A DNA stretch of 64,000 nucleotides. Origin: Ophelia neglecta (taxonomy: Eukaryota). The notes under the pieces are model-generated. The model was given only the letters and a program-made list of their open reading frames with translations. It searched no databases and was not told the DNA's origin. The stretch covers positions 71,486,001-71,550,000 of the forward strand of contig OZ260667.1 in assembly GCA_965285935.1 (NCBI GenBank), given 5' to 3'. Below are positions 1 to 64,000 of this stretch, piece after piece. The translations under genes and the position numbers were made by a program. Every line of letters begins with the position of its first letter. The stretch's first letter is position 1.

Positions 1-3000
1 GACCTCTTGGCCTTACAGGCGGCGCCCGGTAGGCTAACTCGGCTGGCGGCCTCTTTCCCCTCAACTTTCAATTGTCAAAACTGGGCCAAAAATCGCCGCA
101 TTTTGTAATTTTTTGGTCAGAAATTTGTTTCAGAGGTCAAGGAGAGTTGAATGGTGTCCTTAGATTTTGTGTGGATCGCGTAGTTTGGCCATTTCCTTAT
201 TCGAATTTGATTTTCAATGGGCGAAAATGAGACAAAAAACGCCGAATTTTGTAATTTTTCGGCTAGAAATTTGTTTTAGGGGTCATGGAGAGTTGAATGG
301 TTGCCTTAGATTTTGGGTGGATAGCGTAGTTTGGCCATTTCCTTATTCGATTTTGATTTTCAATGGGCAAAAACGGGCCAAAAATCGCCGAATTTTGTAA
401 TTTTTTGGTCAGAAATTCGTTTTGGAGGTCATTAAGAGTTGATTGGTGGCCTTATATTTTGGGTGGATTGCGTAGTTTGGCCATTTCCTTATTCGATTTT
501 GATTTTCAATGGGCAAAAACGGGCCAAAAATCGCCGAATTTTGTAATTTTTTGGTCAGAAATTCGTTTTGGAGGTCATGGAGAGTTGAATGGTGGCCTTA
601 GATTTTGGGTGGATAGCGTAGTTTGGCCATTTCCTTATTCGATTTTGATTTTCAATGGGCGAAAATAGGACAAAAAACGCCGAATTTTGTAATTTTTTGG
701 CCAGAAATTAGTTTTAGTGGCCATGGAGAGTTGAATGGTGGCCTTAAATTTCAGGTGGATTGCGTAGTTTGGCCATTTCCTTATTCGATTTTGATTTTCA
801 GTTGGCAAAAATATGCCAAAAATCGCCTAATTTTGTAATTTTTGGGTCAGAAATTTGTTTTAGGGGCCATGGAGAGTTGAATGGTGGCCTTAATTTTTGG
901 GTGGATTGCGTAGATTGGCCATTTCCTTATTCGATTTTGATTTTCAATGGGCGGAAATGGGCCAAAAATCGCCGAATTTCAAGTTTTTTGGGCCGGAAAT
1001 GTACTTTGGAGATAAAACATGGTTGATTTAGGTACTTTTAGAGTGATTTTTTAATCGTTTTTTGAATAAGGAACTAGGCTTTCGAACTAGGAACTGGCCA
1101 TTTCCTAGTTCCTAGTTCCTAGTTCCTAGTTCGACTTTGTGTTTTCAATGTGCAAATAATGGAGAAAAATCGCGTTGCCTTTGTGTCTAATGACCTGGTA
1201 GGTATACCAGGAAAGATAAGTCTTCATTAGAAGCCACTGGAAGTTGCCTGGAATTCTTAAAATGGATATTTACTTACTCTCGGCGATTAATGAATAGTGA
1301 ATCGGTTAAGTGCCATTTCCTAATTCATGGTGGGCCAGAAAATTTTGCCACGAGTACTTGTGTTTTATAGGCGTTTCACGCTCCCAGGATCATTTCTAGA
1401 TGGCCAATTTTGCATGTTTTTTCCCGCAAATTGTATACCCCCTCCGACCTCTTGGCCTTACCGGCGGCGCCCGGTAGGCTAACTCGGCTGGCGGCCTCTT
1501 TCCCCTCAACTTTCAATTGTCAAAACTGGGCCAAAAATCGCCGCATTTTGTAATTTTTTTGTCAGAAATTTGTTTCAGAGGTCAAGGAGAGTTGAATGGT
1601 GTCCTTAGATTTTGTGTGGATCGCGTAGTTTGGCCATTTCCTTATTCGAATTTGATTTTCAATGGGCGGAAATGGGCCAAAAATCGCCGAATTTCAAGTT
1701 TTTTGGGCCGGAAATGTACTTTGGAGATAAAACATGGTTGATTTAGGTACTTTTAGAGTGATTTTTTAATCGTTTTTTGAATAAGGAACTAGGCTTTCGA
1801 ACTAGGAACTGGCCATTTCCTAGTTCCTAGTTCCTAGTTCCTAGTTCGACTTTGTGTTTTCAATGTGCAAATAATGGAGAAAAATCGCGTTGCCTTTGTG
1901 TCTAATGACCTGGTAGGTATACCAGGAAAGATAAGTCTTCATTAGAAGCCACTGGAAGTTGCCTGGAATTCTTAAAATGGATATTTACTTACTCTCGGCG
2001 ATTAATGAATAGTGAATCGGTTAAGTGCCATTTCCTAATTCATGGTGGGCCAGAAAATTTTGCCACGAGTACTTGTGTTTTATAGGCGTTTCACGCTCCC
2101 AGGATCATTTCTAGATGGCCAATTTTGCATGTTTTTTCCCGCAAATTGTATACCCCCTCCGACCTCATGGCCTTACCGGCGGCGCCCGGTAGGCTAACTC
2201 GGCTGGCGGCCTCTTTCCCCTCAACTTTCAATTGTCAAAACTGGGCCAAAAATCGCCGCATTTTGTAATTTTTTTGTCAGAAATTTGTTTCAGAGGTCAA
2301 GGAGAGTTGAATGGTGTCCTTAGATTTTGTGTGGATCGCGTAGTTTGGCCATTTCCTTATTCGAATTTGATTTTCAATGGGCGAAAATGAGACAAAAAAC
2401 GCCGAATTTTGTAATTTTTCGGCTAGAAATTTATTTTAGGGGTCATGGAGAGTTGAATGGTTGCCTTAGATTTTGGGTGGATAGCGTAGTTTGGCCATTT
2501 CCTTATTCGATTTTGATTTTCAATGGGCAAAAACGGGCCAAAAATCGCCGAATTTTGTAATTTTTTGGTCAGAAATTCGTTTTGGAGGTCGTTAAGAGTT
2601 GAATGGTGGCCTTAAATTTTGGGTGGATTGCGTAGTTTGGCCATTTCCTTATTCGATTTTGATTTTCAATGGGCAAAAACGGGCCAAAAATCGCCGAATT
2701 TCGTAATTATTTGGTCAGAAATTCGTTTTGGAGGTCATTAAGAGTTGAATGGTGGCCTTATATTTTGGGTGGATTGCGTAGTTTGGCCATTTCCTTATTC
2801 GATTTTGATTTTCAATGGGCAAAAACGGGCCAAAAATCGCCGAATTTCGTAATTTTTTGGTCAGAAATTCGTTTTGGAGGTCATTAAGAGTTGAATGGTG
2901 GCCTTATATTTTGGGTGGATTGCGTAGTTTGGCCATTTCCTTATTCGATTTTGATTTTCAATGGGCAAAAACGGGCCAAAAATCGCCGAATTTCGTAATT

Positions 3001-4495
3001 TTTTGGTCAGAAATTCGTTTTGGAGGTCATTAAGAGTTGAATGGTGGCCTTATATTTTGGGTGGATTGCGTAGTTTGGCCATTTCCTTATTCGATTTTGA
3101 TTTTCAATGGGCAAAAACGGGCCAAAAATCGCCGAATTTTGTAATTTTTTGGTCAGAAATTCGTTTTGGAGGTCATGGAGAGTTGAATGGTGGCCTTAGA
3201 TTTTGGGTGGATTGCGTAGTTTGGCCATTTCCTTATTCGATTTTGATTTTCAATGGGCGAAAATAGGACAAAAAACGCCGAATTTTGTAAGTTTTTGGCC
3301 AGAAATTAGTTTAAGTGGCCATGGAGAGTTGAATGGTGGCCTTAAATTTCAGGTGGATTGCGTAGTTTGGCCATTTCCTTATTCGATTTTGATTTTCAAT
3401 GGGCAAAAATAGGCCAAAAATAGCCTAATTTTGTAATTTTTGGGTCAGAAATTTGTTTTAGGGGCCATGGAGAGTTGAATGGTGGCCTTAAATTTTGGGT
3501 GGATTGCGTAGTTTGGCTATTTCCTTATTCGATTTTGATTTTCCATGGGCAAAAATAGGCCAAAAATCGCCTAATTTTGTAATTTTTGGGTCAGAAATTT
3601 GTTTTAGGGGCCATGGAGAGTTGAATGGTGGCCTTAAATTTTGGGTGGATTGCGTAGATTGGCCATTTTCTTATTCGATTTTGATTTTCAATGGGCGGAA
3701 ATGGGCCAAAAATCGCCGAATTTCAAGTTTTTTGGGCCGGAAATGTACTTTGGAGATGAAACATGGTTGATTTAGGTACTTTTAGAGTGATTTTTTAATC
3801 GTTTTTTTGAATAAGGAACTAGGTTTTCGAACTAGGAACTGGCCATTTCCTAGTTCCTAGTTCCTAGTTCCTAGTTCGACTTTGTGTTTTCAATGTGTAA
3901 ATAATGGTGAAAAATCGCGTTGCCTTTGTGTCTAATGACCTGGTAGGTATACCAGGAAAGATAAGTCATCATTAGAAGCTACTGGAAGTTGCCTGGAATT
4001 CTTAAAATGGATATTTACTTACTCTCGGCGATTAATGAATAGTGAATCGGTTAAGTGCCATTTCCTAATTCATGGTGGGCCAGAAAATTTTGCCACGGGT
4101 ACTTGTGTTTTATAGGCGTTTCACGCTCCCAGGATCATTTCTAGATGGCCAATTTTGCATGTTTTTTCCCGCAAATTGTATACCCCCTCCGACCTCATGG
4201 CCTTACCGGCGGCGCCCGGTAGGCTAACTCGGCTGGCGGCCTCTTTCCCCTCAACTTTCAATGGGCGAAAAAGGGCCAAAAACCGCCGGATTTTGATTCT
4301 TTTTGGGCAGAAATGATCACTAGGGGTCATAAAGAGTGATATTGTGTGCTTAGATCTAGGTTAGTAGGTTTATTTCGAATAAGGAACTAGGAACTGGAAT
4401 TAGGAAATGGCTTGAGTTTCATTTCCTAATTCGAACTAGGAACTAGGAACTAGGAACTAGTAAATCACTTGAGTCTGCTTCATATAGACAGACTA
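1..4495. repeat. Complex tandem array (satellite) of 146-bp monomers in higher-order units; runs off the left edge of the window
   Basis: The anchor GACCTC(T/A)TGGCCTTAC recurs at 1, 1446, 2161 and 4191 (periods 1445, 715, 2030 = 715 + n x 146, +1 in the last). Monomer anchors (TTTCAAT-type) fall at 69, 215, 361, 507, 653, 799, 945; 1514, 1660; and 2229 to 3689 every 146 bp. Each unit ends in a ~201-bp (TTCCTAG)n-containing block plus a ~368-bp spacer. Confidence 0.97.
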
Positions 4496-4745
4496 TACAA
4501 ACATTGTCAGTCAGACGATACCATCAGTGTTTACTCCATTAGACGCAGTACAGGTTCCACTATATCATGGCCTGACGGGAGGCGGGTAATAATGCAAATC
4601 TGTTCTTTGCAACAATAATGATATGAATGTAAGAAAAATCTGTATTTTAAAGATGTTTTCATTTTCTAAACACTCCCTCCTACAAAATCTATGGTGAAGT
4701 ACTCAGGAAAATCCAAACATACTTGATGTATTTCCCTGTCAATAC

Positions 4746-4804
4746 ATAGATGGCGAGAGATGCACTTCTCAGTCTATAGATGGCGAGAGATGCACTTCTC
4801 AGTC
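4746..4804. repeat. Perfect tandem duplication, 30-bp period
   Basis: ATAGATGGCGAGAGATGCACTTCTCAGTC at 4746-4774 and 4776-4804. Confidence 0.9.
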
Positions 4805-5574
4805 GTGTTCGTGTCCCTACATACAAACGAAACCCACCTGAACAAAACTTCCAGGACCACGAGGGTGGGGATAAAATGATCTTACGAGCAACTAACCCTG
4901 TGTCTGCTGGCCTTAACTCGTAACGTTAGTAGTAATTGAGCCCCTCGACAAAATAATCTTTGAGGGAACATGGCATTCCACATAGTTGTTTAAGAAGTAA
5001 ATTGGCTTTTAAATAACTGCCACACTCATAATCAGCAGCGGCCTGATCTTCAAACCCGGTGTTTCTGTTTTGCCAGTAAGTCAAGTTCATCAAAGGCTTG
5101 AACTTTATCGTTCGAATAACAGCTCCTTGTGGAATACAAAGTTCAATTGGAGCCGTTGCAACCGGAGATAAGAAAAAGAAACATTTCGGAAGAAGTTTCA
5201 GGTATATAACGTGGTTTCAGGTATATAACGTTAACAAATTGATTATTTAATCTTGTTAACTTGTGTTAACTTAATAACGATGTGCATAGAGTGTAAATTC
5301 CATTCCAAACTTACATGTACGTTTACATTAAGCGTAATCATCCATATATTAACCTCTTAACTCTAAGCATCTTCTTAACCAATAAATGAAGCCAAAACTT
5401 AGTGTTGTCCCAGAAATTAGGCTTAAGCCGTCCAGAAAGGTGCATGCCCCCCGCTTCCTGGCTTCCGCCCCTCTAAATAGCCCACTCACATTGTTTGTCA
5501 CTATGGCTAATAAAATCTTGCCATCTAAGTCAACAATTCTTAGATAAGGTATGCACCCAGTCTTAATTAATCAA

Positions 5575-5794
5575 GGCCTGTTTTTGGAAGTGGTCTCAAG
5601 TCTCAATCCGGATTAAAAGCATGATTAAAATGCCTCATCGTTCTTAATTGCCTGAGCAGGGTTTCTGAAATCTAGATCTTAGACCGGGCCATTTTGGTCT
5701 TAAAATCAATCCTAGTCAATGGAAACTATTCTCAGCTAATCGGTAATAGGCTGATATATTCCCAATACTTAACAATGCTTCCGGAAGCCGGGCC
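5575..5794. mobile_element. PIF/Harbinger-like MITE, degenerate copy of the family at 36255-36491
   Basis: Colinear similarity to 36255-36491 (GGAAGTGGTCT, GGGTTTCTG, GCCATTTTGGTCTTAAA, TCAGCTAATCGGT). Ends are GGCCTGTTTTTGGAAG and CTTCCGGAAGCCGGGCC; flanks are CAA/CAG. Confidence 0.75.
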
Positions 5795-6618
5795 CAGACA
5801 CAAACAGCCACAGACCTAGCAGCCACAGACCCAACCCCCTAACAGGTAATAAGAAGTGGATTCTCAAGAGTAAACAATGTATTTAAATTGATATCAAACC
5901 CTGCCTACCTAAAACATGATTATATCTTGTGAGAGGGTATAAATTTGTTTTATTTTACTATTTTGTTGTCGACAAATGTGAAATGTTTTTACGTGGAATC
6001 TGGTTAATTATAAAGCAAAACGCGTGTGAAGGTACCGAGGTGTGACAGATTTCAAGCAAAATATTTATGTAATTCAGTTCGTAACATGATACAAAAACGA
6101 AGTATTTGCAATATTTGCATTCATTGGAAACAGAATATGTGTAAACAAGCAATCAATATTAATTCGGTCGTTGGGTGCCACATATTTCTCGACAATCTTC
6201 ATTGGAATGAGGTAAGTATTCTTATTACAATGACAATGATAGATGACGTGCTCTGTGGTGCTTTGCAGTCATGCTCTCATCAATCTTGTATTGGCAGGTT
6301 TATGCTACTGCAGCAGACACATGTCGAGTCTTTGACTCCGATAAGGACCAGTTTCTGTCGCCTATACGGCTAATTACTTCGGAAAATGCAAATCATCCTT
6401 TCACCCAATGTGGACGCTTAAAAAAGTGACTATAGTGGTGTGTTGAACATAGTGACTACATTTGTGGTGTTCATCTAAAGCAGATATGATTCCACTTCAA
6501 CCTTTCGTCGCACAAACTAGCACGACTACTAAATTGAATCAGTTCAAATAATACAGGCCCCGTCCTGAGGACTCGTCATTTAGAAATTTAATATATATAT
6601 CATACACACATTAAAGGA

Positions 6619-6832
6619 GAAATAAGATCAAAGTAGGTGTAAAAAAGGTATAATCTCCGAGCTTTCGACTGATACAGCCGTCATTAGGGTACACAAATTT
6701 CAAATGAGGATATACAAATATAAAAACTAGGAGATTATACCTTTTTATACCTTTTTTAGACCTACTTTGATCTTATTTCTCTTTTATTGTATTACTACAG
6801 AGGTGTGCACAGCGGATGCAACTTATATTTTG
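6619..6832. mobile_element. Penelope-like element (PLE) remnant: inverted pseudo-LTR arms with 13-bp TSD
   Basis: Direct repeat ACACATTAAAGGA at 6606-6618 and 6833-6845. Inverted arms at ~6617-6658 and 6730-6781 differ by one substitution and a 10-bp duplication. A hammerhead motif adjoins the left arm. Confidence 0.8.
6655..6690 (-). ncRNA. Minimal type I hammerhead ribozyme motif (G5A variant, probably inactive)
   Basis: The minus strand reads ACC-CTAATGA-C-GGCTG-TAT-CAGTC-GAAA-GCTC-GGAG. This is a CUGANGA core with G5>A, a 5-bp stem II, GAAA, a palindromic AGCT stem III and a UC cleavage site. Stem I is only ~2 bp. Confidence 0.7.
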
Positions 6833-7654
6833 ACACATTAAAGGATTTGCTCTAGATTTATAGACCAAATGACATTCTGACTATTCACGTAATAAGTTAC
6901 AACACGCACCATTAGATGTTTATTATTATTGTATTTCCGGCGGCAGGATTAATTTGTTTAGTTAGACGTTAAAAATCTGACAGGAAGGTGTACATTGCTT
7001 TAAAAATTCCTGTGGAAACAACGGTCGGTGGGGGGATGCTTGTAGCTGGCGGAAGGACATTGTCGGTTATCTGGAAGAGGTGTTAGCTCGGACTAATATG
7101 ACTATTAAAGCGTTTTCATTCATTATTATTTGAATTAAAAGTTAATTCACTGTTTGAATGCTGGATATTGATTATTTACATGTTGATTTGTAATTGAATA
7201 CTAGTGACTAAAGATTTAACTTTGTCTGTCGGGTGTCCACTCCCGGTTTTGCTGACTTTTCTTGCTAATTGAGGTTCCGGAAGCTAGATTTAGCCTTAAA
7301 TCTAGTAACTTCGGTCATAAGTGGACCTGATTACTTCAGGAACTGGGATTTAAGATACGCTTGAGGACCTGACCGTCCCCAGAGTTAATTCTTTTGAGAA
7401 ATTTGGTGAAAGCAGACGCATTGTCATCGACCCTACGATAATCCAATTTCCAAAAAGAAGGGTTTATTGATTGTCCAAAACCTGTTTGAAGTGAGATATT
7501 GCTGTTGGCGTTGACGGATACATCAACAATAAGCTGTCTTCAAAAGACCTTAAATAGATAAAATAGGCAAGCAATCACTTAAGCGGAAGTAATAGTACGT
7601 CACTGCCCTGTTTATAGCCGCCAGGCGTGTATGTGAAGACTTAGATTCCGCGGG

Positions 7655-7875
7655 CACAGTGACCACCCGAGGTAGGAATCTGTTTGTATAGAAGTCATGA
7701 TAATCCAGTTCTTGTAGAGATTAACCCGTATATTGCCATTATACCCCGATTGAGGTAGTGACCTACATGTATATTCGTCATGACAGCCCACTTGAGATAG
7801 AGATCTACTTGAATGGTGGTCTTGACAACTCGCTTGAAGAAGAGATCTACCTATATAGTTGTCATGGCAACCCAC
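7655..7875. repeat. Degenerate minisatellite, ~41-42-bp unit, ~5 copies
   Basis: GTCATG-like anchors at ~7695, 7736, 7778, 7819 and 7861, with recurring TAGAGATCTAC-like motifs. Confidence 0.7.
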
Positions 7876-10800
7876 AACGCCTTCATTGTATAATTGGAAT
7901 GATAATTATTAATCAGTTCATAATAAAGCTCGCGGTCAAGCGTTGTTTAATCTGAAAAATCATATTTAAGTGAATCGTGAAGCCGTACATTTGATTGATA
8001 TGAGACCATTATTAAAGTCTAGTATTGATAGGTATACACTATAAATTCACCTTACAAAGAAACAAATTAAAAACCAATGTAATTATTACTTTTAGGGAAC
8101 AATACATTTAACTTCAATGCTGTTGTCGGGGCTTGGGACGTCGGGGGTATATATCCATTCATGTTTTTTCCGACAATGGGAGAGCACATTAATTCATAAT
8201 ATCTCATAATATACATCTCATTCCCGTCAGTCGACGTCCTGAAACGAATGTGCCTACGTTAACATACTGAAAGAAGTTCCGACCAGCCAGCAAGGTAAAG
8301 CGACATAAATCATGTCCAACACGAAGAGAGGGCAAATGAAAGATCATAAGCGTCATTGACAGTGACACGGGAGAAACGTGTTTGAAGTGACTTAATGATA
8401 CCATTCAAATGGCCAAATTTGACTTTGTAGAAGGCTTCTACACAGTTTTTAAGTTGCCGTGTCGTTCTTTTACACATCCTGCCTGTGAAAATAGATTGAA
8501 AGAAATAATACCCAAACAAGCCTTGATCAATCCAGCTCATCAAAACATATTTGTGTTTGTGTTACCTTTCAACCAAAGGCATAAGCTGTAGTTGGTTTCC
8601 GCCGACGACAGTGATATGAATATTTAACTTGGAATTCAGTGGTACACACCGAAGGAAAATTGATATCAGCCACCCTAGTGTGAAAAATACGACTGAATGA
8701 AATGAGCAAAGTGTAAGAACAACACACACAATGCCGCAGAGACAGTGTATTGTTGGATGATGAATCAGATGATGAGTCGAGTTGCACTAACAAGGAGTAA
8801 GAAAACGTACAATACAATCTCATGATAAGTAAAATTTTAGCTGAGTGCCTTCATACAGTCTATCTAATAGATACACAAAACAAAGTGTATTGATACTTAA
8901 CGGGCATTAAACTGAAATCTAATTTTAAGATTTGAAAATTTCTATAACATGAATTAAGTAATCTGCATCAAGTGTAAACATGGTGGCATGTGGGGTGTAC
9001 GGTGAACGAGAAAAATACACTTTAAATAATAAAAATACATTAGTTTTGCCAGGTTTACCAGAAGAAATAACACACTGCATTCGAAGAGCTCCACACGTTA
9101 AAAACTGTCAAATTCTAAACGGCAATTTAATAAAACTGCTTGAATAGTCCCAAAAGTACAGTTTTCAGACGCACTGCAATACTTAGTGAGATTCAGAGTG
9201 CTAATACAGGGTGTGTCTTGTAAGAACAGTATAATCACGCTAATGAACCAATGGTGTTTCTGAATGATAATAACTTGTTAAGTAGTTTCTGCTTTGCTAG
9301 TTAGTTGAACATATTAATTTTCAACAAACAGCCAGCAGGGGGCACTGCATTTCTTAACTGAATTTGTTTTTATAACAGTTGGTATTAGAGATTGAAAAAT
9401 TAGCCTTATTGTTTTTCATAAGTTATTATTTAGCACAAGATCGTTCTAGGTGGGCCCTTGTTACACGGAGCAACCGGAAAGGCATACATCCGTAAAATTA
9501 CCATACACGCCCTATGTGTCAAATGATAAATATAATCTACGGCCGCAAGGAGTTCAAATGTAAGATGTGGATAATATTACAATTCGCCTTTTGACTTAGG
9601 ATAGTATGAATGGAAGCTTGTGATATCGACTCCACGATACCGACCCTGAAAACATACTTGCCACTCAACGGCCAGCAGGGAGTCAGTAAAATGAATGTGC
9701 GAGATTGAGAAAGAGCTCTTATGGGATTTCAATGCCACAAACAACGAGTTGATCGTATGATTCCGTCTATTTAATATAAAGATTATACTAAATTGTTTAA
9801 CCTGCTGACTTTAAGCAGACCTTAATCAGGTTCCTTTTATTTCAAGGAAGTTGAAAGCACATACGCAAAACCTCTTTCCTGCATGAAAACAAATGAAGCA
9901 CCCATTTGTATTTCAAAAACATGTAAATAGGTCTCCGAATCAACTTAATTTAATGGATTTTACTCGTCGCTTTTCGACCATCAACATACAGTGGTCTAGT
10001 ATGACCCTGACACTTTTTGTAATTCATGAGAAAGTGCAACATCAAACAAGAATGGAACCACTTTGGACAGACTAAGTATAGGTCCATTAACTATATTATT
10101 TATCACCACTTTCTGAGCTTGTGAAGGTCTTCTCCCTCTATTCTTACTGATATAGCAGGCCATTTTCCACTTAACACAGGCGCCTCCTTATTTAGAGGAC
10201 CCGTAAGTCACAGTTATGGTGCCATTTTATGTAATGTTATATTAGTGCCGTCTGGTTTCCTGCTTAGCTGTTCCAGGTTCAGATAATAGAATTGCTGGTA
10301 AAGCCTTCCATGAGACTCCACGTCCAGCAATAATAACCTCCTAGGTCAGGGTTGGCGGTTTGGCTTTGAAAACATTTTAGTAAAGGACGTTATTTCACTA
10401 TCGGAGATGTATTTCTACCACCCTCCCTCCCTTCCCCCGCCACACATTCTCACTCAGGTCAGTTGTTCTTTTTATGCATCGACTAATTGAGACAAAATGT
10501 AGCTAATTGTTACCTCTAGTGTATTAAATAAACAGAACATCTATCAGCCGAATGATGCCTATAGCTCATTTCTTTCTGAACTCTCAAGAAATTTGAAATG
10601 TTGATCCTCCTTATAAATCCTAGAAACATGTTAAAAAACATGTAACATATTTTCGGTTCTAGCCTAAAACATTTCCGTATTAGCTGACTTAATGAGAATC
10701 GTATTCCTGTGGAGTTAAAAAAGCCCAGCTGAACCTAGTGGCATGTATAAGGTTCCTCTCGGCAAACAGGGGGATGGATGTCCGTCACACTATTCAAAAC

Positions 10801-13539
10801 ATTATTCAGGTCATATCTAACATTTCGATCCCAAGTTATCGGCAACCGTCGGCTGCCGGCTCACACTAGTCAATTCTCAGTCCACCGGTTGTTAACAAGA
10901 CTGTCAAGACATCTGACGTAAGTCAATTTCTCCATGTCATCCCAGTCTTTAACAAAACACAATGCCTTGTATCTCATTGCTGGAATTTCAGTGATAATCT
11001 GAATAAAATCCCCTTATGAACCATCAAACCGCCACTAGCCCCGTCAGCACAAGTAACATGTTATTAATGGAACTCTCCTGATAAGGCAGTGTTACTATCA
11101 GGGTTTGACAGTTGCTTTAAGTTGGCAGGCTATCAGATAGCAGGCAATTTATTGAAGTAATGTAGACGGGGAATGTTGGGGGAGTGTGGGGGGGGGGGGA
11201 GACGGGTAGGGGCCACTAACCCTTGGTATACATACAGTGCCCTGGAGGCTTCTTAAACATTTCTGTTGTTTACGAACATTCTAATTCCTAGAATTGATTG
11301 CTAACGCGCCCTATGACTATGCCAAATCCTATTTGGGTGGCTCCATTTGGTCTGATCTCTACAGTAGCCATCCGACCCTGTTTAAAGTGCATTATATGTA
11401 AAATGTGCCGTATGTTAATGACAAGATAAAGTATAATCTGGCAGTTGTAAGTTTAGGAGTTTCTGTTTCGTAGCAGCTGTCGCATTCTTGGGGGTCAGTG
11501 GGCCTTTTCTAATAGCGAGAAGATCGGTAGCGCTATATAAAACGTGAAAGGTATGGCAGATAGAAAAAACGATTATTAATGATAGGCCAATAAGTTGGTC
11601 CTAAAGTATCAGGAACCGTCGGCAGCGGGACCTATCATATGAATTCCAAGCGTTGTGACTTGATAGGCAGCTGAATTTATTTGCTTTTAAAAGACAATTG
11701 CCTTATGGGTATTATTCTGCCACTCACTGAATATAAGTAAATCATGTTAAAACATTATATGAAAAATCCTATTTCAATACACTTATTTTTTATAAACTGA
11801 CTATTTAGAATAAAGCAGACCGGTATCAACAAATTTGATGGAAATCTGCCTTAGGCCGTTATGGAGAAAGGGAATGGATACCGGGCAGATAAAGTCAAAC
11901 GAATTATCAAGAAAACACCAATAAATCGGTCCAAAAGTGTCCGGGACCAGCACCCAGATGCAGTGCGGCTGTATGATTACAGTGTATTCAGGGTCATGCA
12001 GTACCATGCAGACTCCTAACACGCATCAATATATAAATCACCTGCACGCAAACTGTAAGTAATTTGTAATGGAAATAAAAAGAAGAGCTGAATAAAACGA
12101 ATAAAACATTACAAATTGAAACAGCCTTAATCCAGCTCACGGTATGAGAAAGATATATTGGCCATTTGTTTGGCAATTCAATAATAACGGTTGGCCATTT
12201 TTCATTGAAGCTTGCTACTGGGTAAGATGCTTGAATAAACCTCGGTTTTCTTCCAACGTGCCATTGAGGGAAGGCCTTATAGTTTGTGTGCAATAAACCC
12301 AAGTTTTCTCTTGACAACCCATTCAGTCGAGGCCGAATAGTTTAGTTGCAACGAGACACCACTTCGTATAATGAAAGGACACAGCGGGAAGCACTAGACA
12401 TTGTAAATTACAATCTACTTTAAAGACAAAATCGATTTGGAGTATAGTGCGTGTAGCCGCGGATAAGCATCTTTAATCTAGCTTTCGAAAAATAAAGTAT
12501 TGTATATACAAGACAATAAACATTTGAAATGTTTGTCTGGGTAGTGTTGTTCTGGGGGGGGGGGGGGCTAGGAGTTTTGGTATGCGGGGGTATGTATATG
12601 TTATGCGGACAGTTTTATCTGACGCAGCAACGAATTTGTTTTCAAAATCAGCGATACAGTCAATACTCTACTAAGGTAGCGTAATAAAACCAAACAAGTC
12701 ATTTTCATAAGGATGGGAAACAATACTTCCCCTAACTAATACGAGAACACCGCCTGGTGTGAAAAGACTTCATGCTATCGTAATTCACATGATGAGATGG
12801 TGGTGTATACATTCTTAAGCATGCGGTTATAAGATTGTGTTGTTTCTGTCATAAGGAGTTTTTATTTCGGCGTTGTCTGAGCTGAACTATTTGCTTGGCG
12901 CTGCTGCTCTGCCATGCACTGAGGTCGGGGCAAGGCTTGGTTAAGGGTAGGGTTATTCCATTGATCTCTCGAAGCATATTGCATACTGCGCCGCGCCGAG
13001 TACAGGGAACCCCACATGGACAGTGACCTGTCATGAACACACGCCCAGATGATTACCAGAAGCTCACATTTTGAGTCATATGGGCCTTTTGAACAAGATT
13101 AGTTGTTTCCTGTGCTCCCGGACTACAAATATATGTGAATTTGATCGTCGTGACCGGGATAACATAGATCACTCATTGTATGGGTGCTAGATATTTTACC
13201 TATTTTTTTTGCAAGATACTTTAGAAAGTTTGCTCTTCTAGGAATAGTTATGGTAGGATGATACATTTGTCTGTCTTTGCAAAGAAAGATATATTGCCAA
13301 TCACTATAAAATGAACCTAAAGTGTATTATAAGGCGTTTTGAAAGACGGAGAACCAGCCAAGCAATGAATGCGATAAGCACAGAAGGTCTTTATGAAATG
13401 ACAGTGTGTAAAATATATTGTAGTGTGTGAGTGTGTGTCAGTCTGTGAATGAATACATGGCCTTGCTCAACTGGCACCTCACATCCCCTTTCATCCCATC
13501 CAATCACCTCGTCTCATCCATTGCATGCTGTTCTCTATA

Positions 13540-13619
13540 TTGATATGTTATAAATTACCGATTGTAAGCCATAGATTTTTGTAAGATCGAACATAGAAAA
13601 ATTATATATGTTAAACCAA
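13540..13619 (+). repeat. Dispersed repeat fragment (probable retroelement 3' end); second copy at 49849-49928
   Basis: TTGATATGTT..CGATTGTAAGCCATA..GTAAGATCGAACATAGAAAAA..ATATGTTAAACCAA aligns with 49849-49928. Confidence 0.7.
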
Positions 13620-16600
13620 GTGCATGGTAGATAGTCTCAAGGAAACAATTCCAATATAATTTGCCTCACATGATAGGATATGAAGATACTTCGCCAACGT
13701 TAATAGAAATGAATGATACAACGTGGATCATCTGGCTGATATCTTTGTCTGGTAATCACAAAAATCCGGTAGGCAAGATTATCTTGATTAGCTTGATCTG
13801 TTTCAGCCGGACGAACTGAAATATTACAACCCGTGACAGGATGTTCTCATTGGCCTTCATGTGATAAGAGATAATTAAGTTAGACTTTCACTAACAATAT
13901 GCCTAGTAGATGTTGATCACTATTTCGAAGTGATTGACCTTCACTTTGCAAATAGGTCTGTTAAGATTAAGATATGTATTTCTTTATGTTGTATGAAATT
14001 GGTTAAAATTGGAATACCTTGACCATACATTCTCTATATGTACATTCTCTTGATATATAGCACACAGAACCACACACAATGATAAACATTATTCATGTGT
14101 TATGTATATAAACATATTAAACAAGTGCTCACTTCAGCTATTTATTAAAATAAACCAAAATAACCTGCCGTGGGAGATTAGTTCAGTCTCCACTGCAAAC
14201 GTTTCTTTTATGTAACGGAGAAAACTCGGCTACTGGCGATTAGGAGTCTGGTTGTCTTCGATTGGCGACAAGTTTTCTATAAAATGAATCCCTTGTAAGG
14301 CAGTGGGGGGGGGGGGGGCAGTGAGAGAGGGCGGGGAGTAGCATATGTCGAAGGCCGCAGGGTATCGATGTGTTTTTCACAGCTTTAGTATTTTTATGTT
14401 TTGATAGTTTTTTATTCTGTTTTTTAGATCGGTTAAATGTTGAGCGCAAAATGGGACAGCTAGGCCTTTTGCCTGTGAATTGGAAAATGCAAATTATTGA
14501 TTCTTGGGAACGGTTGGCGCAAACATAGAGATGTTATGTTAATCATGAAAAGAATCTATTAATTCCGTGACATGTGATCAATTCCTTCTTGCATCTGCTA
14601 ACCAAAGAAATGATTTTTACAAGCATGAACTGTGAAAGAGGGAATTCCAATCAGAGTGTTCAGTGAGGATGGTCGTTACTTGCTCCCTCTGCGACCCCCG
14701 TGTACTGAGCATTGATGAATCAAAGATAACTAAGGAAGAGCCCCCGCGCCAGTACAGTGTTACCTGCATGTTCTATTGTTCTGTTGGAGAGACATTTTAA
14801 GGAGAATAAAAAAAATGCGAGGACAACATATTACCTCATTCATCAGTGCATTGATGCCAGTCAAGCAAAATGACTAGATAGTCGGGCACGAGTGCATTTC
14901 AGGCAAATTTCGCCTCGTGTACAGAGTTCAGACAGCCATTATATTTTTTTAAATGGACACATGATACCCTGTGCATGCCTAGAATGGAATTGCATGAGTG
15001 ATAGGTGACGTTTTGTACTTTATGACCAGTTTTTAAATTTAGAAGTGTGTATTCCCCGCGGAACATTTTCAATACAATTAAATGCAATCATCCTGTTTTA
15101 AATATCAGTAGACTGGCATTAGCATTCGTTACAGATAGAAGTGTCAGAGGAACACACATACACACATGCACACACAAACACCCACAAATTCCACAAACTC
15201 CTCCCTACCATCCTAACCCTTTCCCTTTAGCGAGTTATTAAAAAGTCAAGTAAATAAAGTAATACTCCATTCGTGTAAGACTATCGCTGACGGTTCTTGG
15301 TAAACTGGTTTAATGGATCATTCTCGAGTTATGACTGTCTTTTTTCTGCTAGGTGTCCACTCGCGTTTTGTACAGCCGATTGGAAACTCAACTGTGCAAT
15401 ATGTGCGCTGAGTATCGTTGACTGTCTGCTTGGGACTGAAAATGAACAGTTCTAAACGCAAGTTTAAAGCTTTCCCAGCAATGAAAGCTCTTGGGTATCT
15501 CCCTGAAAACGCTGACAATCTGATTAATGAGTCGTAAATTGAAATGAGGCCCGCTAGATAAACCTAAACATTAAACCATTTATCAGTTGAACTGTGATAG
15601 ATATAATTTCAAATTTCCCGAGCCACACTTAAAAAAGTTGACAGTGAGCAATAACCTGCTTGTGCCCTTAGGGAAGCGGACTAAACGATGATTTAGGGTG
15701 GGTGAATAGAATATATACATATACTAACAGATAAATACAGATGTCGAGTTCTGTTTGCGGACAACAAATGCAATGTCCCATGGGCCAACAAACGTAAGGT
15801 GGTGTTATAATGACAGAAAATAGGTGTAATGCCAACATTTCTTCACAAAGAATCCTGCAATTTAGATCCTAATCTTCTCTAAACTGCCGTTTTTTCACAG
15901 ATTTTACATATCATGTCTTCCAATTTATTGACCGATGGTAGGGGCTGGTATTTATTCCAATCCCTGCCATCGTATGTGACCCTTTCGGGAAATTGAAGGC
16001 AATGTTTCCTCGCGGCTTACGAGTTTTTGATCCAATTACATTGTAGACAAAACTTACCTCCCCCTAGGGAAAAATTGTAAAACTGTCAGAAAAAAGGATC
16101 TAATTTATGTTTAAGAAATAATCCATTTGTCATTGTTTGTCGAGCGAGAACCTGCAACTATTTAGATCGGCATCTTGTAGACACAGAGCACATAACTGGA
16201 ACTATTAGAAAATTAACATGCCCTTGAATTAGATCTCCAATGAAGCAGTCTTTCCGGACCACGACCTTCACTTTGTTGTTTCGGTTAGTTCAAAGACACA
16301 TAGATGCACTGCTATCTGTGTCATGATGCGTAAAGTGTAAAGGATAAAGGCTTGTCGCTTAACGGCAGAATCGCATGGTAATTTTTCAATGTGTATATGC
16401 AAGTCTGCATATTAGTCGAGCGGCGAAGAGTGAGTGGAAAAGCAAGGCCGAAATGACAATTGAGGAGCAAATAATTAACGCGATGGCCAGGTAAATTACT
16501 CATAACCAAGAAAATATATTTTAATATGCAACACCTTCAAGTTGCAATTTTTAAATAGAATCGGGCATGCCCTAATTATATAGTAACGAACGGCAAAATT

Positions 16601-17971
16601 CCCCACCTACAATGTCTAACGTACGGAGTGGGCCCTATGATAAGAGAATTCATTCCCTTTGTGGGGTAACTGAATAAGCTTGCATGGAACAAGCCTAAAA
16701 TATAAGGCATGCCTTTAAACGAGCAAACATGTGAAGAAAGAAGCAGCATACAAGTTTTCAAAAACTGTTGCCAGCTGGAAGCTAATTTGAACTCTGAATT
16801 CCAAAATAGAGTGGTGCAAAAATCATACCACCTTAAGATTGCGGCATATCTTAGTATTTTGCTTACCCAAGTTCTGTTATAATTACGCGATTTATTTTCA
16901 AGTAACATGCTGCCTGCTTTGGAAACATTGATTGGCAGACGTCTCCTCCTAGGGATCATACCGTCCCACCAATGACAGGCAGTTATTTAGCGAATGACAG
17001 GCGAGTTAATGTCTACTGCCGAGTGCATTTAGTGTTATTAGTATAATGTTTTGATAAAAAAAATTCCTTCAAGGAATTACATGGTGTTAATAATTCAACA
17101 GATATTTATTGTTAACGTTCATCTAACATCTCACTGAGTGATCTTTCGTGTCACACTGATTTTGCGTGTCACTCAATTTTTGTTCATCTAGTCTCGTGTA
17201 AATGGAGATGTGTATGTATTTTTTCAAGAACTCTTGAGCAGTTTTGCCGATGCTTCCTTCGGATCAATCCTAATCATATTGTCAGATCCAGTCCTTCACT
17301 CATGCGCTGAAAAAATAGTCGGATTAATATTCAATGCTGAATGTCTGAACTGTCAGTTTGGCAGCGGATTGGAGCAGCAGATATCATGATTAAACGGTGG
17401 TGTCATTCACGCGGCAAACATAATCTCCTGACGTGTTTGATAACATCCTTAGGAAGTTTAACCTTCTCTAATGGATGCCTCGTACAAAACATATTTTAAT
17501 TCATTGTACTACTCATGACTATCAGGGTTTGAATATAATTTGGTGTATGGGCTTCCCGCCCGGGCTAGCCCTGTCATAGTCCTGTAACTGATTATAAGAG
17601 AAGCTGTACTGATAAGTCGTGCTATCTCCAAGGGGTTGACAGTTTGAAGGAAACCTGATTATTTTTTTAATAAAAGGAGAGCATGAGAACGGGTAGGTAA
17701 AAATAAGGTACAGGACTTTTGTAAATTTAAAAAAGGGGCGGGCAGACGGTGGGGTGTGGAAATGTACAATATTGCATCTTCTGACCAAAAGATCACGAGG
17801 CTGCACATCCTTCAGTGCCCTACAAATAATTGCTGTTTCCCCTATTAAAATGTTATAATTGTTTTCGCGCGCTCCCTATGACATAGAACCAGGGACTGTT
17901 CTATCTGGCAAATGAAGAGCCACGAAATTCTCCAGTCCGTTACATGTAGAACCATCTTCCTATAACAGAGT

Positions 17972-18012
17972 TGACAGCCACGTAAAACCTCAAACAACAA
18001 CAACAACAACAA
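17972..18012 (+). mobile_element. Extremely 5'-truncated SINE/LINE insertion (3' tail only) with 13-bp TSD
   Basis: CCTATAACAGAGT at 17959-17971 and 18013-18025 flanks TGACAGCCACGTAAAACCTCAAA(CAA)n, which matches the 3' end of the SINE at 46265-46600. Confidence 0.85.
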
Positions 18013-21000
18013 CCTATAACAGAGTAAGATATGAAATCGCTGCACCCAATTAGGCGGTAAATAAGTCTGTATCGATAACCACCAGTCGTATTGTTTAATA
18101 GAGGAAGAACATTTCTCTGAACAAAGATATCTATCAATGGTGAGCACGCCCACTAAGTGGATCATGATGGAAAGCACTTTGATGCTCTCAGTATAAATAA
18201 AGCAATTGAAAGAATACGGCTTTTATTGAACGACGATTTTTTTATGTCTCTTATAGACAGTATCAGGGAACACCCATCCGTTAACATAACCAGGGACTGG
18301 GGCACTGTGATTGGCCACTGGACACCAGGCCTGCAAATGGAGGAAAAATATGTAAAAGTACATTTGGTATGTGTTGCGTAACATACACCCGCGAGGCTAA
18401 GAAGACGATTCAAACAATAGGATAAGAACAATTCATGGTATTAGTTTTATGGTTCGAGGCCACTTCTCATTGATAACGACGGCGGAGCGCCCTACACTGG
18501 AACGATTTACCGCCAAAGAGTGGCATATTGTGTTCATACTAAAAACTGACAAGCTCAGTCCATCAAGGCATTAATCGGGCTGTGATTCTATCTTTAAAGT
18601 GAACTACGTGTATGGTGGTCAAAGAGTCAAACACTGTCCGCCCACTGACAATCTAATATCTTCGGTCACAAATCATTTAGAGACTGACCATTGCCACTTA
18701 AAGGGGACCACAAACGAAACGTATTCATACTCACAAGAGAAGGCCGTGGAAGACGCTGTGCTTATTCAAATGCCCCTTAGTGTGATTAATAACAGAAATT
18801 GTGTTATGTAGAAGGGTAACGGCTTTCCTAAAGTGCAATAAAGCAATTTAACGAGGGGGCACATTGACATAAATGGACTCTATGGAGCACGCGAGATTAG
18901 ACTAATATTTTATCCCAACTGTCCTCTGTTTGACCTAAAGTTAATGTACATACTGAACTGTATGTACCATCTTCACATCGACTTATTTCGACCGATACCA
19001 GTGACCAGCTCTTTATTTTCCCAATCGGCTCCAGGCTTGGTGTTATTATGCAGATCATCTATTGTATGAGCGCGATGGTATCTGGCAGTTTTATTTAGTT
19101 AGTCATTACGAACACATATGTGAGGAGGATTATGATAATGGTATCCGGGCAATAATTTATATTTACGTAGTTCCTAGAGTTATGTACACCACAATATTTG
19201 AGAGTTTAAGACTATTTTTCAATAGAATATATCACGCAAATAAATATAAACTCAATATTCAATTTACCGCATTAGTTGCTCTAGGAATAATCAAATCAAT
19301 TACCATTTCCCAACACATAGCTTTTTCGTCGACAGTAGTTTTCATTAATGAAATATAGAAGTACATAATAAACTAAGTTTCAAAAGTAGACCTAGCATGG
19401 TAGTTTGTCAGAAACGTCGGATAGGTGGTTAGATAGCTAAGATTTAAACAACGACATTATTTATTCAACAAAACGCTTTTATCAACTTGAGCTAGCTAAG
19501 ATCTAAATTCGTAATTTTAGGCTTAAATCTTTTGGCGTCTGTTAAGAAGTATAGCTATCTAGCTTTATAGAGGTTGGTTTTTAATCAAGCTCAATCTAAT
19601 TAGCTAAACATTTTAGTTAATTAGAATTTATTCGACTTTTATTCAACATCCATTGGTCTTAGAGATGTGGTTATTGTGATCATGTGGTCGCTGTAGGTGG
19701 CACTTATATTTCCGGCAATGACGATGATTGGTTTGATAACATAATAACCAGCAAGGCAACAAATAAATCGTCTAGAATTGTCCGACAGAGTCATTTCTTT
19801 TATATTAATGGGATATTAGGATTGGAATTCATTCATGCAATAACATCAGATAATATTTAAGTGATGAATTAGCTGAGCTAGATTTGGAGGAAGGATATTA
19901 AATAATTCATTTTCACGAGGAAAACAAATGATCCGTTGGCAAAGAACAATAATCAAATTGCATTTTACGGTTATATAGCCCGTGTTATAGAAAGCCTCAG
20001 GATTATTTAAACAATAAATCGCTTCAGGCAATCTTCATCTCTTCAGTGGGAGGGTATATACAAGTGTCATTTTTATTTACTACAGATTTGTGCCAATTTA
20101 CGAAAAAGCAAATGTAATATATTTCAGTAAAGCGTATTTACCTAACGAGAACGATTTCCTCCAACCCTGCAAACACTGGTATGGTGCACGAAGCTTATAA
20201 TCGATTCTGAACGAATTATGTTCACAATTGTTTTCGCCCTAAATTGCATGGCCAATTTTATGACATCGCAGCCATATGACAAAATTCTTTGTTGTGTATT
20301 TAACCATGAACTTGATGACACGTACTAAAGTAATATAACACGAACGACGGTGTACTTGGCATGCATAATGCTTACAACATACTCTATGATATCCATGCTT
20401 TCACTCAGCCGACCTACAAACGGAAACACCGTAACAAAGATGTAAGATCCATTCGATTGATATTACATATATGCTTTCGGAGTTTAGTAATAATTAATGA
20501 GTATTAATTGATTTAAAGCATGCCATTTGGTTACGTACATGATAACTATTATTAATAAAAAAACTATTTCAAAATACACTACTTTAACTTAGTATTTGAT
20601 AAACGCTCAAATAGCTTAAAGATACTCGTGTCGCTGTCTGTAATGGTAAAGAGCCAGGTAGCGTTACTATCGGTACCTTAGGTTGTATTTACCAAATGAT
20701 ATGACAAAATGAGATTGCCTTCAAAATCTTTATTTGCACATTGTCTAAATGGCTTCAAATTTGGCCTAACCTACATATAAGCTATCAGGCTGATTAAAAT
20801 ATAGTGTCACCCTCTCAATTAATACAATACGGATGACGCAAATATTGGGCGTTTTTCGCAGTGAAGAAAGGTATCGAATATATATTTATTTCATTGTTCA
20901 TGAATCGGGATAAATTAATCTTAAACAGTCGAGTTGTCCAAAAGTGCTACGTCAGATCCTACCATAAGGCTGTCAAGCATTTAAATTGGTCTTGAAGTTG

Positions 21001-21199
21001 AATGTGAACTTTTGCTTTCAGACTCAATTACATTCGCCACTGGCGAATATATTGGGAGTTTAAACATATAAATAATTGTTCATGACATCCTGGGATTTGA
21101 TTTTTTAATCATTTACTGAAATTGAAAATCATCCGATGGGTCTGAAACAGATAATAAAATGTCAATCACCAACCTTAATGAGACGCCAAGTCTTCTGAG

Positions 21200-21430
21200 T
21201 TTATACCTACTGAAGCACACCAGGCTACAAGGGGCTGAAAGAGGCCACCGGTGGGTGGAAAGAGTCAGTCTACCAGTGAGAGGAAAGGAATAAGTTGGGC
21301 CAACGGAGGATGGAAAAGCCACCAGGGAGCGGAAGAGGCCACCAGGGGCGGCAGATTTCGGAGTACCAGAGTGCGAAACGAGGCCACTAGGGAATGATAA
21401 GAGCACCAGGGGCGGCAAGAGGTTACAGGC
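21200..21430. repeat. Degenerate purine-rich minisatellite, ~20-bp unit (AAGAGGCCACCAGGGGCGG-like)
   Basis: Recurring GCCACCAGGG / GCCACTAGGG / GCACCAGGGG at ~21244, 21318, 21338, 21383 and 21403. Confidence 0.65.
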
Positions 21431-23474
21431 GAGGTGAAAATGTCGACCAAGTGGCGGGAATGGATGTGCAAACTCATTCCGTGCGAAGATAGCACGATTG
21501 ATATATGAACCAACTAATTCACTAGTCGCCTAAGGCCGGTACGCCAATGACGAGGGGTGTGACTCCCACAACCCGACTGTTGGTATTGATTGTCATGTAC
21601 GATCAGGAGTAGGCAGGTATGGAATGTAATGATGAAAAATAGCCAATCACACACAAGAAACGTTCCTAAAAATGCTGTAACCTAACCTGTCTCTCAGCGA
21701 CGATGCCATAATTAGGTTTCTAAATCTCAGATACCTTTCCACAACATACCGTGCCTGCTGAAGACAAAATATGTGGGTTCCAACAAAAGGACGAATATTG
21801 ATGGCAAACGAATTAGCAAGTAGCTTTATCTATTAGAAGACACTCATTGCCGACCTATAATATATATTGATATCACAGTTCGATTGAAAATCGTGAAAAG
21901 ATTTATTTAATACATGCTCAGATGGATTGTACAATATAAGTCAATGGAATAGGCATGTTGGACCATCCTGCTACTTGTGATCAAAGGGGGGTTGTTAGAT
22001 TTGTTTGGTGGCCAAAATCGTGACTCAGAGCAACTCGACCGCGGGAAAATGCATGGCATAATAAAAGGAATAAAGCATCTGGCAAGAGCACATATACAGG
22101 GCCAGAACACCCCAGTAGGCAGTTATTGCAAATGGGAGCATGAGTTATGTTACTTTAAGTAAACTGCATTCTGGCAAATTAGGCGAAATCAGGCGATTTT
22201 TTCTGATATGGAAGAATATTTGTATGGATATATAATACTTTTCTCTTGTCTGCATGAGGACGTGCTATTGCTTAAAAAACGTATTAAGCTTTAGCAAGTT
22301 GTAGATGAGCAGTCTCGTGTCTCGTATTGATGGCCCTGTCCTACATAAAACACTCACAAATGGTTGGGTCATTTTATGTTTAGCAATTAACTAAACACCA
22401 AACTTATTTCCTTGAAGCGATTATCGTTTTTGGCGCTGGCGCTGGTGATGACGGGATTATGGCAAAATAATGGATAAAAACTGATAATAAGCAATTGCTT
22501 CCTGTCAACCTTAAACTAGCTTTTGCCAGTGATAAAAACATAAGCCGATAATTGCCTTACCCCTAGCTGCTCAGCTGTGGTAATGAAATATTTAGCTATC
22601 CAAAGACCCAGCCAGTTCGTTCGGAAGGATAATCCCTACTTACTGCTAAAATCGAAATGTTTCTTAACGACCTAAGATAATGATTACAGTGTAACAGCAA
22701 CCAGCACAGGCCAAACTATCTTAGGAACTGCGTATTTCATTGATGGAACATGCCCCACACTCATCCAAAAATGCCACTTAACTTACTTTTGCTCTTACAA
22801 TATATTGTCACTCGTTGAATGAATGTTTATCTAATCAAACCACAAACTAAATAATCATTAATATTGCAAGGACACCTTTTGATATTCAGTTTTTCCGACC
22901 GTGGGTTCGGGGTTGGATTGGTTTATTCTCCGTTTGGCCAGCCATAGACAAGGCGCTGCTGATGATAACGGCTACATTTATCTTAAAGGAGCTCTTCTTG
23001 GATCGTTCAGTAATTTTAACCATTAATAAGAGAGACCTGTCCCGAATGGAAACTAACAACATATTTCGTTAACAAACAAAGGCTACCTGGGAAACAAAGA
23101 CCGGGTTTCTACTTCGAAATGCAACAGGGTCAATACTATGATACATATTGATGGACAGAGCGTACACATGGAGGGTAACTTATTGAAAGATAAGTCAAGG
23201 TTTGGGAAAGTCTCACTTCTTTTAAATAGTGCAATAGAATTTATATGCTTTTCTTTTACACTAATCGTTAGGAACACTAAACAAACATTAGTGCCTTGTT
23301 TTGACTTTGAACGTAATTGCGGTTGTTATGTATATGTTAATGCGCATGTCGAAGTAAGCAAGTCTGTGTTCTTGTATTTCTGCGTATCCAATTGGTCAAC
23401 ATCACTTCTAAAACTTGAAATATATTACTGGTAAATGAGTGTTATGTTTCTTAACTGTACAACTTTACATTACA

Positions 23475-26400
23475 AGAAGGCCTGCATTGCCAAACAATTA
23501 CGAAGTGGCATTGCAAAGACTGAGCAATGCAGAAAAAAGATTGTTCAGAAATCCAGAACTAAGTCAGGCATACCGAAATGTATTGCAAGGTTACCTAGAC
23601 AAGAGGTACATTCGACAGGTGGCGCCACAGGAACAGGAACCCAATGAACTTTGGTATCTGCCACATTTTCCTGTATTACGGCCTGACAAGAGTACGACCA
23701 AGGTGCGCATAGTATTCGATGCGGCCGCCAAATGTGATGGTATATCAGTCAATGATGTTGTCAATGAAGGACCGAAACTGCAGAATGATCTAGTAGCTGT
23801 TCTCCTACGATTCCGTCGAGAATCCATTGCTCTAACAAGCGACGTGGCTGAAATGTACCTACAAATACGTTTGAAATCCGAAGACCGGCCATTTCATAGA
23901 TTTTAATGGCGGGACTTAGATCAAAGTAAGCCACCAGATGTCCACGAATTTTCGAGAGTAGTATTCGGCATGGGTTCATCTCCGTTTATGGCACAATTCA
24001 TATCTCAGTTTCATGCCAGACAGCATCAGGCAGAATATCCACTAGCAGCAGAGACCGTCTTGCAGGGAACCTACATGGACGATAGCCTCGACTCTGTAGC
24101 TGATGAGGATACGGCTATTGAACTCTACAAGCAGTTATCAGGCTTGTGGGCATCCGCAGGTATGCATGCTCGGAAGTGGATATCAAATTCTCCGACGGTA
24201 CTACAGAACATTCCATCTGCAGATTGCATTAGTGCTGTAAATTTGGACAAAGATCCAGTGCCATGCATAAAACATTGGGTGTGCTTTGGATTCCAGAGAG
24301 CGACACATTCCATTTCTCTGTTAATCCCCCGGGCAGTGAACATGAAATTACAAAGCGAAGATCCATTGGGTTTCCTAGTCCCATTCACTGTCCAGGCAAG
24401 GATACTACTGCAGGATATGTGGGCTGCTGGTTTGGCCTGGGATGAAACTCCTGATGTAGAACTGGTGAAAAGAGCACAAAAATGGTTCTGCGAATTGGAG
24501 GACTTGGCACATATCACTATTCCTCGCTGTCTCAAAATCAGGAAAGAACTGGACAATGTAGCTCTCCATTTTTCGTAGATGCATCAGAGATGGCTTATGG
24601 AGGAGCTGCATATACCAGACACCAATATACGGATGGGACAGTCACTTGTAGGTTAGTCAGTGCAAAGTCACGTGTTGCACCTCTGAATGCCGTGAGCATA
24701 ACTAGACTTGAACTTATGGCAGCTATCGTAGGACTCAGAATGTTGGAACCTGTGGCAAAAGCTCTGAACATTTCGAAATCTGACTGTCAATTTTGGTCAG
24801 ATAGCATGGACGTCCTTTATTGGATCAGGGGAAACAGTCGCAAATTTAAGCCATTCGTAGCTAATCGTGTTGGTGACATTCAAGCTTCTACTGAACCCTC
24901 TCAGTGGAGGTACGTGCCGACAGATGAGAATCCGGCAGATATGCTTACTCGTGGACTCTCCGTATCTAGCCTTATAGACGAGGATAAATGGTGGAACGGT
25001 CCTAAATTTCTGCATTCAGATACTGCAGGCTGGCCAGAAACTCCTATATTGACCAAATCAAACCAGGACAAAGAACTCAGAAAACAGTACAGAGAGCTCG
25101 ATTGTACTGTAAGTACAGGAGCACCAGACAAAGATGTTGCTCTTGTAACATCTACAGAACCAGCCATGTGTGACAAACTAGACCCCTCACGTTTCTCTAA
25201 CTGGGTCAAATTGACCAGGTTGATGGCCAGAGTGATGAGATTTGTAGACAATTGTCGCTTGCCAGAGCCACTCCGTAGAACAGGGCCAATTCAGCCAGCA
25301 GAGCTTGCTGATTCTCAAAGACACTTCATCAAAATAGCTCAGCAAGAGCAATTTGGAGAAGACATTCGTAAATTGTGAGCCGGTCAGCAGTTACCCAGCA
25401 ACTCACAGCTCAGACCTCTGAAACCAATGTTGGATGAGGAGGGCATTCTACGATGTGATGGTCGATTGTGCTTCGCCGAATGCTTGTCGTGGGAAACAAG
25501 ATACCCAGTTATTTTGCCACGTCGACACCACGTCACCACATTGATCGTTAAGGAGGCACATGAACAGTGTCAGCATGGTGGGACAAATCAGGTGCTTTCA
25601 CACCTCTCCAGGTGCTTTTGGATTGTCTCTGCTAGAGAGGCAATAAGAGGATGGGAGAGAAAGTGTATGAGATGTAAGTTGAGGAAAGCATCTCCTGCCA
25701 GCCAAGTGATGGCACCACTTGAAGAACTTCGAACGCGTATGTCGCTTCGGGCATTCACTCAAACTGCAGTCGATTTCGCTGGTCCGTTTATTACAAGGCA
25801 ACGCAGAGGAAGAATCCGTGAAAAGAGATATTTATGTCTATTTACATGTTTGCAAACCAGAGCAGTTCATCTGGAACTAGCCTACCGCTTAGACACGGAT
25901 TCGTTTTTGAATTCCTTTTTCCGCATGGTTTCTCGTAGAGGCCTACCGAGGGACATGGTCTCGGATAATGGAACTAACTTCATAGGGGCGGACAGAGAGT
26001 TACGTGAACTTGTCGCTGCACTTGATCAAAATAAGATACAGGAATCAACAGCCAATCGCGGAGTGCAGTGGCATTTCAACCCCCCTGGAGCACCACACTT
26101 TAATGGTGCTCACGAAATAATGATGTAACAGATGAGGAACTGTTGACTGCCATTGTAGGTGCTGAAGGCTTAATCAATTCTCGGCCACTCACTTACCAAA
26201 GTGCGAACTGTGATGACTACGTACCATTGACGCCCAACCATTTCCTCCATGGGCAAATAGGAGAAGAATTTGCTCCCGAGTCAGTTGACAGCACTGATTT
26301 CAGTCCCCGGAAGCGATGGCGACGCATTCAGGAACTAACGCGACAATTTTGGAACAGATGGCTACGTGAATGGCTTCCTGGACTGAACACACGTAAAAAA

Positions 26401-26613
26401 TGGAGCCAAACGCGTGATGACATTCATGTAGGGGAAGTAGTACTAGTCCTTATGCCGGACACCCCTAGAGGCAAATGGCCCCTGGGTAGAGTAATCAAGA
26501 CTTTCCCAGGTCGTGACGGCCATGTCCGAACAGCTGATATCAAGGTTGGACAAACTATTCTTCGTCGTCCCATAGCAAAGCTATGCCCATTGGAACAAGG
26601 CCGCGATGAGTAA
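23475..26613 (+). pseudogene. pol: Disrupted BEL/Pao pol: reverse transcriptase, RNase H (Pao-type DAS motif), integrase, C-terminal DUF5641-like region
   Basis: Motifs: LPNNYEVALQRL, WYLPHFPV..KSTTKVRIVFDA, GPKLQNDL, DVAEMYLQI, YMDD (24072), DPLG, DASEMAYG, KSRVAP..RLEL, HHCC zinc finger, VDFAGP/SDNGTNF/HE, PLTPNHFL, WPLGRV. Lesions: stops at 23904 and 25376, frameshifts at ~24270 and ~24570, deletions at ~24359 and ~26122. Confidence 0.95.
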
Positions 26614-26870
26614 CAAGCAGATACATTAAATTTAGTTAATAATTTCATCTTAAAGATTTACGAGAATCTGCTCACAGGATAATCAATATGACGCTTTTTC
26701 GGAAAAAAAATTATTCAGTAAAACATATAATTTATATCGTAAAGTTCAATTGGATACACAGACAGTTCAATTTGGAATATCTTATTACCATTAGAAGCTA
26801 TGCGGACATGCATAAGTATTATGAACTTTTAGTTAAATTTAGTTGATATTTCATATCAGAAAGCGGAGGA

Positions 26871-27118
26871 TGTTGTGCAGACTTTTGGTTAAATTGCCCA
26901 GTTTAAGTAATAGGACACTTTTAGCTTTAAGTTCAGTCAGTGACCACTAGGTGCGCTGCAAATTGTTATTGAATGTAAATGAAGGTCAAGGCCTTCAGGT
27001 TGAGTTTGGTACTTGTTTTGTTTGCCATGGACGATTATGAGCAGGAAATAAACTTAGAAATATAGAGGTAACATTAGTCGTGACATTTCTTGTTTAGTGT
27101 TAAACTTTCGCCGGAACA
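26871..27118 (+). repeat. Putative 3' LTR (248 bp) of the BEL/Pao element
   Basis: The purine-rich AGAAAGCGGAGGA (26858-26870) directly precedes TGTT. AATAAA is at 27047 and the segment ends in AACA (27115-27118). No 5' LTR is present to confirm the right boundary. Confidence 0.7.
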
Positions 27119-30100
27119 TAAATAATAGACATAACCCCTATAAAACATAGCAAATATTTTAACAATATATTTAAAGCACCATGCCGCAACCCGGGTTCCC
27201 ACTCAATGTAAAACAAAACACATTGGAAGGGCACTTGGCCACAGTGCGGTGCACCAGTCATAACAGAGAATTAGTCAAGAATTAATAGAGTAAGTTGACA
27301 GAGCGGTTCATAAATGCCCAATAAAATTCAGATCTTTCATATAATTGTACTTACCCTATGAATAATAATTGCTCACACATTATTTAATGATTTTGTTGCC
27401 ATGGCGCCCAGAAACCTCATAGTGGCTGTGACATAGGATGCTCTTAGAGGGTTAGAATCATATGTGTATTGTAATGGAATGCATATGTATAAATGAATAT
27501 CATGATAAGAGACTAAAGTGCAACAGATTAAATAACAGCGTTGTTTTTCTACGCCCCAAGTGACTTATGTACGTATATAGTTTATACGTATAATAAGAAA
27601 GATGTAATCGTTGATATACTGCAGCAAACTAAATTATTAGACTGTATATTGTACATATATTACACAGTGGGAAGAAAAGGGAGTAGATTTTATGCAGACA
27701 GAGCATTAATGTCCCTCTCCGATACAGCCAATAAACGTGCAATGAATATGAAAAATATTAGTCCTAATAGTGAAAGCACATTGCAATGATAGGTAGTCAA
27801 CAATTTTCCACGATGCGAGTCAGACCACAAAACAAACGAGCCGGAGGTCAACGTAGGTCAGAGAGGAAATATGCCCTGGGATATTCAGTGATGGCTAACA
27901 AAATGGCGTATAATTGCATTCTTTGCAACTCATTTCGAGCAAAGAAAAAGTCCGACCTTGGTGGAATAGTGGTTACACTGGTGAGTTTTTGTTGGTTACT
28001 TCCTGTCATATCCCGCTGTAATGAGGGTTAGGGAAGCTTAACGAGCCTCGTAAATCGCCTCGCCTGAAGGGGGAAATAGTCTGGGTTGGCGAGGTGATTG
28101 ATTCATGTTACATTCAAGCATACAAGGCTTTTCTGCCAAGGCAAAAAGGTAAGATTAGGTGACTAATCCATCATGCCCCGCTTTGTTAGGGTACTCGTAG
28201 ACTACAGGCAGGATGGTGCGGGGTGTAGGGGTGGGGGGAAGGAATGTAAATGAAACACCTTTAGCTTCTAGGGTGATCTATCAGGCAGATAGGGTTGTTG
28301 GGCGAGGTTTGGGGTAAGGAGGTGATGGGGGGGAAGGGGCGGCCGAGGGTTTTTGGTGTAGAGGGATGGTAGGAAGGGAGAGGGGACGGCCGGTGGGTGC
28401 TTGGTTAAAGGGGCAGGGGAAAAGAGGCGGAGTGACTCTCGGGGATGTGGATAAGAAGGGGGGAGGGGGGTTTATCGGACTGTAAATCAGAAATTGTTTG
28501 GTTACCAGAAAAGTTTCATCTCGTGAACCTTTCCTGTCAGAGAATGCCCTGCTGAGTTCTGGGTTCCACACATAACCACGCGGTATCCTTCCTCAACGAA
28601 CCCATTACATGTCGTAAATATATTATGAAATGTAACTCATGAAAAATGTTTGGTGAAAATTATATTTTCTCACAATTGGGTTAGATAGAATGGCCCAAAC
28701 CAAAATGATTTAAAGAAAAGTGGGCTACTGCGATCTTACCTGTAGGTCAAGGGTTTCTTCTATTGGTTATTAACACTAGCTAGTCAAACAATAGCGCTTG
28801 GACATAGGACTGTATCAATCCTGCCTTTCTACATATGGTTTGAGTTCAGTTCACAGTCACTCATATTTCAATGGCATTGAATTTGGATAGATGCAGAACA
28901 TGTGAGCGTGATATATTACCCCAGTCGTATCACCTGTATTGTTTCTTTTGTAAATGCCCAACACATATTGGCTGCATGACCGTCTGTTAAACAGACTCTC
29001 TTTACACTAATCGAGACACTAATGACTGAATATGTCCGTCTTGCTCCTCTGATATATTCCCGTTTAATCACATACTGCACGAGACAGAGTTTTCGTTTTC
29101 TGTTGTCATTCAGGACATTGTATATGCCATCAGTAGAGAGCCTGGATAATATATATTTTATATATGCGCGCGTATGAAATTATGCGAGTGTCGGTCTGTA
29201 CATCATACTTTCTCTTTGCAATGATTCACACTGCATGTATTTATTTCATAATTTTGTCATGCTGTTTCTTTAAAGAATCTACTTTCTATGGTGATGCGAC
29301 CACGATTGACTTTGTGCATTCAAATTAAAACAACGTCGCTTCTGGTGTGGAATAAGGTTATATTATGAAATATAACAGGTTACAAGCATTCACAAATGAG
29401 AGAGGAAGAACCTTACTCACCAAATATAATGACTCGGAAACAATGCATATCAAAACATAAATCACACAGTTGATAAACTGTTTTAATACCATATATAGAT
29501 AATAACATAAAGTACAAAAACGTTGATACCATATCTTTCCTCTGTACACCTCGACCAAGCAAATACGTGTCTGCATGGCGAAGTTTGCAATTATCCAAAT
29601 GGACTATGGGGATGGTGCTGGGAATGAAAGCTTCCTGATTTACATTGTCACAGTTACAGCTGAAATGACTGGAATTTTGCATGCCTGGGTCGTCCCGCAT
29701 GGCTGCACAAAGGTAGGCCAAACCATTTTCCATAGCTGCTATATTGGACTGGTCCATAATGAATGTAGAAAAGGCATTCTTAGCATGTAAACACATAATG
29801 TACATAACCGTTACTTAAGGAAAAAAACATCAATAAGATATTTTGAAAAGTTGACTTATTCTAAGTGACTCAACACTTTGTAAAACACTGATATCATTCG
29901 CATATATTAATAATACATCTCTATAGGTTATCGATACACAGAAAGCTTACAATAATTACACAAATCATTTTAGGGTGCCAATATATTTGTTTTAGTTATA
30001 TGGAAGAGACACACAAGACAAGTCTCTTGATTTATTTTATATTTTTACTATTATCTTCTTGTGCTATTTTTATTAATTCTGATCTTACGAAGTATCATAA

Positions 30101-30608
30101 ATGTTCATTGTATATAATATGACACGTGAATAAAATGGTGTTGAAATAAAATGTATTTGAGTTGAAACTATGCTAGCAGACAAAAATAAACAGTCTTAAC
30201 CTTGATACAAAATTGTCTTGGCATTTCAAAGAGTACATTGGCATGATCGGAAAAGCCGGAATACATTCGTGTAATGGGCAAAAGCAATGATACAAGGGTT
30301 TTTTGTTAGGTTTTCACTATCAATTTTATGCTTTTTTGGAAGTATTTATTCAAATTGTATTCCAAGTTTTTGGCCGTAAACCCTTTAATAGCAAGCATTG
30401 TGGCGGTGGCCAATGTGGTGGAATCGTGTGAACTTTACTGTAAAAGCTAATCTTTATATGTTGGATTACTTAAAGTGGAACATAGTACACGTTTGTGGGT
30501 AAAGCTAGCCAGACATGTGATTTTATGCAAATCCTGTGATCAAAAATAATGGGTTCGCAAATTGAAAGTGACACCCTTGTGGAAGGTTTACATTGCTGTG
30601 TATATGCC

Positions 30609-30960
30609 TTTATCATATACCTAACAAGTATCCTAGTCACTGATTGGTCAGTCACCTGAACCATATAAACTTGTATTGTTCAGACGGAATCCAGTATTAC
30701 TTAGTTCCTGGGGAATACCTTAAAGGTTGGAGGGGAATCCCCTAAATGACGTCATAGCAGCCTCGTTTTTCGATCTAGGTCATCACCTGATGAACTGGGA
30801 GTCGGTGTAGTTCAATACATTTTTCCTACTGTCCGAAAGAAGGAATTTGTCAACTTGTTAGGTATATGATAAAACCGTAACGCCATACTTGAACGTTGAA
30901 TACGGTGTGGTACGCCAACCTAGCAACCTGTATGCCCTTCAGCCTTCGGCTTCAGGGCAT
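30609..30960. mobile_element. Non-autonomous element with subterminal inverted repeat and terminal hairpin (Crypton-like architecture)
   Basis: Perfect 21-bp IR TTTATCATATACCTAACAAGT (30609-30629) / ACTTGTTAGGTATATGATAAA (30853-30873), then the hairpin ATGCCCT-TC-AGCC-TTC-GGCT-TC-AGGGCAT (~30932-30960). The family assignment is inference. Confidence 0.55.
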
Positions 30961-32490
30961 GTAACTGATAGTATCATATTCGATAAATTCGAAACACAAT
31001 GAAACACATTAAAGTCTTTAGTGCTATATTACATCCACGTGTGATATCACACTTAAACATATTCACCTGAGGATTTACTTCTCTCGCTTGAAAGGTTTAT
31101 GCTAACTAAATGACATCTTGTCTGCCTTTCCCTGGTCATTTTTCTATAACAGTGTTTCCTGTTGCCACATAATTCTCGCCTCAATTTTCTATAAGCGCCT
31201 TTTTTGGTTAAAACCAAAAATATTAAAATCAGCCGCCAAAGCAACACACACAAATTAATAAATCAATATCCCGCACACCGACAGTAAATAAACATGAAAC
31301 AAAATAAAATGTTCCATAGCAAAAGTTGATATTATTGCAATGAAAAGTAGTAAACTGTTTTCCATGATGCGATTCAGATCACAAAACACACGGACTAATG
31401 GTTAAAGTAGGACAACGATGAAAAATGACCGGAAAGAGTCAAGTCAATGCATTCGGGTCACTAAACAATGGTCCTCGAAACGTAGCGTTCCTCAGGCCAT
31501 TATTATCTGGATAAGGATTACGTTACGCTGACCAATGTTGATGTGTGCTAGTCAGGGTTATGTCCGCGTTTACATATATTTTGCAACGATTTAGAAACAT
31601 ATTTTATTAAATATATTGTTATGTAAATGATACATCTAGTGTGTTTTACATGACATGACAGTATTCAGGGTTTATAAGCCAGTTAGACGAATAGTATTGT
31701 TCTTGTTTTGCCGGATATCCGCTCCCGCTTATTTACCCACCTGCGGCCCGTATATGGGTGTGCATCTAACATCACCATTGAACTGGCCTGACTTAATTAG
31801 GATTTTTCGTTAAAGCGGACCTTCTTTGTAAAAAGTGATCATGTTTAATACTGGCCAGGCTGCATTCAAACATAAGGGAATGTTCATTCAATCTGTATGA
31901 AAGAACATTTTTGAACGATCAACCGTCCTTTATCGCTGAAGGGATACGTTTTGGTTTAGATAACTTAAACATATCAGCCGCCATGTGTCGTTGCATAGGT
32001 ACGTCACGTGCAATTGTTTTGAACGATAAAAATCAATTTGCATTGAAAATTCGGCTGTAACTGTTGAAAACCAAACTTTATGTTTGGATAAACTATAACA
32101 AAGATAAAAATCGAATCTCTGTCATATAAAATGGTAGGTACCTTCATTTACTTACCAGGATTAGTCAAGGCATAATTTTATATGCTTAATGGTAAGTAAT
32201 TCGAAAGCGCCTATAACATTTCATATGAAACAGCGTGTTTCTCACTAAGCCCACTTCTTTTGGTAGCCGGCGAGCGGCCGCAGGCGAGGGGCTCAGAATT
32301 TATCCTAACCCTTTATTTTGATTCTGCCGTGTCCCACAGTTTTAGCCCAATATTCAGGGACTTTAACCGGTGAATAGTCATGCAACAAAGCCGACAGCCG
32401 GAAACTAGCCTTCACAAGCCTTTATCATCAAAGTTTTGGTTATTGAGACCAACAGTGTACGTCGGCGCATGACTGTTTGGAATGAAATAG

Positions 32491-33110
32491 CGAGCCATAA
32501 GAATGGTCTTTGGGAAGTCCCGATCCGCGCCCTCCGCACCAATATTCTTAGAAAACAACATTCTAACTGTTGACTCTATATTTCAATATAAACTTCATAT
32601 ATTTATATTTAAATTCCTTAATGGGAAATTACCAAGAATTATCTCGATGTTACTACAATTTAACTTTCAAGTTCATGCATATCCCACTCGCCAATCATGT
32701 AATCTCCATCTACCAATTGTAAAGACTAATGTATTAAAGAATCACATTTTATATCAGAGTATTACGACATACAACAATGCCAGAAATTTCTTAGATTATA
32801 ACTGTTCTATTCATACGTTTAAAAAAATGGTAAAATCTTTTCTCTGTTTGTAAATCATTCTCGCTTGTATTGTACTACATAACTATGGTACTGATTTTTC
32901 CAATCCATCTGTGCCGTGTACAGCAATGCACCTATTTTGTAATTTTTCTTATATAGATCTGTTGCATACGTTTATGGCGCAGCAATAAAAATTTTAATAG
33001 TAGCAGAGGCCCATATAGGCTAAAGTTAGCCTCAGGAGCCAATTAGATTGTTTAAACACATTGTACACAATATCTCGATTAATAAAGAAAGATCAAATGT
33101 CAAAAAAAAA
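32491..33110 (+). mobile_element. 5'-truncated LINE 3' end (CR1/L2/Crack-group ORF2 C-terminus plus 3' UTR)
   Basis: RAIRMV..SAPIFLENNILTV..FIFK..HAYPTRQ..LHLP..YN..SIHTFKKMVKSFL matches the typical ORF2 terminus of this group. AATAAA at 33081 is followed by an A-rich repeat tail. Confidence 0.8.
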
Positions 33111-33354
33111 TGTCAAATAGAAAGTGGCAATAAAAATTAGGAATTAAACAGAAGACTACCATGTAAAAGGAAACCACCTCAGATTATTGTGCACTTGCTT
33201 TTAGTTAAATTTAGTTAACCCCTGTTGACAGAGATTCATTGTATAACTAAGACCTGACAACAGTACAGATTTATTGTGTACCAGGCTATGATGACAAGTA
33301 AATTTACTGTTAAATGTAAAAATCTGATTAAGTATCAAAACTAAACTTAAAATG

Positions 33355-33388
<34 letters not shown>

Positions 33389-36254
33389 AGCCCCTTCTTA
33401 GTACTATCCAGCGATTAATTGTTCGCATGTAAATTCAGTATCTCACTCAGAACAAATTATATGAAAGTAAAGCACTGCTTGGGACTGAATGATGCGTATA
33501 TATCGTTGTACCTTTCGACTAGATATCAAACTTTCAATGAACGCTGCTATTCCTAACAAAACCTACCTAAACTTTTCATCCCCCCCCCCCGGGTGCTTTT
33601 TTTTATAAAGATAGCTTGCAATTTCCTGTTACTACAAAATTGCCACAGAGACTGCAGGCAGAAAGTTGATTTGTTTTATAGATCGGAAGTTAGGTTGTTT
33701 GCAAATGTTATGGCCTCAGGCGTCAGCATGACCAGATAATGTGCCTAAGTGGTTATCTGTTTCCACCATTTGTGTAATTATATCATATGTTAAACGCGTA
33801 GTAAAAATCATTATGCTATGCGACATACTACGGTATTGTAAATAGTTGAACGTGTACGGTTACTGTAAATTGCTACCAGAAATAATGTTTGTTTTTTCAT
33901 ATCGTTATAAGACAAGATAAAAATGTTATTTTGTTCTTTGATTCTTTGCCATGAAAACCAGATCACTCAGCTGTGTAAAACGCTCTATGCTTTCAAGTCG
34001 ATGTTGAATAATGCATAACATCTACAGGAACCCAAGGCCATTCTGTTATCTTTAAACCGGTTTATACGGGGAATTCAACATTCAAGGGTGTTGAAGGAAA
34101 TCTTCTAGACCTGTAATTGTACTATTCTTTCAAAAAGGGGCTAAGACCTGCAACATCTACGTAACCAGAAGCCAATTATTGAAACACGCAACCGAGGAAT
34201 TTTGGAATATCCTACGCTTAACAGAAAGAAAATGCGGCAATATTCATCTGCTTAAATCCGTTCATGGATCTGTATGGAGCCAGAGCTACGATGACAAACA
34301 TTGATATGCATGATTTTTGTGGCAATTGTCTCTATGTTTGTCTGTCTGTCAGAGCTCATTCTGAAGTACACACAACCAAAACAGTCAAGTTAGTCAAAAG
34401 CCGATCATACTGAAATACAAATATTTCTGCATAAAATCAAGTCAGTTTATCAGCCCATCAAACTCGTAAGCGGCTAGTAAGATTTAACCGCTGTGTAAAA
34501 TAGATGTATTTTTAGCAAAGGATATAGCTAGGGATATCATGTTTCCTTTTAGTCACCTCCTTCGTGACCTCCTTCGTCCCCGAGCTTGGTATGAATTCGA
34601 TATAGGGTCGACTATAGAACTCTTGTGACACTACATTATAATCTAAATTTGGAGCATATTTGATGGTAATTTTATCCGGGGCGCCAATTCGTAGGGATAA
34701 ACGTAGGCCCTATGCACAAACACTCTCAAACTTGCCAAATGTAATATGTACACGTGATATATTTAATAAAAAGGGCATATATATAATGGCACAGTGTTCC
34801 CTCGAATAACAATTCGACTACGATTTTGGACGGTGTGTTGGCACGGTCTTTATCAAACCAGTCCTGTCCATAAAGCTAATATGAGGGAATACTCGCCTAT
34901 ATCACTTCTTCTCCTTCTCCAGTCAGCGCATGGACACATATATGTTGTAAGGGACTAATAGGAAGGTGCATCAATCATTTTTTGATATTCTTGATTGCCT
35001 TGTAATACTTTACTAGATCATATACAGGATGAGATGTACAGGATGTAAATTCGTCAAAGCTCAGCCCTATATGCATATATGATTTAAAAATTGTATACCA
35101 GGGTGTAATACAATTGGTATCTAGTTGAGCTTAACTTACTGCTGCTAACCAAATTTCTATCTAATAGTGTTAGTCGACCTGGAGCATTGTTTTTCAGGTC
35201 CAGTATATCAAGCCTGCATATTTTGTTTATGCATTCTATATAAATAAAAACGTCGTTAGTTCAACGTAAAGATTGTCACATGCCCTGATGTACTATTCTA
35301 AATACTCCTTCAGGCTAGATTGAAAGAGTACACTACACACGTGATTTAGAATATTCGTATTTAAGATTTATCAGTGCGAATAAGGCGAGGTCCTCTTAAA
35401 CCTTATTTTTTTTAAGCGGCTGTATAAGTGTCTGCGTCCGCTGAGCCATGCTGTTGCACCATACTCTTTCTATATATTGGGGTAAACTTTCATCACTTAT
35501 CAGTGAACACACGATTGCCTTTAATCAGGAAAGCAATAAATTGCCATGTATTGCTGGAAGTCCTAGCGCTTGCGGTTCCAAGGTAATATTTAATCACATG
35601 CTTATTACTCAGTGCACCGCTTTCCTTAAATACGTAATACCAATTACAGTAACCTTTCGAAGACTAAAGACTGGCTAGTTAAAAGGTGAGTTGCAAGTAC
35701 AAAAATTCGGGTTATGAGATAAACATGATTCTTGAATAGTTTATCAAATTGAAAGTGTGTGTGTGGGGGGGGGGGGGGGGGCAGGTGTATTTATAGATGG
35801 GGCACGGTGGGGAAGGTGGGATTAACGGTGTGGGGCGGCAGCCAGGGGGTGTTAAGGATGAAGAAAGTTATGGATGGGGCCACTGGAAAGGTGGTGGGGC
35901 TAGGGGATTAAGGGGATCGGCCACAAAATGTCACGTAAGGGAAGGAGATGAGGTGAAGAGGACAGAACGGGGGGGGGGGGGGGGGGGGGGAGCAAGTCAG
36001 CAGAAAATAGAGGGAAGGGGACTGGGAAGTGATACTCAGGAGGGGCACGGGCGAGCGGGGTGCGGATCACTGAGGTAACTGGTCTCGGGTAAGGACGGAG
36101 GAAAGCATGTAGGTGTGCCAATGATCCATAATGTATATTTATATCATTCTTGGATTCTATGATATGTATGGCAGAAAATATAACCAATTTGTACCATTAC
36201 ATGATCTATCTGCATCACGAATTAAACTATAAGAAACGGTGATTAAACCCCCTG

Positions 36255-36491
36255 GGTCCGGTATCTGGAAGTGGTCTTAACTCTTAACTCGGAGTAAAAT
36301 CAGGATTAAAGTGCTTAATCTGTCTTAACTCACTAATCGGGGTTTCTGGAAGCTTGGTTAGGTCTTAAACCTAGCCATTTTGGTCTTAAACTTCATCCTG
36401 GTCAGTGGAAACACTGCTTAACATGGCCTCAGCTAATCGGTCTTAGGCTAATCTCATCCCAAAACGTAAGACCCTTTCCAGAAACCGGCCC
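36255..36491. mobile_element. PIF/Harbinger-like MITE with CTG TSD
   Basis: TIRs GGTCCGGTATCTGGAA / TTCCAGAAACCGGCCC (14/16 match). CTG on both flanks (36252-36254, 36492-36494). Second copy at 5575-5794. Confidence 0.85.
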
Positions 36492-37199
36492 CTGAGCATT
36501 AAAACCTTGGCATTACTAATTCGTTCTTTTAGGCATGTGTTCTATATTCAACTGTATGCTATTGGTAATTTTGTTTTACTCTCTAAGTAGGTATAGACAT
36601 ATTTGCTGGTTGATATTGTTCTGGTTACCTGTTTGTATGGCTATTGTGTTTGCAGACGATCGATAGCTGTGCGTTTAGTTTTATTGGCAGCCCTCAAGAC
36701 AATTCCGACATAATGGCTCAATATTCAATGGGTATTCAATGGAGCAAAACAATCTACTTACACGATAAGGGGTATCAAAGGCTCTATGCAACGAGGCAAG
36801 GTATTGCCTACTGGTGCTTGACTCTCTGGACGGCCTCGAGACACAGCTAAAAGCATTTCAGAGTGGGCTGAGGCCGGCAACAGACACTATTATGTGTTGA
36901 TGTTAAGTGCTTAAACTGCTAAAGAAATTGTGGTTGAAAAGGCAGTTGGTTGTTTAAATTCGACTACGGAATCAATAATAAGCCGCCTAATAAGAGTGCT
37001 GGCAAGGGTTCAGTGGAGTGTACATCGCCGAGCAATCGGCTAGAGTGGTTACATCTTCCCTAGAAGTGCTTTATTGCCATGTGGGACTAAAGCCATCAAA
37101 GCACGAATAGTTTATTGACGCGTAACCGTGGGGCGTTAAGGGAAATGTAGATGCGGCTACTGTCCTCACCAGTATACCAGGGACAACGATGTTAAACTA

Positions 37200-37377
37200 C
37201 AGTGAAACCTGACTAATCAGGTCAGTCAAGGGACTAGAAAAAAGTGACCCCATTATGTAGGTGGCTTTAATAGGCAGGTCAGTTAACACAGGCATGAATG
37301 GGGATCAGGCCATTCCTTAGTGACCTTAGTGGACCGGTGACCTTATTACACAGGTGACCAAAAAACAGGTTCCACTG
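37200..37377. mobile_element. Tc1/mariner-pogo-like MITE with TA TSD
   Basis: TA|CAGTGAAACCTG...CAGGTTCCACTG|TA, colinear with 58071-58249. Confidence 0.9.
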
Positions 37378-38629
37378 TATTATATTCATCGGCGCAGTCC
37401 AGGCAACAGTCGTATCCAATTTTCTAAAGCCCTCCCACACCCTCCTGAGCAGACAAAAAAGTGCAGAGATTCCATTCACTGATAAGTTGAAGTGCATATT
37501 GGGTTAAATTGAGGATAAAATCTATGTACCAGTTTTGTAATGGCATTATTATTATACCGATGAACCAGGGAGGGTGCTTATATTATGTTATTCCATTGTA
37601 TCTAAAAAATTATTTTGATATCTTTAGATTTAAATTCATAAATCCTATACAGCGAGTACTAATTAGGGAAGATATATCCAAGAAATTAATCACCACTGCT
37701 AAGACATAGGTCAGAAATCTTTATTTTCTAAGGCACGCATTATCTACAGCCAATCCAAAAACTAAAAACTAAACTTTTGTGTTGGAATTTTGTTCGTATT
37801 TGTATGTTATCAATTGGACACACAAGATACGTGATTCTCGCAATTAGCAAATGACTCCAATAACTGTTCAACTAATACGAATGAAAACAAATGAACTAGA
37901 GAAGATTATACTTCTATTTTCATTCATGTTTAAAAACGTGCCATTTTGCACAGAGCAACGCTCTGAGGCAGGATGTGGTTTTAATCATGGCTGCAAAGTT
38001 ATTGACTAAAAAAATATAACACACTGTGGTATGCCTCACGTTTCTGATGTATAAATCTGTTTCATCCCATTACACCAGTCTCAAAAATAAACCATCGGAA
38101 GTTACCATCAATTTTACTGTCTTTATGAGGAGCAACAACGTGTGAATGGCTGACTTTATGGCGAGTTAGACGGACTAATAACCCTGAGTAAGATATAAAA
38201 GGTGACTACGACCGTTAAAGTACCGCATTCCTAGTCTTATGAAGGCAAATAAATACCACTCAGCCCGGGCTTATGTTGAATTATAGTTTCGCTAAGATAT
38301 ACTGTGTCATAAATAGGCAATGCACCCTTGAATGACAATGACAGGCCAAGATTAAGACTTGGGAATAACATGACAAAGGCAGCCACCACTCACCGCTCAC
38401 CGCTCACCCATCCCCAAAACTATCTTATGAGACAGGAAAGCAAATAAAGTAGTTTTTGCCAATTATGCCCAAAAAGATTGTTGACTGCTATATTTTGACG
38501 GCGATTATAATTTTCCGTTGACAAAAACCTTCCCCTGCAATCTCGAAACTACGATTAGCATGGCCGATTAACCCGGATCTTAGCGTAAATGTCCAGTGGT
38601 TACACGGTCTTGCCGTTATGCCTTACCTG

Positions 38630-38856
38630 GGGCCTGTTGCATAAATCTTGTTTATCGTCTGAACGCGCTAAGTTTAAGGGTTAACTCTTTCTAGTCCGTT
38701 TATTGGGTTGCATAAACCTAGGTTAAAAGTTAACCCGTTTAATCACAGGTTGAAACTATGGCAATCCAATAAACACGACAGCAGTTAACGAGTTATAATA
38801 AACGAGGTAAATATTTTAACCCGTTCAAATCTAAACAAGATTTATGCAACAGGCCC
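38630..38856. mobile_element. PIF/Harbinger-like MITE with perfect 25-bp TIRs and CTG TSD
   Basis: GGGCCTGTTGCATAAATCTTGTTTA ... TAAACAAGATTTATGCAACAGGCCC, with CTG at 38627-38629 and 38857-38859. Confidence 0.92.
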
Positions 38857-40429
38857 CTGACATACTGTGAGTAAACTAAAGACCCCATAATGCCAACTTT
38901 GTAGCCTTTTGAAATCTGCTTTTTAACAAACCATTGGATTTAAATTAGATTGATTAATCTTTGAGAGATAAATAGATGCAAATCGCCTTCAAGGGGAGCA
39001 AAACTGGTAGCAGCGGTGTAATAGAGCTTACACGCAAACGAGTTAGAGGTACGCTGAAAGAACATACTACTACCCTGCATCTCTTCCAATTGCACCCCCC
39101 CCCCCATTCTTTCTTCTTTTCATACACAGCATAACTGACTGGTCCCTTATTGTCCTCCTATATAATGTAAACACACGTGTATCCATATCTCTACAATGCA
39201 GCAATGAAGGATATGGAGGTTAAATAGGACTTGATGCCCAGCAGTTGAAGGAGAAGCTTTATAAAAGTATGTTACGTTAATTCACTCATGACAAACATAA
39301 ATGTACAATTGTATAATTTTAAATAACTTTTTTAAAGAATTGAAGTTGAAAATAATGTCTTGTACCACATGCAGTGAGGAGAATAACATATTTCCGTGAT
39401 GCAAGTAAAATTAGAAAACAAATGAATCATTGGTCAACATTGGGAGAGTTTAAGGGCTGCGGGCCGGTGACAAATTGACAGTGGTTTATTGGAAACTCAC
39501 ACGCCTGGAGGTCACAGTCTAATTGTGAGCAATGATTCATATTCAACTCATTATGTGGAAAAGTAAGTAAAAGATGATAACAAATAGCGCTGTAAAACTT
39601 TGTCAGTTGACCGTCAGTGCCTGCTTTATTGTGTATGTAGCGCATTATTTATCTGTTGTAAACAATGTTTTGGCAATGTCCGCAAAGCACGCCTTTATAG
39701 ATGTGTAATACGTTTTATCTTGTGTGCCATTTTATCATAACATGTAATCATTTTAACCTTCAATTTGTACGACAGTGGCAGTTTCATAAACACAATTGAG
39801 CAAGAAACTTCGAATACCTGACAACGAAAAAATAATGCTTTTAATAACTAATTTTATGCATGGTAGAAGCATGAATGTGTTTTTAGTTATGTGGCCACCT
39901 GTTAACTTTAGCACGTTGTTTTGTTTGGCTACTTGTTTAGATATAGTGTGGTTGTATTCTAGTCCGCCCTAAACCCGTCAGTGATAAATCGGATTATGGA
40001 GGGTTATTCTCTTAAGTGTTTCCATTTGACCTCTCGGTGAAATAGGAAGGGAAATTTCACTTTGTTGTATTGAGCTTGCTGGTGCATTTGACGAATGGCC
40101 ATTTCGATAAGTGGTAGTTTCATTGGTAGAACGTGTTTACTTTAGTAATATCAGGGTAAAGTAGATTGTTAAATACTAGGCGACAATCCTTTAAATCTCA
40201 TCACACCGCCGGGGTCATGAATGACCTGGCATAATTCCATTAAATATCCTATATGTACTAGGGTTAGTACCAACAATCGACCGAACACATATATATGTAT
40301 ATTTGCTTAGCATCAAACGTTCTATTGGAGAAACAGGTTGTGTACTGCCACAAATATGATATTTCCTATTACATGGTACAATGCACTAAAACCCGAATCA
40401 AAATAAATATACAACTGTCAGGCTATTTA

Positions 40430-40875
40430 TAATAGTAATAATAATAAGTTTTATTGTTGAATGACAGGGTAATTACCCAAAATCAGTGTACACAGATAAA
40501 AATCCTACAATTTATCTATGAAAAAGTAACCTGCACATACACAAGATTATAATCAAAGGAAAGTATCACATTGTCATGCAACAAAGAGGACGGACGCCAT
40601 GTGTATATGTCCTATTATTAGCCACACAAATAAATTAACAACCAAAAAGAAAAAAGTTAACTACTGTGCAGGCTGTTTAATTACCAAGTTATGAAAAAAA
40701 GAGAAGTGAGTTAGAGTTTGGAAATTGGAAGGTTGTATTAATGGGATGGTGTTGGTAAGAAGATACTCTCTTGTCTCTTTCTTAAACCAATGTAAACTGC
40801 ACTAAATAACAATTTTGTCAATTATGGAGTTCCACAGAAAAACATATTTGTGAACAAAAGAAAAACTACTGCGAA
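40430..40875 (-). mobile_element. 5'-truncated LINE 3' end (CR1/L2/Crack group)
   Basis: The minus strand at ~40860-40755 encodes SFVHKYVFLWNSIIDKIVI*CSLHWFKKETREYLL, which parallels the end of the 32503 ORF. It is followed by a UTR, AATAAA and a (TTA)n tail at ~40455-40430. Confidence 0.65.
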
Positions 40876-43349
40876 GTATCCAAGAGCCGTCTGTTTTCAT
40901 AGAATTAAATCAGGCACCAGTTGGCTTCTTTGGACACAATACTTACTGCACTATACGAGTTTGGACTAGCAGCCAATCTCCTGAAATACATGACCCCGTT
41001 GTCGTGGTACAGCACGGAAGCATTTGGGCATATCGTCACCGCGGACTTGGTCAAAGGCGGCGTAAAGCTTAAGGTTCGCTAGGATCGATGTCTCGCGGGG
41101 TTACTGTGACGGCTAAAGGTCAGGCAAATTTAGGGATACAGCTTAATCTCATTCCCAAGTGTGTCTTTAGATAACTCGTAACAGGACTGACTACGTTTAT
41201 CACCACAATGGTGGTTAACTGGCCCTGTCCGAGGTAAACAGGCAAGTGGTTATAGCGGTTACTGGCGTAATACTAAACCTGCGTTTACAGCATAAACAGT
41301 GCACTCATTAGTCGGAACTTCTAAGAATAAACAAGAAAGGTAAACCATGTTACTCCACTGTGACATAAAATATAACGGCCATTTCCTGCAATGTTCCCAA
41401 TATCGATGGTCGCTTTGTAAAAAAAAAGATAAGTATTGGCGTTAACAGGTGGCAACAGGCTGAATAAAACTAATATAACTCAGCAAACTGATCCTCAACT
41501 TATGAGATAAAAATAACGAAGTGGGACTTATTTCTATTCGATTTTGGATATCGGGGTTTGGCCGGTGACAGCATAGACACGGTAAATCATTGGTACTATA
41601 GAATGGGGAGGGGGATGAGAGGAGGATTATATTGTGTCCCATTATCATAGATAAATACAAATACAAAAAACTTTTAAGGTTGAGAACAAATAATAGTTTT
41701 AAATTAATTCTTATATCGCCATGAAGCACTCAATAAAAGCTGACCAGCTCATTGACCGGATCCAAATGCCTAGATGATGTAATGGGAGGAATGGTGCAGG
41801 ACAACATTTTTGTTTCACTTCGCTGTTTTACCCGTCACTTTGGACAATGTGGAATGTGGATCATTCCGTTTTAAGAAACGGCAGTGGTTACCCGGTAGAA
41901 AAGCCAAATCATGTGCCGAGAATAGCACATAAAATCAGTCCAAAATCACCTCGAACCAGCAGCCACAGCCACACACATCAAAGAAACAATCTCCAGCCCA
42001 CAAACAATAAATTGACGTATTGCAAATAATGGTTAATGAAAGCACAAACTTGTCTATCGTGCCATCTTTTTTATCTCTTAAAGGCTATACAATACAGGGG
42101 ATGGTTATCGGTGGTAGTCAGACGCTAGGCGTTGTTTTAACGTAATATTGGCTTTCCTTTAAGGTATTTTTGAACGCCCCTTTCCGTATTGTAGTATTTC
42201 ACATTATTGACATTAATCTGTGGTAAATTCAGTTGTTATGGAGTCTGGTTTTCGCTGTAGTTTATTGAATAAATCGGCAGTTCTATTCCACATAAAAGTA
42301 AACAAATTATCAGACATCAGCAAGACAAAGTTTGTATTAGTTGATTGCATAAGGCTATTTTAGGCAATGCATATCAGCTTGTCAATTTATTCTGTCGCCT
42401 TAAGAGAGCCTACAGAATTAAACTGACAATACCATGCCAATTGACCCAAATCTCAAAGGGGCCAGTGCTCAATGGATGTCTAGACCAGTTCACGGAAATC
42501 ATTATGTCAGAGACAGGCGCCATGTAATATGGGATGCAGCAAATTGCCCATTGCGAGTTCTTACTTTCTTGTCTAACACAAAATTTATCCTCCCAATTAA
42601 TTTTATATTACAAAAGTAAAATGTACTTAAATATAGACCTACACAATTTCTTAATCCGTTCCTAGCAATTTCTGATTTCCGATTATCCAAACGTTACTTT
42701 CAGGAATACGCGATACCCTGAACTCAGCCGAATAATAAAAAAACTTCACGGTTAATCAACAAAAAAGCACTACAATTAATTAATTAATTGTGGTTTACCG
42801 CTTCACTTACCATATTCGTGCAATATTACACACTTTTTGGTAATGTACTAGTTTTGAACATTTTTTTTCCTTGTATTGCATATGCGTGAAAATAAAAGTG
42901 TTCGGTTTATGTAGGTTGAAGAGCAATAGTTCAGGACGAGTTTTAATTGAACAAAGTCTCCATTTTGCTAAGTGAAGTTGAATGTAACACTATCACAGCT
43001 CATATTGTGGAGCAATTTGAACATTAATCAGTCGAAATTAGCAGAAATCAAATACATTTCCATAGTAATTAGCCAGGGCTAGCTGACTATAGTTGAAATG
43101 CATGACGAATGTCATTTATTTGGTACTTCCATCATTCACCTTTTCATGTTCAACCCATTCCACAAAATTCAAAATCGTTATCGTTAAGTAAGACGACACT
43201 CTCTTGTTCAGGAAATGCCCTTGGCGATTTTGCAAGATTTAAATGCATTCTTTTTTATAAGCATGTTGAACGCTGCGTATAGTCCGGCAGCAAAACACCC
43301 AACCAAAAATTCTCTGTTATAGTTTTTTTTTCTTCTGATTACTCATGTA

Positions 43350-43560
43350 TGGGTCCCATATAACAAAATCCAGGTTGGTGTGAAACTCCCACCCTAGAGC
43401 ATTTTTAAATATTCAAGAAGACTGCCAAGATGGCCGCCAAAAATAGATAAGGCTTTAACTTTGTTATTAGTAGAGATAGGAAGATGAAAGTTATACCCTA
43501 TCATAGGTTTTTGGGGCCAAGGGATTCGATTATGTCATCGAAAATACTCTAACCATCACA
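43350..43560. mobile_element. Probable DNA-transposon terminal fragment
   Basis: Contains CCAAGATGGCCGCC followed by TAGGTTTTTGGGGCCAAGGGATTC, a motif combination typical of invertebrate DNA-transposon subterminal repeats. No partner end was found. Confidence 0.4.
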
Positions 43561-46264
43561 GGTTCACCAGTATGCCTGCTCCCGTGTGGCGTATTTATTT
43601 TGTTTAGTTTTTCAATTCAGTTACAGTAGTTGCATGATAGTGCGTTTGACCAAAAGATATCAATAAGGCAGAGAAAAGAAACTCTTAAGATTATGAACAT
43701 ATGCAACGACATACAATATTCAAGGATGTCAAGATAAATAAAGTATTAACGGAGTACCCATAATTTATAAACGCTGTAAACTAAGTGCATACATGTAGGT
43801 TGAAAGTGAAGTTAAGCGACTTTCAAACCATCACAGGATTTTACTGACGTATAAACGGTATGTTTAATTTAAATATCATATACATGTTATGTATATGAAA
43901 GAAAAGTTCCAAATTCACAGACAAGAGAACTTAATATTTTCTTTGTTACGGATCTTAGACTATAAACGTTTTAAGAAATATATGAATTTATTTCTCCCAT
44001 GCCTTCTGCATTAGAAGAGTATTGGCTAAATGAATGCACTGACACATTGGGTCGAGTCTGGGTTGACTTCATGAAATACGTATTTCCTCCAATGTTCAAT
44101 TAATATCGTCGTGTTAATGCATTTGTCCACGGGTGAATTTTGACCAGACATTGTCAGGACAGTAAATGAAGAAAAATTGACTAAGCAGATTATACACACA
44201 TACGTGAGGTTGATACATTTTACCCTCGAAGCTTCCGGTTATTGCTAAATGTAATGAAGCAAATCCCAAGGGCGAAACAAATAGTGAACAATATCTGAAC
44301 AGGAAGTCACTCACGCAATAAACTATTTAAGCAAATGTGTGTGTATGTACCTAAGAGAGCTAATATGTGAAGTTTCTGATGTGGGCATTTTGCGAGTACA
44401 ATAAAAGGTCTGAGAGTCTGTCACTTTGGCTCATAAAGGGCAGACTATGGACATTTATGGACGCCAAATTGGCAACATTAAGACAGTCATATGGCCATTA
44501 AGCTGGACCGAAGCGAACTAAATGATTCCACTTTGGGACAAGAATTGCCCCAAGTGGTTTCATTTACCAATACTAGACATATGTTAATGGCCTGAATGGC
44601 TTCCATTGCACATATTATCCGAGAAAAATAATTGTGTTTTCAATAACTTGTTGATACCATCACATTAACGAAAAATGAACAGTGGTTGAAAATGTAAACC
44701 GCTGTGTTCTTTGTTCAGGTCTGACTCTTTCTCTATTCCTCATTGCAAGGGACGTCAATTTTATTATGTAATTTTATTTTGGGGAGCTAATAAACACTCG
44801 ATTGGACACAATGTAGAATGAGTTGTGAGAAAGTTCAGCAATATAAAAAAAAAAATATTGGTGAAGTCGGTTTAATAAAAACGGGGGTGCATAACCGACA
44901 GCTAATACAAAATTATAAGTCGGAAATTATCTATTAAACGTGTCCGAACTCATCAGCGGCACTTCAACTTCCGCCTTGTAAATAATTAAACAATTTATCA
45001 CCGATATCAAAAACGGAATTAGATAGCCGATAGGCGGTCACTCTAGCCGGACAAAAGGGGAAACACCAATTCAGAGACTCACTCTTTGTAATTTTTAGGC
45101 ATAACCAAATGTAAACTACCCTGCTTACACAATTAATTTCTTATATAAACACTTGAATTGCATAGACCACAATGGTTAAATTGACAATGTTTGAAAAATA
45201 AAATGTGTAAATCTGGATTTTCTATAGCGCATTAGTCGTAATGTTACGGCTGTGTGGTCATAATTGAGATTTAATGTTTTATAGGACACCATTTGGTTCA
45301 GATGTAACTGAAGTAGGATTGTCACGACCCGACACGACTTGAAAGGAATCTCGGTCATTTTTATTTCTTTCATCTGGCTGACCATGGGTGACATCAAAAT
45401 CTCTGTTAATCATGTTCACTGAACACTTCGGTTCTAAGAACCATTCAAAATTCACCGAAATAAGATGAGGTCACGTGCCACAAGCGTTTGGCGACCAATG
45501 GATCAAAAGAAACGAGTCAGACGCAGACCAATATAAAAGGGCAGACTCATGTGATGTTGAATCAAACAGCTTCCTTGGCTTAATGAGGTTATCATAGCAT
45601 CAGGACAGTTTCAACTTGTGTGAGGCCTACTGCATAGAAATGTGACATGTCCATACAGGGTATTGACTTCAAGTAGTCATCACACATGCAACCATGCCCG
45701 ATGTGCCAGGTGTATTTCTGTTCTACCTATTGGTCGGAGGTAATATATTTCGAAATGGCTTCCTCAATATGTGGCAATTGTGTCTATCAATTGAATATCA
45801 GATTAACACTAGCCGTATTTACATACAACATTCTTAGCAAAATCAAAATTAACGCCATAATGCTCAATACATTATTTAATCTTTAATGTTGTAGCATGTT
45901 GACATAAAGAAGTCATCACAGTCGTTAAAGGCATTGTCTATAAAGTTCCGCAGTCAACAAGAATGATTGTGTGAGGGCGTACATTAGAAAGGGGAGGCTG
46001 TAAAATTATTGTCTAGGAAAAACACTGAACATAATATAAGTGTTAATATGCTCGATTCTATCCGATTCTAAAATCCCTGCCCCGGCAGAAAAAATGAGTG
46101 AACACAAGGAAGACAAAGGCAAATATTAAGTTAGGAAAAGTCCATTCAACCGGATCGAAGCAACCAGGAACCACCAGCGGCAGGCCAAACCAAACCTATC
46201 CCAAGCACCCCAACAGTAAATGCACTTGTAATAAAATCAATAGTATAAAAGCTTAAATGGATAT

Positions 46265-46600
46265 TTGTTGTTGTTGTTGTTGTTTGGGGTTTTTACGTGG
46301 CTTTCAACACTAATCGGTCATATCGCCACAGAGCCTACTTGTGACAGTGGGCCCAATGCCCTCTTTATAGTGCTGCCTCACTTGACTACCTGCCGTAGAC
46401 ACCAGACAGGGAACCCCACCCAGTCACATTATGCTGACACCGGGTTGACCAGTCCTGATACTACCCCTGAAATACCGGGCGCCTGGCAGGGGAGCTATCA
46501 GTACCTATTTTTACGTTTTGGGTTTGCGCGATCGAGGTTCGAACCCCAATCTCCCACTTGCGAGGCGGACGCCCTAACCACTCGGCCACGCTTTGGTCTA
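46265..46600 (-). mobile_element. Full-length tRNA-derived SINE (V-domain-like core, (CAA)n tail) with 10-bp TSD
   Basis: Minus strand: A box TGGCCGAGTGG, B box GGTTCGAACC, core GGACTGGTCAACCCGGTGTCAGCATAATGTGACTGGGTGG, tail TGTTGAAAGCCACGTAAAAACCCCAAA(CAA)n. TSD AAATGGATAT at 46255-46264 and 46601-46610. Confidence 0.92.
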
Positions 46601-48932
46601 AAATGGATATAACAAGACACTCGTGATCATGGTCAAAGTTCCAACAACTTCCTGCTTTCGGATCGATTTAATGTAATATTCTAGGTGGAATATTTTTCTT
46701 TTTCTGCAGGGTATTCACTCCAATTTTTTCACCAAGGAGGCAAATTATTTGAAAGTAAAAGTTCATATCATTACTCGCCAGGAACGAGGCAGAGGTCTCG
46801 TAACCTGCATGGCGCCACCCTACTCTAGCCAGAAACATACTAATGTCCGTGGTATTTTTTACTTTGAAAATGCTCACATAATCATAATTGAGCTCCACCT
46901 AGTATCAAACCTATTTCACACCTATTTACACACCTAAAATCTCATGTATTTGGTCTCAATTTTCCCCATATGCCCTTAATGTTATTTTTGGCTTACTAGC
47001 TAGATTTTTTGTTATTCCTGACTGGCGCAATTAACTGACATCATATCTACTTTGACGCCAACTACTGATGACACAAGATTTCGGCCAAACCTCCGTACTT
47101 AAGTATACGTTCTTCATTATATTCAATGTTGATTGCTTCTTTTTGGCCAATTGATTGGAATCGATTTGAAACAATTTAAATGTATGAATATAGTTTTAAT
47201 CATCGTTTACATACATGTTAGCAATAAATTGTGTAATCATTAAACTAATCGAAACGGTAACATTAGAACATTATTGTTACTAATTGACTAAATAGATCGA
47301 TTGCTTTTACACGTTTTCCTACTTCCATTATATCAAATACATCTAATACAAATGATTATGATGATTTGAACACTTTTGTGAATCATCTACATGTAGGTCC
47401 AAGTCAGACTTATTCGCATTAATAAGAACTGCGATGCATCTCATAGAAAGAGACACCTTATAACTATCACATATATTCGAAAGGGCTTCTAAACTAGCTT
47501 TGTATATATTCTAGCGAATGCTAGCTGCAAAGTTAAGCTGGTAACAATAGTCACGGTCAAAATGAATTAAATTCATTTCAATCAGTTAGTTCAATCAAAG
47601 TAGTATATTTAAAAAAGGTCCTACGACTTTGCATGACGATGGTGTAACACTGTAGCTATCGGGCCAATAGGATGATTCAGCTAAAGTCATGACAGTTATA
47701 TCTGTCTATTCCTCTAGCTGTCACATACTATGTGTATGTTTTGAAAGTAGTTATTTAAAGCAAGTATATAAAAATACAAAATTATAAAAACGAATGGTAT
47801 ATTTTGATGGTTGTGTGTCTTTGGGCATATATTTCACCCTGTTAATCCTGTCCATTACCTGACTTCATCTTTGCACCACCCAGTATACATCACACAATTA
47901 ATATTTACATATACTACATTTATTTATATATCAAATAAATCCTAGATTACTTAAATTGTTTGATGTGTTTTATCAACAATCCGCCATTGGCATCCAATTC
48001 TCTGTCAACTATTTGGGCATTGCGACTCCCCAAATCTAGGCACTGTGTCTAATTCAACACATCTAAAATAGTATGGCTAGGCTTGACCCTTACAAGGGGC
48101 GGTTCAGTAGAGAGAGTCAGTTTAGCCTGTCTACGCGGACATTGCAAATGTGTCACAGTACAGCATCAGTATATGTCAACCAAATTTTTAAGCCTGGCTT
48201 TGTTCCCTTACAGCAATGGCCCATGGCAAAGACATGTCGACGAGAAAGTTAATACCATCAAAAACAGTTATCTCCTTTTCATTACATATGAAGTCCTGTT
48301 ATTTCCAATCGTTTTGATTTCATTACTCTCCTGTTACCAGTTATGGAACTAGTGATTAATGTCTGTGTGCTTGAGGAGACGAATAATGGATTGTTGAAAC
48401 GAATGACGATTTCTTTTGCTCTGCACGGTAGCAGATTACATTTTACGAACATTGTTCAATCTGTAAGATACTTTTGGTTTTGTGAGGGGACATTCTTTCT
48501 AATAAAACAAACTCTCAACCAATCACAATCGTCCTTATTGTAAGCCGGTGTAAACGTTTTGGGAGTCTAACCCGAACCAGGGAGTCCTCCGGTCTTGAAA
48601 CCAAATCAAAATATTTGATGTTACTCTGTAATCGTTATATAAAACGGAATAAATGACCAAGCAATACAGTTAATATATCAGTGGGCACAGAACTAAATGC
48701 AAAATTTAAATTGCCCATCGAAAGGCGTTTGGAAAGTTGGCAGGCGAAAGGGCAGAAGTGGAAAAGCGACGCCACATGAGACAATGGATCTTTTCCGCAA
48801 AACACAACGGCCAGAACCAAGTTAGTTTTCATGATAACCAGACGGGCAGTGAGAGAACCACCAAGTGATAAGGTAAATCAATAAAAGGACTGCATTAAAG
48901 CTTTATTTGAACAATAACTGGTTGAAATTTGT

Positions 48933-49032
48933 TTAAATGTAACTTTCTAAACCCAAGTGGTACCATTGAAATTAGTTTCACGCCTAGCGGCCATTAAATG
49001 TAACTTTCTTAACCCAGGTGGAACCGTTAAAA
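48933..49032. repeat. Imperfect direct repeat, ~39 bp, 61-bp period
   Basis: TTAAATGTAACTTTCT(A/T)AACCCA(A/G)GTGG.ACC.TT.AAA at 48933 and 48994. Confidence 0.75.
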
Positions 49033-49229
49033 CCACCCGGTTACGATTGGAATCTCTATCAGCTCGATGCACAATTGTTGCGATCAGTGTAGGACACACA
49101 AAAGATACATAAGTAATCATTAAGATTATTTAATCTCCGTCGACACATTTGCCCCTAATGGTGAATTACGCCTGCTGGGCAGACATCTTCAGCTTGATTG
49201 TGTATCGCGATATGTCGATGTACATTTTA

Positions 49230-49527
49230 GTTATTGTCATTGATAATAGGCGGACAGTCGACAGGTTTATTTTTTTATTCTGCTTTGATCCCTTATACTT
49301 TGCCCTGTGGTGGCCCCCATGCTAGCGTCCATTTAGGACTTAATGGGGGTCTCCCTGACCGCGGGGACACACTGCTACTGGTACTTCGAAAGCATGCATT
49401 TGCTTTTCTTTTTTCTTTTTTTCTTCATGATATTCGTGTTTTGTGTGTCTTTGACTTTCCTTTAATTATTGCAATTGTATGATTTCTTGGTCAAATAAAT
49501 GAATCTGAAATCTGAAATCTGAAATCT
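49230..49527 (+). mobile_element. Retroelement (LINE-type) 3' UTR fragment with (GAAATCT)n tail
   Basis: A GC-rich stem-like segment (GGCCCCCAT..ATGGGGGTC), a T-rich tract, AATAAA at 49494 and then GAATCT(GAAATCT)3. The 5' boundary is approximate. Confidence 0.55.
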
Positions 49528-49848
49528 CCGTTAAGAAAATTAGGTATATCCCATTGCAAGAAAACACGAAGCAAGCATTTATATCAACATGGAAGTACAT
49601 CAATGTTCAGTAATGTGCAGTAAAAGCAATTTGTTCTTGATAGGTATCTTATCCTGGATAACTATTCTATTTTACCACCAGACTGTGCTTGTAATTTTTG
49701 GTAATTTCTTTTTATGTCTGATGTGCATTAAACATTTTAATTGTTTGAAACCTTCACTTTTTTGTTGTCGTAAAGACGATGTGCATTTGGTATTTTCTAG
49801 AAATCTACACTATTTTATTGTAAAACTGACCTTATATAGTTTCGTATG

Positions 49849-49928
49849 TTGATATGTTGGAAATGACGATTTTAAGCCATAAGCTTTTGCAAGATCAAAC
49901 ATAGAAAAAATAAATATGTTTAAACCAA
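49849..49928 (+). repeat. Dispersed repeat fragment, copy of 13540-13619
   Basis: See 13540-13619. Confidence 0.7.
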
Positions 49929-52451
49929 TTTCATTTTTGTTCCTGTCTATATCATATAGTATGCAGGTTTTATCTTGTAGCCCTCACAGTATTGAAGGAT
50001 ATGTCTGACGGCCTGAGAATACAACCATCGATTCTTAGATTTCCATAAAACGGGATTGGAACACTTTGGGTGCCTGTATTTAAATCAATGTCTATTTGGT
50101 AACTGTTTATTATCGCAGACGTTCGGAGTTGGTGACTCGTTTAGCGATATTAGGTATGCATACCTAATGCCGTCATCTACCAAACGTGATGCCAATAATT
50201 AGCCCTGGCATATTTCTAATTAAGAGCAGAAGAGAAGGTCTATATTCTAGACTTTTCGTTTCTACAGTGATATCAAGGCAAATGTCACCTGTATTAGCAT
50301 ATAGATAAGTTTACCTCTGAGGATATTTCACTAAGAAAGACCTATAGCTAAAGAGAACCTGCATCGAATACCGTGCTTCTTATCTTTCTAAAAAGAAGGG
50401 TCATAACGGACTAAGAAATAATAAATCTAAAATCTTAATAACAAATCAACGGTTGTTAGGAGAAAGAGAAAGTAGAAGAATGTCTATTATACATAAGCCT
50501 TCCCTAGCAATCAGCAAAAAAACTTAAGGGGTAAAAACATGGTTACTGGTTAGCTCTATGGAACATCTCCGGACTGGCCTGTTCGTTGCGGGTCATTGCC
50601 ATATTTTATTTTCCCCCTAGATCGTATCATTCGAGGCATCTGGCGTGTATAAAAATGTCTTTCTTCCTCCATCGATGACTCTGTGATCCATTATTCCCTA
50701 ATAGGACCCGTCACCGAATTGCTAGTTTCGGTCCTTTAATTATTGCAGGTTCGACACCGGGCTCGCAGACGAAGTGGCACCTCTCTTGCTTCTAGAACAA
50801 GTTTTCCCGCCTGCTCTATCTCACTATGGGTGACATATATCGGTGACATCGGTCTCAACACGATCTGGTGTTCAGGACACTTTGGTGCCCGTCCCTTTAG
50901 ACCCAACACATACAATTAGCCAGTTGAAGCAGAGGATATTGCGTCGTCCTAGTCTGCACTAAAATGGGTAAAGACTGCCATTCATTGGTTAATATTTAAC
51001 CAGTTTCCAAACATTTCTGGGTCACTTGATGAGCTGGCAGATACGCGTAAAAAATGGCCATATGTGTACTCTGACTGGTATTATTTTTGTCGGAATAGGG
51101 GGTAGGTGAATAAAAGGCCAATTCTCAGGTCGCCTCAGTTTCTAGCGCTGACATCTTTAAATTATTTATCCTGACACCCTAGCGACCATTTTACGCCATG
51201 CAGACAAATGTTGTACCGCCGGTTAGGGAAGGTCCTAAAATTAGTGGCTCTGCGGCTGCCCTTATAGTGATAAATCGAGCCACACCATTAAAGAATGAGT
51301 TGACCGGCCAACTAAATCGATATTGTCAATGTCTGTAGCTAGTAGAAACATCGTATGGCGACATAAGAATTAGAGATAATAACGGTTAACTTTTCCACTT
51401 GAATACCCCGTTTATGCAAACGCTGTAATTTGTTTTAGGTGGTTGGCTGAAATTAAGGACGAACTTCTGAGAGAAGTGTAAATGAGGCTGACATGAAGAG
51501 CAAGCTTCAGACAATGAGGTACACAATGACTGGGATATCAGGGCGGACATCAAAGAATGGGGTAATTAATGATAAGAGCAATGGAAGTTAACATCTATCA
51601 GCAGAACACAAGGGAAGGGGGAAATGGTGTTCTCTATTACAGCATAATTATGGAAATGAGGTGCTAACGTACACAGCCACTAATGTTTTGAATGCCGCTG
51701 AATTGCAATCCACAGCGATCAGTAATTTGTAATCAATATGGTATGTGCAAACTACAAATGCCCGAAAACGAATCTGTTGACATATGTGTCGGGGCCAGAG
51801 CTGTGATATTAGGTCCTTATACCATATTGTCTTGCCAAATTAAATAATGGGACTAGCTTTTTTAGCTGCAATTCGTCATGATATTAACTGTATTACGGGA
51901 TTGCACTCTAATGTAAGTGGTTTCGTATTTTCCACATCCACGCGAAACTTTTTTTCCTTCGAGGTTTGACTTCCCATGATACTGAAGATACGTCCATAGT
52001 AGTGAAGCTTTAACTTTCAAACAGAAGTAGGCTTTTCTCGGCAGCCATATCCAAGTCCACTAGATATGTAACATAGGCCGAAATAAAAACACATACCAGT
52101 CTAACTGATTACGCGATCCCCTGTTAAGTCACCAAGACACAAAACACTAGGGTAATAAAAACCCGGGGACAAAAATTACCAGTTTTATAGGACCGGCAGA
52201 GGCAATAAACTAAGTTTTCTAGACCGGATCCCAACGATACTAGAAATTCTAGGCCGGCGGACTTGAAATGCATGTACTAGTATTACAAGGGCCGAGGACG
52301 CTCGGGTATGGTTAAGGGTTAGTAAATATAGTCCGCGCGGCCCTTCTGCCTAGGGTACTTCTTTAACCGTTATAATTGTATGCATTCCTCATGTATCCAA
52401 AGTTCACCTTCTTCAAAAAAAGAGAGTTTGATAGTGGAGGGGGAGGGATAG

Positions 52452-53060
52452 ATTATTATCATTTTATTTTATTTCTTTCACTTTCTGGAGAGCTAAACAT
52501 GCAACCATACAAATGTATGATAATATAAGATAATATAATAATGAATATATAGAAATGTGCACAGGATGATTAAGCATATAAATATTACAACGTTGTTAAA
52601 TGATTGCCAATGGGTAGACCACCACGCTTAATTAACCTAGGTTGCAATCAAGTGAAACATTCACATAGGCCTACACATTGGACTGGCATGAATAGACTAT
52701 GATAACGTGATAACACTCCGGCTGGCAACAGGAGCCACCTAATATGCATCTGACAAATTTGCTCTAAAGCCGACTTAGGAGATAGGTGTGACCAGGATAG
52801 AGTTATACCGACCGCTCTACCACTGGCATTTCATCCAATAGGGGATAGTCTGATCTCAGGGGGTTTATTATTAGAGTCGTGTAGTCCAGTAGAAAATGCT
52901 CAATGTTCTCCTCTGGCGCTTCACAGAGGTTGTAGCTCCTGGATTCACTGGAGTGTCTTCCCGTCTGCGTCAATATGCCCGTGGTTGCCGTGATCAGTTG
53001 CATAATCACATGGAAACCTGCATTCGCTTGGAACATTCCTGCTTCAACGATCCACTTTGA
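52452..53060 (-). mobile_element. Decayed non-LTR retrotransposon 3' end with C-terminal zinc-knuckle remnant
   Basis: The ORF segment TGRHSSESRSYNLCEAPEENIEHFLLDY fits CxxC-x-E-xx-HFLLxC with two Cys>Tyr changes. An AATAAA/A-rich tail lies on the minus strand at ~52484-52452. Confidence 0.55.
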
Positions 53061-55917
53061 TAAATGATGAAAACCCGGCAAAACTAGTCATATAGGAATC
53101 ATTGGCTGTGGCCAGAAAAAAATAGTTTCCTTACTTTAAATAAGTTTGTTTAATAATAGATGATTAAAACCTCAACATTGATATATCTTGCAATAAGAGG
53201 CCGTCAATCGTTTTCTATTATGCTAGTCAGGAGATAAAACGATCGAATCAATGTAGGATAGAGCCAAAGTATACCCTAGGAGAGTCTATGGCTTTCTATT
53301 AATTGTGAGCATCTTACTAAAGTAGAGACACACACAAGGGAAACAACGTATACATAATATTGCGGTTAAGGGTAATTGCATATTTTACTATCTAATGTTA
53401 CACAGTTTCTCAATCACACAATATAATAGAATGTGCTATACAATTAGCAGAACACTAGCTTTGATTTCATAATGCGTGAAATTAAATAGTGTTGATGTAC
53501 CACAATCCATCTGCGACAACTAGTCAGAGTAGAGTAAATAATCAACAATAGGCGTCCGATAATGTATAAAAGCGTCCCTTTTGACTGTAACGTTTTTCAT
53601 CTTCTTTACGGCCCTTGATGCATGGCACGTTTGACACTTATTGCTGCTGAAATAAAACTATAATAATCATAGGCAGCATTTCAGTTTACGGACGAGCCAT
53701 TCCATTAGTCTTTCTAATAAACTGTTTAGTCGATACACAAGAGTGAAGAGCGCACTGTTACTAAGAGACAATACTCTACAAAGACTTTTTTTATTGTTCA
53801 TTTGACACCTTGTTCCCAGTATATGTTTTGTAATTATTTGAATATTTGCTTTCGGGATGCTTTGCACCGATTGTGGTTATGCTACTGGTATACAGCATAC
53901 TCGGAATAAACATTGCCAGACATTATCTATAAATACTAATTAAGTTATCTGATATGTTTATATGCGATCTTCTTATTATTTTGTTCTCATCTATGTCAAT
54001 ATTTCTTTCATTAAGAACCAATAGAAATTATTATAGAAGGAGCATTTTTATGTTAAGTTGAATGGGGCAACCACCATATGAAAATAGTTGATGGCTTGTT
54101 CGCGTACAAAATAATATATCCAATTATTCATCATGGGATGATAATTGTGTTGATATGCATCTCCTTTTGCCTAGCTAAGGATACGGCATTTAAAGACCGG
54201 TTTGCCTGACGTTAGAGGAAGGCAATTTCACTCTCAGAATCGGCATACAGTGCAGCAATATAGCAGTGTTCGGACCTTAGCTCAGTGTGCCGAGCCCCCT
54301 TTATTTGTGAGTGTATTATCAATGACGTCACTTTGCACAGGAGACCCGGACACTGATCATATAGGAGATTTATCGATTTCAGATGTTAATTGTCTATCGG
54401 GTATCCATTTTAGGTTTCTTTTTTTTCATGTGCACACTGGTTTGATAAGAAATAACTGATACAATACACATGTAGATCTGCAGTCGTCTGAATATTACCA
54501 GATGACAAACCAATCGCTCTACTTAAACCATATGCCAGTGGAAAGCTAGATGGTTGTCGATAACTTATCGCACTGATACATTTCACGGCAGTTCTCCATT
54601 TTGAACTCCTAGTCATCTTTAATCTTTGTTTTTATGGCGGCTTCTCGCACTATTTCAGCCAGTTGCAATAAACGTAATTTCAAAAGTTAAACCTGCCTCT
54701 TGTCGAGACCCGCGAAGACATCTTTACAGTAAACAGCAGATAAATTGGTAATGCATATAAAAGTAGCTAAAAATGAAGTGATGAGAAAGAATGTTTATTG
54801 GATACCGCATAAGTCCCAGTATAAAACAATATGTTAGGCTAGCCAACTTAATGGTGTACTATTCTCCCTTATACTCATGGGATGCATTTAAAAAACGTTA
54901 TCAAAGTCATTGGAACATATATGTTTGGTCAACCAAACCCTGCAAGGATTGACTTCAATAACTTGAATGGATACTACTTTCTTTTAATCTGCAGAGTGCT
55001 GACTGTCCTCCTAAGTACGAGTCCCATGTGAGCTATTAGGCCTTAGTAATCAGTATCCATCTAACTAAAAGAGAGGCCTGCGAGCCTCTTGGGAGGTGGA
55101 TATGTGACTGTTTGTCACTATTGACTCGAGCTCTAGGAGTCCCTGTCAGTCCAGATTTGATAGCATCTAAAATAATGCCGTCTCGTGGGACATTAAACTC
55201 CATTGAAGTTGTGTTCGCATTGAAACATAGAGCTGCTCTAAAGTACCTCTGAATGCGACTAACAAAGGTGGTGTACAAAATTCTCGGCTTAAGCCCCATA
55301 ATCCTAGTAATGAGTATGTTTTCATCTTGGTCCCAAATACTAATTATTATTCAATAATTTACATCAAGGTTTTTACCCGACTCCCCACGTTAACAACAGT
55401 ACGATGCTATGACTCCAAAAGGTGGTGTGGAGCAACTTGATCAGGATGAAATGTTAAGAAACGGCAGTAGATAAAGTCACTTCATTATAAGGCTCAGCCG
55501 TTACCAGCGCGAACTTAGCAATAGAGTGGCCATAAGCAGATAACATGCCATGACAGACATAACTACAACAGCCTCCATAATATTAAATAGACCTGTAGTG
55601 CATCATATTGATGAGTAATGTCGAAATCCAAGTATGAACTTGTTTCGAAAACAAAATTGGGCATTTTTATATATTTATTGGAACGAAGTTATTTTGACAT
55701 AAAATGCACCCCTCCCCCATCCCGTCGGCAAGACCATAATATTACATAAAAAAACTGTGGCACCTGACGCAAGATTTCAACAATAGCTCTATTCTTTCTT
55801 ACTGAAATGGGCTCGAATGTATTACAAGGGGCATTAATTACTGGAGGTAGGAACGGAAGGTGAGGGGTACAAAGAACCGTGAAGGGAAGAGAGGTCGGGC
55901 GGGGGGACGGGCGGAGG

Positions 55918-56143
55918 GTCTATTGATTAAACGCGGAGGTTCGGAGGCTATGCGGAGGCGGAGGTCATGAGTATTTCTGAGTGGCATGAAGCAAATAATC
56001 GGCAGCAAGGAAAGGGTTAGGACGGAGGGTTAATTTTAGCGTTAGGGGAAGGGTTAGGGACAGGTTTGATAGGTCTAGTGCTCTGTTCTAATTTCGAGGT
56101 TTACCTCCGCAAGGCTCCGCGCCTCCGCTTTTAATCAAAAGCC
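55918..56143. mobile_element. MITE with ~40-bp imperfect TIRs, 8-bp TSD and internal GGGTTAG(G)-like motifs
   Basis: Left end GTCTATTGATTAAACGCGGAGGTTCGGAGGCTATGCGGAGG versus reverse complement of the right end GGCTTTTGATTAAAAGCGGAGGCGCGGAGCCTTGCGGAGG. GGCGGAGG at 55910-55917 and 56144-56151. Confidence 0.75.
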
Positions 56144-56989
56144 GGCGGAGGGGGGTGGCAATAATCATCCAGTAAAGGATTCAAGACTACTAGTATGTGT
56201 TGAAATCGGTATGACCGTAGGTTTATAGCCACTTCATTGTCATACGACATACATATATATTGCTTAGACAAATAAACTCTAATACATATAATCAAAGAAT
56301 ATTTGTATTCATGCATATGTAAAATATATGAGTTTTTTTTATAGCCATCCTATTTAGAATTAAGGCTTCAACAAGCTTCTTGTGAGCCAGCGTGGAACGG
56401 TAATTGAAAACTGAGACATTTCTCATGGAGCATATTCTTTTACAGGATTTAGATTATCTGTGGGCTTTCCATTCTCCTTTTAGTAGAGAAATAATCAACG
56501 TTTGAACATCACAACAACTATAGGATGCAGGCCATGAGCAAATAGAAGGCAGGAGCAGGGCTTCTTAAGACGGGATGCAAAACATACCAATCTGAGTACA
56601 CCAGTACCCATAATACAACGGGACAACATATTCGCCTGTTTTTCCTAAAGATTCAAACCGAACGGAGCATATTGCATCTGCTTTCGAACTCTTAGCAGCA
56701 CTGTGTTGTCCAGACATCTGCAGCCCTGGTGCACCTAATGCATCTCTGTGTTCATTAGATCGTATAATATAACATGACAGCAAGGACATTTGTGGCTTTG
56801 TTTTTATGTCCTTGGTTTCTGCTTTAGTGCCACTCTGTCAGCTTTTCACAGAAGCCACGTGGCCGTTCACCCCAATCTGATTCGAAGACTAACATTACGC
56901 TGTTCAACGAGTTTGAAAAAATGCTTTATGAATTATTCAACAAACTAAAAAAGAGATATCGATTGCTGTTATGTCTTCTTGGAAACAGC

Positions 56990-57886
56990 TTTCTTGTTTC
57001 ACCATCATTCTTTACAATTCTTCCGTTTCACCATGTTTCTTGATTTTCCATCATTCTTGTTTTACCATGTTTCTTATTTTCCCATTTTTTGGTCTTAAGC
57101 CATTTTTCTTTTTTTCCATATTTCTTGTTTACCATGTTTCTTGTTTACCATGTGCCTTGTTTTACCACCAGTCTTGTTTTATCATGTTTCATGTTTTACC
57201 ATGTTCCTTGTTTTACCTTGTTTCTTGTTTTACCATGTTACTTGTTTAAACATACTTCTTGCTTTCTTTACCATGTTTTTTATTTATCTTTTTCTTGTGT
57301 CTTGGTTTACCATGTTTCTTGATTCACCATGTTTCTTGTTTTACCATATTTCTTGTTTGCCATGTTTCTTGTTTTACCATATGTCTTGTTTTACCATTTT
57401 CATGTTTTACCATGTTTCTTGTTGTACCTTGTTTCTTGTTTTACTATGTTCCTTGTTTAACTTGTTTCTCGTTTAACCATGCTTCTTGCTTAACCATGAT
57501 TCTTGTTTCACCTTGTTACTTGTTTTACCTTGTTTCTTGTTTTACCATGTTCCTTGTTTAAACATGTTTCTTGCTTTCTTTACCATGTTTTTGATTTATC
57601 GTTTTTCTTCTTTTACCATGTGTCCTGGTTAACCATGTTCTTGGTTTAACCATGTTCTTGGTTTAACCTTGTTTCTTGTTTTACTATGTTTCTTGTTTTA
57701 CCCTGTTCATTGGTTTACCATGTGTGTTGTTTAACCATGTTCCTTATTTAACCATGTTCCTTCTTTTACCATGTGTCTTATTTTACCATACATGTATATC
57801 TTGTTTGACCATGTTCCATGTTTCACCTTGTTTCTTGTTTTACCCTGTTCACTGTTTTTCCATGTTTCTTGTTTTACCATGTTACT
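56990..57886. repeat. 17-bp minisatellite (TTTTACCATGTTTCTTG)n, ~50 degenerate copies
   Basis: Continuous ACCATGTTTCTTGTTTT variants, strongly T-rich on the + strand. This array explains ORFs 56971-57948. Confidence 0.93.
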
Positions 57887-58070
57887 TTAAAAGTTCACTT
57901 CAGATTTACGACAATGTTTTCAAGATTTTAAAGAGCGTGTGGTATTAATTTAATAACTTAATGTTGTCAGATTTATCCGTCTATCATCCATGTTTAATAT
58001 CAGCAATGCCGGAGACTTAAAGGCGGGAGCGGATAGCCGTCAGAAAAAGTCGAATCATAAGTCTAGAATA

Positions 58071-58249
58071 CAGTGAAACCTGTCTAATCAGCTCAGTCAA
58101 GGAACTGGCGAAGACTGACCACTTTATGAAGGTGTCCTTAATAGACAGGTCAGTTAACACAGGCATAAATTGGGATCGGGCTATTCTTTAGTGACCTTAG
58201 TGGGCAGGTGACCTTATTACACAGGTGGCCACAAACACAGGTTTCACTG
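58071..58249. mobile_element. Tc1/mariner-pogo-like MITE with TA TSD (same family as 37200-37377)
   Basis: TA|CAGTGAAACCTGT...ACAGGTTTCACTG|TA, with a shared internal CAGGTCAGTTAACACAGGCAT and TTAGTGACCTTAGTGG. Confidence 0.92.
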
Positions 58250-59714
58250 TAGTCCATGTAATCAGTCCGAAATCATTAGGAACCCGAAGCCACAGCCCCA
58301 TACACATCAGAAAATTAATCTCCAGCTCTCAATTAGCGTGAATGAATATGTAATGCAAATACTTGGTAGTGAAACCTCAATTTTATATTATTTGCATTGT
58401 ACAGTAGTCACCTGTTTTCCATGAACATCAACCAAACGAATCATTGGTCAAGGTAGGACAGAGATAAAATATGCCCTTGGATGGATACGATAGAAAATAT
58501 TGAGACTAATAACAACAAATATATTGTAACAATAAATGCATTTCTTGTTTTCATGGGAGTATTCTGTTTTGATAACAGTTATATTACCTATTGTACACAC
58601 ATTTCATTCTATGCTACATTTTACTGGTACAAGCCGGCCTTAAGTTAATTAGCTATGCAGACTAAACTATTGTGTCAAAGGGGTGAAGGTGGCAAAGCCA
58701 TTGACCGGATAAAAGGCCAGCCCAGAAGCAGCCATGCGGATCAAGACTGGCCAGTTCTACAGACTATCTGCCTTTCAGCCAGCTCCACTCATACCAGATA
58801 GGTGCGTTTGGAAACACCCTCCCACCTACCCCCGTCATCATCCATCAGTACTTATGTATTATTGTGGGTTTTCCCCCACCTTTGTAAATTGCCTAATGTT
58901 ATATTTAATATAACCATTTCAACACAAACATGCGTTGGGTCTTGTTCAATTTACAAATGAACTTCTAACTGACGGACATGCAAAATAAGAAAATATGTTC
59001 TCAAAAATCTCGGCATCCGGCGCTTGTAATCATGAAAAGATGCCTGAAGCAATAAGATTATATCATGCGAAACAATTAAAGGACTGTTTACTGATTTGGG
59101 TTACTTCTTTCTGTCCATTTGTGTTAAATGAAAATGAATGTTAACTAGAATAGCTAGTTTGTCAGTTTGACATTAAGTCTGCTGAATCAAATATTGGAAG
59201 CTTTTTTTTTATTGTATCAAAGTGTATGCGACTATATATATCCGAAGCTTGGCTCTCTATTCCCAGTACTGTTTATGACTTATCACTTTATTGAAAATCA
59301 CCCAGCAATTCCTGCATCGACCGTATATGTGCCGGCTGCTGGAATTCGGCTAACCTAAATGAGATACAAGGCTGAAATGGGAAATAGTCAGCTGACTATA
59401 AAAACATATTCCCAGAGTAATCAGATCAACAACTGTGCATGGCCGCAGCACGTTATGACATAGACTGACTGACTGATAATCTGAGAAAACTCTAAATTGC
59501 TAAACACTCTGATGAAAACTGTAGTCTCGCATTATGTTTTCTTTATTCATTTTATTTAAAAGACTGCCGTTAGAAAACATATACACTATGCATATTGAAA
59601 TTGTTTGAAATTTTAGCAGCAAATGATATTATCCATGTTAATTATACACAGCAAATGTGATCTATAGCGTATTTCTGCTGTCACTTCAAATGCATCCTAA
59701 CTGTCATAAAAGTT

Positions 59715-59890
59715 GGTAGCCCTTGATCACCCTAACTAGCTTAGCCCCGTGGGCGGCCTTTCATCACAGCAGCCATTTTAGCTCCTTCGGAAGCCCTTCA
59801 TCCTAAAGCTAGCTTAGCTCCTTGAATCACAAAAGCTATATTAGCTCCGTTGGAGGCCCATGCAACATCAAGGTAGCCTAGCTGCATTAG
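59715..59890. repeat. Degenerate minisatellite, ~35-bp unit, 4-5 copies
   Basis: Recurring GCCCTT.ATCAC..AGCTAGCTTAGCTCC motifs. Confidence 0.6.
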
Positions 59891-60066
59891 AAAAGTCATG
59901 TTACACTTGCCAGGGGGTCGTGGTTCTCGTCCTGTTTGCGGCGCACCGATGGTACATTGTTTATACCCACTCTCTGAGGCAAGTGGTAGGGATGAGAGGA
60001 CCTTTTTGCGAGCCTTTGCCAAGGTATCCAATGTCAACACATGGCAAACTTTGAACAACATACGTA

Positions 60067-60232
60067 CAGTGAAACCTGTGAATTAAAATCAGCAAAGGGT
60101 GGTCTGATTATGGAGGTGGTCTGTTTAGACAGGTTTTTGTACATTGAAAGTATACATCACAGGCCTCATAATGGTGGTCTGAATTGACAGGTGGTCTGAT
60201 TATAGAGGTGGTCTTTAAGGCAGGTTACACTG
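60067..60232. mobile_element. Tc1/mariner-pogo-like MITE with TA TSD; same TIR but a different interior
   Basis: TA|CAGTGAAACCTG...CAGGTTACACTG|TA, with five internal GGTGGTCT motifs in two clusters at 18-bp spacing. Confidence 0.88.
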
Positions 60233-62472
60233 TATTATGTTTCAGTCAACTGGTCCAAAGAGAAAAAATTGATATGTCCCGCTTGTTGCTAAACATATCA
60301 CCTTGAATATATTTCCGTTATCGCCACCTGTCAGTCATAGCTACAAGGCGCCTGTGGCTAGCATTAACTTTCGTCGGGATAGAAATATCATTGATCAAAT
60401 CACTAATTCAGTTTCACGAAAATAAACTATCGAAGAAATTTTACTCCAACAACTATCAATTATTAGCTGATGTATGATGTTTGTCATGGAATGGATTATC
60501 AAGGAGCTTTCCAGTCCAGCGACATAGTCGTCTGTTTGTCCTTGAAATTGGTCCGGAGTAAAGAAGTTTCCACATCAGAATTAATGAGGCTGGGAAATAG
60601 AATGATGCGAAAAGAAAGAAGCTGTCTGACATAACTATAAATTAAACACACACCAATGGAATAATATAGAGGTCATGTGCCAGTCGAGATACGATATATT
60701 GGTTTATCCTTGATACTTGACACTCCTTTATTTCTAGAGCAATGAAATGGTCAAATGTGGAATGAGAAATAAACTAGACCTTGTTGGAGACATCTGGAAG
60801 GCTGATACTTTGGAAATCTAAATAAAGGTTTCTTATTTGCATTCATAACATACTTTATAATTTGTATAAATAAGGACCTCGCCGGGGGTTTACGTGTACT
60901 ACCCAACATGTGCAAGTGTTCCCATGAATGAAAGTCACCTGGCGGCAAGGTTGTTTCCTCCAAGGGCGGTATTATAGCTGAACTTTACTAATGTTTTATT
61001 TGTTATATATAAGGCGAAATATATGAAATAATGACTGACGTTGATGATTTCATACAATAAATGTTATACACGGCAAGAGTCAGTCAGAATACCACGTGTG
61101 TCTGTTGATAGGAATCATTATTTTGCTAATATCGCAGCTAGCTTAATTATAGTTAACATACATGGGATTACAGGTAAAACACTGGGGATTACTCTTTGTG
61201 GTTCTGCAGCTAACAGTTCCCGGTTATTCATGTGTACTGATTTTGCATTATTTACCGGGGATCAATTTCCGTTAAAAACATCCAGGTCAGTATATTTCAC
61301 AATCACTTTATTTGACATTTATTTCATTACAATCCAGTGAAATGGTTAAATGATGCTTTCAATTCACTATAATGAATTGTCAGGCCTTTTTGTGTATGAC
61401 TTTGAACACAATGGACATGTTTGATTTCCATTACAAGCACTCAAATGCATTCATGCAATTTAAATCAATCACTTTTTTTTCTGTAAAATACGTCCTTAAA
61501 GTATCTCCAAACCATTTGTTCTTCGTAATTAAGAATATTATTGATTTCGGTTTAATAATAGTTAATGTTAAGCACCTGGTTCAATATAGAAAGTGAATTA
61601 TTTGTATTTAAAATTTTGTATTAATAAGAGTTTCTTAAATTTAAGTATAAATAAACATATAATACAATTAGGCATTTTACAAATTATTAGTCGAGCGCTT
61701 GCTATGCTGTGGCCAGTAATATAAATATGAAGAGTATATCAGGACAAACCACTTCCTTCATAAATACATACAGCTACTACCTAATTTGTCCCTTGACAAG
61801 GAATCCAATACAATGTAATCGCAGATAGTATTTGAGTTATAGCAATTGATATCATTCACGTATACTATCAACAATTAGCCTTGATGTTCTGGTATTTCCA
61901 TATCATGTATGCTAAATAAGGCAGTTCAGTACTTCTCATCAAACGAATAAACAATTTTGTTGACAATTCGTTTTCAGACACCATCATTCTTTCTCAGCAT
62001 GCCTCAATTGGTCTCTTTAATGAAAAACTGATCCAGCGGTGTTGTCTTATTTTCAGCTACATGTGCTTAACAGTGGTTTAACTGGGCTGTTTTAGTCAGA
62101 TAACATCTGTATTGAAAGAGAACCACAAGGCTTCTGCAGTCAAGGTACCATTCAGTAGTCCAGGTACCTTTATGAATTGTCCAAACGCAGTGTAGAGCAG
62201 TCAGTATATTACTTAATTTTATCTATAAATGTTTTGCTCAGAAACATTTGAGGAGGTCACTTTTAGTTTCACACATTCCTATTCATTTTAATCATTATTT
62301 ATTGTGAACATTGGTTATGTGTTCTCCAAATCAAGTGAAAGCGGATTTGTAATACACGAAGTTCATTCTTTCTCGCCATACATGGTGACAGTGTTCAGAG
62401 AAAGACGTGCTCGTACCAATCGTCGTTGTAGATCAGTGACGTCACACTGGCATCGTCACGTGACTCTGATTG

Positions 62473-62658
62473 CTACGTTTCCGGGATCTGATGTGAAGGT
62501 GATTCCAGTTCTGGATCCGGTTCTTGAGGGAGTAGGTCAAAGGTAGCCACTGGGGTGATAGGAGTTAGGGGCTCACTGACCGCCAGATCCTCGGACATTG
62601 TGCGGGGCGACAGGCCGTTCAGGTTTATCACTTCTAGGTCTTTTAGCCGTTTCTGGCA
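62473..62658 (-). CDS. Putative terminal coding exon of an unidentified host gene (end of coiled coil plus Pro/Ser/Glu-rich tail)
   Basis: Acceptor TCTCATTTGTCATTGTAG|, then a phase-0 open frame CQKRLKDLEVINLNGLSPRTMSEDLAVSEPLTPITPVATFDLLPQEPDPELESPSHQIPET* (186 nt). It is in frame with the upstream exon. A candidate AATAAA lies on the minus strand at 62303-62298. Confidence 0.7.
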   Translation of the reverse strand, partial: CQKRLKDLEVINLNGLSPRTMSEDLAVSEPLTPITPVATFDLLPQEPDPELESPSHQIPET

Positions 62659-62954
62659 CTACAATGACAAATGAGAACACCTCTGTATTTGGGTACAACC
62701 TTATCTGTATGAAGATATTTTTATTCCTAGCCAATCCACTTCGGTTTAAACGATTCAGTAAAAAAAACGTCGCCTTTGTGCGCATAGTCCGCTATCCCCA
62801 AACCTCTCACTCCCCGAGAATAAAATGTGTTTGTGCATTTACCAAAACAATTGCAATTCTTATCTTTACACATGACGTTAACATCATGAAATTACAATTT
62901 CATGGACAAGAGATCGCCCTGAATGTCTTGATCAAAATCTGACGCATTCTGATT

Positions 62955-63480
62955 ACCGGTTCTAGGGCCCCCAAGTGCGACCAGGGTCTCTGGTGATAAA
63001 TCAAACCCATTTTTACCGGTCCTAAAGACCCCTAGCACGACCAGTATTTCTGGGGATTAATATAACCTATTCTATTCTGTTCCCGAGCGCGGCCAGTGTT
63101 TCTTGGGATTAATCTTAACCATTCTGTTTACGGGGGGAGTATCTAGAGCAAAATTCTTTCATGTCACACGAGGGCGACACAGGGTCACTTCGTATACATG
63201 TTTCGGGAAACAAGAGAACATGTCTGGGTTCAGTTTACTTGTTCTATGCAACAAGAGGGAGCCACTAGATGGTTCTGTTTACTTGTTCTTGCCCACCAGA
63301 GAGCGCCTGGTCTTAGCCATCAGAGGGCGCCTCTGAGTGGTTCTGCTTACCTGTTCTAGGTCAAAAGAGGTCACAAGAGGACGCAGCGGTTCAGTTTACA
63401 TGTTCTAGGTCACAAGAGGTCACAAGAGGTCACAAGAGGTCACAAGAGGTCACAGCGGTTCGGTTTACCTGATCTAGTGC
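62955..63480. repeat. Intronic composite minisatellite (~57-bp units, then donor-site-containing units and GTCACAAGAG 10-mers)
   Basis: About 3 copies of CCGGTTCT..CGACCAG..TCTGG.GAT.AAT..AACC (62955-63130). GGTTC.GTTTAC.TGTTCTAG variants at ~63227, 63271, 63339, 63388 and 63457. (GTCACAAGAG)x4 at 63409-63448. Confidence 0.85.
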
Positions 63481-63639
63481 CTGTTTTAACGACTCGTTCT
63501 CTTCTCGAAGCTCGTCTGCCTCCCGTTTGTCGTACTCCGTCAGAGCCGTGGACAGAATGGTTTTTTTGGTGGCTCCTTGTGAGTCGACCGTCTTGTTCCA
63601 CATAGTACCGGAATGTGGTTCCTTGTTTCTGTGAATTAT
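63469..63639 (-). CDS. Putative internal coding exon of the same gene (start of coiled coil)
   Basis: Acceptor TTTTGTTTTTAG| and donor CAG|GTAAAC. The 171-nt phase-0 frame is open: IIHRNKEPHSGTMWNKTVDSQGATKKTILSTALTEYDKREADELREENESLKQALDQ. Confidence 0.75.
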
Positions 63640-64000
63640 CTAAAAACAAAATATTAAATGATGAACAAAATATCTTTAAAATAACATTGCCTTCGTAGAA
63701 TTTTCTATACCTTCTTAAGGTTTGACACGGACCATTTTCTCATTTACTGACCGTTGACCCTAGATCACTCGTGCTGGGTTCTATTTCTAGACATTTAAAA
63801 AAATGGGTCATTTCTTTAATCTTTTTTGAGTGGCGTGGTGACCATTAGTCATTTATCATTGAGCAACCCAGTAAATTGGTGTTATAACCACATGCAAAAC
63901 CACATGGGAGAAGATATCCGACCGAAAAAGGTAAATCATCCCTCAAAGATAGTCCTTTAAATAATGAGGAATCAACAGCCGCAGGCCCACATACACCAAT

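Follow-up and report, generated by a model that had tools for sequence, protein, structure and literature searches.

The stretch of DNA analysed here (64,000 nucleotides, hereafter the window) carries a 214-nt insert that consists of two head-to-head 3'-end pieces of a hammerhead-bearing repeat family, likely a Penelope-like retroelement (PLE). One of the two arms starts at the first base past the predicted self-cleavage site of the hammerhead in the other; on balance, the joint between them was probably formed by the pairing of two reverse transcripts of an uncut RNA and not at a ribozyme-cut end.

The accessible parts of PMC4209133, PMC8557442 and PMC11167929 treat the cutting by PLE hammerheads in vivo as an open question or report no sign of it, and a search of the literature outside subscription papers found no report of genomic breakpoints at the cut of a PLE hammerhead. 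Genomes alone could settle the matter if 5' ends were seen to accumulate at the cut. If the boundary of the arm did record cleavage, it would be genomic evidence that a Penelope minimal hammerhead cleaves in an animal germ line. The locus illustrates how single cases can mislead on ribozyme cleavage.

Structure of the insert

Signed positions are counted from the predicted cut, the base that follows it on the minus strand (window position 6658) being +1; in this numbering, C17 is 6659, C3 is 6687 (-29) and 6730 is -72. The coordinates of the features are given in Table 1.

Table 1. Features of the insert, its flanks and its hammerhead motif, in window coordinates.
Feature	Position	Strand	Remarks
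Left 13-bp target duplication copy	6606..6618	+	part of it found in the insert-less allele
Right 13-bp target duplication copy	6833..6845	+	
Arm A	6619..6730	-	-72..+40 of the family, counted from the predicted cut; 3' end without tail
Arm B	6730..6832	+	family sequence +1..+93, without ribozyme; 10-nt duplication (6735-6754) and a single substitution, both private
Tail	6780..6832	+	about 43-53 nt, on arm B only, bounded by the family's two preferred 3' ends
Joint	6723..6730	+	3' end of arm A antisense strand; 6/8 complementary to -7..+1 of an uncut antisense strand
Minimal type I hammerhead	6648..6694	-	stem I (2 bp + 4-nt bulge + 5 bp), core 6687-6681, extra base 6680
Hammerhead, remainder	stem II 6679-6667; palindromic AGCU 6663-6660; C17 6659	-	GAAA between stem II and the palindrome
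Predicted self-cleavage site	between 6659 and 6658	-	by hammerhead numbering
Upstream segment predicted to pair with ribozyme core	6703..6730	-	-72..-45 with -27..+1; 23 pairs, 5 of them G-U
Initiator-like hexamer	6702..6707 (-49..-44)	-	6 of 7 listed 5' ends at 6700-6707; putative RNA start

The direct repeats around the insert, noted in the first-pass annotation, are exact, and no second copy of the insert was found inside the 64-kb window. Arms A and B are joined 5' to 5' and are identical at 39 of the 40 common positions, the 10-nt duplication in arm B excepted. The start of arm B at the first base after the predicted cut, likewise noted in the first pass, stands with an ambiguity of 1 nt (+1 or +2); base 6730 is common to both arms. 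The joint can be fixed at 6730, with one shared base, because the family contigs continue past 6730 and diverge there from the window. The sequence 6660-6730 is genuine upstream sequence of the family, and contigs diverge right after it (5, 6 and 3 contigs in the runs X1-X3, agreement 0.95-0.96). The possibility that 6703-6729 represents a decayed ribozyme of arm B was ruled out, since in contigs it is ordinary upstream family sequence.

Both arms carry a minority base at +6, where about 70% of the family depth has another base; this fits a single source. The last 11 bases of the left duplication could pair at 10 positions (one G-U) with the element RNA at +41..+51, and an equally good pairing at this register is found for 309 of 127460 window 11-mers (0.24%; 3.3% over 31 registers). 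The tail-less end appears to have been primed by pairing between target and RNA. A search for a stem-loop in the tail region found no notable fold (z +1.1 and +2.0).

The hammerhead motif

The predicted cut is placed at 6659/6658 because C17 falls at 6659. The minus-strand minimal hammerhead proposed in the first pass is indeed present and, at the family level, has the CUGANGA, GAAA and UH elements of the core; the window copy deviates by G5A (core CUAAUGA), which that annotation had missed. The intact core, CUGAUGA, which the annotation expected to be conserved in other copies, is seen in the contigs of all three runs: position 5 is G in 29-30 contigs of X1, 25 of X2 and 22 of X3 (depth 4474 of 4496 in X1). 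G5A is a change private to the window copy and is probably inactivating. Stem II comprises 5 bp, and the extra base 9/10.1, the pair G10.1-C11.1 and the palindromic 15.2-16.2 are all present, as compared with the list in the accessible part of PMC4209133.

The thermodynamic predictions are mixed. The hammerhead-constrained fold has an energy of -5.7 kcal/mol versus -9.1 for the unconstrained one, that is, 3.4 kcal/mol above the minimum; the palindrome helix did not appear in the cofolding of two hammerhead copies, and the predicted probability of stem II is 0.06 with the upstream segment and 0.9 after its removal. A descriptor built from the motif, and therefore partly circular, matched once in the window and three times in 100 second-order Markov copies of the window. 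The Rfam hammerhead models gave no match at E<=10 in 5500-8000 and none at the gathering score over the window.

One contig of X2 holds a family copy with a 35-nt deletion (6662-6698) that removes the ribozyme core and has a 3-nt microhomology. Among 16 analogous metagenome loci that were folded, with mixed results, four (L063, L033, L047 and L064) have bases upstream of the core for which pairing with the beginning of the core itself is predicted; judging from these models, such pairing may be a common masking feature or a matter of chance.

The repeat family in the sample

The family was followed in contigs from three runs (X1-X3) of one sample carrying the locus, aligned twice; alignments of contigs favour old, diverged copies and have low sensitivity for a pile-up of 5' ends. 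The insert is a repeat, because its depth is far above that of the flanks: in X1, the summed contig depth is about 1,600-4,200 in most insert bins versus 15-40 in most flank bins. The size of the family is roughly of the order of a hundred copies, depth not being a copy number.

Among the rows listed, copies of the family exit at 6833 in 11, 9 and 12 contigs, with unrelated continuations, and also at 6612/6789 in 5+2, 4+1 and 3+2 contigs (X1-X3). In all three runs, the family favours two 3' ends, with about 43-53 nt between them, while its 5' ends vary; its sequence extends upstream of -72, and the sequence past +93 differs between contigs (agreement 0.47-0.51). Searches of the metagenome contigs for the family-like pattern gave 0 matches, and an exact 26-nt stretch of the family was found in neither the viral nor the prokaryote collections (0 in each).

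An insert-less allele is represented by one contig in each of the three runs, which skips 6574-6839, has 45 other letters and lies at half the depth of the flanks; it shows a single 13-bp repeat only in part, the 45 intervening letters being outside the listing. The pieces listed include no contig across the junctions of the filled allele. The insertion is recent enough to sit on one allele only in the sample. Outside the insert, in the flanks within 6300-7200, the alleles differ by about 7-8% (13/188 and 15/186 letters plus gaps), so the animal is very polymorphic.

Relationship to Penelope-like elements

The identification as a PLE, proposed in the first pass, is supported by anatomy, and rests on it because no ORF is linked: a minimal hammerhead, head-to-head arms, a tail on one arm, a target duplication and an empty allele. 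Of the features by which EN+ PLEs are recognised, a hammerhead in the pLTR, an inverted 5'-truncated head-to-head copy, two preferred 3' ends and a duplicated AT-rich target are seen here. No RT or GIY-YIG sequence was found in the window, where the best match to a PLE-like protein has E 0.19.

Comparisons with published systems refer to the accessible parts of the sources. Head-to-head arms with a tail on one of them and a target duplication correspond to the described layout of EN+ PLEs (PMC3846280, PMC8557442). The elements Pen2a, Pen2 and Pen3a of Adineta vaga (PMC3846280; overview in PMC8557442) share with the insert the head-to-head arms, the tail on one arm, the target duplication, the empty allele and the variable 5' truncation. 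The optional tail of Adineta vaga PLEs is 30-40 bp, slightly shorter than the tail of about 43-53 nt found here, and their target duplications are 8-10 bp in contrast to 13 bp; unlike them, the insert has no ORF between the arms, and the arms share one exact base at the joint (PMC3846280). Poseidon of Anolis (PAc, PMC11167929) likewise has two preferred 3' ends bounding a tail, an AT-rich target and a hammerhead in the pLTR; in that element, the tail is the stretch between two RT start sites, and the protein nicks and extends both target strands. The ORF of PAc starts at stem II, whereas the corresponding frame of the insert stops, by inspection, after 19 codons, and PAc priming is described as non-homologous, whereas the tail-less end of the insert pairs with the target at 10 of 11 positions (PMC11167929).

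The minimal hammerheads of metazoan PLEs (PMC4209133) resemble the motif in the core, the 9/10.1 extra base, G10.1-C11.1, the palindromic stem III and the short interrupted stem I; the insert differs from those described in the accessible part of that source in the 5-bp stem II, G5A and an upstream segment predicted to sequester the core.

A looser hammerhead pattern was found at at least 119 metagenome loci, 85 of which belong to two analogous families (57 and 28 loci; L025 and L019). These families share the hammerhead layout, a fixed 3' end near +47/+49 and graded 5' ends, and in L025 the arms are also head-to-head, with a single tail and a duplication of 13 bp; they differ from the insert in sequence, with no similarity beyond one 21-nt match at chance level. 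Longer copies run, in L019, into a decayed ORF with motifs that we take, on inspection, to be RT- and GIY-YIG-like, and Pfam searches found no domain in any of four L019 fragments. By analogy with these families, fixed 3' ends combined with variable 5' ends fit the truncated ends of an ordinary PLE. In another metagenome contig (L021, 3-3034, minus strand), a hammerhead of the same type immediately precedes a 538-aa frame, behind which lies an RT-like frame with a sub-threshold match to RVT_1; to judge from its sequence, this is a two-ORF Penelope-like element.

The first-pass annotation also suggested an undescribed non-autonomous PLE or retrozyme-like family. The non-LTR retrozymes of animals (bioRxiv 10.64898/2026.07.22.740005) are alike in being non-coding, in having a type I hammerhead and in their proposed PLE origin, but the accessible part of that work defines them by tandem units, each with a hammerhead, and no head-to-tail tandem units with a hammerhead occur at the locus. 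The absence of RT and GIY-YIG sequence from the window and the long inverted repeat would suit a retrozyme or a MITE-like element. The layout of a MITE or DNA transposon is not found, however: about 43-53 nt of tail extend beyond the inverted repeat on one side, the 5' ends vary and the contigs differ after +93. It is therefore very improbable that the family is such an element rather than the truncated end of a PLE, which its end pattern fits.

The joint between the arms

The seven bases before 6730 agree at five positions with the seven bases before the cut, which had been overlooked in the first pass; because of this agreement, the boundary of the arm lies on an imperfect microhomology. With arm B at +1, the end of arm A at -72 has 6/8 anchored pairs to the bases at and before the cut, and none of the other ends among the 93 tested reaches 5/8; of 14 registers, this end pairs best at +1. 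Some 6/8 register exists for 32 of the 93 ends, and 38 of 9672 pairs of end and register are as good as -72 with +1.

The same bases form the foot (-72/+1) of a hairpin predicted for the sense RNA. The duplex between the upstream segment and the core has a predicted energy of -12.3 kcal/mol, which is reached by 0.9% of 3000 shuffles and by 5.1% of 921 U-matched window 28-mers; the total energy of the hairpin region is ordinary (z -0.67). At the DNA level, a snap-back is absent from the fold of cDNA A, the extended DNA duplex is unstable and the 6/8 pairing is weak.

These observations bear on three explanations of the joint. The first-pass annotation read it as a fossil record of in vivo self-cleavage, but it is explained equally well by uncut copies annealing at the 6/8 microhomology: given complementarity around the ribozyme, a joint can come to lie at the cut even when the RNA is uncut. 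On the cleavage reading, the template of arm B would be the 3' fragment left by the hammerhead; RT would have run off its cut 5' end at +1, and the product would have been joined to cDNA A through one shared base. An arm at +1 or +2 occupies about 2 of 110 possible positions, the hammerhead core of the family is intact and, provided that a joint requires one paired base, -72 belongs to a fairly small set of possible partner ends. Against this, the partner end at the single best position for pairing upstream of the cut is left unexplained; under cleavage, the -72 match is a coincidence, because the cDNA of a cut RNA would lack the bases before the cut. In addition, the case was chosen after the fact, and arm A itself derives from uncut RNA. 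Taken with the 5' ends described below, this makes the origin of arm B from a cut RNA rather unlikely, though well worth considering.

Random truncation followed by end-joining with one shared base, with both the cut-site match and the 6/8 pairing coincidental, appears less probable still. About 3-4% of two-armed inserts would be expected to have an arm at +1/+2 (about 110 positions), 32/93 ends offer some 6/8 register and the case was drawn from very many windows; random joining nevertheless requires two coincidences. Annealing of uncut copies also needs luck to land on the cut, and the single joint cannot decide, being about equally likely under the annealing and cleavage models because 38/9672 pairs are equally good.

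5' ends and fold-backs of the family

The first-pass annotation proposed to test for a pile-up of 5' truncations at the cut; the sample contigs gave none among the rows listed, which weighs against cleavage. The 5'-end set comprised 77 contigs, 18 of them only partly aligned, with 6 of 21 rows of loose ends and 8 of 83 pieces listed; records 1, 3 and 4 were not counted as 5' ends, one overrunning the stretch and two stopping at contig ends. The seven solo 5' ends among the rows listed lie at -26, -42 (two), -45, -47, -48 and -49, so that none is at the cut and all seven are upstream of it; for two of the seven, only 34 further letters are present, and these possibly represent divergence instead of flank. 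No loose end falls at the cut among the rows listed (18 of 151 and 6 of 21, three of the latter from single contigs), rows down to single contigs being already included. Neither is there a fall in summed depth where the cut is passed in the upstream direction (2851 at 6656-6659, 3592 at 6660-6663).

The solo 5' ends at -42..-49 suggest that many copies are complete copies of short uncut RNAs starting in the pLTR. The hexamer at this place is presumably related to the initiator consensus, and a palindrome farther upstream in the loose-end consensus is one that we take to be CRE-like. Solo copies that start at an initiator-like motif upstream of the uncut ribozyme offer a lead. For the Anolis element, the accessible part of PMC11167929 reports that hammerhead mutants inserted normally in vitro and that no RNA-seq reads ended at the cut.

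Two further fold-backs of the family were recognised. That of X2 has arms at about -32 and -7 (three-contig loose-end consensus, the far part from one contig); its template was uncut, because 6-7 bases upstream of the cut are retained. That of X3, from one contig, has arms at +3 and at or before +13; an arm at +3 fits a cut RNA, and the fold-back fits either model. Opposite-strand joints 6621-6778, 6621-6792 and 6646-6752 were left out, being switches between similar arms or variants. All three known fold-backs of the family have one arm within -7..+3, which speaks against random joining and is a weak hint of a barrier there.

In the analogous families, 92 loci were screened, and none of five adjacent inverted partners starts at +1, a further point against cleavage; they start at about -75, -50 or beyond, -31, -67 and +36. 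In this count, the ribozyme of one arm was intact by selection, and inverted repeats are lost from assemblies of short reads; locus L006, whose partner lies 1.3 kb away and does not start at the cut either, was omitted.

Proposed course of the insertion

Under the preferred reading, the annealing of two reverse transcripts of uncut RNA, an RT/GIY-YIG protein would nick the two target strands 13 nt apart at an AT-rich site. The bottom strand would prime at the outer start site (+93, the end of the tail). The top strand would use the inner one (+41..+51), aided by the 10/11 pairing with the RNA. The two cDNAs would meet where -72..-45 complements the ribozyme core, and RT could stall near +1, at the foot of the RNA hairpin (-72/+1). 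Then either cDNA A would fold back or its 3' end would pair at 6/8 positions with -7..+1 of cDNA B, and a resolution favouring the strand of arm A would leave the start of arm B exactly at +1. In a variant, a snap-back of cDNA A on itself would also account for the common base at +6. After the insertion, the copy would have gained G5A, one substitution and a slippage duplication.

A more speculative and rather doubtful combination is that some insertions of the family, arm B included, were copied from ribozyme-cut RNA, and that the upstream segment masking the core works as a switch that would be off in read-through RNA and on when the RNA starts at the initiator-like motif.

Other features of the window

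The window looks like repeat-rich animal DNA, with a BEL/Pao remnant, a satellite and a tRNA-like repeat. Arrays of a 146-bp satellite occupy 1-4355 and are broken three times by a unit of roughly 500 nt holding a 7-nt tandem repeat, possibly a mobile element carrying satellite; an inverted copy of the 7-nt array is located at 4428-4465. The decayed pol of a BEL/Pao LTR retrotransposon (Peptidase_A17, integrase and DUF5641, with stops and frameshifts) lies at 23439-26613. A frame of 120 aa at 32491-33386, without a Pfam match and with a 30-nt poly(A) 500 nt downstream, presumably resembles the end of a LINE ORF. The tRNA-like sequence at 46525-46591 on the minus strand, slightly over the Rfam gathering score, is possibly a SINE head.
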